A DNA stretch of 62,948 nucleotides, counting the filler, from Basidiobolus ranarum (lineage: Eukaryota), in the NCBI GenBank assembly GCA_040143965.1. It is 50 parts of 50 records of this genome, joined end to end, with 100 filler letters (N's around TTAATTAATTAA, not from the genome) between each part and the next. Parts side by side here need not be neighbours in the genome. Positions count along the whole stretch, not along the records: positions 37,910 to 39,069 come from JASJQH010006193.1; 49 more parts are not named here. One strand, given 5' to 3'. This document shows positions 1 to 62,948 of the stretch, in pieces; positions within the stretch are counted from its first letter, which is position 1; each line of letters begins with the position of its first letter. A program made the translations under genes and the position numbers. Below the pieces are notes generated by a model. It searched no databases. It was not told the DNA's origin and saw only the letters and a program-made list of their open reading frames with translations.

Positions 1-486
1 GTGGAGCAGGATTCTGTACTTGAGCAATAGAAGTACAAAGTTCTTGATTTTTTTGCTGAAGCTGAGTAAGAGCCCTCATAATATCTTCCATTGTGGGGGC
101 TGGTGTAGACATAATACTTACTATGTTATGAGGGGGGAGTTTTAAAAACCACAAGTTTCTCTAGGAATGATAATCACAATACAATATCCAACTTTCTATT
201 GAAGAAATGAATGGTGCCTTGACAAAAGAATATGCTAGTATCAATGATCTTTGATATTGATCAAGTACTAAAGCTTCTTTGATCAAAAACAACTGTAAAC
301 TCAACCAGTTGTGTCTTGAAAAGGATGCACTTAGAGCAATTATCCAAAGGTGGAATGTACCTTTGCCTTGGCAGGCAAGCTTGGGAAAGATGGGGAATAA
401 GAGGGAAGCTGACCTTGGGGGGTTTCAAGCTTGGAGAACAGGGATGGAGAGAAGCCCGCAGGCAAGTATAAGCAGTCTAATCAAAC
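1..486 (-). mobile_element. Ty3/gypsy family D: PBS, 5' leader and gag N-terminus (MSTPAPTMEDIMRALTQLQQKNQEL..., ATG at 112)
   Basis: Directly follows the LTR end (...ATTGTGACA on the minus strand). The leader is repeated at 14268-14377, 16537-16750 (+), 42948-43195 and 59288-59605. The translation is a coiled-coil gag-like start. Confidence 0.7.
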
Positions 487-685
487 TGTCACAATAAGGA
501 ACTGGACAAGGACTGGGAAAAATAACAAGAGGCTGGAAGGCAAGAGTGTACTTGGGTGTAGACCAAAAGACAAGACAAGACAATACTGGACAAGGAAGAT
601 ACTTTGGCAAGAATCTTTATTGATAACTGGCATTAATCAGACCTCAGTCTGATCAAGGAATACATGGGGCTTATATTGATAAAAG
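487..685 (-). repeat. LTR family D, 3' (R/U5) part
   Basis: Ends TGACA; same sequence at 16457-16536 (+) and 54101-54165 (-); overlaps the 4566-4967 copy in the TATA/hairpin region. Confidence 0.8.
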
Positions 686-1028
686 TGTTGAGGGGATTTG
701 GAAGTGTTTTAGACAAGATTTGGATTTGTGAATTAGAGATGTGAGTTTTATTGAATTGAATATGTCCTATTTATAGTTCACTATGAAATAGGACTATTGG
801 ACGTGCTTAGATGATAATAAACATGCCTGTTAAGCATGGGTGAAAATTTGAGGTGATTTGGAGTGGTTTTGAGAAAATAGTGAAAATTGGTAAAAGTGAT
901 CTAATTGATATTTCTATCAATTAGAGCAATAAACAAACATTTTTGAATGACAGAATTGAGTGCCAAATAATCAGAATATCAATAAACTAACTACTCAATA
1001 ATGAGTTGCTATTTACCTAATTTCAACA
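686..1028 (-). repeat. Copia 3' LTR (family F), TG...CA, preceded by a PPT
   Basis: TGTTGA...TCAACA ends; TTAGTTGAGTGGGAA PPT at 1029-1043 (-); partial copy at 52489-52610. Confidence 0.8.
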
Positions 1029-1043
1029 TTCCCACTCAACTAA

Positions 1044-1167
1044 TTATTTTGCATTTCTCTTAAACATAACTTATATCTTAATAATTCAAATTGTGCTTTA
1101 GCTAAAGGTTTGGTTAAGATATCAGCTATCATTTCTTCAGTAGGGCAATAGACAAGTTCAATTATAT
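1044..1167 (-). pseudogene. Copia RNase H C-terminus (YCPTEEMIADILTKPL)
   Basis: Canonical copia ADxLTK motif upstream of the PPT and LTR. Confidence 0.9.
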
Positions 1168-1267
1168 NNNNNNNNNNNNNNNNNNNNNNNNNNNNNNNNN
1201 NNNNNNNNNNNTTAATTAATTAANNNNNNNNNNNNNNNNNNNNNNNNNNNNNNNNNNNNNNNNNNNN
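1168..1267. other. Artificial contig spacer (first of 49): N44-TTAATTAATTAA-N44, stop codons in all six frames
   Basis: The same 100-bp block recurs every ~1.26 kb; the contigs between spacers shrink from 1167 to 1153 bp. Confidence 0.99.
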
Positions 1268-1328
1268 TTCCAAGTTGTGGCTGCAATTTCTATGGGAAGG
1301 ATGCATGCTTGTCCATATATCAGTCTAT

Positions 1329-1601
1329 GGACTTGTTCTCTGTGATAGTGCCAGATTGTGCTTTATATATCATAATGGATAAAGTATTCTAAAATTTATG
1401 TGGCACAATTTGGCACTATCCATCACCCTCTGGCATGAGTGCCAGATTGTACTGTATATATCATATTGGATAAAGTATTTTAAAATTTATGTGGCACAAT
1501 TTAGCACTATCCATTACCCTCTGGCACGATCAATTTCAATCACATTTACTCTAATATATTGATCTAAGGTCCAATAAATCCTGGCACAATGGAACAAGTC
1601 T
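1329..1601. mobile_element. MITE with 10-bp TIR GGACTTGTTC...GAACAAGTCT, TAT TSD and an internal 91-bp tandem duplication
   Basis: TIRs and flanking TAT/TAT are visible; homologous 181-bp copy at 35776-35956. Confidence 0.9.
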
Positions 1602-1853
1602 TATATGGTGACATTCTGGTTGCTCTTTTGTAGTGATGCAGTCCACCCATAGTGCTATGTGGAGCTTTTGTGGCCAAAGTTGTGATTTGCCTTGATGAGA
1701 CTTCACTATTGAGTTCACTAAGAGTCCATGCCCTCTCTCTATCATTCCATTTGCCTGTAGATGATAAGCTGTTGTAGATGCAATATGTATGCAATTCTTC
1801 AGGCAGAGGACCTGGATGAGCTGCTACCTCATCTCTCCTTGGTCAGCAGTAAA

Positions 1854-2434
1854 CCCTAACAGAAATTTGACAATTGTTATTGTAGGAAAACCATCACAAT
1901 TTTAATCCATTTGGGATTGACCTTTTACTATTCATCATAAAATTGTCAAGTTAGATTTGATTTTAATCCATTTTTTCAGTTTCAGGAGTAAAATTTCAAG
2001 ATTTCACAAAATAGTTGTGCATAATTGGCTACTATCTCAGAGAACTATGGATCAATACATGTGCAAAAACCATAACTCAAATTTTACACAATTACCACTT
2101 GAACACTAGTTTGTCACCTTCAAAATCCCTAGGCTCTTTGATATATTCTCCTGAATATTTTCATAGAGTTCTTCATACCCAAGATTTAGCTCATATTGAA
2201 CACAAGTTTGTATCAATATCTCCATCAAAGCCCACCATTATATTAACATTGCTGAATCAATATTCTTCCAGCTATATGGCAAATACCCCTCAATATTGTG
2301 CCACTCTGTATTATGTTCTTCCCAGATATCTGCACAGTCAACACCAGACTGAATGTCAAGTGGAATGTTCTTCTGAAGCCACTTCCTGCATACTTGCACT
2401 GCATTTTTTCCTTCATACTTTTGAAAATACTCCT
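1854..2434 (+). mobile_element. CACTA/EnSpm-like element terminus (CCCTAACAGAAATTTG) and subterminal region
   Basis: The same sharp boundary occurs with different flanks at 1854, 3022(-), 8006, ~11662(-), 14267(-), 26997(-), 51290 and 57675; it continues into the 3' end of the accessory ORF. Confidence 0.8.
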
Positions 2435-3801
2435 NNNNNNNNNNNNNNNNNNNNNNNNNNNNNNNNNNNNNNNNNNNNTTAATTAATTAANNNNNNNNNN
2501 NNNNNNNNNNNNNNNNNNNNNNNNNNNNNNNNNNCAGTGTTAGTTTTCTGTATTTCCACCAAAATGTATAAATGCTTAATTTCTGGTCAATAAATAATTA
2601 TCTCACAAAGCTATTCACCACTCCACTTTTCTAAAGTTCCTCCAACCAGCCAATATTTTCCCAATATCTATTTCATCCACTAAAATAGTGACTCTATTAA
2701 TTAGTGATTCAATGTCTTCTCCTGGCTTCATCTTTAAGTTATATAACTTCTTGGCAGTGTTAGGATTAGCATTGAAGTGGTAATTGTGTAAAATTTGAGT
2801 TATGTTTTTTGCAAATGTGTTGATCCATAGTTCTCTGAGATTGTAGCCAATCATGCACAACTATTTTGCAAGATCTTGAAATTTCACTCCTGAAACTGAA
2901 AAAAAATGATCAAAGCCAAATCTAACTTGACAATTTTATGATGGTAAGTAAATGGTCAATTTCAAATGGATAAAAATCATGATGGTTTTCCTGCAATAAC
3001 AATCCTCAAATTGCTGTTAGGGTAAGTACCCTATACTTTGGAATATTTTTTTGTGTGATAAGCTGACTATATTGCTAGGAAAGCTGCAAGACAGACTTCT
3101 TGGTGAGATTGATTGAGATACACTGTATTATTGCTTCAGCTATGAGGCAATATATTCAAGCAATGACACATCTACTTGTGGCAGGATATTTGTTGACTGT
3201 AAGCTAGGAATATATATAACTATATATGACTATATAGGTGCTTAGGCAATTCTGATTTCAACACTCTCCCTCAGCTCAATGGCCATATATGCTGAAATCA
3301 GCATTGCCTAAGCATCTATGTAGTCATATATAGCTTTGTATGTAGCTATCTTATAATACACCAAGATGTTACCCATTATTCTCAATTGGAATTTACTAAT
3401 AATATTTTTATCAACTTGGAAGTTCTCAGATATAAGGATTTTTCAAACTTGTGACAGAAGCCCCTGTTGGAGGATCTTGACATAATAGGGGTAGACTTTG
3501 GGTATTAGAAGCAAATTACAATAATATGTTTTAATACTTTATTCTTAAGAGTATATGGTAACTTATATAGTAGAAAAGTAAATCAATTGATTGAGATATT
3601 CAGGAGTTTGTGTAATAAGATATAATAGATAAGTGGGAGAAATAAGAGATACTTGTTATATATATATAGAGATATTCCTATTTAGAATATAGGGGCTATA
3701 GNNNNNNNNNNNNNNNNNNNNNNNNNNNNNNNNNNNNNNNNNNNNTTAATTAATTAANNNNNNNNNNNNNNNNNNNNNNNNNNNNNNNNNNNNNNNNNNN
3801 N

Positions 3802-4565
3802 TATATGACCAGAATGATGTAGGTCAAAATACTACTTTGGCCAAACCAGTAAGTCCCAACAACTTTGAGGACTTGCTGCTAGATGTAGACTTTGGTTATT
3901 CCAGTACCAATGGTAGTATATTGGAAGTTGAAGAAGAAGACCACGGTTTTGTTATGGACTCTTTGTTATTGGCAAACATTAGTCCACTCATGGCATTTAC
4001 TGTAAACAAAGCAGCTTTGATTATTGAGGAGTGGAGAGTTCAATCCAAACTTAGCAACCAGGTGTTGATTGGCTTTCTTACACTTTTACCATGGGGATTG
4101 GCAGCTGTTGCTTGCCACAGACCAGGTACAAGTGAAAAACACTTGTCAATTGTATGACTTATAATACTTGCATAATTAAACTACCTTCATGTCCAAATGG
4201 TTGTTTGGCTTTCAATGGTGATCTGAAAAACCTGAAGTCATGTACTGTTTGCACACAATTGGCAATCACCAAATCAGGTAAATATTGTTCATACTTAGCT
4301 TAGATATTATTGAATCCTTGTCCTGAAGTTTTGATGATATCACCCAAATATAAATCATTGATTGAATATCAAAGTACTCACCGTAAAGCTGATGGTATTA
4401 CCAATATACTTGATGGATATTACTACCAGAATCTGAAAAGTCAAGGTTTCTTTGAGAACACCAATGATCCTGCATTTGCATTGGCTCTGGATGTTTTCTC
4501 ACTAAACAAATATACCATTCGAAGGGCTTCCTAGTCAATAATTTCAATCAACTTTAATCTTCCTC
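3802..4565 (+). pseudogene. CACTA transposase N-terminal/Tnp2 region, decayed
   Basis: CPNGCLAF...CTVC cysteine cluster and DGYYYQNL...ALALDxF motif typical of Transposase_21; stops and frameshifts. Confidence 0.8.
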
Positions 4566-4967
4566 TGTCATGATTCTGATCTTGGCATACTGATCCACTA
4601 CAAATAGAACTCTTCTATTATTAGATTATGTCATCATATCTGCTGTTCCATCCCTTGTTGGCAATCTGGTGTTAGTTCATCCAGATTACCTTATATTGAA
4701 GTCATGTTCTTTGGAACATTCCATGAAACCTAACCAATCATGTCATCCCACACATAGTGTATTTCCGCCAAGACCTTGCATGGAAGGTCACCTGATCATC
4801 CTTAAATCATCCTTACATCATCCCTCTTTGTATTGGTCCTTGTAGTCCCTAACAACCCAACTCTCAAACTTGCCACAGTATATTCCTTATTCAGTATATT
4901 ATGTTTCACCTTGCAATATCTATATAAGCCCCATGTATTCCTTGATCAGACCTCAGTCTGATCAATG
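4566..4967 (+). repeat. LTR family D, 5' (U3/R) part with TATA (4921) and hairpin (4942-4965)
   Basis: Starts TGTCA, the inverse of the TGACA end; the same start occurs at ~17562. Confidence 0.75.
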
Positions 4968-5067
4968 NNNNNNNNNNNNNNNNNNNNNNNNNNNNNNNNN
5001 NNNNNNNNNNNTTAATTAATTAANNNNNNNNNNNNNNNNNNNNNNNNNNNNNNNNNNNNNNNNNNNN

Positions 5068-6233
5068 CTTTGATCCTATCTCAAACAGCTCATTGATATT
5101 GAATTTTCCACTATTAAAGCTGAGTAAGTAGTATTCAAATGTTGTTGCTTAGTAAGTGCATAGTGGCTAATGGGAAGCTCTGGCTCCAGCTCATCCCCTT
5201 TAGCAACATATTCTTAGGTTTGTAGCTCATACCAAGTTTGATGTTAGACTAACTATTTGGTGAATTGATATCAGTGATCATGTTGAAATCTGACCGGGCC
5301 CTTGATGGTTAAATCATGGAGTTTAGTTTTGTATTTGGATAGTTGTAATGTGTATGCCTGATAGGGTAAACTCCATTGATTTGAAACAATCTACAGCAAG
5401 ATAGTGCATTGTGCCTGCAAAAACCTCTGAGTTAACTGATGGCAGGAGTGTCACCAATGTATACAATGATAATAGCTTTAATTAAATTTTCACCTATCCA
5501 AACCCCATTTGATAACCATTTAAATTCCACAATCAAAGGTTCCTATAAGCTATCTATAAGCACTGGTGATTTAGGTCCAGACTTGATAAATAGTATCAAA
5601 ATATTATGACTCTTATACCATCTGGAAGAAGGAAGATATAGGTTAATCAAAGTTATTGGCCTGCAAGCCTTTCCAATGGTATATTTGTTTAGTAAGAAAC
5701 CATCCAGAGCCATTGCAAATGCATGATTGTATGTGTTCTGAAAGAAACCTTGACTTTTCAGATTCTGGTAGTGATATCCATCAAATATATCCATAATACC
5801 ATCAGCTTTATGGTGAGTACTTTGGTGTTGGATCAATGATCTATATTTGGGTGATTTCATCAAAGCTACAAGATGGCAAATCAGCAGTATGTAAGCCAAA
5901 TATGAACAATATTTACCTGGTTTTGTGGTTGCCAATTGTGCGCAAACAGTACATGACTTCAGGTTATTCAGATCACTGGTGAAAGCTAAACAACCATTTG
6001 GACATGAAGGTAGTTTAACTACCAAAGGATCATAAGTCATATGATTGACAAGTGTTTTCCACTTTTACCAGGTCTGTGGCAAGCAACAGTTACCAAACAT
6101 CTGTGGTAAAAGTGTAAGAAAACTAATAAACACCTGGTTGCTAAGATTGGATTGAACTCTCTACTCCACAATAATCAAAGCTGCTTCCTTTACTGTAAGT
6201 GGTATGAGTGGACTAATGCTTGCCAATAACAAA
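5068..6233 (-). pseudogene. CACTA transposase (Tnp2/Transposase_21 family), decayed
   Basis: ORF 5543-6040 CPNGCLAFT...LDGF...LINLYLP...GPKSP, followed by IIVYIGDTPA...CRHNALSCCRLF. Confidence 0.85.
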
Positions 6234-6940
6234 NNNNNNNNNNNNNNNNNNNNNNNNNNNNNNNNNNNNNNNNNNNNTTAATTAATTAANNNNNNNNNNN
6301 NNNNNNNNNNNNNNNNNNNNNNNNNNNNNNNNNACCATCTAAAGCTCCAAAGTACGAACAATTCTATTGATTTCTTCTACAGAGGCCCTAGTAGGTTTAA
6401 AGGTAATGATATTAATGTTAGCATTGCCTCAACCATCTCATGTTTGTATTCAAAAGACAGTTATCTACACGACAAAATAATACACCAATCAGAAAAGGCA
6501 AAAGGGCATTCAATGTATGCTTCAATAAGTAATGAAAATAAAATACTTATTTACTTCCCATCCCGATTTTATACAACAACCTGACCTAGTCTACCGTCAG
6601 TTCTCCCACATAAGCTAAACTGTAAATAGCATTGACACAATCCCATAATTTAAAAAATCAAACAAATCCACCATCAATATATGTACAGATACTCCACTTG
6701 CATTGACAATGAAGACAGTCTTTACGTGAGTTTGTGCCATTCCTGTGAGCACCTTTCAAGAAATATACTTGAGTACACGTAGCACGAGTCATTTTATCAC
6801 CATCAGTAGTAACCATTTTACAGTTAGCTTTTATAATTAGCATTGGATCAATCTATACGCTAATATATTGGTAGATGTTATGGTAAGTGTTGTTTAATCA
6901 CCAAATCAGTGTTCTAAGTTTGATATACCGCCTATCTCAA

Positions 6941-6948
6941 TATAAATA
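6941..6948 (+). promoter_or_regulatory. TATA box of the secreted-protein gene
   Basis: TATAAATA ~40 nt before the ATG; similar spacing before the genes starting at 24563 and 38934. Confidence 0.55.
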
Positions 6949-6981
6949 CTAATGAACATACATACAGAAGTTCATTAACGA

Positions 6982-7499
6982 ATGTATACAAATATGCATA
7001 TCACATTAGGCCTACTCCTCACCTCAGTATTACTTGCTAAAGTTTCTGTGGCAGTTCCCTCTGGTAGATATTCTAATCGTCATAGAAAATCAACGCTATC
7101 AGAAAACTCGGAGGATAATACATCCTCTATTGAGCAGCCTGGAAGTGTTGAAAGTCAGCCAGAGCCAGTTCCGTTACTCAAGCAAGTATTCACTACTGTA
7201 ACTAGAAAGCATGATAACTTGAATGATGCGAATATCAATGGCCAAGGAAATTCTGAAGTAAAGTTTCAGTCCGGACCTAGCTTTGAAGTTGAAGGTAGCG
7301 GTGTGAATTCTGACCAGGGAGAGGTTGTTGACTCCGGGCCATATGATGATAATAATATTACTCCAGGAGTGTATGAAATGCCACAAGGTACTGAAGGCGG
7401 GATGGAAATGGCTCCAACATCACCTGTGGATAGTTTTAGCTCTGAAGATGCTTTACCGTCTCAAGCATCAGGTTCAGGGTTCAACAACGAGAGTAACGA
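6982..7499 (+). CDS. Secreted Ser/Glu/Gly/Pro-rich disordered protein, 3'-truncated by the contig end (start may be 6994)
   Basis: Open frame of >170 codons; hydrophobic signal peptide (HITLGLLLTSVLLAKVSVA); CpG retained; single copy in the window. Confidence 0.8.
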
Positions 7500-7599
7500 N
7501 NNNNNNNNNNNNNNNNNNNNNNNNNNNNNNNNNNNNNNNNNNNTTAATTAATTAANNNNNNNNNNNNNNNNNNNNNNNNNNNNNNNNNNNNNNNNNNNN

Positions 7600-8005
7600 G
7601 ATGAAATCACCCAAATATAGAGCATTGATCCAATACCAAAGTACTCACTGCAAAGCTTATAATATTACCCACATGCTGGATGTATATCACTACCAGAATC
7701 TGAAGAACCAAGACTTCCTTGAGAACACATATGATCATGCATTTGCATTGGCTCTGGACGGTTTCTCACTATACAAGTACACTATTTGAAAGGCTCCCCA
7801 GCTAATAATTTTAATTGACTTAAATCCCCATCTTCTGTATGATATGAGAGTGATAATATTTTGATACTATCCTTCATATCTGGGCCTAAATCAACAGTGT
7901 TCATAGATAGCTTCTTAGAGCCTTAGTTTGTGGAAATTGAATGTTTATATAATGAGGTTCATATAGGTCAATTTTTTCTTAAAGCTAATATCATTGTATG
8001 TTTTT
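7600..8005 (+). pseudogene. CACTA transposase fragment, interrupted by a CCC terminus of the same family at 8006
   Basis: KSPKY...DHAFALALDGF motif. Confidence 0.8.
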
Positions 8006-8865
8006 CCCTAACAGAAATTTGAGGATTGTTCTTGCAGGAATACCTTTACAATTTTAATCCATTATGGATTAACCATTCACTTAATGTCTTAAGATTGTCA
8101 AGTTTGATTTGATTTTAATCAATTTTTTCAGTTTCAGAAGTGAAATTTCAAGATCACACAAAATAGTTGCATGTAATTGGCTACAATCACAGAGAACTAT
8201 GGATCAACACATGTGCAAAAACCATAACTCATATTGTACACATCTACCACTGGCAAACTTATTTGTCACCTTCAAAACTCCTAGTTTCTTTGATATATTC
8301 TTGTGAATATTTTTACAGAGTTCTCAATGCCCAAGTTTTGCTCATATTCAACATGAGTTTGTATCAATATCTCCACCAAAGCCCACCATTGTATGAATGT
8401 TGCTGAATCAACATTATTCCATCTATCTGGCAGTTATCCTGCAATATTGTGCCACTCCATATTAAGTTCTTCCCAGATATCTGCACCATCAACACCAGAC
8501 TAAATGTTAAGTTGGATGTTCTTCTTCTGCAGCCACTTTCTGCATACTGGCACTGAAATTTTCCCTTCATACCTTTGAAAATACTCCTCAAGCACTTGGA
8601 GTATTTTTATATGACCCTGTAGTGTGATGCCATGGTTAGTGGTGTTTGTGTGGCTCTTTGCTTGCCTATAATTTGGGTGCAACTTTCAGCACTTTGAAAA
8701 GTACCAGTTGAGGTTGGAGAGCCATGAGTTTTATTTGCTGGTGTTTTGGCTTGTTAAGAGATGCCNNNNNNNNNNNNNNNNNNNNNNNNNNNNNNNNNNN
8801 NNNNNNNNNTTAATTAATTAANNNNNNNNNNNNNNNNNNNNNNNNNNNNNNNNNNNNNNNNNNNN

Positions 8866-9730
8866 AAATGTTGAGAGGCTCCAGAATCAATATATCACAA
8901 CCTGCAGTCTTGTTCAGAGGTCACTAATAGGGCAGAAATGACTAAAACTTCCTCTTTGGCAAAAACCTGATTTGCTTGTTTTGAATTTGCATTTTTGTTG
9001 TAATTACTTGATTTGCATTCTTTTAGCTGGTGTCCTGGTTTGTTACAACCATAGAATAAACCTGGTTTCCTTCTTCTGCAACCTTTACACTTGCCAAAGC
9101 TACATTTTCCAGCTCAAAAAAGAGCCACTTCCTCAGATTCTTTTTCTAAATTCTTACTTCTGAGGTATTGATCCATTAGTCTTGCCACCATAAACTCCAA
9201 TGACAACTTATCAGATCTTGCTTCCAAAGCTGCGACCAAGTTTGAATACTGTTTTGATAGACTACTTAGAAGAGTTATAATGACATCTTCTTCCTGCAAA
9301 GTGGCACCAATATTTTCAAGGTGTTTTGCCACAGATCTCATATTTACAATTTGAGAAACCATGCTTTCAGACTTTTCCATCTTTATATTGAAGAATTTTT
9401 GCCTGAGAAAGAGTCTATTAGCAAGACTCTTTGCTTCATAACACTCTTCCAATATAGTCCAAGCCTGATGGGAAGTCTTTGCATCTTGAATATTCATAAG
9501 TTGTGAATCCTTCAAGCTTTGACAAATGATATTAAAGGCCTTCTTGTCTCTTTTTTGTAAGCTTCCAATAAAGAAGGGTCAGAAGGCTTCTTTTCAATTG
9601 CAGAGACTACATCCCAAAACTCCCTGTCTTCCAGCACAATTTGCATCTTGAACTTCCAGAAATTGTAATTTTCACCATCAAGCTTTTCAACACTTGAGTC
9701 AACAAAAGTGGCAGTAGTGATTTCTATCAT
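8866..9730 (-). pseudogene. Copia gag (UBN2-like) with zinc knuckle and protease start, LTR-B family
   Basis: EKLDGENYNFWKFKMQ, LANRLFLRQKFF, LLSSLSKQYSNL, decayed CCHC, IDSGAS-like motif. Confidence 0.9.
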
Positions 9731-9750
9731 GCTGTAAAAGTTAGAACACA

Positions 9751-9762
9751 GGGCTCATAACC
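9751..9762 (-). promoter_or_regulatory. PBS GGTTATGAGCCC (anticodon arm of tRNA-iMet)
   Basis: Lies between the LTR-B end and gag; also at 30899-30910, 41011-41022, 46790-46801 and 59984-59995. Confidence 0.85.
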
Positions 9763-10131
9763 TATTGGGAAAATATGGGCTGTTTGGAGGAACTTTAGAA
9801 AAGTGGAGCTGTGAATAGCTCTGTTAGATAATTATTTATTGTCTAGAAATGAAGCATTTATACATTTTGATGAAAAACCAGATAATTAACACTAGGGTTG
9901 TGTTCAGAACATCAGTAGGAGTAAAATGAGCTATCTTTGGGGCAATTTGGACAAGTTTGAATATTCCAATATGGAATTGCTAATTCTCACATTATTCACA
10001 TATATATAATATATGTTCTGATTTGCAGTTANNNNNNNNNNNNNNNNNNNNNNNNNNNNNNNNNNNNNNNNNNNNTTAATTAATTAANNNNNNNNNNNNN
10101 NNNNNNNNNNNNNNNNNNNNNNNNNNNNNNN

Positions 10132-11125
10132 TTCCAATCCAAAGCCTGCTGGCACAAAAGGAAAAAAACCATCAAGAACAGAGGACTTAATTGATGAGCA
10201 GTCAAGCAATCCACTATCCACTTTGGAAGGCATTAACATGCTGGAAACTAACTTAAGTAATGATGAAGCATTAGTCAATTTACCAGATGTGTTCCTTTCC
10301 AGCAATGGAGCAAGTGAAGATATTATAATCCCCTAATTATGTAGTAAATCAATAGTTGAGTAAAGTTCAACTGAAACACCGTCAAGACCATCAACTTCCA
10401 AATGGCTACTTTGCCAACTATTGAACAACCCTCTGTAGAAAATTTGGATAGAATTATTACAAAAAGGGAATCACGGGTAGAACACCATAATGATTTGTAT
10501 GCAATCATAAGTAAAAACTATGAAGTTACTATACAGGCCATGACAAGCAATAATGCTGCAATATTGCCATTAATGCAGTGTTTGGAAGCAACTAGTCAAC
10601 AGTTAGAGAGTCACTCAACAAAGATACTAGACCTTCAGAATGCTGTACTTGAGCTAAAGCAAAATGCTGCTCCCTCCATCCATTCTCATATGGGATTTCA
10701 GTCAATCCCACACCATACATATGAACATCACCATGACAATCTAGCAGAGCAGAATATGTGTTGGACCATTAAGCCTACACAATGACCCAAAATTGCTTGG
10801 GCACATGAAAGTAGAAAATTCATAAAAAAGCCGGCAAACCAAAAAACTCTGAATGTCAGAGCTGCCATCACTTGCTCTGATGATGAGTGGTTTAACATTT
10901 TGGAAACTGTGCAGAATCTTGCCTGAAATCACCTGGATTTGAGTCAATCATGGAAAACCAAAAACCAGGCATTACTCTGAAGGTTCTTGACTTATTTCAT
11001 GTGGCTTGTCCTGGGTTTTTGTAAGCAAATGGCAATTGGGCTAGCATAGGCCTATTCATGAAACATCTCAAAAATGTATGTAATTGTTGACTTGGAAAAG
11101 AAAGAAAAGCAGCTAAAGAAGTACT
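10132..11125 (+). pseudogene. CACTA accessory ORF2, decayed copy
   Basis: Homologous to 34920-35289, 44543-45365, 53010-54055, 60542-61695 and 28170-28985. Confidence 0.75.
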
Positions 11126-12661
11126 GATCCATAGTTCTCTGAGATTTTAGCCAATCATTTGCAACTATTTTGCAAGATCTTGAAGTTTCACTCCTGAAAC
11201 TGAAAAAATTGATTAAAATCAAATCTAACTTGATGATTTTATGATGGTAAGTAAGCAGTCAATCCCAAATGGATTAAAATTGTGATGGTTTTCCTANNNN
11301 NNNNNNNNNNNNNNNNNNNNNNNNNNNNNNNNNNNNNNNNTTAATTAATTAANNNNNNNNNNNNNNNNNNNNNNNNNNNNNNNNNNNNNNNNNNNNTAGA
11401 TTCTACTGACTTAAGTTCTCTGCTTTGCAACATTCATACAAATACTAATGTTCTCCATTCATTAGTGAAGAAACTACAAAAGTAGTTATGGCTTCTTTGT
11501 TTTGTTTGAAATAAAGATTTCACCTGTTGGTGACTGTCTCCCCCTAACCCTAAAATCAAATTTAACTTGATGATTTTGTGATGGTAAGTAAATGGTCATG
11601 TTAAAATGGATCAAAACTGTGACAGTTTTCTTGCAATAACAATTCTTAAATTTCTGTTAGAGATGCAAAATGAATGCTTTCTGTTTAGGCTCAAACTGTC
11701 CAATATTCCTTCATCCCTCCCATTACACTTATGCTGAAAAATGCTTTGGGTTTAAAGATATAAATGCCCTCTTTCAGGTTTGCAAATAGAAGGCTTTGAA
11801 GCAAAGATTTAGTGCTTTGATCTCTGCCATTAGGCCTGACCTACACCCAGCTCACTTGGGTTGATGGACTCTTTGATTCACTAGCTTTGGCCCTACAATG
11901 ATATTGCTGAAGCTACTCTTTATACCTTCCTTTCTCTAGTAAGCTCTACTAGAATTTCATATTTCTTCATTTAATGTTACTTTTTACCTTCCTTGATTAT
12001 CTAAAGCACTCCATATATAGGTGATGGTCAATAAAGTTTGTAAGAACCTAACCCTAAGCTAAAAAAGCAGCAAGTCTACATTACTGTTGCTGCCATTTAC
12101 TTCTGATATTTATAGCTTTGTCATACTAAACCCAGACACAATTGTGCAGAGTTAGCTAAAGGATGCAACATTACCTCTTGTGATTACAGTAAATTGCTGG
12201 TTGAACAGATTGTAAGCACCCAATTACTCATATGCACATATCACTAAATCATAGCCCTAACCATCTTTCTCTACATCACAAGAGCAACAAGAATACCTGG
12301 CTTACTGTTAAAAATTCGCAAACACTTGGATAGTAACTTGTAGCTCAACCGTTTCATTCAAACAGTGGATCTGCTACATTTCGATCCCGATATGTCAATG
12401 GCATCATCCTTTCAATATGTCTTCTATCTTCCGGCGAAGCAATCGCGACAGGATCAATCCAAGATCGACTTAGTTTACGAAAACTATTTGAAAGTCGAGT
12501 TGTCTCTAATGGCTTCCACTTTTTCGTTTCCACGTTCGATCCTCGCAAGAGGGGATATACANNNNNNNNNNNNNNNNNNNNNNNNNNNNNNNNNNNNNNN
12601 NNNNNTTAATTAATTAANNNNNNNNNNNNNNNNNNNNNNNNNNNNNNNNNNNNNNNNNNNN

Positions 12662-13826
12662 GATGGAGGGAGCAGCATGTTGCTGTAGCACAAGTACAGC
12701 ATTCTGAAGGTCTTGTATCATTGTTGAGAGACTCTCTAACTGTTGACCAGTTGCTTCCAAACACTGCTTTAATTGCAATAATGTGGCAATATTGCCTGTA
12801 ATGGCCTATATAGCAACTTCATAGTTTTTAGTTATGATTGTATACAAATCATTATAATGTTCTGCCTGCAATTCCCTTCTTGTAATAATTCTATGCAAAT
12901 TTTCTACAGGTGGTTGTTCAAAAGTGGGCAAAGTAGCCATTTTGGAGGTTCATGGTCTTGTGGTGTTTTGGTTGAACTTTGCTCAATTATTGCTTTACTA
13001 TATAATTGGCGGATTTTAATCTCTTCACCTGCACTATTGCTGGAAAGAAACACCTCTGGTAAATTGATTAATGCTTTATCATTACTTAAGTTAGTTTCCA
13101 GCATGTTACTGCCTTCCAAAGTGGATAGTGGATTGCAAGACTGCACATTAATCAAGTCCTATGTTCTTGCTGGTTTTTTTCTGTTTGTGCCAGCAGGCTT
13201 TGGCTTGGAAGCCAATTTTGATTTAGATTTTGAATGCTTCTTGAATGGCATTGAAATTTTCAGATGGTAAACTTGGTGTAATGAAATTGCTTAGAAACAG
13301 CTGATAACAAACTAAAATTGCCATCAATTACTGGAAATATCTTGTAAATCCCCTGATGACTCATCTTTGACACTGTCTCAAAATCAGCTGATGATATTGA
13401 TGAGCTATACCTAAAATACCACCCCTACATTGGAGGTGTTCTTTTTTCTGCAAAATCTTTCTCATGCTGCAACACAAATGTTTAAAGAAGCCCTGCTATT
13501 ATTGTCATAAATTATTGCACTATGAAAGCTGGAGGCTTAATAGAAGAACAATTACAGGCATGGTCACTGTATAAAGCCACCAGCTACACAAAGCCTGGTG
13601 TATAACTACAGTAATAAGTGCACTTAATTGACTTTAGTTTTGTTCATTGAGTCCACTAACAGTACTTTGCCTCAAAGTTTTGGTAACAATGCCAAAAGTC
13701 AAGATACTTTGGAGTTACCACAGTTATATGACCAGAATGAAGAAGGTCAAAATGCAACTTTGGTCAAACCAGTAAGTCCAGACAACTTTGAGGATGTGCT
13801 GCTAGATGTTGACCTTGGTTATTCCA
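12662..13826. mobile_element. CACTA internal segment spanning the ORF2 start (-) and the transposase start (+)
   Basis: Same divergent junction as 34130-35289, 50496-51290, 27000-27724 and 15530-16356. Confidence 0.8.
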
Positions 13827-14972
13827 NNNNNNNNNNNNNNNNNNNNNNNNNNNNNNNNNNNNNNNNNNNNTTAATTAATTAANNNNNNNNNNNNNNNNNN
13901 NNNNNNNNNNNNNNNNNNNNNNNNNNATGAGCTAAACCTTGGGTATGAAGAACTCTACAAAAATATTCAGGAGAATATATCAAAGAGACCAGGGATTTTA
14001 AAGGTGACAAATTAGTGTTCAAGTGGTAATTGTGTAAAATTTGAGTTACATTTTTTGCACATGTGTTGATCCATAGTTCTCTGAAATTGTAACCAATCAT
14101 GCGCAACTATTTTGCAACATCTTGAAATTTCACTCCAGAAACTGAAAAAATTCATTAAAATCAAATCTGACTTGATGATTTTATGATGGTAAGTAAACAG
14201 TCAATCTCAAATGGATTAAAATTGTCATGGTTTTCCCACAATAACAATCCTCAAATTTCTGTTAGGGACATAATACTTACTATGTTGGGAGGGGGAAGCT
14301 TTAAAGCCATAAGTTTCTACATCCTTTACTCTTGAACAAATACTACAGCTTCTTTGATCAAAAACAACTGTAAACTTTGTTGAAGTTTATTTTCTTTATT
14401 GTATTTGTTATCTCTGTCTTTATAAACCTAACTATTTCACAAATTACATATAAGTTAGTTAAGATTACTTAGTCAAATATCACATTACTACAAATCAGAA
14501 CATATATATTATATATATATGTGATAATGTAAGAATTAGCAATTCCATATGGGAAATTTCAAACTCACCCAAATTTTTTTCCCACAGATGTTCAGAACAC
14601 AAACCCAGTGTTAATTTTCCATTTTTCCACCAAATTGTATAATTGCTTCATATCTGGACAGTTACTAATTAGACTTGTTCCATTTTATAGAGCCAGATCA
14701 GGCCAGCTAAAAAGTGTGCCAGCACAAATTGGCATGATTGGGCACTATCTGGCACAATGTTATTTACCATTTAGGATACAGTTTGTTTTACTTATGTTGT
14801 AAATTTAAGAAAAGTACTTTTAGACATTATTGCACATTAAAAAGATGATGAAAACTTTAGTCATAGTGTCTTAAGTCTAGAGCTCTCAATGGATATGAAA
14901 AATTGATTAAAATCAAATCTAATTTGACAATCTTATGATGGTAATTGAATGATCAATCCCAAATGGATTAAA

Positions 14973-15091
14973 ATTATGATCAAGGATTCATTATACCCCA
15001 AGGTTCAAAGCGCTTTGCAGCAGGTTACTGCTCGTAAGGGCCAACCAATTATCATTTGCAACAACGATGATGATTCCCTCTCTGCTGATTA
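14973..15091 (+). CDS. GFA1: Fragment of glucosamine--fructose-6-phosphate aminotransferase (C-terminal SIS domain)
   Basis: KDSLYPKVQSALQQVTARKGQPIIICN matches my recollection of the GFAT segment (yeast [27 protein letters not shown]); CpG retained. Confidence 0.85.
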
Positions 15092-15191
15092 NNNNNNNNN
15101 NNNNNNNNNNNNNNNNNNNNNNNNNNNNNNNNNNNTTAATTAATTAANNNNNNNNNNNNNNNNNNNNNNNNNNNNNNNNNNNNNNNNNNNN

Positions 15192-15520
15192 AGAGTTCTA
15201 AATGGAGCAACGTTAAGGATTTATTGAATCAACACATGCTGATATGGTCTGTAAACTGAAAAAAAAACTCAATGGACTCAAGCAAGCACCCAGGGCATGG
15301 TACAACAAGATAGATACCTATTTGGAATCTCTAGATTCCAAAAATGCACAGCAGATCACAGTATTTACATCAAAACAACCGGAAATAGGTTCCTTATCTT
15401 AGCACTATATGTGGATGACTTAATCATAGCCACAAATGCTCAACAAGCACTTAATCAGACAAAAAGCAGCTTATCAAACCAATATCAGATGACTGATATG
15501 GGTGAATTAAGTTATTTGTG
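15192..15520 (+). pseudogene. Copia reverse transcriptase fragment
   Basis: GLKQAPRAW, LALYVDDLII, MTDMGEL. Confidence 0.95.
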
Positions 15521-16754
15521 ACTGTTATACAATTGTAATAAAACTAATAAGCACATGGTTACTGAGATTTGATTGAACTCTCTACTCTTCAATAATCAAA
15601 GCTGCCTCCTTTACTGTAAGTGTTACAAGTGGACTAATGCTTTCCAATAACAAAGAGTTCTTAACAAAATTGTTTGCTTTTTCTTAGAGTCTGCAACAAA
15701 ACTGTTGTCTTCTTCTTCAACTTCTGATATACTACCATTGGTACTGGAGTAACCATGTCAACTCCTAGCACCATGTTCTTGAAGTTGTCTTGATTTGCTG
15801 GTTAGACCACAGTTGCATCTCTACCTACATCATTGTGGTCACACAGCTGTGGTAACTCCACAGTATCTTGACTTTCAGCAGTGTTATCAAAACTTTGAGG
15901 TAAAGTAAAGCCAGTAGACTCACTGGGCAACACCAAAGTCAATTTTATGCACTTATTAATGTTGATGCTTGCCAGGATTTGCACAGCTGGTGGCTTTGTA
16001 TAGAGGCCATGCATGTGATTATATTTCTATGAAGCCTCTAAGAATTTGTGACAATATTAGTAGGGCCTCTTTAAATGTGTGTGTTGTGGCATGTGAAGGA
16101 TATTGTTAAAACAAAACACCTTGTACATAAGGGTGGTATTTCAAGTACAGCCCAACTATATCTGCAGTTGTTTTGGAGAAAGTTTACAAATGAGTCATCA
16201 GGGGATTAGCAAGATATTTCTGGTAACGCATGGCAATTTCAGTTTATTATAAGCAGTTTCTAAGCAATTTCATTACACCAAGTTTACCATCTGAAAATCA
16301 TAATGTCATTCAAAAAGCTTAAAAATTCTAAATAAAAATTGGCTTTCATGCAAAACNNNNNNNNNNNNNNNNNNNNNNNNNNNNNNNNNNNNNNNNNNNN
16401 TTAATTAATTAANNNNNNNNNNNNNNNNNNNNNNNNNNNNNNNNNNNNNNNNNNNNGCTTTCTACACCAAAGCGCTCTCCGGCCTTCTAGCCACTTCTCA
16501 TTGTTTCCAGGCCTTCTCCAGTTCCTTATTGTGACAGTTTGATCAGACTACTTACACTTGCCTGTAGACATCTCTCCATCCCTGTTCTCCAACCTTGAAA
16601 CCCCCTAGGTTGGCTTCCTTCATATTACCCTTCTTACCCAAGCTTCCTTGCTAAGGCAAAGGTACCTTCCACCTTTGGATAATTGCTTTAAGTGTATCCT
16701 TGTCAAGACACTACTAGTTGAGTTTAGAGTTGTTTTTGATCAAAGAAACTTTTG

Positions 16755-17498
16755 TACTTGGCCTATATATGGGCTGACCCAGCCAGAACTCAACAGTCTG
16801 AAAGAATATGTTGCAGAAAATCTGGAAAAAGGATTTATCCAATGTTCAAGTCTTAAGCAAGCTCTCCAATCTTATTTCTTACAAAAAAGGATGGATCTCT
16901 CCATCCCTGTGTTGATTATTGAGGCCTGAATAGCAATACAGGCTAAATTTGGTACCCCTTGCCATTAATCAACTCACTCTTGGATCAGCTTGCATCAGCT
17001 AAGGTGCTTACAAACTTTGATTTAAGAGGTGCATCCAATCTAGTAAGAATCAAACCAGGAGACCAATGGAAAACTGCTTTTTGAACTTGATATTGACACT
17101 TTGAACACAATGTCATGCCATGTGGACTTACCAATGATCCTACAGTCTTTCAACATGTGTTAATTGCAATCTTCAGAGAGTATCTTAACCAGTTGTGGTA
17201 ATCTACCTTAATAATATCTCGGCTTTCTCAAGCTCTCAAGAAAAACCTAAGATTCATGTCTCCAAAGTCCTAGAAGAGCTCAAACCTCTGGTCTCTATGC
17301 TAAACTTGAGAAATGTCAACTTGACCAAGCTCAAGTTGAATTCCTTGGAGATATCATCAGCCCATCAGGACTCTCCATGGACCCTAAGAAGGTTGAATCT
17401 GTTCTGTGTTGGGATACTGCCAAGGATGTGAAGGATGTCCAATCTTTCCTTGGATTTCCAAGCTCTAACTGACAGTTTGCCAAGAACTACTCCAAAAT
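16755..17498 (+). pseudogene. Ty3/gypsy (Tf1/sushi, chromovirus-like) reverse transcriptase, decayed
   Basis: PIYGLTQPEL..LKEYV.ENLEKGFI, CVDY.GLN, KTAF.T.Y.HFE..VMP.GLTN, VQSFLGF. Confidence 0.9.
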
Positions 17499-18984
17499 AG
17501 ACTTGTTCCATTGGACCAGGTCAGATTTTGCCACTTGATCCAGGCTGCTAGTACACCATACATCATGATTCTGATCTTGGCATACTGATCCACTGTAAAT
17601 AGAACTCTTCTATTATTAGANNNNNNNNNNNNNNNNNNNNNNNNNNNNNNNNNNNNNNNNNNNNTTAATTAATTAANNNNNNNNNNNNNNNNNNNNNNNN
17701 NNNNNNNNNNNNNNNNNNNNAATTGATAATATCTTAGTGAATTATAAGATAACTAAGTACTAAGCTATATATGACTATATAGGTGTTTAGGCAATGCTAA
17801 TTTCAACATAAAGAAGGTCCCAGGAACATGTGCACAGAGTTTGGGGCTACTAGCACAGATTTTAAACTCATATATTGGAGAACTTCTATGTTGGTAAACA
17901 TATTCTAACTAGATTCCAATGAACATTCATAATATCTTAGTGAAATAGAGGATAACTGAATACTAACTATATGACTATGTAAGTCCTTAGGCAAGCTATC
18001 TTCAGCACACTGAGCCTACAACTCTCTCAAGCCTGGCCTTAGATTGTGTAGGCAGATAGATTTAAGCTCTGATATCTTTGACCACAATGCCTATCAGAAA
18101 TGTAAGTCAAAGCACCAGCATGAAATGAATAAAAACCTTCACTTGAACATGATTTGCCATCAGAATCCCATCATATATTGGAATGAAAGCTGATTTGCTG
18201 CTTACTCAAATCTGTTAAAGAATTTGGGAGCCTGTTGGAAGTGATTTGGAGAATTAGAGAAATTGGGGGTTTCACTGATTAATTGATTGAGGAGAAAGTT
18301 GATATTTATAGTTTTGTCAGGGCATGAGCTAACTAACATGCAGAGTGTGTTAAAGAAGGTCTTGGAAACAAGTTTACAAAGTTTGGGGCTTCTACCATAA
18401 GTTTGAAAAATCTATATATCTGATAACTTAAAGTTGGTAAAAATCATTCCAAGTAAATTCCAATTAAGAGTGATGGGAAATATCATAGTGAAATATGAGT
18501 TAACCAAGTACTAAGCTATATATGACTATATAGGTTTTTAGGCAAAGCTATTTTCAACAAAATCATCCCTCCACTGGTTTGTCAATTTTTTATTGTTTAA
18601 AATTCATTCTCAAATCCTCTCACCTTCTTTTTAAAAGTTTTCACAGAGTGCAATAAAGTACTTTAAGTTTTATTCATCATAGTTAGTCAGGATTCAGCCA
18701 CCCCCCTTAGAACATTGTGTTGAAAGTCTGGTGACTTGTGGTACAAGCAGTAATTCCCAAAGAGGAAAATATGGAGTATGGTGACTGCATCTGAACACAA
18801 AGTCTAAGGCCAATCAGTTGCTTGTAAAGCTGAAATGCCAAAGTACCATACATTGACAGACTAGGTTAAGGTTCCCTAGCAATANNNNNNNNNNNNNNNN
18901 NNNNNNNNNNNNNNNNNNNNNNNNNNNNTTAATTAATTAANNNNNNNNNNNNNNNNNNNNNNNNNNNNNNNNNNNNNNNNNNNN

Positions 18985-20148
18985 ACCATCCAGAGCCAAT
19001 GCAAATGCATGATCATACATGTTCTCAAAGAAACCTTGACTTTTCAGATTCTGGTAGTGATATCCATCAAGTTTATCAGTAATACCATCAGCTTTCTGGT
19101 GAGTACTTTGGTATTGGATCAATGAACTATATTTGGGTGATTTCATCAAAACTTTAAGATCAGGAATCAACAGTATGTAAGCCAAATGTGAACAATATAT
19201 ACCTGATTCAGTGATTGCCAATTGTGTGCAAACAGTACATAACTTCAGGTTTTTCAGATCACCAGTGAAAGCCAAATAACCATTTGGACATGAAGGTAGT
19301 TCATTTACTGAACAATCAAAAGTCATACATTTGACAAGTATTTTCACTTGTACTAGGTCTGTGGCAAGTAACAGTTGCCAACCAACTGTGGTAAGAGTGT
19401 AAGAAAACCAATCAACACCTAGTTGCTAAGATTGGATTGAACTCTCCACTCCTCCATAATCAAAGCTGTTTCCTTTACAGTAAGTGTTATGAGTGGACAA
19501 ATGTTTGCTGATAACAAAGAGTCTATAACAAAACCATCATCTTCTTCAACTTCTGATATACTACCATTGGTACTGGAATAACCAAGATCAACATCTAGCA
19601 GCATGTCTTCAAAGTTGTCTGGACTTACTGGCTTGACCAAAGTTGCATTTTGATCTATATCATTCTGGTCATACAACTATGGTAACTCTATGGTATCTTG
19701 ACTTTTGGCAGTGTTACCAAAGCTTTGAGGCAAACTACAGTCAGTGGACTCAATAGGCAAAACTAAAGTTGATTTAGTGCATTTATTACAGTTGCTATAC
19801 ACCAGACTTTGTGCAGCTGGTGGCTTTATATGGTGACCATGCTTGTGGTTATTTCTTCTATAAAGCCTCTGGCTTTCATAGCACAAGAATTTGTGATAAT
19901 AATAGCAGGGCTTCTTTAAATGTTTGTGTTGCAACATGAGAAGAATATTGTAGAAAAAAGAACACCTCATACATAAGGGTGGTATTTTAGATATACCCCA
20001 TCAATATCATCAGCTGATTCTGAGATGGTGTCACAGATGAGGCATCAGGGGATTTACAAGATATTTCTGGTAATGGATGGCAATTTTGATTTATTATAAG
20101 CTGTTTCTAAGCAATTTCATTACCCCAAGTTTACCCTCTCATAATTTA
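18985..20148 (-). pseudogene. CACTA transposase N-terminal half, decayed
   Basis: CYYxHKFLCYESQRL..., CPNG..., HAFALALDG. Confidence 0.85.
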
Positions 20149-20902
20149 NNNNNNNNNNNNNNNNNNNNNNNNNNNNNNNNNNNNNNNNNNNNTTAATTAA
20201 TTAANNNNNNNNNNNNNNNNNNNNNNNNNNNNNNNNNNNNNNNNNNNNTCTTGGTGAGATAGATGGAGATACGCAGTATTATTGTTTTAGCCATGGGGTA
20301 ATCTATTCAAGCAATGACACATCTACGTGTGGCAGGACATTTGTTGACTGCAAGCCAGGGATATATTGGCTGAATTCTTTACGGAAATTTGCCAAAATCT
20401 AAGAACTTATTCTCATTGTGAACGGTAACAAGAGTCAGCTATTTGCCAAGTGTTAGTGCTATTCAAAATTTCAGATGTTTAGCAATGTTTCCACCATTAG
20501 TTTGCTGGTAAAGCATATTGATGTTGTTGAGTTATGTCTAATCAGTCAGATATGTGCGTATGTAGAGACTAAACACATCAAGATTCTTGTATTTTTTGAT
20601 TCTCATTATGGCTGAAATACAAAGCCTAAAATATCTAAATAAAGGCATGCATATTAATTCGAACTCCTACAGCAGTAAACCCAGTAATTTGCCATTTGAA
20701 AATTATATTTTTGCCAAAATAGCTGGTTATTGAATAACACATGCCAAATTTGAGGATCAATATTTATACATGCATGAATACCGTTAAGATACCATCAAGA
20801 AACTGCCATCACACCATCAAAATCCCTGGCAGAATGCAAGCCAGGGATATTGTGACGGTTCTCTGATGGTTTTGCTATTTTGGAGGGTGGATCTAATCCG
20901 GA

Positions 20903-21411
20903 TCAAATCGATTTTATTTTTGTTAGGGCATTGTTAATCAGATTAGCATACAGTAATACTGACAATTTCACATGGAGCATCATTTCACTGCAGGTGCACT
21001 CCATTGGGAACTCCCAGAATGTATAGCAATGGCCTATAATCTCTAAGCATTGTGAAAGATGCAGCAGGGAATGTATTGAATACCAGCATAGATTCAGTCT
21101 ATCTTTTTTAAACCTGTAATAAAGTTTTTCATCCAATTACAAAATCTTGGCACAGTTGGTGTATCTGCCTGAGATCTGCCAATGTGAGTTGATGCTGTAA
21201 GAATATATTGACAATATTGACAAACAACTCCCAATGTTGCCAATACTTATCAGGCAGAAATCTTTTCAAAATTCCACTTGAATATTTACAAATCCAGTAC
21301 TTCCAGTCCTTGCATTTGAATAAATGCCTAGATGAGTGCATATTGATGGGAGTCCTGGTAAAATATGATGGTATCTTGACATTTTCAAGCATTTTCCCAA
21401 TCAATTCAATC
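20903..21411 (-). pseudogene. CACTA transposase C-terminal (DUF4218-like) region
   Basis: FKCKDWKYW, YWQHWELFV, SIHSLLHL...GHCYTFWEFPME. Confidence 0.85.
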
Positions 21412-21511
21412 NNNNNNNNNNNNNNNNNNNNNNNNNNNNNNNNNNNNNNNNNNNNTTAATTAATTAANNNNNNNNNNNNNNNNNNNNNNNNNNNNNNNNN
21501 NNNNNNNNNNN

Positions 21512-22674
21512 AGCAAAGTCTACGAAAAGGTATACACTGCTGATATGTGACAAACTGTATGGTCATACAAAACGTTAGGTTTGGGAGGACACTATAAGGA
21601 TAATGAGTTTACGAAGTGGTATTGAATCGCTAAAGACTATAGACAAATGACGAATGGTATGGTGATGACCAACGACGGACGTGGGAAAAACTTAAAGGGG
21701 AGTGTACAAAGTGCAGAAGACTAGATTTGCTAAAGACTACTGACGATTGATAATGCGCTTGGTGCCGAGAATAACGGGTATGGGTTAGCAAAGGGTTTGT
21801 TGACAATAAACAATGAATATAAAAAACACTTAAAAAAGAGTTTATGCAGTGCTAAAAACCACCGATAAGTGACAAAGAGTATGGTGACAACAAATTAAGG
21901 GTATGGGAGACACTTAAAGAAGAGTCGACGAAGTGTAAAATGCCAAGGAATGAGCGGTATGGGAAATACTTAAAGGAGAGTTTACGGAGAGCTAAAGACC
22001 ATTGACAAATGATGCAGAGTATGGTGCCACAAACGACGGGAATGGGAAACATTTAAAGGAAAGACTATAAAGTGGGAAAGAAGTGCCAAAGACTATTGAA
22101 AACGACGAAGGGTATGGTGATAACAAACAACTGGTACAGAAAACACTTAAAAGAGAGCCTGGGCAGAGATGAATGCTACTGGCAAGCGATGAAGGGTATG
22201 GTGCCCAGCACTAAGCGTTAGGGAAACACTTCAAGAATAGTCTATGACGAGTAAATGATGCTGACAAGTCACAATTGACAAATGATGAAGGGTATGGTGA
22301 TAACAAATGTCGGGTATGGGAAACACTAATAGCGAAGTCCACTAAGAGCTAGAGCCTGCTGACAAAAGGCAAAGGGTATGGTGATAACAAACGCCCGGTT
22401 TGGGAAAGGCTTAAAGGAGAGTTTATGAAGTGCCTAAGACTACCGAAAGGTGATAATAAGCATAGTGCCAGGAATAACGGGTGTGAGAAACACTTAAAGA
22501 AGAGTTTACGTAGCGCTAGAAGCTACTGGAAAATGGAACCTATCCAGTGCGAGGACTACTGGCAAATATTGAAGGGTATGGTGCCAAGAAACGATGAGTA
22601 TGGGAAACACTTAAAAGAGAGTCTAGAAACAATGGGTTTGGAAACGCTTATAGTTGAGTTCAAAAGGTGCTAGA
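21512..22674. repeat. Degenerate tandem repeat with ~84-bp unit
   Basis: GGTATGGTG at ~22111, 22195, 22291 and 22375 (spacings 84/96/84); recurring GGGAAACACTTAAA.GAGAGT. Confidence 0.85.
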
Positions 22675-23479
22675 NNNNNNNNNNNNNNNNNNNNNNNNNN
22701 NNNNNNNNNNNNNNNNNNTTAATTAATTAANNNNNNNNNNNNNNNNNNNNNNNNNNNNNNNNNNNNNNNNNNNNTAACTATGAAAGAATCTGTACTGCAA
22801 TCTTCAATAGTCAAGCCTAGATGAGTTGCAATAGGAATCTTTATTATCTTACTATGATACAGGGTAGAATATCTAGTTAAGGAAAAGATAAAGAATATGG
22901 TGCAGTTTGGATGGTGCTAAGGCTAGTAGCTTTTTCATTGGTGGCAAGGGCTGCTTATATAAAAAAACAGCTTAGAATAAATGTATGAATTGGTGGCTGA
23001 GAATAAATGCCATGAGTGGGTGACTTAGCATCAAAGTGCTAATAAGATCACTAAAAAAGCAGCTGTGGCTTTGAAACCCAGCACACATTAGCATCAAGTA
23101 CTGTTGCAGCCCTGTGCAAAATTTGAAGAGAATCCATTGGCTGGTTAAAAAGTTAGCACTAATTTTGTGAGCATCTTGGGGTCCAGAAATCCTGAGTTCT
23201 GAATATATGCTAGTGTTGATTTTTGTGTTGGAAATTGTGAAATGGTTGTAGCTCCACCAATATTTTTTTAATTGTCATGATTCTTGCATGGTTGCAAAGC
23301 TCACATTCAGGGGTTTTTGATTGCAGCTTGAATTACTGTAATAAGTTAAGTATTGATGTGACTATGAGCAATTGAAAATTCTTGTTCTTTTTCTTGATCT
23401 GTAAAATAGTTTAAGATAGCAATAGATAATATTCTTCCTGCTTATTATGTACAAGATACAATTGGAATATTTCCAATGC

Positions 23480-23937
23480 TACAGCATCTTTAATGCAATG
23501 TGTCTTAATGTTCAAAAGCTAAAACTGCCTTGGAGGTATGGAAAGCCTTGGAAGACAGCTACCAAACAAGTTCTGCTGCCAACAATGTGTTGCTGAGTAG
23601 GAAATTTTTTAAATTAAAGATGAAGCCAGGAGAAGACATTAAATTACTGATTACTAGAGTCACTATTTTAGTGGATGAAATTGAATGCATTGGAGTACCT
23701 ACCACTGATCAGATATCATAGCTACAGCCCTGAATAGCCTGCCACACAGGTTTCAGAGCATTATAATGGCTCTAGAATTATGTAATGAAAATATGACCTT
23801 GAATTATATATTGGGCAGAATTTGGGATTAAGAATTATGAAAATCAGGATCCAACTAAAAGAATGAAGAAAATGCTTTAATAGGCTTTGTGAAACCTTCC
23901 TATTAAGGTCAAAAGCCCTTAAGAATAAAAGTTACAT
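23480..23937 (+). pseudogene. Copia gag fragment
   Basis: VWKALE...LSRKFFKLKMKPGEDI; homologous to 62499-62797 (-). Confidence 0.8.
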
Positions 23938-24037
23938 NNNNNNNNNNNNNNNNNNNNNNNNNNNNNNNNNNNNNNNNNNNNTTAATTAATTAANNNNNNN
24001 NNNNNNNNNNNNNNNNNNNNNNNNNNNNNNNNNNNNN

Positions 24038-24563
24038 AAAGGGTCTTGGCTAGCCCTTCCTTTACTTGTTGTGCAACACTGGTAGCGGCCTCATAGAATC
24101 CACGGTGAACCTTAGTATGAGGGTACTCCTTTGGGTATACAAATGACCGGGGAATGAAGTCGAAGTCCAAGATCCAGTTTTCAAGGTTGGAAGAACTAAT
24201 TCGATTGTTAAATACTTTGAGCTTCTGAAGAAGTGATTTAAAAGTAACTTACCCTCTGTAGCTAACAACAATCAACTTGTCTTGTTCATTGTATCCGATA
24301 TACCCAGCCATCTCGGTTGTGCTGTTTTGGAAGTAGGTGGTTACGTTGAAGCTACCAGTACAGCGAGGCCCACATGACCAATCAATGATTTTATCTTCGT
24401 GGCAGTAAGCGACAGAAGCATATCTGGCTGACTTCTTAAGCATTGACAGGGTGGAGCTGTCAATTGCTTCATATGGATCGGCAACAGAGTGAGAATTTGA
24501 GTCGCTCCAAGGGAAGGCAGCGGCTAAGCCGAGGAAGAGAAGGCCAAAGCTTTGAGATAGCAT
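24038..24563 (-). CDS. Secreted class-3 (fungal triacylglycerol) lipase, 5' part; exons 24563-24253 and 24195-24038, 57-nt intron
   Basis: Signal peptide; YASVAYC, WSCGPRC, GYIGY...IVVSYRG|SSNLENWILD...KVHRGFY after splicing a GTAAG...TAG intron. Confidence 0.93.
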
Positions 24564-27500
24564 CGTGTAATGAAGATGAGTAAATAAGCAGCATTATTTA
24601 TATGCAATGATGGCTAACTGCTTCTGCTCTCTTGCAGTATTCCAGTTGGAATAGTCAAGGCAAACGGTGCTTACACCCTCTATCAGCGTGTTAAACCCAG
24701 TAGATAAGAACCAAATTTGGATAAATTGTTGGAGGATTTGGAAAACAAACTCAGCAGTTTTTTCGTGGCCTAAACGTGGCTTTGAATAGATGTATCTAGA
24801 CTTGACCTTATTCAAAATGACTTTTAGAATGTCTGATGATGGAAGGAGTGTAATCTGATATACTGCATGTTATATGGAAACTACCGAAACTATGCTATCT
24901 ACCCTAGCTTCGGAATAGCCCCTTGTGCATCAGTATCAGATAGACTAGTCTTTTCTTTAAGCCAATCATCATTTGTACCCTGAATAGGTGCCATAAGAAC
25001 CTCCGTAAGTTAGGGTAACCCTAAGTAAGTTCTTCAAGGGATTAGAAAGCACAAATTCATGAAAATAGAATGATGAGTTATTTCTGTTAAAAGCACATAT
25101 ACACATTGTGGTTACTAAAATACCCGTTTAGCGGTTGAGTGTAGGTAATTAATCATGCTGCTATTTACCCATTGGAAGAGGTGATTAATGGAAGAGGTGA
25201 NNNNNNNNNNNNNNNNNNNNNNNNNNNNNNNNNNNNNNNNNNNNTTAATTAATTAANNNNNNNNNNNNNNNNNNNNNNNNNNNNNNNNNNNNNNNNNNNN
25301 CATTGGGGTTTGGTATTACCTTCTTATCTTAGACGAACTATTGGCTTTCAATGGTGTGGAATATAAAGACATTCCCACAAACTGTTGATATGAACAGGTT
25401 ATCGTTGATGTATCTCTACCGAGTCCAGTCATTTATCAATGCACATACGAAGGTAGTCACTACTATATCAAATGCAGGAACGAGTCTAATGAAACTAGCA
25501 CTCAACATACATGCTAAGTTTAACCGACCACATTGTAAAGTTTTTCGCCTTGTTTCTAATACTGAAGTACAAGTCAGTGTTTATTCCCTTAAGCAAACAT
25601 ATTGAGCAGGTATTGTTTTGAAAATAGTGGAACTCGATAGTATTGCCACAGAATGAGTACTTTTTAAAAATCACTCATTGGAGAAGAATAATGAACGCAT
25701 GGTGTAATATCGTTATCGAACATCTGTCCAAGTATACTAACTACTATCTAATAGATGTAAAGCGGGATAGCACTTACTGAGGTATCATTAGCCTATTCCA
25801 TAGTAAATCGGGATGTGTTCTACCATAACTTCAATACATGAATTTATTGTGACAGCTGCCTACAATACTATATATACTGTGTTCTTAATCACTGATTCAT
25901 AGGTTATTGTAAAGGTAGAGAAGTTATGATCCATTTCTACCGAACCAAACCCTCTTTGATTCCTGTTTAACATTATGATTATCTGGTTAATCTAATCCAT
26001 AATCATAACTATATTGATTCTTTCATACGAAATTCAAATCAGGTGGAATTGTCTTATCTCTGACTTATGCGGCTGAACGTTACATCTGTACTAATATAGT
26101 ATAAACAGATGGTATGTATGATCTACAATGCTCTCAATATATAGTAACGTTTGATAAGAAATTGTCCGGTTTCTACTATAGTTAGAAATGTGGATTGTAA
26201 TTAGGAGAAATTCAGCAAACTATTTTCTAACTGGCCGAGAAACTCGATTTATTGTAACATAAAGGTAGACGGTCAACACCAGACTGAATGTCAAGCTGAA
26301 TGTTCTTCTTCTGAAGCCACTTTCTGCATACTTGCACTGCGTTTTTCCCTTCATACTTTTGAAAATACTCCTCAAGCACTTTGACTATTTTTGTACGTCC
26401 TTGTAGTGTGACACTACTGAGGGTGCTTTGCGGTGTTTGTGCGGCTTTTTGCTTGCCTTTACNNNNNNNNNNNNNNNNNNNNNNNNNNNNNNNNNNNNNN
26501 NNNNNNTTAATTAATTAANNNNNNNNNNNNNNNNNNNNNNNNNNNNNNNNNNNNNNNNNNNNGGGTATCTGCCAGATAGCTTGAAGAATGTTGATTCAGC
26601 AACATTAATACAATGGTGTGCTTTGATGGAGATATTGACACAAACTTGTGTTGGGTATGAGCTAAACCTTGGGAATGAAGAACTCTATGAAAATATTCAG
26701 GAGATTATATCCAAGAGACTAGGGATTTCAAAGGTGACAAATTAGCATTCCAGTGGTGATTGTGTAAAATTGGAGTTATGTTTTTTGCACATGTCTTAGT
26801 CCATAATTCTCTGAGATTTTAGCTAATAATGTGCAACTATTTTGCAACATCTTGAAATTTCACTCCTGAAACTGACAAAATTGATTAAAATCAAATCTAA
26901 CTTGACAATTGTATGAAGGTAAGTAAATGGTCAATCCTAAATGGATTAACATTGTGATGGTTTTCCTACAATAACAATCCTCAAATTTCTGTTAGGGTAC
27001 CATTGGTACTGGAATAATAAAGGTCAACATCTAGCAGCAAGTCCTCAAACTTGTCTGGACTTATTGGTTTGACTAAAGTTGCATTTTGACCTACTCCATT
27101 CTGGTCATAAAGCTGTTGTAACTCCACAGCATCTTGACTTTTGGCAGTGTTACCAAAACTTTGAGGCAAACTACAGTCAGTGGACTCAATGGGCAAAACT
27201 AAGTCAATTTAGTGCAGTTATTACTGTTGTTATATACCAGTCTTTGTGCAGCTGGTGGCTGTGTACAGTGACTATGCTTGGGATTATTTTTTCTATGAGC
27301 CCTCCAGCTTTCATAGCACCAGAATTGGTAACAATCATAGCAGGGCTTCTTTAAACATTTGTGTTGCGGCATGAGAAGGATATTGTAGAAAAGAGAACAC
27401 CTCCCATGTAAGGGTGATATTTTAGGTATAGCCCATTACTATCATCAGCTGATTCAGAGATGGTGTCACAGATGAATCATCAAGGGATTTACAAGATGTT

Positions 27501-29085
27501 TCAGAGAATGGATGGCAATATTGATTTATTATAAGCTGTTTTTATGCAATTTAGTTATATCAAGTTTGCCATCTGAAAACTTCAATGCCATTCAAAATGC
27601 ATTCAAAATCTGAATCCAAGTTGGCTTCCAAGCCAAAGCCTGCTGGCACAAAAGGAAAAAAAACAGCAAGAACAAAGGACTTAATTGATGAGCAGTCTAG
27701 CAATCCACTATTCACTTTGGAAGTNNNNNNNNNNNNNNNNNNNNNNNNNNNNNNNNNNNNNNNNNNNNTTAATTAATTAANNNNNNNNNNNNNNNNNNNN
27801 NNNNNNNNNNNNNNNNNNNNNNNNAAGAGATATAGCATTGTAGCAGGAAAGTATAGAGGAAAATCATTTTGTGGGCCTCAAGCAAAGTTAGGCAAAGTAG
27901 TCAAAATCTTGATTAATTCTCAATACATCCATACTGAAAGATATCAATTGAGAGCTCTAAACTTAAGACACTATGAATAAAGCTTTCATCATCTTTTGAA
28001 TGTGCAATAATGTCCAAAAGTACTTTTATTAAACATACCACAAAAGTAAAGTAATCTGTTTCCAAAATGGTAAATAACATTGTGCCGGATAGTGCCCCAT
28101 CATGCCAATTTGTGCGGGCACACTTTTTAGCTGGCCTGATCTGGCTCAATAAAATGGAGCAAGTCTATTATAAGTTGTTGCTAAGCAATTTCATTACACC
28201 AAGTTTACTATCTGAAAATTTCAATGCCATTCAAAAAGCATTCAAATTCTAAGTCAAAATTGGCTTCAAAGCAATAGCCTGCTGGCACACAAGGAAAAAA
28301 ACTATAAGAACAGAGGACTTTAATGATAAGCAGTTCAGCAATCCACTATCCACTTTGGAAGGCACTTGGATTACTCATGAACATCACCATGAAAATATAG
28401 CAGAGCAGAATATATATTGGACCATTAAGCCTAAATAACTACCTGAAATTGCTTGGGCACATGCAAGTTGAAATCTCATAAGAAAACCAGCAAACCAAAA
28501 AACTCTGAATGTCAGAGCTGCCATCATTTACTCCTATGTTAAGTGGTTTAACATTTTGGAGACTTTGCAGAATCTTGCACAAAATCACTTGGATTTGAGC
28601 CAATTGTGGAAAAACCAAAATCCAGGCATTACTCTGAAGGTTTGAGACTTATTTCATGTTTAATATCCAAAGTTTTTGCTAGTAAATGGCAATTTGGCTA
28701 GTATAGGGCTATTCATGAAACATCTCAAAAATGTACACTATTATTGACTTGAAAAAGAAAGAGAAGCAGCTAAAGAAGTAATGGAAGAGCACAAAGTCAT
28801 TAAACCCAAGGGAAATGCAAAGAAGCCAGTGAGTCCAGGCTCTACTGTCCCACTTACTAAATTCTGCACACCATTACAACGAGCTGCAGTTTCAGAGTCA
28901 TATATACTGGCAAAAAAGCTTACTATCACCATAGAACCAGGTCCACCAGTTGAAAGCGGGCTAAATTTGGAAATGGTTCCAACACNNNNNNNNNNNNNNN
29001 NNNNNNNNNNNNNNNNNNNNNNNNNNNNNTTAATTAATTAANNNNNNNNNNNNNNNNNNNNNNNNNNNNNNNNNNNNNNNNNNNN

Positions 29086-30246
29086 CCCATACTACCAATG
29101 ATTGTAGAACTTTAGCCAACCAAGCAAACAAGTCAAACTCAACATCTGGTAAGCCAAACCAACCAACCAACTACCAAGACAGAAAATCCCTATGCTGATG
29201 ACCGCTGCTTTAAATGAAATCAACTTGCTCATAGAGCACCTGCATGTCCATAGAACAAAGCACCTTTTGCTAAACTCACCCAAGTCTCTGAGGAATCATC
29301 ATGTCATCCAGATTATACTCCTGCAGAAGATTTACAAGTTTTAAAGATGCTTATCAAGAACTCATGGTACAAAACTACAAAAATCTCTTTGACTGCTCAG
29401 CCTAAATTGCCACTGTCAAAGTAAAGAAGCAATCAATCAACCACCTTAATGCTATTGAAGTACCCTTAATACTCAATAGTCACCAATACATAGCACTATT
29501 GGATACTGGATCTATCAACTCTGTTGTCTCACCCACAGTAGTTGAAGAACTCAATTTGGATATAGAAAAGCAACCTGGAAATATTATTCTTGCTGCTAAA
29601 CCTGTTTCTGCCCCAAGAATTGGGGTTACCAACTCTGTCACTATTCAATGTGGAAATTCTCAAATTTCATACCACATGGAAGTTATGAATATCTCTCATG
29701 GACCATTAGTTGTTATTGGTCTTGATATATTCACCCAACTTGGCTTCAATATAGGAGGACTACGAGTCTCTTATTCTGGATTAAGCAAATCTTTACCACC
29801 TGATTCTGATCACAAACCAGAAGTAATCTTGGAAAATCCTGAACAAGAAAAATTATCACCTTCCTTCCAAGCATATGCCAACTCTGTCAAAGTAGCCATT
29901 CAACCTGCTATTGAGAGAAATCAGAAAATCCCAAAGACATTTTCTGCACTATACCACAGTCTCTAGTTATGTTGGAAACACAACCTGGAGAAACAACTTG
30001 GAGAAGACAATATCCAATTCGACATATATTACAACCTTTAGTTGATGAAGTAGTACAGAAATGGGCAAATAATGGCATTATCACTCAAGCACCTATCAAC
30101 TCTCCCTTCAATGGCTATTTGACTTCAGCACCAAAGAAGGATTCCAAAGGAAATCTTATGCCAGAAAAACCTTGTTCAGAACCAAGACCTCTAAACTACT
30201 ACAGCATGTTAAAATTCCTATCCTTAGGAGCAATGACATCTTTTCC
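29086..30246 (+). pseudogene. Ty3/gypsy gag knuckle, aspartic protease and RT start (second lineage)
   Basis: Decayed CCHC near 29205; ALLDTGSINSVV; WRRQYPI...VDEVVQKW...GII. Confidence 0.85.
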
Positions 30247-30910
30247 NNNNNNNNNNNNNNNNNNNNNNNNNNNNNNNNNNNNNNNNNNNNTTAATTAATT
30301 AANNNNNNNNNNNNNNNNNNNNNNNNNNNNNNNNNNNNNNNNNNNNAATATCTCTATATCTATATAACAAGTATGTCTTATTACCCCCACTTATCTATTA
30401 TATCTTATTACACAAACTTCTGAATATCTCAAACAATTGATTTACTTTTCTACTATAAAAGTCACCATATACTCTTGAGAATAAACTAGCTAAAACACAT
30501 TATCATAAGTTGCTTCTGATACCCAAAGTCTAACCTCATTATGTCAAGATCCTCCAACAATAACTTGTCATATACTCCATATTTTAACATAGTACTTTTC
30601 ACACTGCTGAATCAGTGTCCAAATGAGAGTTCTTATGATACAAAGATGAGTACATGAATCTTAGTGACACCATACACATTGAGTTAAAGGCACTTTGTTC
30701 TTTTTTAACCTGGAGTAGAACTTTGGTTTCAGATAGTTTTGCATTATTTTCTTCTCCTACAATAGTGTGCCAAAGTCCTTTTTCTTGCAGCAGCATTTTC
30801 ATTTTATCCCAACTTGATAATTGGTTCCATCCAATTTTTCAGAAGAGGGAGAAGTTACATAAATTTGAAAAGTAGACATTACAGTGAGTGCAAGCTTGGT
30901 GCTCATAACC

Positions 30911-31255
30911 TGTTAAAGTGTTTGGGAGCCTGTTGGAAGTGGTTTGAATAATTAGAGAAATTGGTGGTTTTGACTTGTTGATTTATTGAGTATTCAGTTA
31001 ACATTTGTAGTTTTGTCAAGATGAAGACAAACTAACATGTAGAATGTGCTAAAGAAAGTTCCAGAAACATGTGCACAAAGTTTGGGGCTTCTAGCACAAG
31101 TTTGAAAAGTCTATATATCTGAGAACTAAGTAGGTAAAAATATTCCAAGTAAATTCCAATTGAGAGTAATGGATGAGATCTCAGTGAATTATAAGATAAC
31201 TAAGCACTTAGCTGTATATGACTATATAGGTGCTTAGGCAATGGTAATTTCAACA
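30911..31255 (-). repeat. Copia LTR family A (5' LTR), followed by PBS and gag remnant
   Basis: TGTTGAAAT...TTTAACA, ~345 bp; many copies in the window. Confidence 0.9.
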
Positions 31256-31607
31256 CTATCCAACACTCTTTGGCATGATCAATTTCAATCACAACTACTC
31301 TGATGTATTGATATAAGGTTCAATAAATCCTTGCCCCATGGAATAAGATGAATGTTTAATTTGATGGTTCATTACATAACAATAACTGGGCATTGATGTT
31401 AAAGTATTTGGGAGCCTGTTGGAAGTGGTTTGGAGAATTAGAGGAATTGGTGGTTTTCACTTATTGATTTATTGAGTAGAAAGTTGACATTTATAGCTTT
31501 GTCAAGANNNNNNNNNNNNNNNNNNNNNNNNNNNNNNNNNNNNNNNNNNNNTTAATTAATTAANNNNNNNNNNNNNNNNNNNNNNNNNNNNNNNNNNNNN
31601 NNNNNNN

Positions 31608-32538
31608 TTATGTTTCTATTGTGACACATATGATCACTTGCACCAGAATCTAGAATCCATACATCAGCAGAGTCATTTCCTGATTTAGAGGTTGCCATAA
31701 GAACATAGTGTTCATTTCATCTTTTAGTGGTGTTACATGCTTCCTTTTTCTTTGAAACCTACTTCTTCTTTGATCTGCAGTAACATGCTATATGTCCCAG
31801 TTTTCCACATTTGTACATTTTACAGTGCTCCTTTCTGGTTGGCTATTTTGAGAGTAAAATACTTGTGTAGTTTTTGCTTTGTCTGCAAGCTAACTTTTGT
31901 CTTTCCTTTTAAATTCTTCTGGACATAGACAAGAGATCAGATCATGCTGAGAAAGCATATCCCCAATTGCATCCAAAGTGAGTACAAGGGCTGAATATGA
32001 TTCAGGGAGACCATTGATTATGGTAAGAGTTATGTCTATTTCAGGTACTTCATAACTCACTGATTCCAGTTGTTGGACCAGTTTCTTGAAACCATTTACA
32101 TATGTCACAATCTCTGAATCCTCAGACATACAAGAGTTTATGAATTTTCTTTGTAGCATCATCAAGTGAGCAAGGCCTTTTTGCTCATGATGTTCCACTA
32201 GAATTTCCCATGCATTTTTGGCAGAGACAGTGTCTCTGACTAGCATAAGTTGTTGTGATCACAGTCTTAGACATATTTCCCTAAATGCCAATCAGTCTTT
32301 TTCTTTGAAGGCTTCCCTGACTTCTTTACATGTTGGCTTCTTTGATTCAGTGTCAGAATCTGTACTTTCTTCTTCAGAAGTTCTTGCTTCTTCATCTGGT
32401 TGAACTACTTCCCAGACATGTTTCCCATCAAGCACAAGTTGCATCTTGAATTGCCATTAATGGAAATCTTTCCCATTGAATGTTGGAATATAGTAATCTC
32501 CTTTTGGGAAGAAAACTCTACTACACTTGCTGCCACCA
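31608..32538 (-). pseudogene. Copia gag and protease start
   Basis: AWEILVEHHEQKG, IINGLPESYSAL, WILDSGASDHM. Confidence 0.9.
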
Positions 32539-32768
32539 TGTTGGAGGATCTTGACACAATGGGGGTAGACTTTGAGTATTAGAAGCAACTTATGATAGTG
32601 AGCTTTGAGTTACTTTATTCTCAAGAGTATATGGTGACTTATATAGTAGAAAAGTAAATCAATTGTTTGAGATATTCAGCAGTTTGTGTAATAAGATATA
32701 ATAGATAAGTGGGGGTAATAAGACATACTTGTTATATTGATATAGAGATATTCCTATTGAGAATATAG
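32539..32768. repeat. LTR family C, partial (TGTTGGAGGATCTTGAC end)
   Basis: Same sequence at 3466-3701 and inverted at 30347-30559. Confidence 0.7.
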
Positions 32769-32868
32769 NNNNNNNNNNNNNNNNNNNNNNNNNNNNNNNN
32801 NNNNNNNNNNNNTTAATTAATTAANNNNNNNNNNNNNNNNNNNNNNNNNNNNNNNNNNNNNNNNNNNN

Positions 32869-34029
32869 CTACAAAGAAAATTCTTAAACTCTTATATGTC
32901 TGAGGATTCAAGTATTATGACATACATAAATGGTGTCAAGAAACTTGCCCAACAACTGGAATCAGTGAATTATGTGATACCTGAAATAGACATAATTCTT
33001 ACCATAATTAATGGTCTCCCTGAATCATATTCAGCCCCAGTACTCACTTTGAAAGCAATTGGGGATAAGCTTACTCAGCATTATCTGATCACTTATCTAT
33101 GTCAAGAAGAATTTAAAAGGAAAGACAAAAGTCAGCTTGCAGATGAAACAAAAACCACACAAGCATTTTATTCTCAAAATAGCCAATCAGAAAGGAGCAT
33201 TGTGAAATGGTACAGATGTGCAAAGCTGAAACACATAGCACATTATTGCAGATCAAAGAAGAAATGGGTTTCAAAGAAAAAGGAAGCATATAACACCACT
33301 AAAAGAGGAAATGAACACTATGTATTTACAGCAACCTCTAAATCAGGAAATGACTCTGCTGATGTATGGATTCTAGATTCTGGTACAAGTGATCATATGT
33401 GTCACAATAGAAACATAATGCATGACTGTAAGGAAATAGAACTTCTGGACATCACAGTAGCTAGAAGAAACAAACTGGTTGCATATGGAATGGGAAAGGT
33501 CACACTTGCCTTATAAATAAGTAAAACCAAAAGTGTAATGGTAACCTTGGAAGATGACTTATATATTCCATCATTTACAACAAATTTATTTCAATTGGAG
33601 CAATTGAAAAGAAACATTATGATGTCAAATTCAGCCAAGGAAAAGTAGCCATATACAAATCAAAGGACTTGATAGTAGCAACTAGAACAAGAATTGGTAA
33701 TCTATATCACCTGGATATTGCACCAATAACTGAGACTGTTTCTATCTTTGCAACAATTACTTCTGGAAACTTGATGACTTGCCAGCAGTGCTGGGTCATC
33801 TAAACTATAATAGTGTGAAACTATTATATAAAAATAGCCTATGTATTGAAATGGATCTTGAGCCCTCAGATATTACTAAATGTGAAAGCTGTATTCAAGG
33901 AAAAATCACCAGAAAACCATTTCCAAAAGAAGGAGCTAGCAAAGCCAAAGATTTATTGCAACTTATTCATACAGACTTATGTGGCCCAATGCAAACTCTG
34001 ACACCAAGTAAGTGACAATATTTACTCAT
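32869..34029 (+). pseudogene. Copia gag, protease, GAG-pre-integrase and integrase start
   Basis: WILDSGTSDHMC, LGHLN...CESCIQGK, LIHTDLCGPM. Confidence 0.95.
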
Positions 34030-34129
34030 NNNNNNNNNNNNNNNNNNNNNNNNNNNNNNNNNNNNNNNNNNNNTTAATTAATTAANNNNNNNNNNNNNNN
34101 NNNNNNNNNNNNNNNNNNNNNNNNNNNNN

Positions 34130-34804
34130 TGGCAAGCAACAGTTGCCAATCAACTGTGGTAAAAGTGTAAGAAAACCAATAAACACCTGGTTGCTAAGAT
34201 TGGATTGAACTCTCCACTCCTCAATAATCAAAGCTGCTTCCTTTACTGTAAGTGTTATGAGTGGACTAATGTTTGCTGATAACAAAGAGTCCGTAACAAA
34301 ACCGTTGTCTTCTTCTTCAACTTCTGATATACTACCATTGGTACTGGAATAACCAAGGTCAATATCTAGCAGCAAGTCCTCAAAGTTGTCTGGACTTAGT
34401 GGTTCAACCAAAGTTGCATTTTGACCTTCATCATTCTGGCCATATAACTGCGGTAACTCCACAGTATCTTGACTTTTGGCAGTGTTACCAAAACTTTGAG
34501 GCAAACTACAGTCAGTGGACTCAATAGGCAAAACTAAAGTCAATTTAGTGCACTTATTACTGTTGTTATACACCAGGCTTTGTGCAGCTGGTGGCTTTGT
34601 ACAGTGACCATGCTTGTGATTATTTTTTCTATGAAGCCTCTGGCTTTCATAGCACAAGAATTTGTGACAATAATAACAGGGCTTCTTTAAATGTATGTGT
34701 TGCAGCATGAGAAGGATACTGTAGAAAAAAGAACACCTCCCATGTAAGGGTGATATTTTAGGTATAGCCATCAATATCATCAGCTGATTCTGAGATGGTG
34801 TCAC
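34130..34804 (-). pseudogene. CACTA transposase N-terminus (C-x2-C...H-x4-H motif)
   Basis: Open frame to the contig end; other copies run into the CPNGC Tnp2 region. Confidence 0.75.
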
Positions 34805-34919
34805 AGATGAGTCATCAGGGGATTGACAAGATATTTCCGGTAATGGATAGCAATTTTGGTTTACTTTAAGCTGTTTCTAAGCAATTTCATTACACCAAGT
34901 TTACCATCTGAATATTTCA

Positions 34920-35289
34920 ATGCCATTCAAAAAGCATTCAAAACCAAAGTCAAAATTGGCTTCCAAGCCAAAGCCTGCTGGCACAAATGGAAAAAAACCA
35001 GCAAGAACAGCAGACTTAATTGATGAGCAGTCTAGTGATCCACTATCCACTTTGGAAGGGATTAACATGCCAGAAACTAACTCAAGTAATGAAGAAGCAT
35101 TAATCAATTTACCAGATGTGTTCCTTTCCAGTGACAGTGCAAGTGAAGAGATTGTAATCCCCCAATTACATAGTAAATCAATAGTTGAGCAAAGTTCAAC
35201 CAAAACACCATCAAGACCATCAACTTCCAAAATGGCTACTTTGACCACTATTGAACAACCCTCCATAGAAAATTTGGATAGAATTATTA
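34920..35289 (+). CDS. CACTA accessory ORF2 N-terminus (basic, Lys-rich)
   Basis: The MPFKKHSKPKSKLASKPKP start is conserved in several copies. Confidence 0.65.
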
Positions 35290-35759
35290 NNNNNNNNNNN
35301 NNNNNNNNNNNNNNNNNNNNNNNNNNNNNNNNNTTAATTAATTAANNNNNNNNNNNNNNNNNNNNNNNNNNNNNNNNNNNNNNNNNNNNTCACATATATA
35401 TATAATATATGTTCTGATTTTGAGCTAAGTGATACTTGACTAAGTAATGTTAACTAACTTATATGTGATATATGAAATAGTTAGGTGGATAAAGATAGAG
35501 ATAATAAATATGATAAAGACAATAAACTTCAACAGTCTCAAATTAGCAAAAATCCCATGTTTCATAATAGAAGCAAACACATAGATATTAAGCATCACTT
35601 CATTAGAGAGACTATAGAGAATAAGTTTATTGACTTAACTTATTGTTCTATAGAAGAAATGATTGCTGATATATTAACCCAACCATTAGCTAGACAGAAA
35701 TTTGAGAAATTTAGACATTTATTAGGATTAGTTTATATGACTATTTAGTTGAGGGAGAG

Positions 35760-36290
35760 TGTTGAAATTAGCATTGGACTTGTTCCATTGTGCCAAGATT
35801 TATGGGACCTTGGATCAATATATAAGAGTAAATGTGATTGAAATTGATCATGCCAGAGGGTGATAGATAGTGCCAAATTGTGCCGCATAAATTTAGAATA
35901 CTTTATCCAATATGATATATACAGCACAATCTGGCACTATCACAGAGAACAAGTCCATTGCCTAAACACCTATATCATCATATATAACTTGGTAATTAGT
36001 TATCTTATAACTCACTAAGATATTATCAATTACTCTCAATTGGAATTTACTTAGAATTCTTTTACCAACTTAGAAGTTCTGAGATATATAGATTTTTCAA
36101 ACTTGTGCTAGAAGCCCCAAACTTTGCACACATGTTCCTGGGACCTTCCTTAACATATTCTACATGTTAGTTTGTTTACTTATTGACAAAACTATAAGTG
36201 TCAACTTTCTACTCAATAAATCAATAAGTTAAACCACCAATTCCTCCAATTCTCCAAACTGCTTCCAACAGGCTCCCAAATACTTTAACA
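35760..36290 (+). repeat. Copia LTR-A (3' LTR) after the RNase H end and PPT, carrying a MITE insertion
   Basis: SKHIDIKHHFIRE...ADILT at 35535-35748; PPT GTTGAGGGAGAG; TG...CA ends. Confidence 0.9.
35776..35956. mobile_element. 181-bp MITE, perfect TIR GGACTTGTTC/GAACAAGTCC, ATT TSD
   Basis: The empty site GCATTGCC is seen in other LTR-A copies (e.g. near 62809). Confidence 0.95.
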
Positions 36291-36689
36291 GATTTATGCC
36301 AGCAATTAGGAGACGGTAACCTTTGTTCTGATATCCTCATAGGATAGATTTAATTGCCTTGTTGTCCAATTTCCTATGCTGAGGTTTAGGAATATGAGCA
36401 TATATACTAAATCTAGAATCCATCCATCAGTAGAGTCATTTCCTGATTTAGAGGTTGCCGTAAGTACATAGTGTTCATTTCCTCTTTTAGTGGTGCTATA
36501 TGCTTCCTTTTTCTTTGAAACCCATTTCTTCTTTGATCTGCAGTAACTTNNNNNNNNNNNNNNNNNNNNNNNNNNNNNNNNNNNNNNNNNNNNTTAATTA
36601 ATTAANNNNNNNNNNNNNNNNNNNNNNNNNNNNNNNNNNNNNNNNNNNNCCTAACCACTTTTATCAGGTTGCAAGCCTTGGGCAAGCAG

Positions 36690-37809
36690 TTAAAGGAATG
36701 TGTACCAGTACTATTACCAACATTTTTGCATCCACAGAGAAGTTTGATGGTGAAGACTTTCACCTTTGGAAGTTCAAGATGCAAATGGTGCTAGAAGACA
36801 AGGACCTTTGGGGATTTGTTGCAGGAGAAGAAAAAGAGCCAAAGGGACACCAGAAGCTATCCTTGCCTTTTACAAGAAGCAGAGGAAAGCATTCTCTACA
36901 CTTTGTCTACCTCTCAGAGACTCTAAACTGAGGCACATACAGTCTGCCCAAAACATCCCAAATGCTGGGGAAATGCTTGAGAGATTATATAAGACTTAAA
37001 GTGTGGCTAATAAGTTATATCTTAGGCAAAAATTGTTCTCAATTCAGATGAATCCTGATGATTCTATGCTTAATGATATAAATTGGATAAAAACTATGGC
37101 AGATCAGGTCTCATCCATTGGAGCACCTCTAAATGAAGATGACTTAGTCATGACACTACTTGGGAGACTGCCAGAGAAGTTTGGGAACCTCATAATTGCT
37201 CTAGAATCAAGATTAGAGCCATTAACAATGGAATATGTTGGTGCTAGGCTTTTGAATGAGGAATTAAGGAGATCTAATTCTCAGGAAAAAAATGCAAAAC
37301 AGGCATTTTTTGGAGCTGTAAAACATCCAACAGGCTTCAGTAATGGTGCCCCTAATAGAAAATCAATCATCTGCAAGAATTGCAAGAAACCAGGCCATAT
37401 TATCAAAGATTGTGGAAAAGGATTTTTGCCAAAACCTAGAATTGGAACAAGCAAATCAAGTAAGCACTGATAGGAATCATATATTTGTGTCTACCCCATC
37501 AGTAACCACTAAAGAAGACTCAGAAACATGGTATATTGATTCAGGAGCTTCCCAGCATATGTCGAACAGGATATATTGGTTTTCCAGCTTAAAACCAATC
37601 AAACAAGGAAAGTCAATTTAGACGATGACCATGCACTAGGTGTAGTTGGTAAAGGCTCAGTTGTACTCAATTTGACTAAAATTTAGCTACACCATCTGCA
37701 AAATTGGATGATGTACTCTATGTACCAAATATAGCCAAGAAGCTACTCTCAGTGAGCCAAGCAAAATCTCAAGGACTCAATTTTTTGTTCAGTAAGGCGG
37801 GATGCACTA
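36690..37809 (+). pseudogene. Copia gag and protease (another family)
   Basis: EKFDGEDFHLWKFKMQ, CKNCKKPGHIIKDC knuckle, WYIDSGASQHM. Confidence 0.95.
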
Positions 37810-38346
37810 NNNNNNNNNNNNNNNNNNNNNNNNNNNNNNNNNNNNNNNNNNNNTTAATTAATTAANNNNNNNNNNNNNNNNNNNNNNNNNNNNNNNNNNN
37901 NNNNNNNNNTTAATAGATGTTGACTAATGAGCGCATATCAGTTGAAGAATTAAGAAATAAGGATTTATCTTGAGTGAAAAGATGAGCTTTAATGTCCACT
38001 TTACGAGTGAAAAGATGAGCATACTGTATTCAAAGGAAATACCGCCAAGTGTCAAAGCAGATGATTAAAATTAGTACTATGTTCCCCATAATATCCCACA
38101 ATCCACAATACGAACATTGCATTCAAAAAGCAACACTGATGCAGAAATTTCGATCACCGGAATACTGAAGATTCATTCATTATGCATATGTCTTCAATAT
38201 TTTGTGACAGTGCAATACCAAATAGGAAAACTCGATAAAAGTAAAAGTGGGTTTATTGATCAAAAATTCAATTTATTCGCTACCGTTTTCTATAGGACAA
38301 CTCTGGGTATAGCTAATGGTAAATTCGCTCTAAAAGAATCAGCTGC

Positions 38347-38934
38347 TTAGTATTTGTTATAGTCCTTGTTTCCGCTATGACCACCTCCATATTTCTTGCC
38401 ATGTTCGTCGTAATCATCTCCGCCTCCACCACCGCCGTACTTTTTCCCTCTTCCTCCTCCGTGTTTGTAATCATCTCCATCCCCATCACCATTGCCATCA
38501 TAATCATCGCCACCGCCACCACCACCATATTTTTTTCCTCTTCCTCTACCATTACCATTACCATGGCCATCATATTCATCATCATCATAATCACCGCTGC
38601 CACCTCCATATCTCTTTCCTCCTCCACCGCCATGCTTGTAGTCACCTCCATCACCGTGACCATCATACTCATCATCGTCATAGTCGTCCCCACTACCACT
38701 TCCACCGCCATACTTCTTTCCTCTTCCTCTTCTGTGACCGTCACCATCATATTCATCATCATCGTAATCACCGCCGCCACCACCCCCGTATTTCTTAGTT
38801 CTTCCACTACCACCACCACCGCCGCCGTATTCTACACCCTTATAATTAGGGTCGTAAGAACGTTCGAACACACTGGCATTGATGGCTAGAGCCGTGGAAA
38901 GAACAATCAATAGTTGTGTAGTAGAGTATTTCAT
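38347..38934 (-). CDS. Secreted Gly/Asp/Tyr-rich repeat protein with six K[KR]-YGGG sites (candidate Kex2-processed repeat precursor)
   Basis: Complete 195-aa ORF; signal peptide; TATAAATAG ~40 nt upstream; CpG retained. Confidence 0.9.
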   Translation of the reverse strand: MKYSTTQLLIVLSTALAINASVFERSYDPNYKGVEYGGGGGGSGRTKKYGGGGGGDYDDDEYDGDGHRRGRGKKYGGGSGSGDDYDDDEYDGHGDGGDYKHGGGGGKRYGGGSGDYDDDEYDGHGNGNGRGRGKKYGGGGGGDDYDGNGDGDGDDYKHGGGRGKKYGGGGGGDDYDEHGKKYGGGHSGNKDYNKY

Positions 38935-39169
38935 TATTGTGATAATTTGTTAAGGTACTGAAAATGGTACTCTATTTATACTTCCGCAAGAAATGGTACC
39001 AAAAGATGCCAACAGGTAGATCTCAGCATGGTGAAGCGCTAATAATAGGATTCAAGCTTACCTGCACATNNNNNNNNNNNNNNNNNNNNNNNNNNNNNNN
39101 NNNNNNNNNNNNNTTAATTAATTAANNNNNNNNNNNNNNNNNNNNNNNNNNNNNNNNNNNNNNNNNNNN

Positions 39170-39245
39170 TCGTCTTGTTGATCGTGGAATTGCTGCTTCT
39201 ACTCTCCAACCTCTCTGGTGTCAGCGTTTCCCTGGCATGTGCTAG
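39170..39245 (+). CDS. Possible 3' end of an unknown host gene (RLVDRGIAASTLQPLWCQRFPGMC*)
   Basis: CpG-retaining, coding-like composition followed by AT-rich 3'UTR-like sequence. Confidence 0.35.
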
Positions 39246-39948
39246 ACCACCTGACGTCACTTATGTCACAGTTCGCCCTTCTACTTGGGCAAATTACATC
39301 GACAAGATATTCCAACAATTTTTTACATATTCTTTTTAGAGATCTAACGAAACTCTACTTGTAAAGCATAAAGAGATTACCGTGATGAAGCGAGGATACT
39401 ATACATTCTCATTTATAAAATAAAAAAATCAGTGTTTATAAATATATATCATGGCAGTTGTATATTTACCATATTTTTAGAGGATTCCTAGTTTGATTTT
39501 CTCTTTCCGTTGTCTATGTTAGTCTGTTGTAAAGGTTGGAGTTTAAAGATGTTTAGGGAAAGAGCCAAAGCAATCCGACATAAATACCAAAAGGCACTTA
39601 TGCCCAGCTCTGATATAAATTTGGACCTTCCTTTGGATTAGTTTATGTGACTCAGATATACAGATTTTTCATAATTGTTTGAGAAGGTCCAAACCTTGCA
39701 TATATAATCCCAGGACATTCCTTAATATACTCTACCTGCTTTTTTGTTTTCCTCTTGATAAACAATAAATATCAACTTTATACTGAATAAGTCAATAGTT
39801 AAGAACCATCAAGTCTTTTAGCCCTCCAAGCTACTACAAGCAAGCTCCCAAATCTTAACAGGCTATGAGTCCTGAGTCTGGAATCTCTGTAAAATCCTCT
39901 TCTCACATCTCCAGAATTTTTGCTTCATCTGAAAATTTAGACAGAACC

Positions 39949-40296
39949 TGTTAAAGTATTTGGGAGCCTGTTGGAAGTGGTTTGGAGAATTAGAGGAATT
40001 GGTGGTTTTCACTTGTTGATTTATTGAGTACAAAGTTGACATTTATAGTTTTGTCCAGATGTAAGCAAACTAACATGTAGAATGTGTTAAGGAAGGTCAC
40101 AGAAACATGTATGCTAAGTTTGGGGCTTCTAGTACAAGTTTGAAAAATCTATGTATCTGAGAACTTCTAAGTTGGTAAAAATATTCTAAGTAAATTCTGT
40201 TTGAGAATAATTGATATTATCTTAGTGAATTATAAGATAACTAAGTACTAAGTTATATATGACTATATAGGTGTTTAGGCAAAGCTAATTTCAACA
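39949..40296 (-). repeat. Copia LTR-A (3' LTR with PPT), inserted into an older LTR-A-like element
   Basis: TG...CA ends; PPT at 40297-40304. Confidence 0.9.
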
Positions 40297-40670
40297 CTCT
40301 CCCTAATCTAAATAGTCATATAAACTAACNNNNNNNNNNNNNNNNNNNNNNNNNNNNNNNNNNNNNNNNNNNNTTAATTAATTAANNNNNNNNNNNNNNN
40401 NNNNNNNNNNNNNNNNNNNNNNNNNNNNNAGGCTCTTTCTCCTTTGTAGAACCAGCTTCCCAGAGGTCTCTATCCTCAAGCTAAATTCATAGCTTGAATA
40501 TCACAGAACTGTGATTTTGACCATCTAACTGTTGAAGCATTTTGAGAGTTTGTTGGAAATGGTTTGGAGAACTCAAAGAATTGATGATTTTCACATATTG
40601 ATTTATTGAGTAGAAAGTTAACATTTATAGATTTTTCAAGAGATAAATAAACAAATATGTAGCATGTGTT

Positions 40671-41010
40671 TGTTGAAAATAGCATTGCCTAAACATATAT
40701 ATAGTCATATATAGCTTAGTACATAATTATCCTATATTGAACTAAGATATTACCCATTATTCACAATTGCAATATACTTAGAATATTTTTACCAACTTAG
40801 AAGTTCTCAGATATATAGATTTCTCAAAAGAAGCCATAAACTTTGCACACATGTTCCTGGGACCTTCCTTAACACATTCTACATGTTAGTTTGTTTACAT
40901 CTTGACAAAACCACAAATGTCAACTTTCTACTCAATAAATCAACAAGTGAAAACCACCAATTTCACTAATTCCCCAAACCACTTGCTGCAGGCACTCAAG
41001 TACTTTAACA
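40671..41010 (+). repeat. Copia LTR-A (5' LTR) with PBS at 41011-41022 and gag remnant
   Basis: TG...CA ends followed by GGTTATGAGCCC. Confidence 0.9.
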
Positions 41011-41253
41011 GGTTATGAGCCCCAAACTTGTACTCTCTGTAATGTTGACTTTGCAAATTTCTGGAACTTTTCCCTCTTCTGAAAAATGGCATAGAACCAA
41101 TTATTAAGTTTGGAAAATTATAGTCAAAATGCTGCTGCAAGAAAAGGACTCTGGGACACTGTTTTAGAAGAACAAAACAATGCAAATCTATCTGAAACCA
41201 AAGCTTTACTCCATGTTAACAAAGAACAAAGTGCCTTCAATACAATTTGATCT

Positions 41254-41588
41254 TGTTGTGCACCAACATACAAAGTTGTTTAAACTTACACCATATCTAT
41301 ACAACCTGAATGAATAACTGTTTAGTTTATCATTTTCACTAACTAGTCATCTGACCTTATCCAGTGACTTTATCATGTGACTTATCACATGACTAACTAT
41401 CTATTCTCTTATCCCTTCTATCAGATCATATGACCAATCACATGATCATTATCCAATCAGTATTAACCTCTGAGTCATCTGCCTAGACACAAGTCAATAT
41501 GAGTCACAAGATTCATAACCAATGATCTTTCACTGCCAAGACTTCAGCTGATGCATGACTCACTTATCTATCTATCTATCTATCCAAT
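41254..41588. repeat. LTR-like repeat family E (TGTTGTGCACCAAC start)
   Basis: Second copy with the same TG boundary at ~43895-44106. Confidence 0.65.
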
Positions 41589-44500
41589 NNNNNNNNNNNN
41601 NNNNNNNNNNNNNNNNNNNNNNNNNNNNNNNNTTAATTAATTAANNNNNNNNNNNNNNNNNNNNNNNNNNNNNNNNNNNNNNNNNNNNTGATACTATCTA
41701 GAAACTCCGGTTGGCGATGATTTTGATAAGATTACTTTCATCAAGTCAGAGTGAAATAAAGGCAATGATGATTAGATCCACTCAGAGTGAATGTTTAGTC
41801 ATAGTCACTTTACTAAAGCGATGTATGTCAAAGAATTCAAGTTTGTGTTGATAGCTTTTACAGCATAAGTAGTCCTTGTTTTCAGGTTCCTACTCATTGA
41901 ATATTGGCTGAATTAAGTAAGTAAACTGAGTTGGATATACATACTTGCATAGATCACTCAACAATTATTGATTATATATTCACCCATGTAGCACTGTATA
42001 ATAGAGTTTTTATCTGTGCACATGAATCAGACTCGGAACACTGTCATACCTTTATACTAGTGACTAACGTATGAGCATATAAACCAGAGCTTTATTATCA
42101 GCTGATCTGCCACTGTTGGTTAATATTGCATTCAGATTGCTGCAAGTAGTAATCATCACCAAACAAATGGAATCTAGCCAACTTTGCTTGTTCCTAGCTA
42201 AAAGCATCACAGTACTAGGATATTTCATCTAACTACCTTGCTTAAAATTTCTTCGCCTTCAAATGATGATCCAAATGCTCAACTGGTTATTGCTGCGTTA
42301 GTATCATGGACTTTGTTAATTTGTTTGCAAAGTACAACACTCGTCATATACTTTTTCTATTTTACTGGAAAAATTCACTTGTACTCATTAAAGAAATATT
42401 TCATATGAACAACAAGTACTAACAGTCACGTATAGTAGACCCAGAATATCCTCTCGTCTGTTGAAAATGTGAGCACCAATCTTCCTTTGTTGTATACACC
42501 AAGTTGTTTTTAAATCAGCCCAAACATGCACTCTGACATGAATTAAACTCGGAATACTGCCATAATGACGTACTAATGCTAGGAATTAAAGGTCTCACTA
42601 TTAACGGATCTCTCACTACTATTATTGTATCTGCAAGCGGATTTATGACCGAATCTTTTGAATTGATCACATTCTTGTAGCATTGCTACTACCAATTGTA
42701 TAAATATATACTCCTCAATGAAGTATGCTCCCCGGAAACTTCGATAAAAGTAACAATTTTAGTGATTTTCATCTAAAACTTTGGATTATTCACATGGGAA
42801 TTTCGATAATAAAAGTGGCACCTAAAGAGTAACATTCAAACAACAATNNNNNNNNNNNNNNNNNNNNNNNNNNNNNNNNNNNNNNNNNNNNTTAATTAAT
42901 TAANNNNNNNNNNNNNNNNNNNNNNNNNNNNNNNNNNNNNNNNNNNNTCTTCCATTGTGGGGGCTGGTGTAGACATAATACTTACTGTGTTGGGAGAGGG
43001 AAGTTTTAAAACCACAAGTTTCTCTAGGAATGATAATCACAATGCAATGTCCAACTTTTGGTTGAAGAAATGATTGGTGCCTTGACAAAAGAATATGCTG
43101 GTATCAATGTCCTTTGATCTTCATCAAGCACCAAAGCTTCTTTGATCAAAAACAACTGTAAACTCAACCAGTAGTGTCTTGACAAGGATGCACTTGGATC
43201 CTGATCAAATTGATGGAATATCTTCAGAAGTTCCTCACAAGACCAGCAACTTGGATTTTAAGTGCTTTTAACCATATTACCATATGGCTTTCTAATGAGA
43301 TTCCTGTTGTATTTTTTGTAGCATATTTTTTAACCACAATATAATCTCACTTACACAGTCCTGATTCTTGCTTATGCCTGTTTATAGCAATCAATTAGGG
43401 CCTGAGCATGTATGTATTTGATATACTTGCATTCAGTATGTATAACATTTATCATTAACAACCCAACTCTGCCAGCTATGATGGGAATCAAAAAATGTTC
43501 AAGCAATTGAGAGCCTGTTAGAAGTAGTTTAGAGGATTAGAGAAATTGGAGATTTTCACTTGTTGACTTATTCAGTTGAAAATTAACATATACACTTCTG
43601 TCAAGATGTAAACAATCGAATGTGTAGAATATGTTACTGAAGATTTCAGAAGCATATGTGCAAATAAAAGGCTGCTAGCACAGGTTTAAAAATTTTTAAA
43701 TCTAGAACTTCTAAGATGGAAAAGTATTCTGAGTTATTCTCCTAATCACTTCTAACAGCCTCCTAAAGTAATTTAACAACACCTACTTAAAAGCTCTTGA
43801 ATATAAAGATTTTTCAAACTTGTTTAAGGAGTTATCCAATATATAGATTTTTCAAAGAAGCCCCAAATATTGCATACATATTTCTGGGACCTTCTGTTGT
43901 GCACCAACATACAAAGTTGTTTAACTTACGCCATATCTATACAACTTGCATGAATATCTGTTTAGTTTATCAATATCGCTAACTAGTCACCTGACCTTAT
44001 CCAGTGACTTTATCATGTGACCTATCACCTGACTAACTATCTATTTGCTTATCTCTTCTATCAGATCATATGACCAATCATATGATCATTATCCAAACAG
44101 TATTAANNNNNNNNNNNNNNNNNNNNNNNNNNNNNNNNNNNNNNNNNNNNTTAATTAATTAANNNNNNNNNNNNNNNNNNNNNNNNNNNNNNNNNNNNNN
44201 NNNNNNTTGGGAGCCTGTTGGAAGTGGTTTGGAGAATTAGAGGAATTGGTGGTTTTCACTTGTTGATTTATTGAGTAGAAAGTTGATATTTATAGTTTTG
44301 TCAAGATGTAAACAAACTAATGTGTAGAATCTGTTAAGGAAGGTCCCAGGAACATGTGTGCAAAGTTTGGGGCTTCTATCGCAAGTTTGAAAAGTCTACA
44401 TACCTGAGAACTTCTAAGTTGGTAAAAATATTCTAAGTAAATTCCAATTGAGAACAATTGATAATGTCTTAGTGAGTTATAAGATAACTAAGTACTAAGT

Positions 44501-45465
44501 TATATATAACTATAGGTGCTTAGGCAATGCTAATTTCAATATTAACTTCCAAAATGGCTACTTTGCCCACTATTGAACAACCCTCCATAGAAATTTGGAT
44601 AGAATTATTAATATAAGGGAATTGCAGGCAGAGCACCATAATGATTTGTATGTGAACACAGGTAAAAGCTACAAAGTTGCTATACAGGGCATGACCAGCA
44701 ATAATGCTGCAATATTGCAATTAATGCAGCATTTGGAAGTAACTAGTCAACTGGCAGATAGTCACTCAACAATGATACAAGATCATCAGAATGCTGTACT
44801 TGAGCTACAGCAACATGCTACTCCCTCTGTCCCTTCTCATATGGGATTTCAATCTATTCCATATCATACATATGAATATCACCATGACAATCTAGTAGAG
44901 CACAATATGTGTCAGATCATTAAGCCAACATAACAGCCCAAAATTGCTCAGGCACATGAAAGTAGAAATCACATAGAACAACCACCAAACCAAAAGACTC
45001 TGAATGGCAGAGCTGCTGTCACTGGCTCTGATGATGAGTGGTTTAACATATTAGAAACTGTGTAGAATCTTGCCCAAAATCACCTTAATTTGAGCCAATT
45101 TTGGAAAAACTAAAAACCAGGTGTAACTCTGAAGGTTCTTGATATATTTCATGTGGCTCATTGTGGGTTTTTGCAAGCAAATGGTAATTGGGCTAGTAAA
45201 GGCCTATTCATGAAATATCTCACAAATATACACATTGATTAACTTGGAAAAGAAAGAAAAGCAGCTACCAAAGTACTCAAGGAGCAGCAAGTTGGTAAAC
45301 CCAAGGGAAAAGCAAAGGAGCCAGTGAGCTTAGGCTCTACTGTCCCACTTGCCAAATTCTTCACANNNNNNNNNNNNNNNNNNNNNNNNNNNNNNNNNNN
45401 NNNNNNNNNTTAATTAATTAANNNNNNNNNNNNNNNNNNNNNNNNNNNNNNNNNNNNNNNNNNNN

Positions 45466-46623
45466 TGACAAGGAACTATTAGCAACTATTGCTGCATTTG
45501 AACAATGGCAACAATACTTGGATGGAGCAAATCACACAATCACAGTCTATTGGGATCATAAAAATCTTTGGTATTTTAGTACAACCAAAGTTCTCAACTA
45601 TGATCAAGCAAGATGGTCATTATTTCTTGCCAGATTTGATTTTGTGAATATATATTGACCAGGTAGCCAGCAAGGAAAACCTGATGCCTTATCAAGCTGA
45701 GCAGAATATCAGCCTGAAGAAGAGGATGAGGCCTTTGGCCAACCAAATACTTCCCTGATGAAGCCTCACCAACTTCGAATTAGTGCAACTGCTGTTTTGC
45801 TGCATAGTTAAAGCACATTTCATGAAGACAATCACAAACTTCACTCTAAAGACCCATTTGTAATATGGATCAAGAAAGCCCAGGATACAACCAAAGGCCT
45901 GTCAAGTTCAAACCTCTACCACCATATCTCTATCTTCAATGATCTCTTGTTTTACAAGAAACACTTTTACATTCCAGACCACATTTCCAGACTCAAAATC
46001 ATGCAGGAAAGACTTGACTTGCCACTTGTAGGACACTTTAATATTGCCAAATCAGGTTTGTTGGCATACAGGTATTATTGGTGGCCTAAAATGTTTGCAT
46101 CAGTCAGACTTTTGTTTCCATCTGTGATACTTGTTTTTGAGTGAAGACTCCAAAACATCAGCCCTATGGCCTCCTACAGCCACTTCCAATTCATGATCAG
46201 CAGTGGAAATTCATATCCTTGGATTTCATAACTAATCTACCCTTATCTGCCAAATATGATTCAAATCTGGTAATTGTTGTACATCTAACAAAGATGGCCC
46301 ACTTTGTGCCCTGCAATAAGTCAACTGATGCACAACAAACAGCAGAATTGGTAACTTGAGTATCTTCCACCAACATGGATGCCCTGAAACAATCATCTCT
46401 GACCAAGGACCTCAGTTTGCTTCCAAATTCTGGAAAAGTCTCCTCCATACCTTGGGTATCTCTGCCAATCTCTCCACTGCCTTCCATATTCAATCTGATG
46501 GCCAAACACAAAGAGTCAATCAAGATTTGGTACAATATTTGCAATGCACTATCAACTATAATCAGCATAATTGGACCCAACTCTTGCCTCTTGCTCAATT
46601 TGCTTACAACAACTCTTATCATA
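45466..46623 (+). pseudogene. Ty3/gypsy RNase H and integrase (Tf2-like), decayed
   Basis: DKELLA...W..YLDG, DHKNL, QARWSL, GHF...YYWWP, ISLDFITNLP, IISDQGPQFAS.FW, DGQTQRVNQ. Confidence 0.95.
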
Positions 46624-46801
46624 NNNNNNNNNNNNNNNNNNNNNNNNNNNNNNNNNNNNNNNNNNNNTTAATTAATTAANNNNNNNNNNNNNNNNNNNNN
46701 NNNNNNNNNNNNNNNNNNNNNNNTTTCAACACTTGAGTTTATAAAAGTGGTAGTAGTGGTTTCTGTCATGCTGTAAAGGTTAGAACATGGGGCTCATAAC
46801 C

Positions 46802-47179
46802 CATTGGGAAAATATGGGCTGTTTGGAGGAACTTGAGAAAAGTGGAGTAGTGAATAGCTTTGTGAGATAATTGTTTATTGTCCAGAAATTAAACATTTAT
46901 ACCTTTTGGTGGAAATACAGAAAACTAGCACTGGGGTTGTGTTCAGAACATCTGTGGGAGTAAAATGAGCTATTTTTGGGGCAATTTGGACGAGTTTGAA
47001 ATTTCCAATATGGAATTGCTAATTCTAACATTATTAACATATATATATAATATATGTTCCAATTTTCAGCTAAGTGATATTTGACTAAGTAATGTTAACT
47101 AACTTATATGTGATATATGAAACAGTTAGGTGTATAAAGATAGACGTAATAAATATGATAAAGACAATAAACTTCAACA
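46802..47179 (-). repeat. Copia LTR-B (5' LTR) with PBS at 46790-46801
   Basis: 378 bp; matches 59606-59983. Confidence 0.9.
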
Positions 47180-48303
47180 AGTTCAACACTTTGAAAAGTA
47201 CCAGTTGAGGTTGGAGAGCAGTGAGTTTTATTTGCTGGTGTTTTGACTTGTTGAGAGGTGCCAGGTGTTGGATAAACTTCCGAATTTAGCACTCTTCCAA
47301 CTGGTGTACCCAGTTCCATGGTGAAATTAAGCTTTTTTGCCAGTATATCTGACTCTGGAATTGCAGATCTTTGTAATGGTGTGAAGAATTTGGTAAGTGG
47401 GACAGTAGAGCCTAAACTCACTGGCTCCTATGCTTTCCCTTGGGTTTACTAACTTCCTGGGTTAGGGTTAGGGGTTGAAAATAATGGTGTGAAGTGGGAT
47501 TTCTAGAGACTTTTCTTGGCCTGTTGGTGAAGAAGAACAGGCTTCTAAGGATTAGACAATGTGGGTTAGGGGGGATGAAAAGAACCAGATGGTGTGGACT
47601 TTATTTAGCTTAAATACAAATCTAAACAAAGTGACAATCAAGACATCAATCTTTTAAGATATTGTGACAATACTGGATCATATCTATACTTAACCTGATG
47701 ACCAATGTAATCAAGATGGGTTTTAATTTGGCCAGTTTTGCTATCACATTTGGATCGTGATTGAAAGATATATGTACTTAACATTATTTGGCTAGGGAAG
47801 GATGGACAACCAACAAGGACTACCACATAAATCTCCATGTAAAGTTGGGGGAATTGAGTGTAGAGCTTGATCTCCTTAGATNNNNNNNNNNNNNNNNNNN
47901 NNNNNNNNNNNNNNNNNNNNNNNNNTTAATTAATTAANNNNNNNNNNNNNNNNNNNNNNNNNNNNNNNNNNNNNNNNNNNNGCTTTGTGAGATAATTGTT
48001 TATTGTCCAGAAATAAAGCATTTATACTTTTTGGTAGAAATACAGAAAACTAACACTGGGATTGTGTTTGGAACATCTGTGGGAATAAAATGAGCTATTT
48101 CTGGGGCAATTTGGACAAGTTTGAAACTTCCAATATGGAATTGCTAATTCTCACATTATTCACATGTATATATAATATATGTTCCAATTTTCAGCTAAGT
48201 GATATTTGACTAAGCAATGTTAACTAACTTATATGTGATACATGAAATAGTTAGGTGTATAAAGATAGAAATAACAAATATGATAAAGACAATAAACTTC
48301 AAC

Positions 48304-49138
48304 ATATTTTAAACACAGATCCACAGTGCCTTTCAAATATCTGAAAATCTGCTTAACTGCTATGATTTGACCAGATCCATAATTTTGAAGATATTGGCAT
48401 ATAGCTCCCACAGCATATGCAATATCTGGCCATGTTCCAACCATGATATATATCAAACTACCAGACCAAGATTGATAAAGAAATTACTGGCTTTAATTTG
48501 AATCCAAGAACATCTGATTTGAGCCATTTTTGGTCAAGTCAAGATTTGTCTCCATTAGTGTAGATACAGGATTACATTCTTCCATTTTTAGCTTCTTTAG
48601 TACATCTAGCATATACTAGAACTGGTTTAAAGTTATTATTTTGGTAGTTCTATCTATCTTAGTTTGGATTCCAAGATAGTACATCAGTTCACCAAGATCA
48701 GTCATTTTGAATTTGCCAGATGAGCTGGATTTGCCTTTCTCCAAAGTCTTCAAATCATTGGTTGCTATAATAAGGTCATCTACATATATGGTAAATAAAA
48801 CTGGGTTAGTCTTATCTGGCCTGAAGTAGATACTATAGTCAGCATAACTCTTTTGGAATTTGAGTGTTCCCACAAAAGTATCTATCTTGCTATTAGAAGT
48901 TCATGGAGATGGTTTTCAGCCATAGAGTGTTTCCAGGGTCAGCCAACTTTTTTAGGGCTTTTTAAGTCCACAAATCCTTCTGGCTGGTCCATATAGATCT
49001 CCTCAGCAAGTTCACCATTCAAAATAGTAGTTTTAACATCCATTTGATGTATAATAAACTGATACTTAGCTGAAATTGCTAAAATCAATCCAATTGAATT
49101 AAAGTTTTCTACAGGAGCAAAAGTTTCTGTATAATCTA
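48304..49138 (-). pseudogene. Copia reverse transcriptase
   Basis: ETFAPV, QMDVKT, IYMDQPEGF, IYVDDLII, PDIAYAVG. Confidence 0.95.
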
Positions 49139-49448
49139 NNNNNNNNNNNNNNNNNNNNNNNNNNNNNNNNNNNNNNNNNNNNTTAATTAATTAANNNNNN
49201 NNNNNNNNNNNNNNNNNNNNNNNNNNNNNNNNNNNNNNTTTGGAATCTGAAACTATCTATCAACATTATCCAAATTTAGAAAATGTCACATCTGGGACAA
49301 GGTCTAAAACATCATCCACCAATGAATATATGACAAAGCTCAAATCATTACCAATCCCTGTGGTGAATATTCCTAGCAGAAAACCAACAAGCAATAATCC
49401 TGTCTTAAACTTCACTACAAGTACTGCAACCAAGGAGAACAAACTATT

Positions 49449-50395
49449 AGACTTGTTCCATCGGACCAGGTCAGATTGTGCCACTTGATCCAGCCTGCTA
49501 GTACTCCATCTGGTGCGATCTGTCAATTACCATGGCTGGGTTCTATAACACTTGATTGGACACTATAAGGAACAGTATGGCACTATCCCACCACAATCGG
49601 ACACAATGCTTTTTTTAGAGATATTGTGCCAGCCCGTACCAAGTTACACAATTTAGTATTGCTGATTTACAATTTGGGGTAACTGACCAAGTAAATTCAT
49701 CCCCTAGTTTGTAACTTACAAATTACTGAATGTGTAACAATAAACAATTTATACTGTAACTTACCCAATCAAATGTATAACCAAGACATTCACATGTTTT
49801 TAGGCCAATCATTTGTCCCTCACTAACACAGTATCCTGATTTTCAATTGGGCACAACAGCTCCTGCATTACAAAACACCAGTAGTTTTGGCACACCGGTG
49901 ACAAATCACAGCACTCGATGATGGATCAATCTGCAGTATGATAGTAGTGATCAGGATTGCTTGATTCATCATTTTTAGATCAGCAAATTATTTATTCAAT
50001 CATGTAAGCTTCTAATTGGGTGAAAATGTGAACGGATTGAGCCATATCAAGCCAATACGGCTGCTCAAGCTTTTTATTGACAGACATTTTTCATTTGATT
50101 GTAGTGAAATTGCTTGTATTAATAGGCTATCATTGATTTTTTTGATATATGACAATTTCATGCTATCAGTGTTTCATAAACACATAGGCAATTGTGATCT
50201 AACTAAAGCAATTTATGCTATATTTAACTGCAATCCATATCAATTTTGCATGATGCGCTAAACAGTAAAGATAGGATAATGTAAGTATTAACAAGAGTAT
50301 TCAGCAGTTGCCTAGGTTTGAAGCAGTACATGCTGATTTGCTTCTGTTACTTTTGTTGTCTCCTTGATATTTCCACGGAAGGAACTTTGCTTGAA
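49449..50395. mobile_element. Long member of the AGACTTGTTC-TIR family (one end only)
   Basis: The same terminus and subterminal sequence occur at 17499-17560 and 52611-52909. Confidence 0.65.
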
Positions 50396-51945
50396 NNNNN
50401 NNNNNNNNNNNNNNNNNNNNNNNNNNNNNNNNNNNNNNNTTAATTAATTAANNNNNNNNNNNNNNNNNNNNNNNNNNNNNNNNNNNNNNNNNNNNAAATC
50501 ATTATGGTGTTCTGCCTGCAATTCCCTTGTTGTATTAATTGTATCTCAATATTCTATGGAGGGTTGTTCAATAGTGGGCAAAGTAGCCATTTTGAAATTT
50601 GATGGTCTTGATGGTGTTTTAGTTGAACTTTGCTCAATTACTGATATACTACATAATTGGGGGATTATACTCTCTTCACTTGCACTATTGCTCAAAAGGA
50701 AAACTTCTGGTAAATTGATTAATGCTTCATCATTACTGCAGTTAGTTTCCGGCATGTTAATGCCTTCCAAAGTGGATAGTGGATTGCTAGACTGCTCATC
50801 AATTAAATACTCTGTACTTGATGGGATTTTTTTCTTTCTGTATCAGCAGGCTTTGGTTTGGAAGCCAATTTTGACTAGATCTTGTATGCTTTTTGAATGG
50901 CATTGAAGTTTTCTAATAGTAAGCTTGGTGTAATGAAATTGCTTAAAAACAGCTTATAATAAACCAAAATTACAATCCACTACTGGAAATATTTTGGAAA
51001 TCCTGTGATCACTCATCTGTGACACCATCTTATAATCAGCTGATGATATTGATGGTCTATACCTAAAATACCACCCTTATGTGGAAGGTGTTCTTTTTTC
51101 TACAATATCCTTCTCATGCTGCAAAACAAACATTTAAAGAAGCCCTGCTATTATTGTCACCAATTCTTGTGCTATGAAAGCCAGAGGCTTCACAGAAAAA
51201 ATAATCACAAGCATGGTCACTATACAAAGCCACCAGCTGCACAAAGCCTGGTATACAACAATTGTAATAAGTACTCTAAATCAACTTTACCTAACAGAAA
51301 TTTGAGGATTGTTATTTTAGGAAAACCATCACAATTTTAATCCATTTGGGATTGACCGTTTACTTACTATCATAAAATTGTCAAGTTAGATTTGCTTTTA
51401 ATCAATTTTTTCAGTTTCAGGAGTGAAATTGCCAGATCTCACAAAATATTTGTGCATGATTGGCTACAATCTCAAAGAACTATGGATCAACACATGTGCA
51501 AAAAATGTAACTCAAATTTTACCCAATTACCACTTGAACAATAATTTGTCACCTTCAAAATCCCTAGTCTCTTTGATATATTCTCCCAAATATTTTTATA
51601 GAGTTCTTCATACCCAAGGTTTAGCTCATACCCAACATGCATTTATGTCAATNNNNNNNNNNNNNNNNNNNNNNNNNNNNNNNNNNNNNNNNNNNNTTAA
51701 TTAATTAANNNNNNNNNNNNNNNNNNNNNNNNNNNNNNNNNNNNNNNNNNNNAGCAGTGTTACCAAAACTTTGAGGCAAACAACAGTCAGTGGACTCAAT
51801 AGGCAAAACTAAAGTCGATTTAGTGCACTTATTACTGTTGTTATACACCAGGCTTTGTGCAGCTGGTGGCTTTGTACAGTGACCATGCTTGTGATTATTT
51901 TTTCTATGAAGCCTCCGGCTTTAATAGCACAAGAATTTGCAAAAA

Positions 51946-52270
51946 TAAGTCATGAAATATTACTAGGATGGATGAGCTACAGGATCAATTTGTTGCAGCC
52001 AAAATGTTTAGCAAAATTGAATTTATGGCAGGCTACTTTCAGATCCAAATGAAACCAGAAAATATATACAAAACTGCCTTTAGGTCAAGATATGGACACT
52101 ATGAGTAACTTATCGTGTTTTTTGTACTTACCAATGCACCAGTTGCCTTTGTGACATCAATGCTGAATGTGGTTTCAAAGACTTAGAGCTGCTGCTAACT
52201 ATATGCTGGGATGACATCCTAATTTAGAGCAAGAATCAAGGAGAAGATGTAAAACATGTGAGAGGCTTAG
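51946..52270 (+). pseudogene. Ty3/gypsy RT fragment
   Basis: FSKI...GYFQI...KTAFRSRYGHYE. Confidence 0.8.
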
Positions 52271-53009
52271 ATAATCACAGATCAATCTGTTGTAATTAGG
52301 TACCCAGCCACTCATTATTTGGTAATTAGCTTATTCATATACTGCATAAATAGCACTCAATTATGCCATTCAAAAATGTGTGCTTATTGCTCTAATTGTT
52401 AAAAATATCAATTAGTTTAATTTTGCCAACTTTTGCTATTTTCTCAAAACTTCTCCTAATTACCTCAAATTTTCACCCACACTTTACATGTTGAAATTAG
52501 GTAAATAGCAGCTCATTACTTAGTGGTTAGTTTATTCATATTCTGATTATCTAGTGCTCAATTCTGTCATTGAAGAATGTGGGTTTATTGCTCTAATTGA
52601 TAGAAATATCAGACTAGTTCCATCAGACCAGGTCAGATCATGTCACTCAATCCAGCCTGCTAGTACACCATCTGGTGCAATCTGTCAATTACCATGGCTA
52701 GGTCCTATAACACTCAATCGGACACTACATGGAACAATATGGCACTATCCCACCACAATTGGACACAATGATTTTTTTGGAGATATCGTGCCAGCCCATA
52801 CCAAGTTACCCGATTTAGTATTGCCAAATTACAATTTTGGGTAACTGACAAAGTAAGTTCATCCCCTAGTTTGTAACTTACAAATTACTGAATGTGTAAC
52901 AATAAACAANNNNNNNNNNNNNNNNNNNNNNNNNNNNNNNNNNNNNNNNNNNNTTAATTAATTAANNNNNNNNNNNNNNNNNNNNNNNNNNNNNNNNNNN
53001 NNNNNNNNN

Positions 53010-54055
53010 CTCCTTCAGTACTTCTTTAGCTGCTTTTCTTTCTTTTCCAAGTCAATAATTGCGTACATTTTTGAGATGTTTCATGAATAGGCCTATACTA
53101 GCCCAATTGCCATTTGCTTGCAAAAACCCAGGATAAGCCACATGAAATAAGTCAAGAACCTTCAGAGTAATGCCTGGTTTTTGGTTTTTCCACAATTGAC
53201 TCAAATCCAGGTGATTTTGGGCAAGATTCCGCACAGTTTCCAAAATGTTAAACCACTCATCATCAGAGCAAGTGACGGCAGCTCTGACATTCAGAGTCTT
53301 TTGGTTTGCCGGTTTTCCTATGAGATTTCTACTTTCATGTGCCCAAGCAATTTCGGGTCGTTGTGTAGGCTTAATGGTCCGACACATATTCTGCTCTGCT
53401 AGATTGTCATGGTGACATTCATATGTATGGTGTGGGATTGACTGAAATCCCGTATGAGAATGGATGGAGGGAGCAGTATGTTGCTGTAGCTCAAGAACCA
53501 CATTCTGAAGGTCTTGTATCATTGTTAAGTGACTCTCTAACTGTTGACTAGTTGCTTCCAAATGCTGCATTAACTGCAATATTGTGGCATTATTGCTTGT
53601 CATGGCCTGTATAGCAACTTCATATTTTTTACTTATGATTGCATACAAATTATTATGGTGTTCTGCCTGCAATTCCCTTATTGTAATAATTCTATCCAAA
53701 TTTTCTATGGAGGGTTGTTCAATAGTCGGCAAAGTGGCCATGTTGGAAGTTGATGGCCTTGACAGTGTTTTGGTTGAATTTTGCTCAACTATTGATTTAC
53801 TATGTAATTGGGGAATGGCAATCTCTTCACTTGCACTATTGCTGGAAAGGAACACATGTGGTAAATTGATTAATGCTTCATCATTACTTGAGTTAGTTTC
53901 CAGCATATGAATGCCTTCCAAAGTGGGTAGTGGATTGCTAGACTACTCATCAATTAAGTCCTCTGTTGTTGCTGGTTTTTTTCCTTTTATGCCAGCAGGC
54001 TTTGGCTTTGAAGCCAATTTTGACATAGATTTTGAATGCTTTTTGAATGGCATTG
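53010..54055 (-). pseudogene. CACTA accessory ORF2, best-preserved copy (289-aa open stretch)
   Basis: Coiled coil followed by a Trp-rich helical domain (EWFNIL...LWKNQ...YPGF...NWASIGLFMKHLKN). Confidence 0.75.
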
Positions 54056-54265
54056 AAATTTTCAGATTTTAAAGTTGGTGTCATGAAATTACTTAGAAAC
54101 TGTCACAATAAGGAACTGGACAAGGACTGGAAGCAACGACAAGAGGCTAGAAGGCAGGAGAGTACNNNNNNNNNNNNNNNNNNNNNNNNNNNNNNNNNNN
54201 NNNNNNNNNTTAATTAATTAANNNNNNNNNNNNNNNNNNNNNNNNNNNNNNNNNNNNNNNNNNNN

Positions 54266-54875
54266 TTCTGTGGGAGTTATGTGCCAATAACCTGAAAAAT
54301 ATGGATTTGATCACATCATAGCAGTTAAGTGGATTTTCCAATATTTGAAAGGTACTGTGGATCTATGTTTAAAATAGACATATTCTGGATCAAACATTGA
54401 TCCAATGGGATATTCAGATGCAAATTGGGGAATAGATATTGAAGACAGGAGATCTACAACAGGATACTTATTTCTTTGCTGCAATGGAGCAATTTCTTGG
54501 AATTCAAAGCAACAACCTACCATAGCACTTTCAACAACAGAAGCTGAATATATGGCTGCCTGTGAGGCAACAAAAGAAGCAATATAGTTAAGAAAACTCT
54601 TAACAGATTTGGGTTATTCTCAAAATTCACCAACTACAATATTTCAAGATAATCAAAGTTGTATCAAATTAGCTGATTATTGCACGTTTCATAATAGAAG
54701 CAAACATATAGATATTAAGCATTGCTTCATCAGGGAGACTATAGAGAATAAGTTTATTGACTTAACTTATTGTTCAACAGAAGACATGATTGCTGATATA
54801 TTAACCAAACCATTAGCTAGACAGAAATTTGAGAAATTCAGACCTTTATTAGGATTAGTTTGTATGATTATTTAG
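54266..54875 (+). pseudogene. Copia RNase H
   Basis: GYSDANWG...RRSTTGY...ISWNSKQQ..IALSTTEAEY...SKHIDIK. Confidence 0.95.
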
Positions 54876-54886
54876 TTGAGGAAGAG

Positions 54887-55232
54887 TGTTGAAATTAGCT
54901 TTGCCTAAGCACCTATATAGTCATATACAGCTTAGTACTTAGTTATCTTATAACTCACTAAGATATTATCCTTTATTCTCAATGGGAATTTATTTAGAAT
55001 ATTTTACCAACTTAGAAGTTCTCAGATATATTGATTTTTCAAACTTGTGCTAGAAGCCCCAAACTTTGCACACATGCTCCTGATACCTTCATCAGCATAT
55101 TCTATATGCTAGTATGTCTACATCTTGACAAAACTATATATGTTAACTTTCTACTCAATAAATAAGTAAGTGAAAACCACCAATTCCTCCAATTCTCCAA
55201 ACCACTTCCAACAGGCCCCAAATACTTTAACA
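54887..55232 (+). repeat. Copia LTR-A, complete 3' LTR (346 bp)
   Basis: PPT GTTGAGGAAGAG followed by TG...CA. Confidence 0.92.
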
Positions 55233-55521
55233 CTAGAAACTTTTGCTTCTATTGTAAAGTTTGATTCAATTAGATTGATTCTAGCAATTTCAGCTGAATG
55301 TCAGTTAACTATACATGAAATGGAAGTTCAAGCTGCTTTTATGAATGGTGAGCATGATGAAGAGATCTATATGGACCAGCCAGATGGATTTGTGGACCCA
55401 GAAAGCCCTAAGAAAATTAGTNNNNNNNNNNNNNNNNNNNNNNNNNNNNNNNNNNNNNNNNNNNNTTAATTAATTAANNNNNNNNNNNNNNNNNNNNNNN
55501 NNNNNNNNNNNNNNNNNNNNN

Positions 55522-56677
55522 GGTCCAGATGGGGGAATATTTTATTAGAGTTAATATAATTGTATGTATTGGTGACACTTCTGCCATCAGTAAACTTGGA
55601 GGTTTTTGCAGGTACAATGCACTATCTTGCTGTAGATTTTTTCAAATCAATGGAGTTTACTGTATTGGGCATATGCTTTACTACTATCCAAATACAAAAG
55701 TAAACTCTGTGATTTTGCTGTCAAGATCCTAGTCAGATTTCACCATGATCATGGCTATCAATTCACCAAGTAGTCAGTCCAACATCAAAATTGGTATTAG
55801 CAGTAAGTCTAAGATTATATTGCTAAAGAGGATCAGCTGGAGCCAGATCTTCCCATCAGGCACTATCCACTAACTATTCAATAACATTCAGCTATATAGT
55901 GGGAAAGTCAATATGAATGAGCCATTTGAGATCGGATCAAAGTTTGAATAGATTGCGAAAGTGATTGAAAATGTCAGGATACCATCATATTTTACTAGGA
56001 CTCCCGTCAATGTCCACTCATCTAGGCATTTATTCAAATGGAAAGACTGGAGGTATTGAATTTGTATATATTTGGGTGGAATTTTGAAAAGATTTCTGCC
56101 TGAGAAATATTGGTAACATTGGAAGTTGTTTGTCAATATTATTAATATATTCTTATGGCATCAACTCATATTGGCAGATCTCAAGCAGATACTGCAACTA
56201 TGCAAAGATTTTGTATTTGGATATGAAAACTTTATTACAGGTTTAAAGAAGATGGATTGAATCTATGGCAGTATTCAATACATTCTTTGTTGCATCTCTT
56301 GCAATGCTTAGAGATTATAGGCCCTTGCTTTACATTCTGGGAGCTCCCAACGGAGCACACCTGTGGTGAAATGATGCTCTGTGCAAAATTCTTAGTATTA
56401 CTGTATGCTAATCTGATTAACAATATATCAGCAAAATCAGTGATGGATGTAATGCAATGCACTAAGGAGACTTCAGAGAATATTACCTTTCCAACAAAGG
56501 GTGCTTTTCAATGTGCTCATGGGTACTCTAATTGTTTGAGCACTAAAAAGTAACAAACAGCAATCCATTGACACAAAGTAAGTTCCTCTATAATTTGGAC
56601 TAATTTGTTTGTGTAATATTCTGACAGTATTTCTAGGAATGCTGCCAGATAGGGACACGGGTTAGTCGATCCTAAGA
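55522..56677 (+). pseudogene. CACTA transposase central/C-terminal region (Tnp2 end plus DUF4218-like)
   Basis: IIVCIGDTSA..KL.GF...NALSCCRF; SIHSLLHL..CLEIIGPCFTFWE.P.E. Confidence 0.85.
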
Positions 56678-56777
56678 NNNNNNNNNNNNNNNNNNNNNNN
56701 NNNNNNNNNNNNNNNNNNNNNTTAATTAATTAANNNNNNNNNNNNNNNNNNNNNNNNNNNNNNNNNNNNNNNNNNNN

Positions 56778-57667
56778 AATATAGATCATTCAATAGCCCA
56801 CAAGGGGCTCTCTGTGCTGCTTAACATCTAGGCAACCTTGCCATAGCTCGACATCTCGTGGAATTAGAGAATTTAGTCCCAAAACCTTCTTGTTTTTTAT
56901 TAAATATCTCAAATTTTCAGCTCCTAGATGAATCAATCTCTTATGCCTGATTTTCCAGTCTGTCTCTTCAGTGGAGGCAGTATTAACATGTTCGAATATT
57001 GGTTGAACATAATGAAGTTTATACAAGTTATTTTGCTTAGCTCCAGAAGCTACATAATCCTCTTTTTGAACTCTGATTATACAGGAATTTTGATCAAAAT
57101 TAAAGCTATATCCCTCAGAGTAGCTTTACTCATTGTTAACAAGTTTTTTGCTATCCCAGTCACATAGAGCACATTTTTTAGTGTCAAATACATGTCCCCA
57201 GAGATTTCCCAAGATCCAACTCAATTTCTCCCACTTCCAGAGCTTTGTGTGGCTAGTCATTGCCTATATAAATCTTCTTGTTTATGTCAGTTTTGAGTAT
57301 CTTAAAACAATTTTTTGATTAGAGAAATATTGAGAGGCTCCAGAATTAATAATCCACAACCTACAGTTTTGTTCATAGGTCATTGATAGAGCAGAAATGA
57401 TTAAAACTTCCTCTTTGGTTGAAACCTGAGTTGCTTGATGTGACTTCTCATTTATGTTGATATTTCTTGATTTGCAATCATTTAGCTGGAGTCCTGGTTT
57501 GTTACAACCATGGCATAAACCTGGTTTCCTTCTTTTGTAACCTTTGTGCTTGCCAAAGTTACATTTTCAAGCTCCAAAAAGAGCTACTTCCTGAGAACCT
57601 TTTTCCAAATTCTACTTCTGAGGTGTTGATCCATTAGCCTTGCCTCCACAAACTCTAAAGATAACTT
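56778..57667 (-). pseudogene. Copia gag end, protease and GAG-pre-integrase
   Basis: WIINSGASQY, W...HKRL.HLG. Confidence 0.85.
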
Positions 57668-58032
57668 GTTAGATCTTGCTTCCAAAGCTGTGACCAAGTT
57701 TGAATACTGTTCTGATAGACTACTTTGTAAAGTCCCCTAACAGAAATTTGAGCATTGTTAATGTAGGAAAACCGTCACAATTTTAATCCATTTGGGGTTT
57801 ATCATTTACTTATTGTCATATAATTGTCAAGTTAGATTTGATTTTAATCAATTTTTTCAGTTTCAGGAGTGAAATTTCAAGATCTCACAAAATAGTTGCA
57901 AATGATTGGCTAAAATCTCAGAGAACTATGGANNNNNNNNNNNNNNNNNNNNNNNNNNNNNNNNNNNNNNNNNNNNTTAATTAATTAANNNNNNNNNNNN
58001 NNNNNNNNNNNNNNNNNNNNNNNNNNNNNNNN

Positions 58033-59187
58033 AGTAAATGGATATAAAAACAGCCTTTCTGAATGGAAATCTAGAACAAGAGAGCTATATACCGCTACCA
58101 GATGGATTTGTTGACCCAAAACATCCTGATATGGTCTGTAAACAGCAAAAAGTACTATATGGACTCAAGCAAGCATACAGGGCATGGTACAATAAGATAG
58201 ATACCTATTTTGAATCACTAGAATTCAAAAAATGCACAGTAGACCACAGTATTTACATCAAAGCAACTGGAAATAGGCTGCTTATCTTGGCACTATATAT
58301 GGATGACTTCATCATAGCCACAATTGATCTAGAAGAACTTAATCAGACAAAAAGCAGCCTATCGAACCATTTTCAAATGACTGATATGGGTAAATTGAGT
58401 TATTTTCTTGGAGGCCAAAGCAAGAGAGATAAACCTGATCCAAAAATCATACTGAGTCAGTCTATATACATTCTAGACATCCTAACAAGTTTAAACATCA
58501 AGAATTGCAAGCCTGTAACAACACCAATGGATCCCAATGTGAAACTGATTAAAATATCATCCAATTTGGCTCAAAAAAGACACAATTAAAGCCTGGGGTT
58601 CCCTTATCAATCCATGGTGGGTAGTTTAATGTAGACAATGGTTGGAATATAACCAGACATTGCTGTGGTAGTGGGAACTGTCAGCCAATATCTCAATAAT
58701 CCAGGATCTGAGCACAAAACTGCAGTAAATGAATATTCAGGTATTTGAGAGGAACTGTAGATCTAGTTCTAGAAGATGCTGCCACTCCTGATGCACAAAA
58801 TTTTGAAGGCTACAGCAATGCCAACTGGGGAAGAAGTCTTGATGAAGAAGATCAACAACTGAGTACACTTTTCTCAATGGGAATGGAGCCATAACTTGGA
58901 GTAGTAAAAAGCAACCAATGGTAGCAGTTTCCACTACAGAAGCAGAGTATAAGGCTGCCTCTGCTACTACACAAGAGGCTATGTGCTCAAGGAAGTTATT
59001 TACAGACTTTGAATACAGGCAAAAACGCACTATTACTGTATTTGAAGATAATCAAAGTTGTATTTCATTAGCTAAAAACCCTACATTTCATGCTAGAACA
59101 AAACATATAGATATTAGGCATTGTTTTGTTAGAGAAGTAATAGAGAATGATAAAATTGCACTTGTCTATTGCCCAACTGAAGAAATG
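58033..59187 (+). pseudogene. Copia RT and RNase H
   Basis: MDIKTAFLNG, LYGLKQA.RAW, YMDD, STTEAEY, RTKHIDIRH. Confidence 0.95.
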
Positions 59188-59605
59188 NNNNNNNNNNNNN
59201 NNNNNNNNNNNNNNNNNNNNNNNNNNNNNNNTTAATTAATTAANNNNNNNNNNNNNNNNNNNNNNNNNNNNNNNNNNNNNNNNNNNNACATAATACTTAC
59301 TATGTTGGGAGGGGGAAGTTTCAAAAATCACAAGTTTCTCTAGGAATGATAAGCACAATGCCATGTCCAACTTTCTGTTCAAGAAATGATTGGCACCTTG
59401 ACAAAAGAATATGCTAGAATCAATGTCCTTTGATTTTGATCAAGTACTGAAGCTTCTTTGATCAAAGATAACTGTAAACTCAACCAGTAGTGTCTTGACA
59501 AGGATGCACTTAGAGCAATTATCCAAAGGTGGAAGGTACCTTTGCCTTAGCTGGGAAGCTTTGAAAAGATGGGGAATAAGAGGGAAGCCAACCTTGAGGG
59601 GTTTC

Positions 59606-59983
59606 TGTTGAAGTTTATTGTCTTTATCATATCTGTTATCTCTATCTTTATACACCTACGTATTTCATATATTGCATAAAAGTTAGTTAACATTACTTAG
59701 TCAAATATGAATTAGCTGAAAATTGGAACATATATTATATATATATGTGAATAATGTGAGAATTAGCAATTCCATATTGGAAATTTCAAACTCATCCAAA
59801 TTGCCCCAAAGATAGCTGATTTTACTCCCACAGATGTTCTGAACACAGCCCCAGTGTTAGTTTTCTGTATTTCCACCAAAATATATAAATGCTTCATTTC
59901 TGGACAATAGACAATTATCTCACAAAGCTATTCACAACTGTATTTTTCTAAAGTTCCTCCAAACAGCCCATATTTTCCCAGTA
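59606..59983 (+). repeat. Copia LTR-B complete 5' LTR, PBS 59984-59995, gag from 60016
   Basis: TGTTGAAG start; ends CCCAGTA directly before GGTTATGAGCCC. Confidence 0.9.
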
Positions 59984-61795
59984 GGTTATGAGCCCTATGT
60001 TCTAACATTTACAGCATGACAGAAACTACTACTACCACTTTTATTAACTCAAGTATTGAAAATCTTGATGGAGAAAATTACAATTTCTGGAAGTTGAAGA
60101 CGCAAATCATGCTGGAAGAGAGGGAGCTTTGGGATGTAGTCTCTGGAGAAGAAAACAAACCTTTGGACCCTTCCTTATTGGAAGCCTACAAGAAAAGAGA
60201 CAAGAAGGCCTTTAATGTCATTTGTCAAAGTTTGAAGGATTCACAACTTGTGAATATTTGATATGCAGACTTTCCATCAAGCTTGGACTATATTGGAAGA
60301 GTGTTATAAAGCAAAGAGTCTTGCTAATAGACTCTTTCTCAGACAAACCTTCTTCAATATCAAGATGGAAAAGTCTGAAAGCATGGTTACTCATATTGCA
60401 AATGTGAGATCTTTTGCAAACAACTGCAAAATATTGGTGCANNNNNNNNNNNNNNNNNNNNNNNNNNNNNNNNNNNNNNNNNNNNTTAATTAATTAANNN
60501 NNNNNNNNNNNNNNNNNNNNNNNNNNNNNNNNNNNNNNNNNGCTTTTTGCTTGCCTTTACCTTTAGGACTAATTTCAACACTTTGAAAAGTACCAGTTGA
60601 GGTTGGAAAGCTGTGAGTTTTATTTCCTGGTGTTTTGGCTTGGTGAGAGGTGCCAGGTGTTGAATAAACTTCTGAATTTAGTGCTCTTCCAACTGGTGTA
60701 CCCAGTTCCATGATGAAGTTAAGCTTCTTTGCCAGCATTTCTGACTCTGGAATTGCAGATCTCTTGATAGTGTGAAGAATTTGGTTAGTCGGACAGCAGA
60801 GCCTAAGCTCACTGGCTCCTTTGCTATTTCCTTGGGTTCACTAACTTCCTGCTCCTTCAGTACTTCATTAGCTGCTTTTATTTCTTTTCCAAGTCAATCA
60901 TTGTTTACATTTTGGAGATGTTTCATGATTAGGCCTATATTAGCCCAATTGTCATTTGCTTGCAAGAACCCAAGATAAGCCACATGAAATTTATCAAGAA
61001 CCTTCAGAGTAACTCCTGGTTTTTGGTTTTTCCACAATTGACTCAAATCCAGGTGATTTTGGGCAAGATTCCGCACAGTTTCTGAAATGTTAAACCACTC
61101 ATCATCAGTGCAAGTGATGGTAGCTCTGACATTCAGAGTCTTTTAGTTTGCCAGTTTTCCTACGAGATATCTACTTTCATGTGCCGAAGTAATTTCAGGT
61201 TGTTGTGTAGGCTTAATGGTCCAACACATATTCTCCTCTGCTAGATTGTCATGGTGACATTCATACATATGGTGTGAGATTGACTGAAATCCCATATGAG
61301 AATGGATCAAGGGAGCAGCATGTTGCTGTAGCTCCAGTACAGCATTCTGAAGATCTTGTATCATTGTTAAGTGACTCTCTAACTGTTGACTAGTCACTTC
61401 CAAATGCTGCATTTTTTGCAATATTGCAGCATTATTGCATGTCATGGCCTGTGTAGCAACTTCATAGTTTTTACTTATGGTTGCATACAAATCATTACAG
61501 TGTTCTGCTTGCAATTCCCTTATTGTAATAATTATATCCAAATTTTCTACAGAGGGTTGTTCAATAGTGGGCAAAGTAGCCATTTTGGAAGTTGACTGTC
61601 TTGACGGTATTTTGGTTGAACTTTGCTCAACTATGGATTTACTATGTAATTGGGGGATTACAATCTCTTCACTTGCACTATTGCTGTAAAGGAACNNNNN
61701 NNNNNNNNNNNNNNNNNNNNNNNNNNNNNNNNNNNNNNNTTAATTAATTAANNNNNNNNNNNNNNNNNNNNNNNNNNNNNNNNNNNNNNNNNNNN

Positions 61796-62797
61796 CCATT
61801 TTGGTGGGGGGGATTAGTTTGAACTCCAGAAATTAGGCAATTATTGATAATTTTGCTGAAATAATCAAGTACAATATGGCCAAATCTCTTATGCCATAAT
61901 TCAATAGTTTCTTGATTGAAATAACTTATGTTTACACATAAACCTCTTGGATTATATATAAGTTTGTATAAGTTCTGTTCCTTTTCTCCCAAAGCTAAAT
62001 AATTTCTATTTTGATCAGTGATGGTACATCCTGACTTATCAAAATTGAATTTTAGCCTTTCTGAGGTGGCCTTGCATGCAGATATTACATTCTTGGCAAT
62101 ATCTGGAACATGTAGTACATCCTGAAAAGTATACACTCTCTCTTCAAAAGCTCCAGTTAAATTGTCTTGAATTGTTGCTATTCCAATAGCATCCAATGTG
62201 GGGTCATCTTCCACAAAAACCTTTCTAATTGGGATTTCTTCATATTCCATAAACCAATGTTTTTCATTTGTGAAATGTTGATAGGCTCCATAATCAATAT
62301 ATCACATCTGAGAATCCTGTTAATAGTCATATATAGATTAGATATGAACAAGAGATCTTCTATTGTAATCACATATCCAGATTCAGTCCATTTTTCTTCT
62401 TTTGCAAACCTTTTAAAGCAATCTTTGCATAATTGGCCAGTTCTTCTACAGTAATCACAGAATGTGTTACTTTTCTTCCTAAAGTGCTTTTAACCTGTTT
62501 AGGAAGGCTTCCCATAGCTTATTAAAGCATTATCTTCATTCTTTTGGTTGGATCCTGATTTGCACAAATCTTCATCCAGAAGTCTGCCAAATATATAATT
62601 TAAGGTCAAATTTTCAGTTCTTGATTCTGGAGCCATTACTAGGCTCTGAAACTCATGTGACAGGCTATTCAGGACTGTAACAATGATATCTTGATCAGTA
62701 GTAGGTACTCCAATGCATTTCATTTCATCCACTAAAATAGTGACTCTATTAATTAGTGATTTGATGTCCTCTCCTGGCTTCATGTTTAAGTTAAAGA
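61796..62797 (-). pseudogene. Copia gag, protease and GAG-pre-integrase
   Basis: CDYCRRTG...KDC knuckle; DVLHVPDIAKNVIS; LWHKRFGH. Confidence 0.9.
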
Positions 62798-62948
62798 TGT
62801 TGAAATTAGCATTGCCTAAACACCTATATAGTCATATATAGCTTAGTACTTAGTTATCTTATAATTCACTAAGATATTATTAATTATTCTCAATCAGAAT
62901 TTACTTGGAATATTTTTACGATCTTAGAAGTTCTCAGATATATAGATT

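Follow-up and report, generated by a model that had tools for sequence, protein, structure and literature searches.

A 195-codon open reading frame on a short contig of the fungus Basidiobolus ranarum raises the question of what kind of secreted protein, if any, it encodes. An initial annotation had described a precursor laid out like those of animal neuropeptides, with an uncleaved wall or adhesive protein as the alternative. The question has three parts: whether the frame is a gene, which of its features are kept in related proteins, and whether those features fit a precursor that is cut into peptides or a protein that stays whole.

Gene structure

The window analysed (62,948 bases) strings together 50 contigs in order of length, each of 1153-1167 bp and with a GC content of 31-41%, with linkers of N and TTAATTAATTAA in between. 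The contigs are unlinked, so apparent neighbours across linkers are meaningless, and the true genomic context of the 195-aa frame is its own 1160-bp contig (37910-39069). On the minus strand of that contig, the frame at 38347-38934 runs uninterrupted from an ATG, with A at -3, through 195 codons to a TAA stop. It was matched in the same frame by B. meristosporus proteins (tblastn, E 1e-32 to 3e-40). GC content was 0.47 in the coding sequence versus 0.34 and 0.37 in the flanks. The following gene features were recorded:

38347..38934, minus strand: complete single-exon coding sequence, 195 aa plus TAA stop (P0001), frame supported by tblastn
38973..38980, minus strand: TATAAATA (TATA) box, -46 to -39 from the ATG, consensus match only
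38252..38277, minus strand: two AATAAA polyadenylation-signal-like hexamers, 70 and 90 nt past the stop, consensus matches only

Other long open frames lie over the same DNA, among them 38323-38886 (plus strand) and 38313-38831 (minus strand, other frame), both encoding low-complexity strings. The strings encoded by the alternative frames are Ile/Thr/Ser-rich or Met/Val/Glu-rich, and these frames, which have no support, were regarded as a side effect of the Gly/Asp/Tyr codon repetition. Among the overlapping open frames, homology singles out 38347-38934 (minus strand).

Protein architecture

The 195-aa protein was divided into a signal-peptide-like N-terminus, a family-specific segment and six repeat units:

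38875..38934, minus strand: residues 1-20, signal-peptide-like N-terminus (MKYSTTQLLIVLSTALAINA), by hydropathy, kept in all six relatives
38791..38874, minus strand: residues 21-48, family-specific segment ..ERSYDPNYKG.. up to the first KK, by alignment
38713..38790, minus strand: unit 1, residues 49-74 (YGGGGGGDYDDDEYDGDGHRRGRGKK), with an extra internal RR
38611..38712, minus strand: unit 2, residues 75-108, ending in KR, the sole junction with a P1 Arg
38530..38610, minus strand: unit 3, residues 109-135, ending in RGRGKK
38440..38529, minus strand: unit 4, residues 136-165, ending in RGKK
38392..38439, minus strand: unit 5, residues 166-181, short, ending in HGKK
38350..38391, minus strand: C-terminal unit, residues 182-195 (YGGGHSGNKDYNKY), sharing 50% identity with the other units

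The signal peptide reported in the initial annotation was borne out by hydropathy and inspection, its cleavage position being a putative one. It comprises Lys2, a hydrophobic core (L8-I18) with 9-residue Kyte-Doolittle means up to 2.7, and then a small-residue A-I-N-A stretch. Six K[KR] sites follow at residues 47, 73, 107, 134, 164 and 180 (five KK and one KR). YGGG stands directly after every one of them, and Gly precedes five while Thr precedes the sixth, all as first described; a seventh dibasic inside unit 1 (RR68-69) had been missed. When the mature part was shuffled 200,000 times with its composition preserved, K[KR]YGGG never occurred six times, the maximum being two. Gly before at least five of the six sites had P = 0.035 given a Gly content of 38.5%, and on its own is weak evidence.

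In-silico cutting at the K[KR] sites yielded units of 24, 32, 25, 28, 14 and 14 aa, and units 1-5 shared 60-86% pairwise identity. The acidic context of the Tyr residues and the basic RG/HG tails were likewise as first described: DYDDDEYDG occurs in three units and DDYDG or DDYDE in two others. The mature part is made up largely of Gly (38.5%), Asp (17.8%), Tyr (12.1%), Lys (9.2%) and Arg (5.2%), with 25 Lys and Arg residues against 37 Asp and Glu. Basic blocks hold three to five basic residues in five of the six units and two in the last (HGKK), and R-x-K-K is read at four of the six K[KR] sites. Opposite charges are segregated along the chain (kappa about 0.44 versus 0.17 shuffled, z = 7.8), and none of 5000 shuffles scored as high.

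At the DNA level, Tandem Repeats Finder returned short, weak arrays only, and the six KK/KR-Y-G-G-G junctions use differing synonymous codons for K, Y and G. The repeat units are not recent DNA copies; the synonymous codon variety at the junctions indicates that the motif is maintained at the protein level.

The protein is represented in the ESM Atlas by an entry identical to it letter for letter. The Atlas model had a pLDDT of 0.45 and a pTM of 0.22, and the protein is predicted to be intrinsically disordered. Structure matches from the Atlas were rejected, the model being of low confidence, and the best feature match (a 'Wd40 repeat' cluster, 0.80) lay in the chance range and was uninformative.

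Relatives in Basidiobolus

A word-index protein search found five relatives (E 2e-18 to 1e-5), all of them hypothetical proteins of B. meristosporus CBS 931.73. A six-sequence profile run against 1.84 billion representative proteins gave four matches, all from the same strain, and added the 66-aa mini member P0007, bringing the relatives to six hypothetical proteins in total (P0002-P0007). No relative outside Basidiobolus was found among those 1.84 billion representatives. A metagenome scan with the family alignment gave 81 pattern matches, none confirmed by tblastn, and a word-index search with residues 1-42 alone, a region too short for so sparse an index, gave one candidate, none scored. 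The B. ranarum protein itself was absent from the 15-billion-protein collection, and tblastn with P0001-P0006 found no paralogue elsewhere in the window (matches outside 38350-38934 all had E of at least 1.1). As far as the databases searched allow, the family appears to be confined to Basidiobolus.

Identity between the B. ranarum protein and its relatives was 42-49% in full-length tblastn alignments and 67-72% in the MAFFT alignment. The latter contained 63 invariant columns, including M1-K2-Y3-S4, the hydrophobic core, and E24, R25, S26, Y27, D28, P29, Y31, K32 and G33. The family signature, an MKYS..INA.V.ERSYDP.YKG N-terminus followed by DYD..YDG.G.G-basic units, was found in the B. ranarum protein and places it in a Basidiobolus Gly/Tyr/Asp repeat family (P0002-P0007) whose members range from 66 to 195 aa.

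P0003 and P0005 lie on one 20,205-bp contig and P0002 and P0007 on one 195,544-bp contig; these shared contigs indicate that the family is multi-copy and probably tandemly arrayed. In the P0002 and P0003 models, a signal-peptide-like segment and a ..SYDPDYKG.. motif each occur a second time, and each model looks like a fusion, made in annotation, of two tandem family genes. The downstream copy in these models and the 66-aa P0007 are mini members with one basic site each.

These comparisons bear on the possibility that the frame is not a gene and fell open by chance within low-complexity DNA. Three further frames over the same DNA are open for 149-188 codons, as is usual in such sequence, and a Pfam search with the 195-aa protein at E up to 10 returned no family, both of which would suit a chance frame. 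It is hardly credible against a non-repetitive N-terminus shared with six annotated B. meristosporus proteins, a K[KR]YGGG pattern matched by no shuffle, the TATA box, start context and AATAAA signals, and varied codons. A chance origin is essentially refuted by the homology, and the 195-aa frame is a real, intact gene.

Conserved and variable features

The initial annotation had named loss of the dibasic sites in orthologues as a result that would count against it. After the signal peptide, the six B. meristosporus relatives contain 23 basic clusters of the forms RRKK, RRR(R), RKK and RR; the relatives are close paralogues, and the following counts are not independent:

Residue before the cluster: Gly in 21, Thr in 2
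Residue after the cluster: Tyr in 15, His in 6, Phe in 1 (a probable model fusion point), Met in 1
Clusters containing [KR]R, a canonical Kex2 dipeptide: 15
Clusters with YGGG directly after: 3

The sites were thus found to be kept, with Gly before 21 of the 23 and Tyr or His after 21 of the 23. All 23 stand between acidic Tyr blocks, and eight are RKK, which lacks [KR]R.

Set beside its relatives, the B. ranarum member reveals which features of the family are kept and which are free. Kept are the motif at the N-terminus, the DYD..YD acidic Tyr block, the G-x-G-x-G tail, and the Gly-preceded basic cluster, which is followed by an aromatic residue or His. Free are Lys versus Arg, the length of the Gly runs, YGGG itself, and the size of the basic cluster, which comprises two to four adjacent residues, or RGRGKK in the B. 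ranarum protein. Unit length is 7-15 residues in B. meristosporus versus 14-32 in the B. ranarum protein. Family members begin with a signal peptide, continue with an invariant ERSYDPxYKG segment, and then consist of units made of Tyr or His, a Gly run, an acidic Tyr block (DYDDDEYD), a Gly/His/Asn/Arg tail and a basic cluster.

Comparison with Kex2-processed repeat proteins

The protein had been compared with the fungal Kex2-processed repeat proteins (KEPs), and it does show the operational KEP pattern (Umemura 2020; Le Marquer 2019): an N-terminal ER signal peptide, by hydropathy and inspection, and at least three repeats of at least 8 aa, none exceeding 100 aa. The survey of Umemura (2020; PMC7329392) applied this pattern, with repeats set between KR, KK, RK or RR, to 1461 fungal assemblies. 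In the sections of that survey drawn on here, B. meristosporus CBS 931.73 is the most KEP-rich strain of the 1461, with 43 KEPs. Seven of the 43 form type S-3 (#158), restricted to Basidiobolus and placed both among the high-Tyr types, often with D in the vicinity, and among the multiple-Asp types. The B. meristosporus family is very probably type S-3, a match made by text description and not by accessions. It was therefore very probably catalogued as KEPs already in 2020, so that the KEP reading, though reasonable, is not new and the high novelty assumed at the outset falls away. The likeness of KEPs to neuropeptides was also in print (Vogt 2022; PMC9769878). Our literature search found no experimental study of any B. 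meristosporus KEP, and Tabima 2020 (PMC7466969) makes no mention of RiPP, Kex2, tyrosinase or adhesive.

What the B. ranarum protein shares with the S-3 type, as described in that survey, is a signal peptide with at least three similar short units between KR, KK, RK or RR, the genus, Tyr with neighbouring Asp, multiple Asp residues, multiple copies within one genome, and no reported DUF3328 neighbour. It differs from the B. meristosporus family in being longer, in having KK sites instead of RRKK or RRR, and in the Gly runs that follow each site. By its sequence, the B. ranarum protein adds a divergent new member to a family restricted to Basidiobolus.

A good residue at P4 partly compensates for Lys at P1 in cleavage by Kex2. 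A P1 Arg, the mark of a canonical Kex2 site, is lacking at five of the six junctions of the B. ranarum protein and is found only at the KR107-108 junction and at the internal RR68-69. The text of PMC8528282 used here describes P1 of Kex2 substrates as 'almost exclusively an Arg', and a title in its reference list concerns the interplay of the Kex2 S1 and S4 subsites. Survey pipelines count KK as a processing site, for which Kex2 enzymology gives no support, and the family offers a test of KK as a processing site in early-diverging fungi. For peptidomics, it also gives a defined target in a fungus that inhabits vertebrate guts as a commensal and occasionally infects humans.

Cut precursor or structural protein

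The best explanation, to which we give an even chance of being right, is that the protein is a precursor cut into acidic Tyr/Gly/His peptides, and hence a candidate KEP. The protein would enter the secretory pathway and be cleaved on the C-terminal side of its basic clusters by a kexin-type protease, or alternatively by a yapsin-type protease specific for basic residues. A Kex1-type carboxypeptidase would then trim the basic residues, freeing about six acidic peptides of 14-32 residues, Tyr-initiated and mostly Gly-ended. The peptides may act by bulk chemistry, through binding of cations or metals or through association with the wall, the matrix, or gut or soil microbes. This mode of action is suggested by unit and Gly-run lengths that vary while composition and charge blocks are kept. 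It is unlikely that the peptides are length-exact receptor ligands, and neither amidation nor tyrosine sulfation is expected.

Several features argue for cleavage. A chain predicted to be disordered and exposed, carrying RR, KR or RRKK clusters ([KR]R is present in 15 of the relatives' 23 clusters), would be a kexin substrate on its passage through the fungal Golgi. Conservation of the basic clusters is strict, and they lie sharply adjacent. Family members are small, as is typical of peptide precursors, and the 66-aa member has a single site. The KEP class, which the family fits, includes several proven precursors. Among the experimentally processed KEPs, the yeast alpha-factor precursor and Ustilago maydis Rep1 resemble the 195-aa protein in architecture and in the proposed Kex2/Kex1 route, as outlined in the portions of PMC7329392 and PMC9769878 drawn on here. 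They differ from it in having KR sites with a P1 Arg and near-identical cores, where the B. ranarum protein has KK at five of six sites and length-variable cores, and there is no sequence similarity.

The points against cleavage begin with the sites themselves, since KK predominates in the B. ranarum protein and RKK occurs in the relatives. The interchange of Lys and Arg, and basic blocks larger than a protease would need, look like conservation of charge. The predicted peptides differ in length by indels and are not near-identical, unlike those of pheromone-type KEPs. The strongly blocky charges can be explained equally well by an uncleaved polyampholyte.

The structural alternative named in the initial annotation therefore remains a live rival, one that we regard as plausible without expecting it to be correct. 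It holds that the protein is an uncleaved, secreted block polyampholyte of 'sticker-and-spacer' type in a wall, spore coat or adhesive, in which Gly spacers set apart acidic Tyr blocks and basic blocks that would drive self-association or coacervation. The richness of the mature part in Gly, Asp, Tyr and Lys, the charge segregation and the predicted disorder all suit such a material, as do basic blocks of more than two residues, the free interchange of Lys and Arg and the lack of a P1 Arg at five of the six sites. Gly-run lengths vary at constant composition, and variation of unit length by Gly indels suggests a sticker-and-spacer material over defined ligands. Possible destinations include the glue of the capilliconidial beak and the thick zygospore wall, perhaps hardened by Tyr or Lys cross-links. 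Such destinations exist in the Basidiobolaceae, whose capilliconidia bear adhesive material at the beak and whose zygospore wall is thick and bilayered, going by the part of PMC13370150 used here; the gene is placed there by conjecture. The same account has to accommodate the exposed kexin sites described above and the very small size of the members (66-195 aa), with few repeats, and the protein showed neither Cys nor a GPI signal or wall-anchoring motif.

Cement and structural proteins rich in Gly, Tyr and Lys include those of the mussel foot, sandcastle-worm cement, the schistosome eggshell and the Gly-rich walls of plants. The 195-aa protein resembles them in composition and in being secreted and disordered, with Tyr beside Lys and oppositely charged blocks. 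It has no homology to them, and its strongly acidic DYDDDEYD blocks and small size would be unusual there. A more specific form of the structural account is a protein invented in Basidiobolus, charge-blocked, Gly/Tyr-rich and self-coacervating, that would serve, whole or in large fragments, to glue the capilliconidial beak as a wet adhesive or to cement the spore wall through Tyr cross-links. We consider this a long shot. If true, the protein would have converged, in a fungus, on the glues of marine invertebrates, and its 'dibasic sites' would be cationic stickers and not cleavage sites.

The cleaved and structural readings are not fully exclusive, as the example of Rep1 shows: it is a KEP whose products, in the account given in PMC7329392, are structural wall peptides and not signals.

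Animal hormones and cyclic peptides

Whether cut peptides might imitate animal hormones was the more far-reaching suggestion of the initial annotation, which saw an amidation signal in Gly-dibasic, sulfation sites in the acidic Tyr residues and an opioid analogy in the YGG starts. In this reading the protein would be a host-directed mimic of opioid or sulfakinin/CCK-like neuropeptides, released at dibasic sites, Gly-amidated and Tyr-sulfated. The formal layout is indeed that of proenkephalin and of sulfakinin/CCK precursors, with a signal peptide, G-K-K/R junctions, YGG starts and Tyr in acidic context, and Basidiobolus is described as an inhabitant of vertebrate guts. The likeness ends at the layout: there is no homology, and the opioid motif YGGF is absent at all six junctions. 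YGGG itself is free in the family, following directly on only three of the 23 clusters of the relatives, and Gly before the sites is near compositional expectation in the B. ranarum protein (P = 0.035).

The required enzymes add to these difficulties. PAM and TPST act inside the secretory pathway of the producing cell, so a host would be unable to modify a secreted fungal peptide, and the suggestion of host modification does not stand. For fungal modification, PAM (amidation) is reported missing throughout fungi, and fungi have no reported TPST gene or sulfated proteins according to the passage of PMC6272617 consulted, which leaves neither amidation nor sulfation a basis. The reading as a neuropeptide mimic is largely refuted and in our estimate very improbable, the likeness to animal hormones being superficial.

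Tyr-containing repeats between dibasic sites behind a signal peptide also recall the precursors of dikaritin or ustiloxin-type RiPPs, in which Kex2 excises Tyr cores that DUF3328 (UstYa) oxidases then cyclise. Cross-links in ustiloxin-type peptides form through Tyr (PMC7329392). Against this origin, Table 2 of the same survey records a DUF3328 gene within 15 genes of none of the seven type S-3 Basidiobolus KEPs. The 'dikaritin' class is described there for Dikarya, and typical ustiloxin-type repeats are given as 13, 14 and 8 aa, whereas the cores of the B. ranarum protein are 14-32 aa, Gly-rich and variable. A cyclised RiPP is accordingly most unlikely.

Other elements of the window

Ten other long ORFs of the window were compared with Pfam: five were copia-type and five had no family. 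The copia-type LTR retrotransposon fragments lie at 37000-37467 (plus strand), 32869-33513 (plus strand), 58038-58586 (plus strand), 61795-62301 (minus strand) and 29406-29963 (plus strand). Their Pfam domains are Retrotran_gag_2, zf-CCHC, Pol_BBD, RVT_2, gag_pre-integrs and a retroviral-type aspartyl protease. On the contig of the 195-aa gene, a 16-nt direct repeat, GAGTGAAAAGATGAGC, occurs at 37972-37987 and 38005-38020, with starts 33 nt apart; it lies in the gene's 3' flank, some 330-375 nt beyond the stop.
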